Of a stretch of DNA of 29,269 nucleotides, positions 1 to 29,269 are shown in pieces. Made by a program: the position numbers and the translations under genes. The DNA is taken from positions 1-29,269 of the forward strand of contig JAQBUT010000030.1 in assembly GCA_027623195.1 (NCBI GenBank), given 5' to 3'. The stretch comes from Chloroflexota bacterium (GTDB lineage Bacteria > Chloroflexota > Dehalococcoidia > Lucifugimonadales > JADFKI01). The notes under the pieces are model-generated. The model was not told where the DNA came from. It was given only the letters and a program-made list of their open reading frames with translations, and did no database searches. Every line of letters begins with the position of its first letter. Position 1 is the first letter of the stretch.

Positions 1-131
1 CGAACCTTGAGGAGGCCATAGCCTGCTACCGTCGTGCGCTGGAGGTGTACACCAGGGACGCCTTCCCTGACTACTACGGTGTGGTGTCTGGAAATCTTGA
101 ACTACTGGTAAGCGAAACTACGTCCGATTAG
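1..131 (+). CDS. 3' end of a TPR-repeat protein (partial, starts before the window)
   Basis: The frame from nt 3 reads NLEEAIACYRRALEVYTRDAFPDYYGVVSGNLELLVSETTSD*, with TAG at 129-131. 'EEAIACYRRALEVYTR..FP' is a typical TPR unit. Not in the ORF track. Confidence 0.8.
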   Translation, partial: NLEEAIACYRRALEVYTRDAFPDYYGVVSGNLELLVSETTSD

Positions 132-1492
132 TCCGACGCCGGAAGCTTTTGGCCCGATAACCCTGTTTCGTCTGGCTCTGGCCCTTCAGCCTCCTCTTCC
201 TCATCCCCATTGTCCGGGATCAACTGCTGCCTTATGGATACCCAGAAAATGCCTATAATGCCGACCAAAATAAATCCGGCGATGGCGTTTATTGTCATTG
301 CGAAAGGCGCGCCGATGGCATTGGCGACGGCGCCTATGGCCAGGGCTCCCAATGGGCCTGCGCCTATGGCCAGCGTCATGATTCCCAAGGCGCGGCCTCG
401 CATATCATCCCTGGCCACCAGCATGACGATGGTGCCCTGCATGGTGCCGAAGCCCGAAGTGCCCAAGCCCATGATGAGCAGCACGCCTAGGGATACGCCG
501 TACCAGCGTGAGAGAGAAAGCATTAGCAGCATGGATAGCGCCAGCAAGGAGCCGTAGAGGTAGACGCGGCCGTGGTAGCGCATATCCGACCTGGAAGCTA
601 TCACGAGGGCGCCGATTAACGCACCGAAGCCTTCTATAGCCAGCAGCAGTCCCATGCGACCCGGCCCGACCTCCAGCACGCGATCCGCCAAAACAGGAAT
701 CATCTGCTGATAGGGGAATAACAGGAAGTTCATGAATATGGTGATAAGCACCACGGCCATGAGGGTGTTGTGCCCTCGAACGTACGTGAAGCCTTCGCCC
801 AGGTTCCTGAACACATTGGAAGCGGCATTCGTCACCGCAGGCCGTACTCTCCCCTCAGGCAAAGTGACCGTGGCCATGAGAATTATCGATAGTGCGTAGA
901 AGATGGCCGATACAACGTACCCGCCCTTTACGTCCACCAGGGTGATAAGCAAGCCGCCCAGCGCCGGCCCGATCATGCGGCTGGAGTGCATGCCAATGGA
1001 GTCCAGCGCAACGGCGTTTGTTACCCGCGCCCGTCCCAGCAGGTCTATGACTATAGAGCGACGAGATGGCATGTCCAGGGCCCATCCCGTGCCACTCACC
1101 ATCATTACAATATAGGCGTGCCAATAAACTATATTGCCGGTGAAAAGCAGCCCGGCCATGATTATTGCGGCGATAAGATTCGCCGTTTGGGTGATCATCA
1201 AGAGCTTGCGCTTGTCGGATTTGTCGGCCAGCAGCCCGCCCACGATGCCCAGCAGCAACATTGGGCCCATTCCGAAGAATCCTACCAACGCGACCTTAAA
1301 GGGCGAATCGGTTAGCTGCAGCACCAGCCACGCCAGCATGGTCATCTGCATCCATCGGGATATGTACGAGAAGAAATTACTCGTCCACAGCCAACGATAG
1401 CTGGGATTCACAAATGCATCGAAGGTATGTGGTACCCTCATGGAAACGCGCGCCAAATCAGAACTTCCTAACATGAAAGAGGTTGCAGTCAT
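128..1492 (-). CDS. MFS transporter (12-TM, DHA3/MFS_3-like)
   Basis: About 12 hydrophobic segments. Motifs 'YRWLW', 'GGLLADKSDKRKLL' (motif A), 'GPALGG' and 'DDMRGRALG'. The true start may be Met18 (nt 1441). Confidence 0.92.
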   Translation of the reverse strand: MTATSFMLGSSDLARVSMRVPHTFDAFVNPSYRWLWTSNFFSYISRWMQMTMLAWLVLQLTDSPFKVALVGFFGMGPMLLLGIVGGLLADKSDKRKLLMITQTANLIAAIIMAGLLFTGNIVYWHAYIVMMVSGTGWALDMPSRRSIVIDLLGRARVTNAVALDSIGMHSSRMIGPALGGLLITLVDVKGGYVVSAIFYALSIILMATVTLPEGRVRPAVTNAASNVFRNLGEGFTYVRGHNTLMAVVLITIFMNFLLFPYQQMIPVLADRVLEVGPGRMGLLLAIEGFGALIGALVIASRSDMRYHGRVYLYGSLLALSMLLMLSLSRWYGVSLGVLLIMGLGTSGFGTMQGTIVMLVARDDMRGRALGIMTLAIGAGPLGALAIGAVANAIGAPFAMTINAIAGFILVGIIGIFWVSIRQQLIPDNGDEEEEAEGPEPDETGLSGQKLPASD

Positions 1493-1696
1493 TCTATACG
1501 TCTGTCATGCGGTGCGATAGGGATATGATGGATTAATCATCTGGTTCTCACCGAAGGCCACACAAGGTTCACTAGAATTCACCTTTTTTGACCCCAACAA
1601 GTTCACACTTGTATGGCACACTTAGAGTTGGGTGAATGTTGTCCTACGAATCACCATTTAAGGCGGTAATACGCACCATTCGAGACAGCGAGGGTA

Positions 1697-1975
1697 ATGA
1701 TGAACGTACTTATGGACCTTCCCATAAGCAGGCAAGACATTTCGGAAGAACTTATAGATCAGGAACTTTTTCTCTATGATGAGGGAACGGGCTCGGTCCA
1801 CCAGCTAAACAGCGGCGCTGCTATGATCTGGCTTTTGTGCGATGGCACGAAAGACGTAGCCTCAATTGCGGTCGAAATCGCCAAAAGCTCAAACGTTGAC
1901 GCCGAAAACGTGCTGCAGGATGTCCAGGAGGCGCTTCAGAAGTTCGATTCGCTGGGCCTTCTTGTAAGCAGTTAA
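1697..1975 (+). CDS. PqqD-family protein / stand-alone RiPP recognition element (RRE)
   Basis: 92 aa with 'ELFLYDEGTGSVHQLNSGAAMIWLLCDG..DV..IA..IA....DV...L..F...GLL', the PqqD pattern. SD-like GAGGG upstream. Confidence 0.9.
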   Translation: MMNVLMDLPISRQDISEELIDQELFLYDEGTGSVHQLNSGAAMIWLLCDGTKDVASIAVEIAKSSNVDAENVLQDVQEALQKFDSLGLLVSS

Positions 1976-2122
1976 ATCCCAGGCGTTATTTTGTAATTGG
2001 TCTGGTGGAACGTCCAATTCGGACGCACTGACCTGAATTTTCGAATACCGCCATTCAGGACACCGTCCTCGTGGTTGCAGCTTTCTGAATTGTGACTCAG
2101 GCGCTGTAAACCGAGGAATTAT

Positions 2123-2176
2123 ATGAACGAAAAGGACTCCTTGGATTTGCAAGACATCACCTTAACAAGCCGCTGA
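2123..2176 (+). CDS. 17-aa micro-ORF MNEKDSLDLQDITLTSR, or the true kinase N-terminus interrupted by UGA
   Basis: SD GAGGA at 2113-2117, ATG at 2123, TGA at 2174-2176. Same frame as the kinase ORF at 2228, with no other stop in between. Confidence 0.45.
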   Translation: MNEKDSLDLQDITLTSR

Positions 2177-2227
2177 GGTCAGGAGCTAAACGCTCTGGAT
2201 TGGGCGTCCGACTTCTGCTACGAACTG

Positions 2228-3085
2228 ATGGGCCGCCGCATTCGTATTCGCACCACTTCGGAGAAGACCTCTGAGGGTATCCATAGCCTCTTGCGCTCTT
2301 TTCCTCGCCAGATGCCTGCGGATGGCTCAGCAGAGACCACGTTCTCGTTGGTGATGGGTCCCGCTTCCAACCTGGCTCATGTTCGTCCCTTCCACAGCTT
2401 CTACCGAGACGACTTGAAGGTCGGTCGCACAACGCATGACTGGTACATGTTTCGCCTGTTGGAGTGGCAGACCAACATGTTCCTGGGCGAACACGTGGAT
2501 GATTACCTCCTACTGCACGCGGGTTCGCTTTCGAAAAACGGCAAGGGCCTAATTCTTCCTGCGCCGTCGGAAAGCGGCAAGACGAGCTTGACCATGGCCC
2601 TCACCCGCCGAGGCTTCGGATACATGTCCGATGAGTTTGGCATGGTGGACACCGTGGGTGAGGACATAATGCTTCACCCGTTCCCCAAGCCGTTCAGCAT
2701 CAAAAATAGGACCCTTTTCCCCGATCTTGCTGCCCAGGAACACCTGTGGGTGGGGCCCGGAAAAGACGCGACCCCTGAACAAGACGAAGAACCCGTCTGG
2801 TACATTCATCCAAACGACGCTCGTGAGTCGGCTATAGGTAACTCCGTACCGCTAAGATATGTGCTGTTCCCCATGTATAGCTCTTCCGCTAACCCTTCCC
2901 TGACGCCGGTAAAATCCGGGGATGCCGTTCGTAACCTGATTGAGAACTCAGTCAACTTCCAGCAGGTGGGTGGAGTAGGTCTGGGGGCCATCGTCGAACT
3001 GGTAAAGGGAGCGAAGTGCTACTCCCTTGCCATTAACGACCTGCAACAGACGGCCGACCTGGTAGAAGACCTCCTATCCCTGTAA
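2228..3085 (+). CDS. HPr kinase-related P-loop kinase (HprK-related kinase A-like); start uncertain
   Basis: 'LLLHAGSL..NGKGLILPAPSESGKTSLT' (His plus Walker A), 'GFGYMSDEF', 'HPFPKPFSIK'. Adjacent to a PqqD gene. The frame is open upstream to 2177. Confidence 0.88.
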   Translation: MGRRIRIRTTSEKTSEGIHSLLRSFPRQMPADGSAETTFSLVMGPASNLAHVRPFHSFYRDDLKVGRTTHDWYMFRLLEWQTNMFLGEHVDDYLLLHAGSLSKNGKGLILPAPSESGKTSLTMALTRRGFGYMSDEFGMVDTVGEDIMLHPFPKPFSIKNRTLFPDLAAQEHLWVGPGKDATPEQDEEPVWYIHPNDARESAIGNSVPLRYVLFPMYSSSANPSLTPVKSGDAVRNLIENSVNFQQVGGVGLGAIVELVKGAKCYSLAINDLQQTADLVEDLLSL

Positions 3086-3168
3086 TTCTCTGGTTTAACG
3101 CCATTCCCAAATGTCCATTGGCAGAGTAGGGACCATTCGAAGATTGTGTTCTGAATGACCCGAGTACC

Positions 3169-3405
3169 ATGTCAAATCGGAAAGGCCATATGTGGACCAG
3201 ACTTAAGAGTCCCTTCCTCGCATCAATTTTTTCAATTGGACTAATCTTGATGGCCATTACAGTGTGGATAGGAGTGGGGCTGATCAATGAGTGGCCGACG
3301 TACGATGGTATGGCCAAAGGCGGCGGAGTTATCGTGGCGATAGCCCTGGGTGGTATCGGGTTTGCCATGACGTTGCTGGGTCTCCGACCGGGGTGGAAAG
3401 AGTAG
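3169..3405 (+). CDS. Small two-TM membrane protein of unknown function
   Basis: Two hydrophobic helices (FLASIFSIGLILMAITVWIGVGLI and GVIVAIALGGIGFAMTLLGL). May start at Met8 (3190). Confidence 0.65.
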   Translation: MSNRKGHMWTRLKSPFLASIFSIGLILMAITVWIGVGLINEWPTYDGMAKGGGVIVAIALGGIGFAMTLLGLRPGWKE

Positions 3406-3496
3406 CTTCTGTTGCCACACTTCGGGCAAACAAAACTCACACCTTTTGGCCAATATGAGTCGTTATGATGAAGACGTACTCATTTTGTAGTACATA

Positions 3497-3575
3497 GCTC
3501 GTTCCCTGACGAGCCGGTCTCGTTGAGACTCCTCCTGGGTTTAGCCCCCGCGCATTATGCGCGGGGGCTTTTTTT
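3497..3575 (+). ncRNA. Candidate small RNA: two hairpins, anti-SD CUCCUCC, intrinsic terminator
   Basis: Hairpins GCTCGT/ACGAGC (3497-3514) and GTCTC/GAGAC (3517-3529), then CTCCTCC (3529-3535), then the terminator. Confidence 0.4.
3543..3575 (+). terminator. Rho-independent terminator
   Basis: Perfect 12-bp stem AGCCCCCGCGCA / TGCGCGGGGGCT with a TTA loop, followed by a T run to 3575. Confidence 0.9.
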
Positions 3576-3737
3576 GTGTAGTCTCGCAGGCAAAATTTGC
3601 ACAGTACGGTACGGAGGGTCCGATTGGATTTAGCGGTAATTTTGCATGAAGAAAGTAGAGGGATATTTGAGGCGCGAAGGTTGTAAGGTTTCAGGGGATA
3701 GGAATCTGGAAAGGGGCCTTTGCCGTTAAGTCCGAAG

Positions 3738-4454
3738 TTAGACTTCCAGCGAGACCAGGCCTTTGCGAATGGCGTAGCGCAGGAGCTCTGTGCCGCTGTG
3801 CAGGTCCAGCTTTCGCATGATGCGCTGCCGATACGTCTGGACTGTGTAGGGGCTTACGCTGAGGTGTTCGGCGATGGCGTGATTATTCATGCCTTCTGCC
3901 AGCAGCGAAAGTACCTCTCGCTCTCTGGCGCTAAGTCGCTGGTAAGTGTCTGGTACCCTGTCGGCCCTCTCGCGTTTGAGGAAGTTGCCGACCAGTTTGC
4001 TGGCCATACTGGGGCTGATGAACACCTCGCCGTCATGAACAGTTCGGATGGCCGAGGTTATTTCAAACACCTCGATGTTCTTGAGGATATATCCCTTGGC
4101 GCCAGCCTGTAGCGCGCTGAGCATGTGGTCTTCTTTGGTCAGGCTGGTGAAGATGATAACCGCACTGTCGGGGGCGACGTATGAGATGCGCTTCAATACG
4201 TCCAAGCCGGTTACGGAAGGGAGGTCTAGCTCCAGCAAAACGATGTCTGGCTTCAGCCTTTCGATCTCCGAAATGGCCTGCCAACCGTCGCTAGATTCCC
4301 CTACGACTTCTATGTCGGCCTCACGACCGAGGGTTGCGGAAACGCCATACCTTACAACAGGATGATCGGCGATAAAAACGCTGATAGTTTCTGTTCTAAT
4401 GCCGTTGGAATGTGGCTTAAGAGTATCTGATAGCATCGGTATGGTCTGTTCCAT
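3738..4454 (-). CDS. NarL/LuxR-family response regulator with an atypical receiver domain
   Basis: REC domain plus LuxR HTH 'LSAREREVLSLLAEGMNNHAIAEHLSVSPYTVQTYRQRIMRKL'. Start chosen at ATG 4454 because AGGA precedes it; the ORF extends to 4547. Confidence 0.93.
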   Translation of the reverse strand: MEQTIPMLSDTLKPHSNGIRTETISVFIADHPVVRYGVSATLGREADIEVVGESSDGWQAISEIERLKPDIVLLELDLPSVTGLDVLKRISYVAPDSAVIIFTSLTKEDHMLSALQAGAKGYILKNIEVFEITSAIRTVHDGEVFISPSMASKLVGNFLKRERADRVPDTYQRLSAREREVLSLLAEGMNNHAIAEHLSVSPYTVQTYRQRIMRKLDLHSGTELLRYAIRKGLVSLEV

Positions 4455-4840
4455 TGTCCTAACTCTTTCAATGTATGCTCTTGTAGCAAATAAACAGTAC
4501 AGGGCCTTAGTAAACCAAGTGTAGGCCTCTACTAGGCCAGAATTCATCGTGCAAACCTTTAAGTCGGTTGGTATAGTTGAAGGCAGGTATTTTCAACGTT
4601 TCGTCGCCAACGTTTCCTCCATGGCAGCGTTATATACGGGGTGCGTTTGGGGATGAAGGTCGACAACATTGATGCCAGCGAATTACCCGCATCAGGACGC
4701 ACGTCAGATTCCAGTTCGTCCCTCCGCGGTTAACACGAATGAAGGTCGCCTTTGCTCTGGTCCCTACAAGACCACCGAAACCAGTCAATGCAAGAATTGG
4801 TTTGTCTGGTAATTCGAAACGAACTTAAGGAGTCTCCTGC

Positions 4841-7800
4841 GTGAGCTATTTCACCGGCCTGGCCCTGCGTCGCCGCCCGGTCACCATACTGATGATCATT
4901 CTGATAATGGTGATGGGCGTCTTCTCCTACAACAATTTCCAAAGGGAACTGTTCCCGGAGATAGAATTCCCTAACATCACCATTGTTACCATTTACCCTG
5001 ATTCTGATCCCGAAGCAGTAGTGCGCGATGTGACCGAACCCATTGAAGACGCTATCTCTGGCATTTCGGGCATTACGGATATCCAGTCGACCTCCGGAGA
5101 AAACATCTCCATCATACTGGCGACTTTTGAGTTCGGTGAAGACCTGGATGCTGGCGAGAGTGAGATTGAAAACTCCATTAACGGGATAGATTTCCCCAAT
5201 GGAGTTGACGACTCCACTGTCAGCCGCATCAATAGCGATACATTTCCTGCCATCCAGCTCAGTGTGCTCGGCGACACCGACATTCCTGGGCTGCAGCGAA
5301 TTTTGGATGACACCATCATTCCCCGTTTCGAACGAGTTGACGGCGTGTTCAGAGTTGATACGCTGGGCAAGGTGGATGAACAGCTCTTCGTGACTGTTAA
5401 TACGCAAAGGCTGGAAGAGCTCGGGCTGAGCATGGCTCAGGTGGCAAACGCCATCGGGCTCAACAACACCAGCTTCCCTGCCGGAAACATCACCGGCGAG
5501 GGATCCTCTATCACCATCCGGACTACCTACGAGTTCGGTTCCATAGAAGACATTCGCAACTTGACTGTCGGATTCGAGAATACTTCTGGCGGTCCCATAA
5601 TGGGCGTGCAGACCGGCGCACGGCCCATACGGGTTTCGGAAATCGCCGACGTGGAGATAAGCACTGCCAACCCCAGGACAATATCGCGAACCAACGGGAA
5701 GCCCAGTCTCAGCCTTGTAATTCTCAAGGATTCAGACGCCAACACTGTGGACGTCACTGAGGGCGTGCTTGAGGCGGTCCGAATCCTGGAGGAGTCGGGT
5801 GAGCTGCCTGAGCACGTTGAGATGCTGGTACTGTCCAATGACGGCCCTGCGGTAAAGGAATCTCTCAACAGCCTGCTGTTGGATGGAGCGATAGGGTTCC
5901 TGTTTGCCGTTGTCGTTGTCTTTCTATTCCTTATCAACGTGCGCCCGTCGCTCATGAGGGGCGTTGCGCTGGCCGTTCGACCAACGGCCATAATCGGCGT
6001 GTCCATACCACTTAGCGTACTGCTGGGTATTGTTTTTCTGTCCTTCACAGACACCACTCTGAACTTCATGTCTCTGGCAGGACTGGCCATTGCTGTTGGT
6101 CGCGTAGTAGACGACAGCATAGTCGTGCTTGAGAATATGTATCGACACATACAGCGTGGCGAAGACAGACTTGAGGCCGCATATGAGGCCACTAAAGAGG
6201 TCAGCGCCGCCATCGTCGCGTCTACCCTAACCACTGTCGTGGTATTCATCCCCTTGGGATTCATACAGGGCCTGGTCGGAGAGTTCTTCAGCCCATTTGC
6301 TCTGTCGGTAAGCCTTGCGCTGATTGCCTCTACAATTGTTGCTATCACCGCCGTACCGGTACTGGGAGCCATCCTCCTAAGGCGGGACGATCAGGCGATG
6401 TCTGGTGTAGGCCCGACGGATCCCTCAGCCGAGAATTCGCTTATTCTAAGACTTTACATGCCAGCTCTGATCTGGTCGTTGGGGCATAAATTTGCCACCC
6501 TCGCCATTGCAGTGTTCGTAAGCATTGCAGTTAGCGTCCCGCTGATTATGTTCGTCATACCGATTACGTTCTTCCCAGCGGGTTCTCCCGAGTTTCTAAC
6601 CATAGACGTGGAGTTGCCCACAAGCACCTCCGTCGATCGCACATACATAGAGGTTGCCAAGATTGAGCAGGCGCTGGAGGACTTCGAGGCTCTGGGCTTT
6701 GTGGAGACCTACCAGGTGACGCTGGGCGCAACGGCCACCGAATTCGGGCCTAACGCGGCTGGTGGCGGCTTCGACGTAGCTGGCTTCTTTGTCCGGCTTA
6801 ACAAGGACATCGTGCCTAAGGATATCGGCGATCAGATACGCGCGCGAATGCCGGTGGCAGATGACCTGTCTGTCACGGTTCGCGAAATATCTAATGGACC
6901 GCCCGCAGGCGCTCTCGAGATTAACGTCACGGGTCCTAACTTCTCGGATATTTCGGCTGTATCCCGTGACCTTGAGGAGCGTCTTAGTGAAATCGACGGA
7001 ATCATAAATGTGGCTAGCAACGTGTCCGACGCCAAGAGTGAAGTTGTGGTTAAGGTGGACCCGGGGAAGGCCGCAGAGTTTGGGCTGACCACCGTCGCCG
7101 TTGGCCAGCAGGTGAATCAGTTCATTGTCGGCAGGACGATTTCTGAGATTGACCTGGAAGGCGTGACCATCGACATCGTGCTGAGGGGCGACCCAGAAGA
7201 CGTCGACGATATAAACAAGATCAAGAATCTCAACATAGATGGTCCGATGGGAAGTACCAAGCTGGGTGCTATAGCTAGAATCGCTATCGAGGATGGGCCG
7301 GTTACTATATCCCGATTCGACAACGAGAGGTCTGCCAGTATCTCCGGAAACATTGTTGCAGAGGATACTCAGGCCGTTGGGCAACAGGTAGCCTCTGTGA
7401 TCGCAACCATGCCAATACCTCCAGGCGTTCAGGTGAAGTCCGGAGGTATATTCGAGCAGATAAACGAGGGCTTCGCAGACGTGGGGCAGGCCATGGAGAT
7501 AGGAATAGTGCTGGTTTACCTGGTAATGGTCGCCAGCCTGGGTTCCGTGCGAAATCCCTTCATCATTGTGCTTAGTCTGCCGTTGGCGGTGGTCGGAGCA
7601 CTCCTTGCTCTGGCTATTACTGGACGCACCCTTAGCCTTTCGGCCCTGATGGGATTCCTTTTGCTGATAGGCGTGGTCGTCACTAACGCAATTGTGCTTC
7701 TGACTTTTGTTGAGCAGCTAAGGGAAAGGGGCTACGACGTGTATGACGCCCTGTTGGAAGGTGGGCGCATCCGGTTGCGGCCCATACTGATGACCGCATT

Positions 7801-8053
7801 CACCACTACGTTTGCCCTGTTCCCTCTGGCGGCGTTCTCGACATCGGATAGCGGCATCATCGGCGCCGAGTTAGCCACAGTAGTAATTGGAGGACTGGTC
7901 AGCTCCACCTTCCTGACGCTGATCGTGGTCCCAGTGGTATACACGCTGATGAACGTCAGCATTCCAGGAATGTTCGAAAGGCTAGGGGAGAGGATGCGCG
8001 GTGAATCGTCCTACAGGCCGCCGGTGTCGGGATACCAGCCGGGGAACGATTAG
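4841..8053 (+). CDS. RND efflux transporter permease (AcrB/SwrC-like)
   Basis: 1070 aa. 'RRPVT', 'LFPEIEFP', 'AVGRVVDDSIVVLEN', 'GVVVTNAIVL', 'RLRPILMT'. SD AAGGAG before the GTG start. Confidence 0.96.
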   Translation: MSYFTGLALRRRPVTILMIILIMVMGVFSYNNFQRELFPEIEFPNITIVTIYPDSDPEAVVRDVTEPIEDAISGISGITDIQSTSGENISIILATFEFGEDLDAGESEIENSINGIDFPNGVDDSTVSRINSDTFPAIQLSVLGDTDIPGLQRILDDTIIPRFERVDGVFRVDTLGKVDEQLFVTVNTQRLEELGLSMAQVANAIGLNNTSFPAGNITGEGSSITIRTTYEFGSIEDIRNLTVGFENTSGGPIMGVQTGARPIRVSEIADVEISTANPRTISRTNGKPSLSLVILKDSDANTVDVTEGVLEAVRILEESGELPEHVEMLVLSNDGPAVKESLNSLLLDGAIGFLFAVVVVFLFLINVRPSLMRGVALAVRPTAIIGVSIPLSVLLGIVFLSFTDTTLNFMSLAGLAIAVGRVVDDSIVVLENMYRHIQRGEDRLEAAYEATKEVSAAIVASTLTTVVVFIPLGFIQGLVGEFFSPFALSVSLALIASTIVAITAVPVLGAILLRRDDQAMSGVGPTDPSAENSLILRLYMPALIWSLGHKFATLAIAVFVSIAVSVPLIMFVIPITFFPAGSPEFLTIDVELPTSTSVDRTYIEVAKIEQALEDFEALGFVETYQVTLGATATEFGPNAAGGGFDVAGFFVRLNKDIVPKDIGDQIRARMPVADDLSVTVREISNGPPAGALEINVTGPNFSDISAVSRDLEERLSEIDGIINVASNVSDAKSEVVVKVDPGKAAEFGLTTVAVGQQVNQFIVGRTISEIDLEGVTIDIVLRGDPEDVDDINKIKNLNIDGPMGSTKLGAIARIAIEDGPVTISRFDNERSASISGNIVAEDTQAVGQQVASVIATMPIPPGVQVKSGGIFEQINEGFADVGQAMEIGIVLVYLVMVASLGSVRNPFIIVLSLPLAVVGALLALAITGRTLSLSALMGFLLLIGVVVTNAIVLLTFVEQLRERGYDVYDALLEGGRIRLRPILMTAFTTTFALFPLAAFSTSDSGIIGAELATVVIGGLVSSTFLTLIVVPVVYTLMNVSIPGMFERLGERMRGESSYRPPVSGYQPGND

Positions 8054-8137
8054 TTTCGTGAGGTCAGGCGCAGGTGGCTTGCTCCTGGCACGGGGGACGA
8101 GCTGCCACGGCCCTACCAAACAACGTTGGTATTGGGC

Positions 8138-9682
8138 TTAACCCGCCATGCCTGTCAGGTCCCCAACGACCTTGATGCGGATTCGCGTGGCATTGCTGGG
8201 TAAGTAAGATAGTGGGACCTCTTCCAGTTCGACCACTTGCAGCGTTTCGCGGTCGGCTCCGGCTGCAACTGCCTTGTCTTCCGCCTCACGCTGGGCCGCT
8301 TCCAAGGCCTCTAATCTGCCGTACTCCGCCAGCGAATAGACCTTCTCTACCTGCCCGCCGACCTGTGCCATGGCAGCGCCTATGGCGTTGGCCACCTCGC
8401 CGTACTGAGGGCGTATTACCTCGGATGCGCCAGCCAATGTGTCGCCCACAAGAATACTGCCGCCGCCCACGAGAATCACCGGCACGTCTGCTGCACTCAG
8501 CTTGAGTTTGTCTATTAGTTCTGCCAGACGAACGTCAATTAACGACATGCCATCTGCTGCTAGCCTCGCGTTGATGGCCTGGTCTGGACTGCTGTGCCCA
8601 ACATTGGCGCGTCCAGCGTAGACTGCCAGGTCCGTTGCCGTGCTGGTATTGCCTCCGAAGACCAACGCCTGCTCCATTAGGCGATATCCCACGCTGTCAG
8701 GCCCTACGCTTAGAGGGGATTCGCGGATGATACTCCCTCCGCCCAACGCTATGGAGAGCACGTCCGGCATGCGAAAATTCGTCCGCACGCCTGCAATCTC
8801 TATTGCTACAGACGCCTCCCTGGGAAAGCCGTTGACCAGCGCACCGCCGTCGGTGGTGGTCCCTCCGATGTCCAGCACAATGCCTTTGGTTACGCCGGAG
8901 AGAAACGCTGCCCCCCGCATGCTATTGGTGGGGCCGGAGGCTATGGTGAATACGGGATAGCGCGAAGCAAACTCGGCCTCCATCAGTGTGCCGTCATTCT
9001 GGCTCAGGTAGAAGGGCGCGTTCAGCCCCAGCGACCGAATGGCCTCAGTCAGGGACGTAATCGTTCGCGCCGCAATCTCGCTTAGGCTGGCATTCAATGC
9101 TGTGGCGTTTTCTCTTTCCAGAATCCCAACCCTGCCGATTTCGTGGGACAGGGTGACTGAAAGCTCCGGCGCTTGCTGGAGGATAATCGAGGCGACCTGG
9201 TCTTCGTGGGAGGTCTCCACTGGCGAGAAGACTCCGCACACCGCGACGGCCCTTACTCCTTTGCCGACCATGTCCTTCACCGCCTCGCGGACCTCTCGCT
9301 CTTCCATCGGGGAGATCTCCTGGCCATCGAATTCGTGGCCGCCGCTTAGCATATACGAGTGACCTCCGATAGCCTCCCTTAAAGCGTCGGGCCAGTCTAC
9401 CAGCGGTGGAAGAAGAGTGGTGGCAGGCCGGCACATACGGATCACAGCCGTTGGCGCCAGAGATTTGCGTTCCAGAAGCGCGTTCGTGAAATGGGTCGTG
9501 CCCAGCATTACAGCCTGTACGTCGGCGTCGGGCGGCGCCTCCGTTAGAACGCTCTTCAGGGCGGCGATTATCCCAGACGACACGTCGGCAGTGGTTGGAC
9601 GCTTGGCCTGAGCAACAAGCCTGGAGCCGTCCATGAGCACGGCGTCGGTGTTAGTGCCGCCAACATCAAGTCCTATCCTCAT
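8138..9682 (-). CDS. Hydantoinase/oxoprolinase family protein (A-subunit type)
   Basis: 'RIGLDVGGTNTDAV', 'GTTHFTNA', 'SGPTNSMRGAAFL', 'DIGGTTTD', 'ANAIGAA'. Confidence 0.93.
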   Translation of the reverse strand: MRIGLDVGGTNTDAVLMDGSRLVAQAKRPTTADVSSGIIAALKSVLTEAPPDADVQAVMLGTTHFTNALLERKSLAPTAVIRMCRPATTLLPPLVDWPDALREAIGGHSYMLSGGHEFDGQEISPMEEREVREAVKDMVGKGVRAVAVCGVFSPVETSHEDQVASIILQQAPELSVTLSHEIGRVGILERENATALNASLSEIAARTITSLTEAIRSLGLNAPFYLSQNDGTLMEAEFASRYPVFTIASGPTNSMRGAAFLSGVTKGIVLDIGGTTTDGGALVNGFPREASVAIEIAGVRTNFRMPDVLSIALGGGSIIRESPLSVGPDSVGYRLMEQALVFGGNTSTATDLAVYAGRANVGHSSPDQAINARLAADGMSLIDVRLAELIDKLKLSAADVPVILVGGGSILVGDTLAGASEVIRPQYGEVANAIGAAMAQVGGQVEKVYSLAEYGRLEALEAAQREAEDKAVAAGADRETLQVVELEEVPLSYLPSNATRIRIKVVGDLTGMAG

Positions 9683-9745
9683 TCTTTTTGGTAATCCTTC
9701 AATTAAGCTTTTGGCGGTTGTTGCCGAGGGTGGCAGATGGTCTGT

Positions 9746-10816
9746 TCACAGTGCAAGCGGGGTGTAGTCGAGGTCGTACCCGAATGCTCTGGGGCCGACG
9801 ACTCGCAACCCTTCGGGGGATGTCCAGAGACTGGGTGCCGGGAAGCCCAACACCGTCACTCGGAAGCCGTACCTCAGCAACTCCGTTGTGATTGGCTCGC
9901 CTCTGTCGCGGTCTACGATGCAGATGAGGTCCGGCACCATGCATACGGTGTCGCCGTCCAACCGCGCCACCAGGTTTTCGTTCTGAAACTCGATATCCAT
10001 TCGAGAGTCGGACCATTCGCCCGAGCCCTCTATGGCAACTCGACCCCTGGCGAATCCCGCAGTGGTCCGGCGTTCCAGGTCCACTATCTTGCCGGAGAAG
10101 AGCACTCGACCTGGACAGGTAGCCAGAATAGCCTCCACCGAATCACTGTTTTCTCTTCGCGAAGCCCTTACCGCCTCGCCCAGTGACTTGGCGAGAGAGA
10201 GGCTGTTCAGCACGGCCGTATTGCGTATCTGCTCTGCCGTCATCGGGGCGACGGCGTAGCAGGCAACGCAGCCCATCTGTACCGTCACGGCCCTGGCCAT
10301 GCGCTCAACCCATTTTGAACTGGCTGCCTCGGGTATGATGGCGGTGTTGCCGCGCTCGTCGCAGACGGCCATGGGGGTGCACGGCACGCCGTAAACGAAG
10401 AAGGTCTTCATCTGGAACTCGGGGAACGCTCTGCCCATGCCATCTGCGTCGACTATGGGCAGGCCCGCAAAGGCGGCAGGAATAATAGGTTCCAACGAGT
10501 TGCTGCCGCCTATCTCGTTGGAAATAAGCGCCGTCGCCTTCTTGCCGGTGTATCGCTCGATGGCCCTAAACGCCTCGTAGGACTGTAGACCGCGTATCTT
10601 CTCGATACCCACCGTGGGCGCGCCGATTCCGCCGACGCATATGACCAGAGCATCGTCGTCCAGTTCATCAGGCGATAGCACATCAACCGGCCCGTGCTGA
10701 CGTATGGCCTCCCGCGCGCGCAACTGCCCGATGTAAGGGTTGCCTCCTCCACCGGTGCCGAGAATGCCCGCTCCGATGGCTATCGATTCCAGATCGTCCT
10801 CAGTTACCTGCCACAT
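9746..10816 (-). CDS. DUF917 family protein
   Basis: 'GAGILGTGGGG', 'EIGGSNS', 'DADGMGRAFPE', 'FQNENL', 'VPDLI', 'TELLRYG'. Start placed at Met43 of the tracked ORF, which follows a GAGGGGAG SD and avoids overlap with comF. Confidence 0.9.
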   Translation of the reverse strand: MWQVTEDDLESIAIGAGILGTGGGGNPYIGQLRAREAIRQHGPVDVLSPDELDDDALVICVGGIGAPTVGIEKIRGLQSYEAFRAIERYTGKKATALISNEIGGSNSLEPIIPAAFAGLPIVDADGMGRAFPEFQMKTFFVYGVPCTPMAVCDERGNTAIIPEAASSKWVERMARAVTVQMGCVACYAVAPMTAEQIRNTAVLNSLSLAKSLGEAVRASRRENSDSVEAILATCPGRVLFSGKIVDLERRTTAGFARGRVAIEGSGEWSDSRMDIEFQNENLVARLDGDTVCMVPDLICIVDRDRGEPITTELLRYGFRVTVLGFPAPSLWTSPEGLRVVGPRAFGYDLDYTPLAL

Positions 10817-10829
10817 TGGCTTGCTCCCC

Positions 10830-11552
10830 TCATGCGCCCTGCCTCGCGAAGGCCAGTCCCCACACGGACGCCGCTCCCGAAACCTTGAGCTCCTCTGCGC
10901 AGGCGGACATTGTGTTGCCCGTGGTGATAACGTCGTCCACAAGCATCACCCGCTTGCCTTCCACGTCCGTCGCGCAGTCGAAAGCTCTCGCGATGTTGTT
11001 CCGTCGGGCCTCCGAAGAATCCATCTCGACCTGAGGCGCGGTGTTTCTTGCCCTGATTAGGGAAGTATCGTTAACCGGGATTCCTGTCAGCTTGCTTAGT
11101 TCTATGCAAAGAAGCCCGGACTGGCTGTATCCTCGTTGCCGTTCCCGCTTGGGGTGGAGGGGCACCGGTATCAGCGCGTCGACAGGGTACGGATTCCGTT
11201 CCAGGTATTGGGCCAAGAGGCGGGCCATGGGTGGCGCGGCAACCCTAACGCCTCGATATTTCAAGTCAAGGACCATCTGTTGTACGGGGCCGTCGTAGTG
11301 GTAAGGAGCCCGTGCGCGGTCGAATCGCGGCGAGTTCTCGAAGCACCATTTGCAGAGCTGGGGTACGTCGGGATTGGCGCACAGGTAGCAGTAGGGACGC
11401 TGCAACAGAGGCAGTTCGGCCTCGCAGCCTTCGCAAATGTACTGGCCCTCTTTAGCGCATACCACGCAATTTACAGGCAAAGCCAGGTCCAGAAATCTGG
11501 AGCCTGCCATCGCGACGGCGCGGCCAATATTACTTCGTGTCAGGTGTATCAC
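10830..11552 (-). CDS. comF: ComF family protein (double zinc ribbon plus phosphoribosyltransferase domain)
   Basis: Four CxxC pairs, 'IPVPLHPKRERQRGYSQ', and the PRT motif 'VMLVDDVITTGNT'. Confidence 0.9.
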   Translation of the reverse strand: MIHLTRSNIGRAVAMAGSRFLDLALPVNCVVCAKEGQYICEGCEAELPLLQRPYCYLCANPDVPQLCKWCFENSPRFDRARAPYHYDGPVQQMVLDLKYRGVRVAAPPMARLLAQYLERNPYPVDALIPVPLHPKRERQRGYSQSGLLCIELSKLTGIPVNDTSLIRARNTAPQVEMDSSEARRNNIARAFDCATDVEGKRVMLVDDVITTGNTMSACAEELKVSGAASVWGLAFARQGA

Positions 11553-11805
11553 TTCGGAACGACCTTGTAAGGCTGGAATCTCTTAAGAAACTTGAGCTTC
11601 AGGGTCTTATGCAGTGGTGATGTTAAGGCCGAGCCCGAGTGAGGTCAACCATGCGATTAGTTTTGGCAACATCGTATTGCTCCAACATCGTCTGACCCTG
11701 GTAAAATGGGCCGCGTCTGACCGCAAATGTGATCGGGCCACGATGCAATCGAAGAGATGGATGTACAATAATTAGCCAAAGGGGCGTTTGCCGGATAGGA
11801 AAGAA

Positions 11806-12024
11806 ATGCCTGAACTGAGTAAAGAACAGATACTGGAAATGGCCAAGATGGCCGGATTGGCGCCGGACGACAGGCGGGCGGAAGTTATTGCCGCCAGACT
11901 TGGTGCAGTCCTGCAAGCGCTATCTGAAGTGCCCGACGAGTCCCTGGTCGACTACCCGCCGGCATTGACCTTCGCGCCCAAAGCCGACTCTACCGCTGAC
12001 AAGGGGGTGCAGTCCAGTGAGTAA
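11806..12024 (+). CDS. GatC/AtzG-like small amidase accessory protein
   Basis: 72 aa 'LSKEQILEMAKMAGL...PALTF'. Overlaps the amidase start. ATG at 11806 follows AGGA. Confidence 0.7.
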   Translation: MPELSKEQILEMAKMAGLAPDDRRAEVIAARLGAVLQALSEVPDESLVDYPPALTFAPKADSTADKGVQSSE

Positions 12025-13432
12025 CGGCGATCTTCATTACATGAGTATCACTGAGGCCGCCGCCCTTATGCGGGACGGCAAGCTGTCGCCTGTGGAGCTA
12101 ACCCAGGCCTATCTTGACCGCATCGAAGCCTTGAATGAACGGCTGGGCGCCTACATTACGGTGATGAGGGAGTCAGCATTGGCCCAGGCCCGCCAGGCAG
12201 AGCAAGATATCCAGAGCGGCAACTATAAAGGCCCTATGCACGGTATTCCCATAGGTATCAAGGACATAATCTACACCAGAGGCGTGCTCACGTCAGCGGG
12301 TTCCAAGGTGCTGGCGGACCACGTGCCCAATGAGAACTCACCCATAGTGGACCGGCTTAACGCGGCGGGGTCCGTGCTGCTGGGCAAGCTGAACCTTAGC
12401 GAGTTCGCCATTGGCGGCACCATCGAGCATCCGTATGGCACGCCACGCAACCCCTGGAACGTCGACCACACCGCGGGCGGTTCCAGCAGTGGCTCGGGCG
12501 TTGCTACTGCGGGCGGGCTATGCGCTGGCTCCCTGGGTTCGGACACCGGAGGCTCTATTCGGGGTCCGTCATCGTTTTGCGGACTGGTGGGATTGCGTCC
12601 AACCTACGGGCGCGTGACCAGGCACAACGTCGTCCCCATGAGCTGGCACCTGGACACTGTGGGCCCTATGACCCGCACGGTGAGAGACTGCGCCCTTATG
12701 CTGAAGGCTATTGCAGGCCATGACCCCAACGACGTAACCACTAGCGAATTGCCAGTGCCGGACTACGCCTTTTCGATGGGCGAAGGTGTGCGTGGGCTGC
12801 GAATTGGACTGCCAACGGAGATGTTCGACCCGGACATACTGGACGGCGATGTCAGAGAGTCGGTGATGCGCGCGGTGGCCGTGCTGGAGGAGTTGGGAGC
12901 TACGTCGGAGGAGATGAGCCTGCCTACGTCAGCCGGCAGTGGGGCCGTGTTTATCGCAACGGCGGACGTTGACTCGGCGGCCTACCATAGCGACTGGCTG
13001 AGGAGCAGGGGAGACCTTTACGATTGGAACACCCGGACAAGGCTTGAGTCCGCATCACTGGAGCCAGCGTGGGCGTACATCAAAGCGCAACGCATCCGCG
13101 AGAAATTGCGTCAGGAGATGCATGCGGCCTTCGAAAGTTACGACGTGCTGATCATGCCGACAGGCCCTGTGGTTGCCCCGACCATTGCCGCATCTACGGG
13201 GAAGCCCGGCGGCTACTACCAGGGCGCTCGAGACCTGGCTCGCAGGCGATACACCAGCCCTGCGCCTCTGGCCGGTCTACCCGCCATCTCAGTGCCGTGT
13301 GGTTTTTCCGAGAGGGGACTTCCTGTGGGCCTGCAGATCATCGGTAAGGCCTTTGACGAGGCGACGCTTTTTAAGGTGGGGCAGGCCTACGAATCGGCCA
13401 GCGATTGGCATACTATGCACCCGGAGATTTAG
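12017..13432 (+). CDS. Amidase-signature family enzyme (GatA/AtzE-like)
   Basis: 'GIPIGIKD' (catalytic Lys), 'GGSSSGS', 'GSDTGGSIR' (Ser-cisSer-Lys triad), 'GLPVGLQIIG'. Confidence 0.95.
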   Translation: MSNGDLHYMSITEAAALMRDGKLSPVELTQAYLDRIEALNERLGAYITVMRESALAQARQAEQDIQSGNYKGPMHGIPIGIKDIIYTRGVLTSAGSKVLADHVPNENSPIVDRLNAAGSVLLGKLNLSEFAIGGTIEHPYGTPRNPWNVDHTAGGSSSGSGVATAGGLCAGSLGSDTGGSIRGPSSFCGLVGLRPTYGRVTRHNVVPMSWHLDTVGPMTRTVRDCALMLKAIAGHDPNDVTTSELPVPDYAFSMGEGVRGLRIGLPTEMFDPDILDGDVRESVMRAVAVLEELGATSEEMSLPTSAGSGAVFIATADVDSAAYHSDWLRSRGDLYDWNTRTRLESASLEPAWAYIKAQRIREKLRQEMHAAFESYDVLIMPTGPVVAPTIAASTGKPGGYYQGARDLARRRYTSPAPLAGLPAISVPCGFSERGLPVGLQIIGKAFDEATLFKVGQAYESASDWHTMHPEI

Positions 13433-14349
13433 ACCCGACCTCGCCGGACAGCGCTGAAGGCATCGATGCAACCAACCAGCAAAGCCATTACCTCGAAAAT
13501 CTGAGGCCCGTGAAATTCAGGCCTCAGTTGCTTTAGGACGACCTGGATGTAATCTACTTTTGTGGAACTATCCAGGGCGGCGGGGTTTTCCTTAACCGAA
13601 GCGGCCATGAGCTTTTCGTCGCTCCATCCGATGAACTCGTTGCCGGCGATTTTGATGAAATCGTTTAGGTACTCCACCGACAGCTTCATGTGGTCCCTGA
13701 AATGGGAAGTGGCCTCTGCCTGCAATGTAGATGCCAGCGAGTTCACCAGCCTCTGGGAATCCTTTTGCGACCGGTGTTCCTCTAAGAACAGCCGCATTAA
13801 CAGCTCGTTGTTCAGCACGCCTTCGAACACAGCCGGAGAACATCCGGCATCAATCATGTCGTCGTAAAGCTCAATTGCCCTGGTGACCAGGGTTAGCTGT
13901 CCGGCCAACGCGAGCCCCGCAAGTCGTAGGTCTGCCCGGATGCCATCCATAGCCTTCGTCTGAGGAGAGGTGTTCCATCCCGCTGTGCACACTGTAGCTG
14001 CAAATCCCGTGTCATGTGCCAAAGCCGATTGCACCTTGGCGGCGGTCACGTCGGGGCCAACCCGGTAGTAGACCTGGTCGGCGATATTCGATGCGCCGCT
14101 TATTAGGGGCCGCAAGGAGCAGAGTTGCCTGGAAAGGTCGTCGGAATACGCGACGGCGCTTTGTAGGTTGTGCCGTACTACACTGGCACGTTCTTGGAGC
14201 TGGTAGCGTTGGGCCTCTTGCCATCGGCGGGCGTCTTCGCGGCGAGCGCGGTTGCGGACTAAGAAAACCGTCAATATGGCGAAAATTGCTGTGCCCACCG
14301 CCAGGAAGGCGGCTACGGCGGCAACCCAGTCTGCGATGTTGGGAGGCAT
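13429..14349 (-). CDS. Hypothetical protein with an N-terminal TM anchor and a helical soluble domain
   Basis: 306-aa ORF. Hydrophobic residues ~8-31 followed by basic RNRARR. SD GGAG upstream. No motif recognised. Confidence 0.75.
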   Translation of the reverse strand: MPPNIADWVAAVAAFLAVGTAIFAILTVFLVRNRARREDARRWQEAQRYQLQERASVVRHNLQSAVAYSDDLSRQLCSLRPLISGASNIADQVYYRVGPDVTAAKVQSALAHDTGFAATVCTAGWNTSPQTKAMDGIRADLRLAGLALAGQLTLVTRAIELYDDMIDAGCSPAVFEGVLNNELLMRLFLEEHRSQKDSQRLVNSLASTLQAEATSHFRDHMKLSVEYLNDFIKIAGNEFIGWSDEKLMAASVKENPAALDSSTKVDYIQVVLKQLRPEFHGPQIFEVMALLVGCIDAFSAVRRGRV

Positions 14350-14531
14350 TCCCTGGTCTCCATCCTGACGCTGTCCTTTTTAGGGAGGCGCATAACGGGA
14401 GGTCTACCCCTGCCGACTATTGCGTGGGCGTCGTGCCACAGCGCAGGAGACCTCGCTTTTGGTCCTGAATATACATGTTATGTTAAAGGATGTTAGAGGA
14501 AACGCCAAATAAGGTTGAAGCAGGGATTACA

Positions 14532-14560
14532 TGGACAATCCCAGGTGATGTTGCTAAAGT
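14532..14560 (+). promoter_or_regulatory. Putative sigma70 promoter for tRNA-Pro
   Basis: TGGACA (14532-37), 17 nt, TAAAGT (14555-60), with an extended -10 TG. Confidence 0.55.
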
Positions 14561-14661
14561 AATTCGGTGGGCCATGCCTTAGGAGCTATTCGGGACTTCC
14601 CCCTCATGCAATCACTGCATGGCGGTGCGCCCGGGAGCCTTCATGGCAGTTGCCCCATGTG

Positions 14662-14736
14662 CGGGGTGTAGCGCAGCGGTAGCGCGCCTGTTTTGGGAAC
14701 AGGAGGTCGCTGGTTCGATCCCAGTCACCCCGACCA
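14662..14736 (+). tRNA. tRNA-Pro (anticodon TGG), CCA encoded
   Basis: Acceptor stem CGGGGTG/CACCCCG. Anticodon arm CCTGT-TT TGG GA-ACAGG. T-loop GTTCGATC. Ends ACCA. Confidence 0.97.
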
Positions 14737-14751
14737 ACAGGCAACCACATG

Positions 14752-14790
14752 AACAAGCCATCCATGTAAACGTCTGGCTTGTTTTGTTTT
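14752..14790 (+). terminator. Putative terminator after tRNA-Pro
   Basis: AACAAGCCA / TGGCTTGTT stem with a 14-nt loop, followed by a T-rich tract. Confidence 0.55.
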
Positions 14791-14859
14791 ACCGTGATCC
14801 TGCGATGGACAGCAGCTTGTTGTTAAATGTGGTCTGATGGCACCATTCGGTGATTTTCT

Positions 14860-15042
14860 CTAGTTGCGAATATACCGCCCATTTCCAACCATCTGTTGAG
14901 AGATCAGCAAGAGATAATCGGGACAGTCGGAATGACTTGGCCGGTAGTGGTGGCCCCCGGTGTTAGGTATGGGTCTACTCGCACCGAGATAAATTAAATC
15001 GGACCCGGAAACGAGGCCCTCCTCAGCCATTACACTTTTCAT
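14860..15042 (-). CDS. Candidate 60-aa small protein
   Basis: Strong SD GGAGGAG 6 nt before ATG 15042. Reads MKSVMAEEGLVSGSDLIYLG...YIRN*. No homology recognised. Confidence 0.35.
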   Translation of the reverse strand: MKSVMAEEGLVSGSDLIYLGASRPIPNTGGHHYRPSHSDCPDYLLLISQQMVGNGRYIRN

Positions 15043-15191
15043 GCTATTCTCCTCCAACCCAGACATGGGGAGACGGACCCCACCGTCGTAACGATGAGTG
15101 CTGCTACGATGGAACCTTCGCCTCATCAAGGTACTCGTGACCAGACGGATACAAGCGAATATCCCGATTCACTGAATAAAAAGGGCATGAT

Positions 15192-16244
15192 ATGACTCAA
15201 AAGAATACTTTCGGCCTCTTTGCTTCAATGGTTTTTGTTTTGGTCCTGGCGGTCGCTTGCGGCCCAAGCGAATCAGAAATTGAAACTCTTGTTGCAGGGG
15301 AAGTCCAGCGCCAGGTCTCGGCCATAAACCTACCCGTAGGTCCTTCTGGACCTCAAGGAGTGGCCGGCACCCAAGGTCTAAAGGGCGACAGGGGAGAAGT
15401 AGGACCTGCGGGCCCTAAGGGAGAACGGGGTGCGCCAGGGTTGGTTGCCGGGATGGATGCTGAGGCGGGATCTGTTGCTACTCCTACAGCAATTCCTATA
15501 CCCGCAGCCACTGCAACGCCAACCCCACTTATTGAAGTCTTCCCAGATGGGGTTGCCATACTTGAGGAAACCGCGCTCCAACTACTTGTAAAAACGAATC
15601 TTTCAGACCCAAGTATCACCTGGTCTAGCAGCAACCCTGACGTTGTGGAAGTCTCGCAGAATGGCTTGGCCTTTGGAAAGTCGGTTGGAACCGTACAAGT
15701 CACCGCTGCATTCGGTGAGCTAAGCGACACCGCCGAGGTCAAAGTTACCCATGGGCAGGTTGCGACGGTTCAGATCGGCTATTTCGGAGGTGCAGATTTC
15801 CAGAAATTTCTTAGCGATGAGGCTGGTCACGCACTCACGGACCGTGAAGTGACGTGGTTCAGCAGCGATCCGGATGTTGCAGCATTGGATAAGCTAACGG
15901 GCGGCCTGACCATAAAAAAGGCAGGCAACGCGGTCATTACCGCTATCTCAGAAGATGTGGCTGACAGTGTAAATATTAACGTCAAACCCATCTTAGGATC
16001 GGCGCTAGATAAAATTGAACTGATCCATATTGCCGAAAGGGACAAAACAACCCTGCAATTCTATACCAATGATGAACAGTCCGATGGAGGGAATACCCTG
16101 GATGATATCCCATCCGGTGTTCCTGTATGGCTACTTGTGGCTGAGGACGTCGAGCTTGAGATTAATGGGGTTCAATTCAATCTCACTTGCGTCGAAGAGG
16201 GAACTCCTGAAGAGGATTGCTGGAATCTGGTCGCCTTCCCGTAG
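15192..16244 (+). CDS. Surface lipoprotein with collagen-like repeat and two Ig-like (Big_2) domains
   Basis: Lipobox LAVAC (Cys23). Twelve Gly-X-Y triplets (aa 50-85). Pro/Thr linker. Two 'TWxSSxPDV' Big_2 motifs. Confidence 0.85.
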   Translation: MTQKNTFGLFASMVFVLVLAVACGPSESEIETLVAGEVQRQVSAINLPVGPSGPQGVAGTQGLKGDRGEVGPAGPKGERGAPGLVAGMDAEAGSVATPTAIPIPAATATPTPLIEVFPDGVAILEETALQLLVKTNLSDPSITWSSSNPDVVEVSQNGLAFGKSVGTVQVTAAFGELSDTAEVKVTHGQVATVQIGYFGGADFQKFLSDEAGHALTDREVTWFSSDPDVAALDKLTGGLTIKKAGNAVITAISEDVADSVNINVKPILGSALDKIELIHIAERDKTTLQFYTNDEQSDGGNTLDDIPSGVPVWLLVAEDVELEINGVQFNLTCVEEGTPEEDCWNLVAFP

Positions 16245-16447
16245 CTCAGGTGCGATGTATCTCTCGCTCGGCATGGGGCGCGGTGCTTGGCCACGTATTC
16301 AGTTAGGCGGTATCGGGCCGCGATGGGTGTGTAGGTTCGGTGGTGTGGATTAGGGGGTAGCTCTTCAAGGGGGTATATCCCTTACGAAATCGGACCTCCG
16401 GTAGGCGCTATATATATACCAAACCCAAATTCAACCTACCCTCTAAT

Positions 16448-18484
16448 TTAGTCCTCCCCGTCGGCGTCCGGCGCGTGCACAAACTGGCCGTGACGTCGCC
16501 ACAGGTCCACGCCATGCAGGCGCAGCGTGACCACCTCGCCCGGCAGGACTGCGTTGGGTAACGGCGCCCTTATCCTGAACGGGTAACTCACCAGGTCCAG
16601 CATAGCCGTGCGATTGGCCTGATTTTCCAACACCGTGGCCTCAAATAGGTCTGAAAACTCACCGTCTTGAATGCCCAATTTCAGGTACTTCAGGAACCAG
16701 TACTTTTTTCGGTCTTCTTCTATGCGAGCCAGGCCCCGCACCTGAACGTCGGCCCGCTGCGCCACGGAAGAAATCTCATCCGTCGTATACAGAGGCAGAC
16801 CGGTGCTAAGGTACTGGCTAATCTGCCGCTGCATAACCATGTCTGGATATCTCCGCAATGGCGAAGTGACCTGGATGTAAGCGGGAACTCCCAGGCCTCC
16901 ATGTGGAGCCGGCGACGTGCTTACCGCGGCGGGAGTGAGCCGACGAATAATGGCGTACCAGCGCAAAGGCCCATCCCCGAGGTCCACTCCCGGCGGCAGG
17001 TCGGACCCCAAATCCGTAAGGTCCGCCGGCGTTTGAGACCGGTACGCAGCAGGAATTTCCCTGTCCCTACAGAATTCGGCCATAAGGGAGTTGCACAGAA
17101 TCATGAACTCCGTGACCATCTGTCGCGACGGCGTGGACCTGGGTATGACCCGGACGTCAGGTCTTCCGTTTTCGTCCACCGATATGAGCATCTCGGAACG
17201 TTCCAGGTTCAATGCGCCGGCCTGCTCTCGCCGGGCGCGTATGGCGGAGGCGATCTTTTCCAGCGTGGCCAATGTGGTGTGCCAGTTATGGCCTGCATCC
17301 GATATCGCCCCGTCGGCCTCTTCGTATGAGAGGGCGGCATCGCTGCGCACGACGGACGGCGTAACGTCCCAACTGAGCATCTGTCCAGCTTCGTCGAACC
17401 TGATGAGCAGGCTCAAGGCTATTCTGGTCTGGCCTTCCTGCAGGCTGCCCTTAGCGGTGGAGACCTCTGGGGGCAGCATTGGCACCTTGCGCTCCGGTAG
17501 GTATAAGGTGGCCATCCGACGGTCCGCTTCGATGTCCAACTCGCTGCCGGGCAGAACCAGCGTTCCGGCATCGGCAATATGTATTCCCACCTTAAAGATG
17601 CCCGGCTCGTCCAATCCCACCGACAGGGCGTCGTCCCTGTCCTCAGTGCCGGAGTCGTCAATGGTCACAGTCGGCAAATCAGTGAGGTCCACGCGGTTGC
17701 TCTGAGACAAGCCAGCCGCGTCATTTGCATTCGCGGCCTCCGCGATAGCCCCTTCTGAAAATTCCTCCGGAATGTTCTCTCGTTCCAATTCCAGAGGTTC
17801 GTCCGGTGAAAACACACCGGCATCCACCAGCATGTCGAAGGCCAGCCGTTGTATGTCGCCGGTGGCCCGTTGCACCCCGTCCAGGAGGGTTTTCACGGCC
17901 GGTCCGCGGGTGTAGTTGTCGCCATGTATCGCGAATCCTCTAACGTCTCGCAGCAGAATTTGCTGATGGGCCGTCATATCCTGCGGAAGCTGGCCCTCCG
18001 CGAGGGCGTTTACCAGGGCGGCCGCATCGATGGCGTTGTTGGCTTCTTTTTCTCGGCGGGTTCGGATCTCCTCTACCGCGGATTCGGACCTGGGGCTGTA
18101 AACACCCTTTTCGTTTACAAAGTAAAGCGTCTCCCTATCCAGTTGCAGCAGCAGTGCCACCCGCTGTGCCGCTGCGGCATCATTCCCCCAGTTCAGCTCC
18201 GCGAGTTCGTCCAGGGACATGGCGGTGCCTTCGTCTCGCACAACCTCCCATATCTCTGCCACGTCGATTGAATCTGTGAGGGCCTCGGTCTCTGCCTTGA
18301 ATCGCTCCACATCTGTATCATCAGAAGCGATCACGCCTGTGGCCAGTACGATGCGTTCGGCAGGGATACGAGCTTCCTTCTTCTGTCGCAGTAACAGCCT
18401 CACCCTGGACGCTTCCACCTCCAGCACCTTGGCTATCGTAATTTCGCCGCTTAGACGTGCGGCAACCAGTTCTCCGGATTTCAT
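16448..18484 (-). CDS. RNB-domain exoribonuclease (RNase II/R family)
   Basis: Catalytic 'TIDDSGTEDRDDALS', 'HIAD', 'ATLYLP', 'EFMILCN', 'TSPLRRYPD'. Confidence 0.93.
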   Translation of the reverse strand: MKSGELVAARLSGEITIAKVLEVEASRVRLLLRQKKEARIPAERIVLATGVIASDDTDVERFKAETEALTDSIDVAEIWEVVRDEGTAMSLDELAELNWGNDAAAAQRVALLLQLDRETLYFVNEKGVYSPRSESAVEEIRTRREKEANNAIDAAALVNALAEGQLPQDMTAHQQILLRDVRGFAIHGDNYTRGPAVKTLLDGVQRATGDIQRLAFDMLVDAGVFSPDEPLELERENIPEEFSEGAIAEAANANDAAGLSQSNRVDLTDLPTVTIDDSGTEDRDDALSVGLDEPGIFKVGIHIADAGTLVLPGSELDIEADRRMATLYLPERKVPMLPPEVSTAKGSLQEGQTRIALSLLIRFDEAGQMLSWDVTPSVVRSDAALSYEEADGAISDAGHNWHTTLATLEKIASAIRARREQAGALNLERSEMLISVDENGRPDVRVIPRSTPSRQMVTEFMILCNSLMAEFCRDREIPAAYRSQTPADLTDLGSDLPPGVDLGDGPLRWYAIIRRLTPAAVSTSPAPHGGLGVPAYIQVTSPLRRYPDMVMQRQISQYLSTGLPLYTTDEISSVAQRADVQVRGLARIEEDRKKYWFLKYLKLGIQDGEFSDLFEATVLENQANRTAMLDLVSYPFRIRAPLPNAVLPGEVVTLRLHGVDLWRRHGQFVHAPDADGED

Positions 18485-18687
18485 AGGTTATTTGGGGGGC
18501 CTCCTGTTTATTCCAAACCCATGTTAACCCAATAAAAGGCGTCGCTGTTCTTGGCTCCGGGCAAAACCTATGCGAATTCGCCATTGGGAATGCATGCTAA
18601 CCCCGGCACTGAGCCACGCAAGGCTTGATAGACTTAAATGATGCGAATTGCAGTTTATAACTGGCACGTCGGTGGAGATTTTGCGCC

Positions 18688-19857
18688 ATGAGCATGACGA
18701 TTACCTTTGTCGTCAGCATGATGGCCATATTGCTGGTTACATTTACGATTGGTCAGGACGTGAAGAACGCGTATGTGACCATTTCCAGTACCTGGCTGGG
18801 TCAAGAAAACAGGTGGGAGTCCCAGTCGAATACCAGGATTGCGGGCCCCATCGGCGCCTCTGTGGACGAAACCACTACAGTTCAGCTTACGCTGGTCAAC
18901 GAAGGGGACGAGGTCGTTGGTGATTTCGAACATTGGAACCTGATTATCGAGTCTCAGCGTCCGGGCAGTCCCGCCATCAGCTACTTAACGTACACAGAAA
19001 ACGGTGTCCCTGGCCCCAATGAGTGGACGGTGAGCGGCATTTACCGCGATGCAGATACTCTGGCCGCAGAGGTCGTGGACCCGGGCATAATGAATTCCGG
19101 TGAGGAGATGATAGTCGTCGCCAACCCTTCACCGGCTATCGTCGCAGGCTTTTACGACAGGGCCGTTTTCGTTACGCCAAACGGAGTCTCATTAAAGGTT
19201 ATCTTCAAAGTCAGCGCGGTGCTGTACGTCGCGGACCGGGATGATGGGCTTGTCTACATTTACATGGATGACGGGACCTATAGCGGCGTGGATTTCCTGG
19301 ACTCTAACAATGATGATGCCAGGGGCATTACCACCGACAACACCAATTTCTGGACGGTGGATGTTCAGGACTTGCAGGCCAACAGGTACCCCAGCACGTT
19401 CAATGTGGCTACACCCTGGACCTTGGACTTGGCCAATGCCACCAGCACCGGTATCACGACAGACGGGACTAACATATGGACTGTGGACCCGGAAGACGAT
19501 GTGGTTTACCAGTACGATATGGTCGGCACGTCCGTGTCCAATTTTACGTTGGACCCGACTAATGCAGGTGCGACGGGCATAACCACCGACGGCAGCAGCA
19601 TCTGGACTGTCGACGATCAGGACAACGCCGTATACAAGTATTCCATGGCCGGAGTTCTAGATTCCAGCTTCCCTCTTACGTCCGGCAACGCGGACCCTAC
19701 GGGCATAACCACCAACGGGACCCAAATATGGGTGGTTGATCATGCCGATCTCAAGATCTACTCATATATTACAGACGGCACATACCTGACAACGCTAGAC
19801 ATATCTCTTACCGCTCCCAATGCAGACCCGGAAGGGATAACGGTGCGTTCCAAGTAG
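18688..19857 (+). CDS. Archaellum ArlF/ArlG (FlaF/FlaG)-like protein fused to an NHL-like beta-propeller
   Basis: N-terminal TM helix. 'LTLVNEG', 'W.LII', 'DPGIMNSGE', 'VTPNGV' follow the FlaF/G pattern. Then ~42-aa repeats 'GITTDG..IW.VD..D..VY.Y'. SD GGAG. Confidence 0.72.
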   Translation: MSMTITFVVSMMAILLVTFTIGQDVKNAYVTISSTWLGQENRWESQSNTRIAGPIGASVDETTTVQLTLVNEGDEVVGDFEHWNLIIESQRPGSPAISYLTYTENGVPGPNEWTVSGIYRDADTLAAEVVDPGIMNSGEEMIVVANPSPAIVAGFYDRAVFVTPNGVSLKVIFKVSAVLYVADRDDGLVYIYMDDGTYSGVDFLDSNNDDARGITTDNTNFWTVDVQDLQANRYPSTFNVATPWTLDLANATSTGITTDGTNIWTVDPEDDVVYQYDMVGTSVSNFTLDPTNAGATGITTDGSSIWTVDDQDNAVYKYSMAGVLDSSFPLTSGNADPTGITTNGTQIWVVDHADLKIYSYITDGTYLTTLDISLTAPNADPEGITVRSK

Positions 19858-19878
19858 GGTATGTGGCTGCGCCTCGAG

Positions 19879-20961
19879 CTAACTCAGGTCCGATAGCCTG
19901 GGCATGACTTCTTTGGCCAGGCGCGTCATCGAGTTCACCCACTTTTCCTTGGGCTGCCACTCGTGCCCCATCGCCAGCAGCACACCGAAGCCGCCGACCT
20001 CGCCGTACAGGTCCCTAATCTGTTGCTCCACGTCATCGGGACCGCCAACGATCCATACGTTGTCCATGAGATACTCGACGGTCACCTCTGAATCCGGCAT
20101 GTCCGGATCGAGTTTCATCAGGTCCAGTACGCCCGTGGCCTTAAGCAGTGGGATGAAGTAGTTGTCGAAATCGCGCCTGAATACGCCGTTCAGCATGTCG
20201 TCGCGAGCCTGGGCAGTCGTCTCGCCGACGTAAATCTCCCTGGCGATGCGCCACAAGGAGCGGTCTGCGGTACGACCGGCCCGCTGAGCACCTTCCTCGA
20301 CTGCATCCCAGTGGGTCTTGACCTGCTTTGAGGGCACCAGGTTAATGCTCATGGGAATCCAGCCACGCTCTCCCGCCAATCGCAGCGTTTCCGAGCGCGG
20401 GGAGACGCCCGCTACTGCGATGGGTGGGTGCGGCATCTGATAAGGCTTCATGTGAAAGCCCATGCCAATAACCTCGTCCGGCTCCGGTATGGTGAAATCC
20501 CAGTACTTATGCTTGTAATTGCCCGGTTTGGGGTCGTCCCAAATCTGAAGAACTACCTCCACAGCGTCCCTGGCCATGCTGCGGTGCTCGCCGGTCTCCG
20601 CATTGAAGCCGAACACCTTGAAGTCGCCGACGTAGCCGCCGGAGCCTACGCCCCAGTTGAAACGCCCGTGGGCCAGATGGTCTAGCTGAGCGATGCGATG
20701 CGCGATCATGAACGGGTTGTGGTTCGGCATGCAGGTAACGCCGGTGCCGAGCACGATGTTCTTCGTCATGCCCAGCGCCTTGGCGATGAAAAGATCAGGC
20801 GCAGGGATGTTCTCCCAGACCGACGTGAAGTGCTCTCCGATCCAGGCCTCTTTGTAGCCCAACTCATCCAGCGTAACGAGCTGCTCTAGGTCGGCGTCCA
20901 TCGTCTCGGTGATGTTGGAGCCGGGCGGGTGCAACGGCATCGTAAAGTAGCCTACTTCCAT
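19879..20961 (-). CDS. Luciferase-like (LLM) flavin-dependent monooxygenase
   Basis: 'GYFTMPLHPP', 'LGYKEAWIGEH', 'LDHLAHGRFNWGVGSG', 'PHPPIAVA', 'GGFGVLL'. SD GGAGG. Confidence 0.93.
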   Translation of the reverse strand: MEVGYFTMPLHPPGSNITETMDADLEQLVTLDELGYKEAWIGEHFTSVWENIPAPDLFIAKALGMTKNIVLGTGVTCMPNHNPFMIAHRIAQLDHLAHGRFNWGVGSGGYVGDFKVFGFNAETGEHRSMARDAVEVVLQIWDDPKPGNYKHKYWDFTIPEPDEVIGMGFHMKPYQMPHPPIAVAGVSPRSETLRLAGERGWIPMSINLVPSKQVKTHWDAVEEGAQRAGRTADRSLWRIAREIYVGETTAQARDDMLNGVFRRDFDNYFIPLLKATGVLDLMKLDPDMPDSEVTVEYLMDNVWIVGGPDDVEQQIRDLYGEVGGFGVLLAMGHEWQPKEKWVNSMTRLAKEVMPRLSDLS

Positions 20962-21132
20962 ATCGGCCTCCCTGTTTTTTCGAATAAATCATAGAGATTC
21001 GACCGCAGTATAAGTGAGGTGATGCTTCACCACAAGAACATTCCAACCCTCGGGTTGTGTTGGGATTGGGGTGGTGCTAGTCTTCATAAAATCTCAAGTG
21101 GAATCTAAAGCAGTGAAAAGGGCGTAAACGGG

Positions 21133-22281
21133 ATGGATGAATCAAAGCAGCGAGCGCTGACAATCCTGGAAAACCTGGCAGGACAGGCCGCCACATCCTT
21201 CTTTGAGGATAGGCCAACGCGGTTCATCGTGGAAACGTTGGCGAAGCTGGACGGCGTGGAAAGCAGGCGCGATCAGTTCGGCAACGTCATCGCGCACTAC
21301 CGTAGGTTGTCTCCCGATGCCGCGCCACGCCCGCCTATAGCTTTCGTGGCGCACATGGACCACCCTGGCTTCGAGATTTATTCGAATGGCGCAGATGAGG
21401 GTCTGTATACGGCCAGGGCGATGGGCGGCGTTCCGGTGGCCTCGCTGAATAAGCCCGTGCCTGTGCTGGTACTTACGCCTGACGGCAAGCGTTTGCCTGC
21501 AACGCTTGAGCCTATGGACCAGTCGTCAGCTAAGGACGGCGACAGGCTTGTGGGCGTTAGGTTGGAGTCCGACGCCGAGTTTCCCATGCCAGCTGCTGTA
21601 ATCTTCGATCTGTCGGACTTCAGTCTGGACGGCGATATCATTCGCATGCGAGCGGCCGACGACTTGGCCGGATGCGCGAGCATTCTGGCTGCCTTGGGGC
21701 GACTCGCGGCTGATAAGGCAGAGACAGACTTCTACGCCGTGTTCACCAGGGCAGAGGAGGGCGGCCTCTACGGCGCGCGCCTGATGGCGGAGGCTGGGAC
21801 GTTACCCAAAGAAACGTTAGTGGTTTCTGTGGAGACCAGCTCAATTATCCCCGGTGTTACTCAAGGCGAGGGGCCGGTTGTGCGCACAGGCGACCGCGTC
21901 TACACCTTCGATGCCGACGCTGAGCAGGTCTTTCATGTTGCGAGAGCCTCGATACTTAAACGCATCCCCGAATTCAAATCTCAACGTCAGCTTATGAGCG
22001 CGGGCGGTTGCGAGGCCACGGCCTTCGCGGTGTTTGGATATAAGGTGACAGGGCTGGCCTACCCACTGGGGAACTGGCACAACGCCACAACGTCGATACC
22101 CGACCCGGATGGGGGCGTGGACTCGGAGTACATCAGCCTGTCGGACTACCTGGGAGGCGTAGAGCTAATCGCCGAAGCCGCCATCAGCGTGGCGCAGCGG
22201 AACGACTCGGCCACCCGCCAGCGCATCCGCGATATACCTGAGGACGTTCGCAGGCGCATGCTGGGCACGGCGGAAGGCTAG
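21133..22281 (+). CDS. M20/M28/M42-like dinuclear metallopeptidase
   Basis: 'DQFGNVIA', 'AHMDH', 'ADDLAG', 'AEEGG', and a C-terminal His (GNWH). Confidence 0.85.
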   Translation: MDESKQRALTILENLAGQAATSFFEDRPTRFIVETLAKLDGVESRRDQFGNVIAHYRRLSPDAAPRPPIAFVAHMDHPGFEIYSNGADEGLYTARAMGGVPVASLNKPVPVLVLTPDGKRLPATLEPMDQSSAKDGDRLVGVRLESDAEFPMPAAVIFDLSDFSLDGDIIRMRAADDLAGCASILAALGRLAADKAETDFYAVFTRAEEGGLYGARLMAEAGTLPKETLVVSVETSSIIPGVTQGEGPVVRTGDRVYTFDADAEQVFHVARASILKRIPEFKSQRQLMSAGGCEATAFAVFGYKVTGLAYPLGNWHNATTSIPDPDGGVDSEYISLSDYLGGVELIAEAAISVAQRNDSATRQRIRDIPEDVRRRMLGTAEG

Positions 22282-22937
22282 ACAGCCTCGCTGCGGTCCC
22301 AGCCCTCCTGCACCCAGTAGCCGACTTCTGGCACGCCTACCGCAGTAGGCAGTCCCTGCGCTCGCTTCAGCCGCTGGATGTTATACAGGTGGGTTATCTC
22401 CTCGAAGTACATGTGTCGGAAGGTCGCCTCCAGCGTCATCTCGCCCTGGCTAGGGTCTACGTCGGGATTCATGCCGGTGGGATGTGCCTTGATCATGATG
22501 TCCCACTGGGGCGACAGGTTGTAGCGCAGCGTGTGGGCCTTCAGGAAACCGACGTTTCTCTCCGCCAGCACCCGCTGTGTAAGGTCGATAGCCTCCTTCA
22601 GAATGTCCAACAGCACTGGAAGGTCCCAGTATCGATCTTTGGGAAGAGCCCGGTCGAAGTCGGCGTTGGTCTTATGCTCGGCGTCGGCGATGCCATGCCC
22701 CCCATCGGGGAAAAGCACGTTCCCCCATCGCACCATGAGCCAGCGATAGAGTAGGGAGGCCATGTGGCTAAGCTGCCGGCGCATGCTCCACTCGGCCCAG
22801 CCCCACTGGTCAGAACACCAGTCCAACTGCTCATCCGTTAGGCCCTGAAGCTCCCGGGCTATGAGTTCGTGAAGCGCGGCGTACTCCGGAAAAAGCTCGG
22901 ATGCGGGACTGTTGTCCGATATGTTGTTTTGAGTCAT
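22278..22937 (-). CDS. DinB/YfiT-like family protein
   Basis: 'GLTDEQLDW', 'WSMRRQLSHMA', 'EEITHLYNIQRLKRAQG'. Confidence 0.8.
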   Translation of the reverse strand: MTQNNISDNSPASELFPEYAALHELIARELQGLTDEQLDWCSDQWGWAEWSMRRQLSHMASLLYRWLMVRWGNVLFPDGGHGIADAEHKTNADFDRALPKDRYWDLPVLLDILKEAIDLTQRVLAERNVGFLKAHTLRYNLSPQWDIMIKAHPTGMNPDVDPSQGEMTLEATFRHMYFEEITHLYNIQRLKRAQGLPTAVGVPEVGYWVQEGWDRSEAV

Positions 22938-22996
22938 TATCGCCTCTTTATGGTCGGTGAATGTCGCAGGCCATTATATATAGATTCCAAGCCTTC

Positions 22997-23025
22997 TTGA
23001 CAGCGTTATGCCCTTGGACTACCCT
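22997..23025 (+). promoter_or_regulatory. Putative sigma70 promoter of the T-box leader
   Basis: TTGACA (22997-23002), 17 nt, TACCCT (23020-25). Confidence 0.7.
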
Positions 23026-23054
23026 GAAATTCGTAGGCAATTACATAAAACCTA

Positions 23055-23377
23055 AAGGCTGTGATGGAGACGAGTAACCAGGGTAGGGTTGACTAGCGAG
23101 TCTGGTACGGTGGAAGCAGACGCGGCCCGCTTGGCGAATATCACTCCTGAGCCTCGTCCCGAAAGTTTTGGCTTCGCTGGCCGTACGCTTCACTGGAGCG
23201 GGCGGCACGAATAGCGAAAGAGTAGACGACGACGGTATGACCCACCGTTATCCGGGTAACCTCCGAAACGAGCGGGATTGTTAGCTGCTCGTTGGGAGTA
23301 TTTGAGTGCTCTGGCATTGCTGGGGAAACTGGGTGGTATCGCGGAAACTTCCGTCCCTGATGGATGGAAGTTTTTTT
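23055..23377 (+). promoter_or_regulatory. T-box riboswitch with Ile (AUC) specifier and transcriptional terminator
   Basis: Stem I base AGGCT..TGA/TGAGCCT (K-turn), GGAG/CTCC, AGTA at 23073, GGTGGAA loop, specifier ATC at 23140-42. T-box AACTGGGTGGTATCGCG at 23327-43. Terminator AAACTTCCGTCC/GGATGGAAGTTT plus T run. Confidence 0.92.
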
Positions 23378-23435
23378 GTTTTGTAAGAGATATGGATAGA
23401 AGCAACGAAGTCCAGAAAATTGTTAGGACGACGAA

Positions 23436-24242
23436 TTGACGGAAGGCCAAGAACAGGCACACTGGACCCATAAGCTCTTCGTTGAGAACGCAGAACTTTA
23501 CCTGCCTTTTTTAGAGCAAGGCAAGGAGACTGCGCTGCGAGAGACAATCATCCTGTCGGAAATCTTCCAGGAGCAAGGAGTTGCGCCCAATGCCAGGCTT
23601 TTGGACGCAGCGTGTGGAATAGGCCGCCACGCCGTTCTGTTAGCGCAACGCGGATATGAGGTCACCGGGCTGGATATATCGCCGCTTTTCGTGGAGAAGG
23701 CTCGGGAGTACGCGTCTAATCAGAACGTCGAGGGGAGCTTTCTTTGTGGAGACGTGTTGGAGGCGGCCGGTCTTTTGGACAACGATGCACCTTTCGACGC
23801 CGTGGTAAGCATGTTCACGTCGCACAGCTACTACGGTTGGGAAGGCGACCTGACGACCTTTAGGCAGCTCCATGCGTTGGCGGCTCCTGAAGCTTTGCTG
23901 GTCATTCTCACATCGAACAGGGATGCCATTATTCGCAAATTTACGTCTGAAGCCATGGACAAGGCCGGTAACGTCAGGATCCTACAGCGGCGCGGCCTGG
24001 ACCTGGAAACGTCCACAATGCTCAACGACTGGGAGTTCTTCGAGGGCGAAAACGAGAATCTAAGTCTAAGGCTCAGCATCCATATGGAGCACCGCCTGTA
24101 TAGCCTGCATGACCTGAAGCGTCTTCTGGAGGAGGCAGGGTGGACATACGTCCAGGCGATGGGCCAGTCTGACGACGAGGATGGCGGCCTGGCTCCCCTT
24201 ACCATCGACTCCAACACCATGTGGGTTGTGGCTCGTGCATAA
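23436..24242 (+). CDS. Class I SAM-dependent methyltransferase
   Basis: 'RLLDAACGIGRHA', 'VTGLDIS', 'FDAVVSMFTS', 'RLYSLHDLKRLLEEAG'. TTG start. Confidence 0.9.
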   Translation: MTEGQEQAHWTHKLFVENAELYLPFLEQGKETALRETIILSEIFQEQGVAPNARLLDAACGIGRHAVLLAQRGYEVTGLDISPLFVEKAREYASNQNVEGSFLCGDVLEAAGLLDNDAPFDAVVSMFTSHSYYGWEGDLTTFRQLHALAAPEALLVILTSNRDAIIRKFTSEAMDKAGNVRILQRRGLDLETSTMLNDWEFFEGENENLSLRLSIHMEHRLYSLHDLKRLLEEAGWTYVQAMGQSDDEDGGLAPLTIDSNTMWVVARA

Positions 24243-24336
24243 GAAAAACCACTCGGAGAGTCACCAAACAGATTTCGCCAGCCCCAATTTGGGTAACTGG
24301 CCAAAGACTTTGGCCCCATGGCAAAGGCTAAAGAAG

Positions 24337-25101
24337 TTACCCCCGCGTCTCCCACTCTTCCACGGCAAGCCCTTCCACGAAACGGATCAGCGAGATGCCG
24401 GACCTCATAATTTGATCGCCAGAATGCAGCGTCCATCTGGTCGACACCTCATCTCCTTCGGAAACCTGGCTCTCGATCACGAATTGCGAGCCGGGGAGGG
24501 CTTGGTTAACCTCCGAAAGAACAATGCGAACGCCTTCGCGGCCTTCGAACACCGCACTACTAGATGCGTGGTAGAGAAATTCAGGAGCGTAGTATTTTCC
24601 GATTTCCTCGGGTTGGTTGCCGTTCCAAACTTGCTCAAATATATTTCTGACATTGGCCTTGGCGACGGACGAGAACATGGAGGCTACGGTGTTGACAGCC
24701 CAGGGCTCTTCCACGATTTTGCCGCCCTCAAACCGAAAGGCCGTAACGCCAAGCATGTCCCATCTCTCTCCGGTGGGCGGGTAGGGGACGAGGCCGCCAT
24801 TGCCGGTATGAGTGCCCTGGAGTCTGTAATACAGCGCGAGCCGATCTCCCTCCTCGACCATGTCTTCAATCGATCTGGTCAAGTCGGGAAAGCTAGCGCG
24901 AATCATGCCCACGAAGCTGCGAAACCCCTCTGGCCCTGTTGGAAGGTCCCACGGTCCGTGAGGAGGCTGAGCGTCTGGATGAATTATCTCGTCCAGCGCC
25001 TCCAATTGGCTTCCGGTCCAGACCTCTTCAACCAGACGGCGGACAATCGCTTTATAATTATCAGGCATGCGGTACTCGTCATATAGATTTACTCCAATCA
25101 T
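24337..25101 (-). CDS. Tandem SnoaL-like / ester cyclase domain protein
   Basis: Two repeats ('KAIVRRLVEEVW...FPDL..IEDMVEEGD...GTHTG...PPTG' and 'KANVRNIFEQVW...SEGDEVSTRW'). Start may be 25068. Confidence 0.88.
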   Translation of the reverse strand: MIGVNLYDEYRMPDNYKAIVRRLVEEVWTGSQLEALDEIIHPDAQPPHGPWDLPTGPEGFRSFVGMIRASFPDLTRSIEDMVEEGDRLALYYRLQGTHTGNGGLVPYPPTGERWDMLGVTAFRFEGGKIVEEPWAVNTVASMFSSVAKANVRNIFEQVWNGNQPEEIGKYYAPEFLYHASSSAVFEGREGVRIVLSEVNQALPGSQFVIESQVSEGDEVSTRWTLHSGDQIMRSGISLIRFVEGLAVEEWETRG

Positions 25102-25179
25102 GCCACAGGAACGGGCCGATTAGAATATGTGCCCTCATAAACGAAATAAGTCAGATAGCAGTCAGAGGTGATCCAAAAT

Positions 25180-28413
<3,234 letters not shown>

Positions 28414-28447
28414 GACTAGGGTCGTCTGGCGAAGGTCGTTCCTTCAT

Positions 28448-28539
28448 ATGTCATTCCGAACGTAGTGAGGAATCTATGGCGAGTGCCGTAGATCAACGTA
28501 CTTCCTAAATTCCTCGTCGCAATCGCCTCGGAATGACAT
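28448..28539. repeat. REP/MITE-like palindromic element (GTCATTCCGA...GAGGAATCT type)
   Basis: Perfect 12-bp terminal inverted repeat ATGTCATTCCGA / TCGGAATGACAT. Inner GAGGAAT/ATTCCTC pair and an ATCTATGGC/GCCGTAGAT hairpin. Confidence 0.7.
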
Positions 28540-28575
28540 CAAGCTGGAATTTACCATCTGATAATAGGAGAAAAA

Positions 28576-29181
28576 ATGCAATACCGAAGCCTTGGGAACA
28601 CCGGCATAGAAGTCTCTGAGATCGGATACGGCTGCGGCGCAGTTGGCGGCCTTATGGTTAAGGGCGATCGCTCAGAAATGGTGAAGGCCATAAAGCTGGC
28701 CATCGACTCCGGCATAACCTATTTCGATACCGCGCGCATGTACGGAGACGGCGTGTCGGAAACCAACCTTGGTTGGGTGCTCAAGGAGCTCAACGCCGAC
28801 GTAGTGGTCGGCACGAAGGTGAAGCTGGAAGTCGGGGATATGGACGACATCGAGAGCGCCGTTGTGCAACACGTGGAAGGCAGCCTTCAGCGTCTAGGCA
28901 TGGACAGGGTAGACATCGTATCGCTGCATCACCCCGTGGGGCCTTCCCGTGACGGTGACCGGCTTCTTACCGCGGAAGACGTGAACGCTGCGGGAAGAGG
29001 GTTCGCCACGCTGATGCAGCAGGGCAAGACTCGCTATTGGGGCATGAACGCCGTGGGCGACACTGATACCATCCATCAGGCAATGGACTCGGCTAAGCCT
29101 TATGGAATACAGGCCGCGTACAACCTTCTGAACCCGTCCGGCTCCAGATCCGTACCGTCAGGCTACCCGTTCCAGGACTGA
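28576..29181 (+). pseudogene. Aldo/keto reductase, truncated at 201 aa
   Basis: 'YRSLGNTGIEVSEIGYG', 'FDTARMYG', 'GTK', 'SLQRLGMDRVD'. Stops shortly after 'QAAYNLL', well short of a full ~320-aa TIM barrel. Confidence 0.8.
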
Positions 29182-29269
29182 GGTGGTATCGGTTTTTTAG
29201 ACAGGTAGCTAAGAGAGAGTCCCGCTCCTAAAATGACAGAAATAAAGGAGCAGGAAAATGAAACAATCA
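29179..29269 (+). mobile_element. Left end of a probable IS3-family insertion sequence (partial)
   Basis: Begins with 5'-TG (TGAGGTGGTATCGGTTTTTTAGACA, shaped like an IS3 IRL) exactly at the AKR break. A-rich shift. SD AAGGAG and ATG 29258 (MKQS...). Confidence 0.6.

Follow-up and report, generated by a model that had tools for sequence, protein, structure and literature searches.

A gene for an HprK-related kinase lies in a 29,269-nucleotide (nt) stretch of Chloroflexota DNA, referred to here as the window, behind a 17-codon open reading frame (ORF) that shares its frame and is separated from it by a single UGA. This arrangement raises the question of whether the UGA ends a peptide in its own right or is read through to give one protein. 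An MFS gene on the minus strand is followed by a PqqD/RRE gene (1697–1975, plus strand), which encodes a peptide-binding protein of the HPr-rel-A type (PF05402, 50.7 bits; TIGR04353, 35.1 bits against a cut-off of 35), and then by the kinase gene (2123–3085, plus strand), which encodes 320 amino acids if read through. The kinase scores 136.3 bits against TIGR04352, under the cut-off of 200. It matches HPr kinase structures (E values of 4e-5 to 2e-3) and atlas clusters named HprK-related kinase A, shows the invariant columns His132, Walker A Gly152-Lys153 and Asp170-Glu171, and has close homologs in proteins with the source label Chloroflexota. The source genome of the window (G000) is 87% complete.

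Re-reading the sequence bore out several of the elements on which the original prediction was built. A Shine–Dalgarno (SD) GAGGA (2113–2117, plus strand) lies 5 nt before ATG2123, from which 17 codons (2123–2173, plus strand) encode MNEKDSLDLQDITLTSR up to the TGA at 2174–2176 (plus strand), codon 18, and the frame then stays open into the kinase as far as the TAA at 3083–3085. The predicted anti-SD duplex of ATG2123 equals that of the PqqD gene (−5.9 kcal/mol), as against −0.1 kcal/mol for Met2228, which had been said to have no SD, and an AGGAG (2181–2185) does lie 9 nt 5′ of an in-frame CTG (2195–2197, plus strand). Because SD-led, TGA-closed in-frame small ORFs precede only 9 of the 1843 long coding frames of the source genome, this locus counted, the arrangement exceeds chance.

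The stop codon is present both across sequencing runs and in relatives. The TGA is unchanged in the contigs of all four sequencing runs, from two studies; two of these runs may be the source of the window itself, and the other two represent a 99%-identical strain with 18 single-nucleotide polymorphisms (SNPs) over 1.8 kb and an intact TGA. Seven strain SNPs 3′ of the UGA are synonymous and three non-synonymous, and the kinase is therefore maintained under purifying selection; the small ORF carries a single SNP, giving T13S. The codon is also TGA in the ortholog L004, the sole source of close ortholog DNA; searching genomes from relatives up through the family, order, class and phylum turned up no other. 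In G086 and G081, whose kinases belong to a subfamily only 25–27% identical to that of the window, an ATG-led in-frame ORF (26 and 24 codons, respectively) ends in TGA exactly nine codons before the conserved Trp27 on which the alignment was anchored (Trp-9), and an ATG follows. Thus TGA occupies Trp-9 in four of the eight loci with a placeable codon, the other four having sense codons (TCC in G242, TCG in G441, CGA in G862 and GGC in G854). Loci without the Trp anchor, nine from one set and two from another, were left out of this count, and none of the nine has a TGA at the extrapolated codon. TGA stops 318 of 1712 long ORFs in G000 (19%) and, in sampled stretches, 53 of 178 in G086 (30%) and 25 of 54 in G081 (46%); the joint chance of three TGAs is about 0.03 if they are independent and 0.06–0.09 if G086 and G081 share theirs by descent. 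A sequencing error or recent nonsense allele, which had been offered as one of three explanations, is refuted by the four runs, the TGA of L004, G086 and G081, and the SNP pattern; this recoding-like UGA is real and old. We likewise rejected a changed genetic code, as TGA ends those 318 long ORFs of G000 and the sole tRNA called with a UCA anticodon is tRNA-Sec.

Small in-frame ORFs with a TGA directly before the kinase ATG occur in L030 (7503–7583) and L031 (upstream of 7748, minus strand), and could be widespread in a subfamily that comprises thousands of proteins. A query with P0001 gave no confirmed related locus among genome contigs, and a query with an alignment gave a single distant locus. 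Viral contigs held no related locus, five pattern matches there being due to chance; the weak match L005 was also taken as chance and excluded. G001, G002 and G004 contained no RRE match, the contig of G001 stopping about 100 bases past the MFS start.

Comparison with homologous proteins indicates that the 17-codon ORF and the kinase are likely to be one gene. Eighteen homologs carry a sense codon at Trp-9 and in-frame tails of 3–19 residues; the residue at Trp-9 is Ser in five, Arg, Gln, Trp, Leu or Glu in two each, Gly, Thr or Pro in one each, and Cys in none. Counted from the stop, the shared tail position −6 is Leu or Ile in 11 rows and position −2 is Ser in 10 of 22; the tails of subfamily B keep PRL[KR] both 5′ of a stop and in natural fusions. 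The longer motif PRL[KR]xxS is also found in the fused proteins P0309, P0310 and P0324 and in G862. Between the window and L004, 9 of 16 tail codons differ, one change being synonymous. The upstream start comprises ATG and SD in the window and G081, and ATG with a short-spaced SD in G086; in L004 it is lost, AGC replacing ATG and the SD being absent, which leaves only a weak TTG or an ATA from which the tail could start. In a different frame, L004 contains a 26-codon ORF with an SD and a GTG start (1287–1367), and its TAA overlaps an in-frame ATA that could start the tail by coupling.

Behind the UGA, the dominant predicted fold differs from the hairpin first proposed. The latter (2182–2196; −5.7 kcal/mol) plays a minor part, with a pair probability of about 0.01. 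The dominant fold, a SECIS-like hairpin at 2181–2216 (plus strand; −16.6 kcal/mol), consists of an upper stem (2190–2195/2202–2207), with five of six pairs at a probability of 0.97–0.98 and the outer pair at 0.74, and a lower stem (2181–2185/2212–2216) in which the AGGAG is paired; its loop, UGGAUU (2196–2201), opens 19 nt 3′ of the UGA. Selenocysteine (Sec) had been disfavoured on the grounds that the loop lacked a G, and since the dominant loop has a G at position 2, this reason falls. The window and L004 pass the published bSECIS rule (limits given in the Fig. 2 legend of PMC13188914, 60-nt fold), as do 14 of 22 selenoprotein candidates of the source genome. Among controls the pass rate is 5–6%, with 194 passes for 3000 random TGAs, 15 for 308 real TGA stops and 54 for 924 coding positions. 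The sense-codon locus G854 passes, and G086, G081 and G242 fail. Under a post hoc rule with a 48-nt fold and a spacing of 16–24 nt, set once the data were known, all four TGA loci and one of four sense loci (G242, Ser codon) pass, and the spacing rule admits 19 of the 22 candidates compared with 7–10% of controls. The loops of those 19 span 3–5 nt, as against 6 nt in the window. Synonymous recodings pass the 48-nt rule in 129 of 600 cases for the window, 308 of 600 for G086 and 234 of 600 for G081 (21–51%), and in 9–37% for 12 reference selenoproteins, so that the hairpin arises in part from the protein motif itself. Synonymous changes between the window and L004 affect 1 of 11 sites in the hairpin versus 106 of 231 in the PqqD and MFS genes (P = 0.014), and the first codons of the MFS gene are similarly quiet (2 of 13 synonymous sites changed). 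In G242, a strong hairpin (L028:13989–14040; −20.9 kcal/mol, equalled by 9 of 600 recodings) follows the Ser codon at the UGA position and may be a relic SECIS or a stem with another role. A first scan for a TGGA-loop motif was dropped as unselective (98 matches).

The check for selABCD suggested at the outset was positive: the source genome has selA, selB and selD above their cut-offs as well as tRNA-Sec (selC), and the selD gene itself contains a TGA. A coding-score scan of the genome yielded about 22 in-frame UGA selenoprotein candidates, chosen by eye on the basis of their motifs, which we take to be of rhodanese-, AhpD-, Prx-, DsbA-, OsmC- and DUF3179-like types. They carry hairpins and include C37:+45680 CFVU and C56:−153769. 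G086 and G081 have selA, selD and tRNA-Sec, and selA is also present in the sense-codon genomes G242, G862 and G854. Of the explanations first offered, readthrough of the UGA has become the best supported, and Sec, which had been set aside because the wrong hairpin was folded and selA, selB, selC and selD lay out of view, is now the favoured mechanism.

We accordingly lean, if only somewhat, towards a single 320-amino-acid HprK-related kinase with Sec at a non-catalytic site (Sec18) and selenium-dependent expression. Translation would begin at ATG2123, and the UGA would be decoded as Sec with the help of SelB docked on the hairpin 19 nt further on, yielding the predicted kinase. If Sec-tRNA ran short, ribosomes would terminate, setting free the 17-mer and leaving little kinase. 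Substrates of the kinase and the RRE protein would be proteins with twin-arginine leaders whose genes lie in trans. We observe a conserved UGA, a Sec machinery, a kinase under selection and no canonical start before Met36 (see below), and we predict the hairpin fold; SelB binding, Sec insertion, selenium dependence and the substrates are what we infer. Sec18 sits in the variable tail, far from the His, Walker A and Asp-Glu catalytic residues and at no Cys position. A catalytic role is unlikely because Cys never takes its place, and Sec18 may instead be a gate or a tolerated passenger. Tolerance of a passenger could come from the D-x-L-x-W-A codons, which by themselves form a SECIS-like stem at a suitable distance; the stem of the Ser-codon locus G242 would then have the same explanation. 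Several observations speak against Sec: there is no Cys homolog, L004 has no ATG, the hairpin is partly dictated by protein sequence, G086 and G081 fail the 60-nt rule, the loop is long, relatives show a restart, and selA occurs in sense-codon genomes.

The main rival, an unlikely but serious one, retains the earlier proposal of a separate peptide in front of a CUG-started kinase. On this view translation ends at the UGA, and the small ORF is a leader with a coupling or regulatory role: the ribosome that completes it unwinds the hairpin and begins again at CUG2195 by means of the AGGAG. ATG2228 is a less likely restart site. The codons directly 3′ of the UGA are GGT CAG, and no in-frame ATG, GTG or TTG occurs between the UGA and Met36 (2228–2230, plus strand), the start called in databases (P0002), so that readthrough from ATG2123 and restart at CUG2195 are the remaining options. 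Met36 lies 3′ of the conserved LxxLDW..FCY stretch, and a start there would cut this motif; the database start is probably wrong under any reading. A restart requires no Cys homolog, the AGGAG-N9-CTG is kept in L004, the AGGAG is paired in the lower stem, and some homologs (P0006 and P0046) begin near this point. Besides the TGA-ATG of G086 and G081, Met stands at +1 in 119 of the 120 subfamily B proteins listed and in 66 of 69 further ones listed, and restart is therefore the rule in that subfamily. However, CUG starts are rare and weak, CUG2195 is at the top of a stem of 0.97 probability, and a start there would lose the conserved Leu22. This residue, encoded upstream of the CUG, matches a position that is hydrophobic in 119 of 119 rows of subfamily B, and its codon differs synonymously from that of L004 within an unpaired stretch.

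Restart at the CUG also leaves unexplained why all four known stops are TGA and why called starts scatter among close relatives. A quick tree groups the window with P0003–P0008 in a 98% clade, and all six of these proteins have called starts 3′ of Trp-9, at +2, +10 or +18. Gene callers faced with a shared stop would be driven to such scattered starts; the stops of these proteins and of most of subfamily B are deduced from protein starts, and P0006 and P0007 lie on short contigs. The sister rows G242, P0041, P0012, P0049 and P0057 have a sense codon and a tail. Codon +2 is start-type in P0003–P0005, AAG in L004 and CAG in the window, a variation that would be odd for a sole start. Selenium readthrough and restart might also be combined in a gate across this multi-phylum kinase family, an idea we put forward tentatively and regard as improbable: a UGA fixed at one codon, with an in-gene SECIS, between a conserved short peptide and the kinase domain would let selenium supply determine whether the peptide is released alongside a short kinase or joined to the kinase as a single selenokinase. 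With the restart Met lost in the lineage of the window, the RRE-associated kinase would be made only when Sec is.

A bypass that does not involve Sec is also conceivable, through near-cognate (Trp) readthrough and perhaps together with a nascent peptide that slows termination, although we think this quite improbable. Residues of the tail motif stand at fixed distances from the stop (Leu/Ile at −6, Ser at −2), Trp is found in 2 of the 18 sense rows, and 12 of the 18 sense codons are one base from TGA (P = 0.016, the rows not being independent). The arrest leader PepNL, whose UGA is read by Trp-tRNA (PMC11890864), is the nearest parallel without Sec. Like PepNL and TnaC, the window has a short ORF with a stop before a gene; unlike them, its ORF is in frame with the downstream protein and homologous to the tail of that protein. 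Against such a bypass, SelB would in any case be drawn to a hairpin that conforms to the SECIS rule in a genome rich in Sec, and the tail of the window is poorly conserved relative to L004.

More doubtful still is a 17-mer that serves as a separate substrate, bound by the RRE protein and phosphorylated near its C terminus by a kinase restarted downstream. The penultimate Ser recurs among the tails, and so the phospho-site idea is still alive; PRL[KR] is kept in subfamily B tails, and lasso-peptide kinases phosphorylate the C-terminal Ser of their precursor (PMC9266682). Yet in 18 homologs tail and kinase form one protein, and the LDLQ that had been likened to a class III lanthipeptide leader motif is WPLK in L004 and absent from G086 and G081. 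LanKC kinases are Hanks-type, whereas that of the window is of the P-loop HprK type, which leaves the lanthipeptide part of the earlier proposal unsupported; PF05147, used as a LanKC check, had no match in G000, and control genomes were equally silent.

Other genes offer better candidates. The kinase of G242, L026 and G441 is preceded by another gene, one with a twin-arginine-like leader, which in G242 and L026 lies between RRE and kinase; in G086 and G081 the twin-arginine leader is fused behind the RRE. G000 has two twin-arginine-leader genes in trans, at C35:5842–6774 (minus strand; L036) and C1:6326–6856 (minus strand; L037), with E values of 2e-8 and 6e-5. Their products, of 310 and 176 amino acids, give weak TAT-signal matches under the cut-off and, judging by sequence, are likelier partners of the RRE protein than the 17-mer. 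Both genes carry the leader TRRQxIKAGGxAALGLAFSxP, which in other genomes stands next to this kinase, and one has a DNRLRE domain (NF033679, 49 bits). L030 (8465–9004) and L031 (6366–6929) encode fusions of an RRE domain, a twin-arginine leader and a Cys-rich core, located between the kinase and a PF14907 nucleotidyltransferase and adjoining a Wzz/ParA-type gene. Finally, a sequencing error, recent nonsense allele or pseudogene is hardly credible given the four unchanged runs, the TGA of L004, G086 and G081 and the seven synonymous against three non-synonymous SNPs, even if the missing ATG of L004 and the lack of a PF14907 match in the profile search of the 87%-complete G000, which makes the system look reduced, point that way.

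Among known systems, HPr-rel-A (TIGR04352/TIGR04353) resembles the locus in having an RRE gene, here at the TIGR04353 cut-off, beside an HprK-type P-loop kinase, with a PF14907 nucleotidyltransferase added in related loci. It differs in that the kinase of the window stays below the TIGR04352 cut-off (136 versus 200) and has a UGA in its N-terminal tail, and in that G000 shows no nucleotidyltransferase match and has its leader-bearing genes in trans. The lasso-peptide kinases PadeK, ThcoK and PsmK with PsmN likewise combine kinase and RRE, with a nucleotidyltransferase in relatives, and their His-Lys-Asp acidic motif (PMC9266682) resembles His132, Lys153, Asp170 and Glu171 when matched by eye. 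Unlike them, G000 gave no match to the PF13471 B2 leader peptidase in a profile search in which two control genomes were positive, and the candidate substrates are twin-arginine-leader proteins. With bacterial selenoproteins, the locus shares an in-frame UGA, a hairpin with a G-led loop 16–37 nt downstream and a full sel machinery; it differs in having no Cys homolog or redox motif and in the position of the UGA outside the catalytic core. Table 1 of PMC13188914 gives 119 families of bacterial selenoproteins, with no kinase among them, and because the Cys-homolog test failed we place the kinase in no known selenoprotein family. A UGA-split RRE–kinase arrangement was undescribed in the titles and abstract openings of the open-access literature searched.

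Nearly all selenoproteins have Cys homologs, and it is through Cys/Sec pairs that new ones are discovered (PMC13188914, section 6). Were the kinase confirmed to carry Sec outside the catalytic site and where homologs have no Cys, it would mark a blind spot of this approach, and a selenium gate would amount to a selenoprotein class without Cys homologs, invisible to such screens. Two ideas would also become open to testing, namely that Sec acts as a selenium sensor and that it is a neutral passenger permitted by a motif-encoded hairpin. Whatever the reading, the annotated proteins of the whole clade of this kinase are probably too short, and a short peptide conserved 5′ of a large kinase subfamily has been overlooked so far. 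The locus also yields candidate substrates for uncharacterised HPr-rel-A-like systems.

Around these genes, a promoter-like consensus match 5′ of the RRE gene (1502–1529, plus strand) is at chance level (one found versus a shuffle mean of 1.5). A 78-amino-acid ORF with two membrane helices (3169–3405; weak PF18895 match only, E = 0.03) lies between the kinase and a terminator-like stem with a U run (3543–3569, plus strand; shuffles average 2.4), and a tRNA-Pro(TGG) gene is found at 14662–14736. Three strain SNPs in the RRE gene, at 1727, 1826 and 1832, are all non-synonymous (S11G, I44V and L46F). The MFS–RRE gene order of G242 is identical to that of the window. The MFS–RRE intergenic stretch (1500–1660, compared with 770–900 in L004) is conserved about as well as coding DNA, and this sequence likely holds a shared promoter or operator.

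Follow-up and report, generated by a model that had tools for sequence, protein, structure and literature searches.

What does an archaellum stator protein do when its gene lies away from the archaellum operon and carries a second domain? This question is raised by a 389-aa protein encoded in the 29,269-nt stretch of Chloroflexota DNA that was analysed here as a whole (the window). An earlier note had described it as an orphan ArlF/ArlG-like protein fused to a beta-propeller, and profile comparison, structural comparison, repeat analysis, and a scan of the window agree on an archaellum-stator paralog joined to an acidic five-bladed propeller outside an arl operon. Passages of PMC4425475, PMC8978795, and PMC8667602 describe ArlF as capping the ArlG filament and binding the S-layer. 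A portion of PMC10444878 reports that SAR202 bacteria have no peptidoglycan, are covered by an S-layer-like coat, and carry scattered copies of flaB. The clade of paralogs that holds the 389-aa protein is named ArlF2 here, and the features of its locus are as follows.

18688..19857, + strand: arlF2-propeller gene, 389 aa; 59/109 homologues two-domain; dN/dS 0.135 against the same-genus orthologue
18691..18831, + strand: long N-terminal helix, aa 2-48, including the signal-anchor/transmembrane segment aa 3-21, without a class III peptidase site
18832..19212, + strand: ArlF (FlaF)-type archaellin-fold beta-sandwich, aa 49-175; profile and structure match to FlaF 4p94
19213..19854, + strand: acidic five-bladed beta-propeller, aa 176-389; full repeats from nt 19309, 19435, 19561, and 19687
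19828..19845, + strand: terminal strand, aa 381-386, predicted from the strands of the AlphaFold2 model to close the split blade
16448..18484, - strand: RNase II (RNB) gene, divergent, conserved upstream neighbour of arlF2; locus marker outside the system
19879..22937, no single strand assigned: LLM oxidoreductase, M42 peptidase, and DinB-family genes, conserved downstream neighbours of arlF2; locus markers

The alignment-based AlphaFold2 model of the 389-aa protein (52 rows; mean pLDDT 88, pTM 0.75) comprised a helix over residues 2-48, a beta-sandwich up to residue 174, and 20 more strands. Transmembrane-level hydrophobicity was confined to residues 3-21 (19-residue Kyte-Doolittle mean, 2.27; maximum past residue 40, 1.33). 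Such a hydrophobic window was present in 43 of the 49 full-length two-domain homologues, and a class III cleavage motif in none (0/49), in agreement with the transmembrane segment lacking a prepilin cleavage site that had been noticed before. The pattern 'N.G...W...PG..N.GE...TPNG' was located at N71-x-G73, W83, W113, P132-G..N136-x-G138-E139, and T163-P-N-G166. The five repeats and the 'PEGIT' closing strand of the earlier description correspond to four full 42-aa units, starting at residues 208, 250, 292, and 334 (mean pairwise identity 0.42, compared with at most 0.16 in 10,000 shuffles), and a fifth blade that is split in the model between strands 178-203 and the C-terminal strand 381-386. 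This domain contains 32 D/E and 7 K/R, the family medians being 31 and 10, respectively.

The gene is under purifying selection, its dN/dS of 0.135 being close to the 0.141 of the adjacent RNase II gene, and in a survey of domain architecture the two domains occurred together in 59 of 109 homologues. The nearest titled records are from Chloroflexota, Dehalococcoidia, and SAR202. As a single sequence, the protein (P0001) yielded no relevant family in Pfam and NCBIfam scans, and a protein Atlas search returned one uninformative match (0.79). A promoter and terminator scan remained at chance level, and none of the RNA datasets among the matches listed carried the gene. In a class-wide sample of 401 genomes, the match in the source genome (G000) was the only one among those listed that covered both domains. 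As previously claimed, arlB, arlH, arlI, and arlJ were not found in the window, both a Pfam scan of its 28 ORFs and tblastn with a relative's arl proteins being empty.

Other genes of the window were recorded as well. Positions 15192-16244, about 2.4 kb from arlF2, encode a probable surface protein of 350 aa that combines two Big_2 Ig domains with a collagen-like segment. A PqqD-family protein beside an HprK-related kinase A (TIGR04352, below cut-off) at 1697-3085 may form a peptide-modification pair, a hydantoinase/oxoprolinase adjoins an S-methyl-thiohydantoin desulfurase-like gene at 8138-10942, and an RND permease with no adaptor gene seen alongside is encoded at 4841-8053.

A 78-row profile of the N-terminal domain matched Sulfolobus acidocaldarius FlaF (4p94) at E 1.9e-12 and FlaG at E 2.8e-5. 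In a wide structural search, the modelled domain was aligned to FlaF 4p94 over 112 of 116 residues (Z 15.4, rmsd 1.8), and FlaG was absent among the best 50 rows; with Foldseek, the matches listed for the whole model were all propellers. In relatives' operons, ordered arlB-arlCDE-arlG-arlF-arlH-arlI-arlJ, the match of the same profile within the arlG-arlF pair was far stronger for the second gene than for the first. The N-terminal domain is of the ArlF type and not of the ArlG type. The ArlF half of the earlier 'ArlF/ArlG-like' assignment was upheld, whereas the ArlG half was rejected, as the profile favours FlaF and ArlG forms a separate long branch in the tree (support 100/100). A generic Ig/CARDB fold, raised beforehand as the competing outcome, was also rejected because FlaF was matched by both profile and structure. 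Archaellin (ArlB) identity was rejected because there is no class III site; the source genome's own ArlB, by contrast, matches TIGR02537.

The 389-aa protein matches neither NF052590 nor PF22201, which were matched by 10 of 52 members (best E 1.4e-4) and 21 of 52 members (best E 2.2e-5), respectively. The canonical operon ArlFs of two relatives (G024 and G026) also fall under the NCBIfam ArlF cut-off, indicating that this cut-off is not discriminating here. Interface residues were taken from PMC4425475 and mapped onto the fusions through the FlaF profile alignment. On this inferred mapping, the equivalents of I86, F99, L101, and L103 were hydrophobic in 57, 35, 56, and 53 of 57 main-clade fusions, and those of V149, V151, and I159 in 13, 44, and 2; among 33 operon ArlFs, the V149 equivalent was hydrophobic in 18 and the I159 equivalent in 1. 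The partly kept hydrophobic face is compatible with ArlG binding, and also with self-dimerisation or with packing on the propeller.

In an IQ-TREE phylogeny of the ArlF domain (64 rows hand-picked from about 230; outgroup ArlG), the protein fell within a 23-row clade with support 99/99, and the operon ArlFs of the same genomes grouped elsewhere; ArlF2 was separate from operon ArlF in the 230-row tree too (SH 100). The usual ArlF2 site, divergent from the RNase II gene and upstream of the LLM, M42, and DinB genes, was found in at least six families of the order. An arlG-neighbouring operon context for ArlF2 was absent in the window and in loci L004-L012, and the gene adjacent to arlG is the canonical arlF, not ArlF2. 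ArlF2 adjoins arlI-arlJ in two loci only (L158 and L260). In L158, the full fusion and arlI-arlJ share a strand, with the fusion 913 bp upstream, and the gene order in G517 is arlG-arlF-arlH-arlF2-arlI-arlJ, with an ArlF2 of 177 aa. ArlF2 is an old second ArlF clade that is syntenically fixed. 'Orphan' is thus an apt word for the position of the gene, but not for a lone gene, as the genome has arl genes elsewhere.

ArlF2 was counted in 13 genomes (G000, G024, G026, G435, G477, G517, G541, G625, G640, G702, G774, G781, and G783), which are kin and not independent trials. G661 (65% complete, unplaced in the final tree, without arlJ) was excluded, as was G428, whose locus L005 holds a probable ArlF2 orthologue reduced to the propeller half at a contig edge, and in which arlB, arlG, arlI, and arlJ were not found. 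The propeller is optional: ArlF2 carries it in 7 of the 13 genomes and has the 177-aa form in the other 6, including the motor-bearing G435, G517, and G625. Both forms occur inside one genus at 81% identity. Propeller-bearing ArlFs also occupy three further places in the ArlF-domain tree, and a single clade uniting every propeller-bearing ArlF domain was rejected by an AU test (p 0.003), a result that is no more than suggestive because the groups were named after viewing a tree. The tree of the propeller itself was poorly resolved.

The same propeller was detected on N-methyl pilins (P0067, L015, and L018) and in large proteins of 1000-4000 aa in the class, and surface proteins of type IV filaments in these bacteria carry it as a general module. 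This generality, together with its absence from ArlF2 in 6 of 13 genomes, weakens the earlier suggestion of a propeller that fits the motor to the envelope of a bacterium. Other tails were found on ArlF proteins: a cadherin-like domain pair on about 20 of them (P0152 group and L176:2025-3158, the latter being the one arlF that its complete operon has), and unnamed tails on some further ones.

Several proteins and genomes deserve separate mention. P0059 is an archaellin (Pfam archaellin E 4e-22) whose filament helix is followed by an insertion of the same propeller, and L013:8708-11191 encodes an 827-aa protein, called an archaellin by inspection of its N-terminus, with the propeller behind repeated Ig-like segments. 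The third ArlF of G517, outside the operon (L267:6669-7979), has a Kelch propeller as its fusion partner. G435, G685, G663, G722, and G758 each have two or three ArlJ-like platform genes, which suggests several archaeal-type filament systems.

The distribution of ArlF2 was compared with that of the archaellum genes. Among the 13 ArlF2 genomes, arlB was present in all and arlJ in 7; arlJ had no match in G000, G541, G640, G702, G774, and G781 (86-93% complete), and arlI was also unmatched in four of these six, all from one family. In G541, arlI is present only as a 3' piece. Canonical arlF is retained in genomes with the motor. In the source genome's family, the N-domain and ArlI matched the identical 3 of 27 genomes, and any ArlF-type match was obtained in 33 of 401 genomes of an order-wide sample. 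In the archaellum-free genus g2, the ArlF2 N-domain was found in 0 of 22 genomes; in genus g241, ArlI and arlB were both absent in 30 of 30 genomes and an ArlF match was obtained in 0 of 19 sampled. G615, which lacks arlB, arlI, and arlJ, has kept arlF2 only as a truncated copy, mid-contig. Two gene arrangements were also seen: the archaellum of G024 is split into arlB-arlCDE-arlH-arlI and arlB-arlCDE-arlG-arlF-arlJ (L076 and L077), so that arlB and arlCDE are present separately in both, and one of the two arlB genes of G640 is split over two frames (L142:7103-8082), being either a pseudogene or a sequencing error.

Among three genomes without detectable arlI or arlJ, the dN/dS of ArlF2 was 0.15-0.18. 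Selection without a detected motor would be expected if ArlF2 acts independently of the motor, or if the motor was lost recently on several occasions, as in the source genome. A search for deletion scars in G640, G702, G774, and G781 was unsuccessful because the orthologues of the flanking kinase and regulator are missing there too.

The source genome (87% complete) retains an intact-looking 363-aa arlB on contig C32 and a 3' arlI piece on C31 (C31:4344-5051, L064), cut just past Walker A. The search for an arl cluster was therefore successful in part: these two genes were recovered, and arlG, arlJ, arlCDE, and canonical arlF were not found in the assembly. The lone archaellin (C32:7250-8341, L002) contains an insertion, a domain with weak similarity to CBM_11 (E 0.0014). 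Relative to G024, an 8.3-kb deletion has removed the 5' part of arlI, arlH, arlCDE, and an arlB. A contig from run X1, which may be the source, bridges this deletion, whereas contigs of runs X3 and X4, from a different study, break at the same point and then run into Walker A sequence, so the deletion looks strain-level. On this evidence, loss of the motor can be recent. Sequences flanking the arlG-arlF-arlJ locus of G024 have their counterparts at the ends of contigs C17 and C55, implying that this locus may sit in an assembly gap; the statement that the genome has no archaellum was rejected as unproven for this reason and because of the completeness of 87%.

We propose that ArlF2 may be an accessory archaellum stator cap with an interchangeable surface-binding module, a reading to which we assign a probability of about 0.5. 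Its helix would anchor the protein in the membrane with both domains outside, and the ArlF domain would bind ArlG or ArlF via the conserved hydrophobic sheet face, so that the stator would gain ArlF2 as an additional cap. Through its propeller, ArlF2 would also hold on non-enzymatically to the protein or glycan coat of the cell or to a surface outside it; the propeller would be an optional and exchangeable module rather than the core function. This reading is supported by the ArlF identity, the 99/99 clade, the two loci with motor genes, arlB in 13/13 genomes, the distribution shared with ArlI in the source genome's family, the lack of ArlF matches in g241 and the truncated copy in G615, the partly kept FlaF face, the possibly recent loss of the motor, and the tails on operon ArlF. 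Counted against it are the six arlJ-less and the six propeller-less genomes, the co-presence of canonical arlF, the poorly kept V149 and I159 positions, two tandem ArlF2 fusions in G640, the dN/dS of 0.15-0.18 without arlI or arlJ, and the G428 orthologue without arl genes. ArlF2-propeller likely works like an ArlF, yet is not the canonical operon ArlF; arlF duplication within the operon has already been published.

ArlF2 may instead have long been independent of the motor, as a membrane-anchored adhesin or envelope component whose ArlF domain is a stalk or dimeriser and whose propeller is a ligand-binding head, which we consider doubtful but worth serious attention. This explanation arises from the six of 13 assemblies that lack arlJ while selection on ArlF2 continues, and it keeps the adhesion role suggested in the earlier note in contention. 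It would also account for the fixed site outside the operon in at least six families, the tandem duplication in G640 (93% complete, 4 contigs) with no motor match, and the occurrence of the propeller in very large proteins of the class. However, every ArlF2 genome has an arlB companion, the gene is missing from the archaellum-free genera and truncated in G615, and two loci still place it beside arlI-arlJ. Moreover, because motor deletions can be strain-level, the low dN/dS of ArlF2 may date from an earlier, motor-bearing time.

The tighter co-occurrence with arlB (13/13) than with arlJ (7/13) could also mean that the partners of ArlF2 are archaellins and not ArlG, and that it is an accessory at the base or in nucleation, helping decorated archaellins to be displayed. 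The propeller is shared with archaellins and pilins (P0059, L013, L015, L018, and P0067), and a passage of PMC8667602 gives interface residues common to ArlB and ArlG. This alternative seems unlikely to us: ArlF2 has no class III site and so cannot be processed into a filament, in the four motor-less genomes of family f102 no further type IV filament ATPase exceeds the Pfam cut-off, and scattered arlB copies would survive a single operon deletion anyway.

The best fold matches of the propeller were bacterial glutaminyl cyclases (3mbr, Z 21.3, and another, Z 20.2) and YjiK (3qqz, Z 19.3), and among 52 members sub-threshold Pfam matches to Vgb_lyase were found in 29 and to phytase-like domains in 30. 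These matches raise the idea of an extracellular enzyme (glutaminyl cyclase-, lyase-, or phytase-like) on a co-opted ArlF stalk. Identity to the best folds is only 10-12%, however, and the conserved residues recur from blade to blade, leaving no unique catalytic position. Just before the Gly of each blade lies a channel-facing position, which we take to be the site of the glutaminyl cyclase glutamates; it is variable (at E382, Q in 29/52 and E in 6/52) and holds no conserved acidic residue among the 52 members. As the propeller is also freely lost and swapped, an enzyme is very improbable, and we infer a non-enzymatic surface-binding module. That arlF2 in the source strain is a leftover awaiting decay after the 8.3-kb deletion is hardly credible, since its frame is intact, its dN/dS matches that of RNase II, and the idea concerns one strain and not the family.

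No description of an ArlF-propeller fusion was found in the literature searched, mostly non-subscription papers in their main texts, consistent with the earlier note, which knew of none. 'Propeller', 'fusion', and 'fused' have 0 occurrences in the main text of PMC12488501, 'propeller' is absent from the accessible part of PMC13319060, and 'propeller' and 'fused' are absent from that of PMC13705601. Regarding anchoring, the accessible part of PMC13319060 states that how the stator is held in bacteria without an archaeal S-layer is open for most Chloroflexota; the sole published proposal in it, PilO-LysM, concerns genes adjoining archaellum genes in 3 of 244 genomes. The ArlF2 clade with its modular C-terminal domains and the cadherin-tailed operon ArlFs are named, expressible candidates for this step. 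The results also show that operon-bound searches overlook a stator paralog, and that one species can include strains with the motor deleted alongside others that apparently retain it. Tentatively, Chloroflexota might have anchored the borrowed motor by duplicating ArlF and adding exchangeable binding domains (five-bladed, Kelch, cadherin-like, and others). ArlF2-propeller would then be a second cap that grips a SAR202-type surface layer, and where the motor has been deleted it would continue to act as a stand-alone adhesin, a possible case of stator-to-adhesin exaptation in progress.

Like S. acidocaldarius ArlF (FlaF; 4P94, 5TUG), ArlF2 has a membrane helix without a class III site, an archaellin-fold sandwich, and a hydrophobic face at I86. 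It differs in the added 214-aa propeller and in being a second copy beside canonical arlF, mostly outside the operon; it lies under the NCBIfam ArlF cut-off, as do the canonical Chloroflexota ArlFs tested. The propeller shares the five-bladed fold with glutaminyl cyclases (3MBR, 3NOK) and E. coli YjiK (3QQZ) at Z 19-21 and rmsd 2.1-2.5, but its blades are highly repetitive. The arlF duplications reported for Chloroflexota in section 7 of PMC12488501, where all genes stay in one locus, likewise place a second arlF in archaellum-bearing genomes, whereas ArlF2 is a distinct clade that has moved to a fixed housekeeping site and carries optional tails. The PilO-LysM/PilN scaffold of Litorilinea aerophila, as given in part of PMC13319060, is also a candidate archaellum anchor in a bacterial envelope. 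That model relies on borrowed type IV pilus parts and peptidoglycan, whereas the ArlF2 model would extend the stator subunit itself, in a class reported in a portion of PMC10444878 to have no peptidoglycan.
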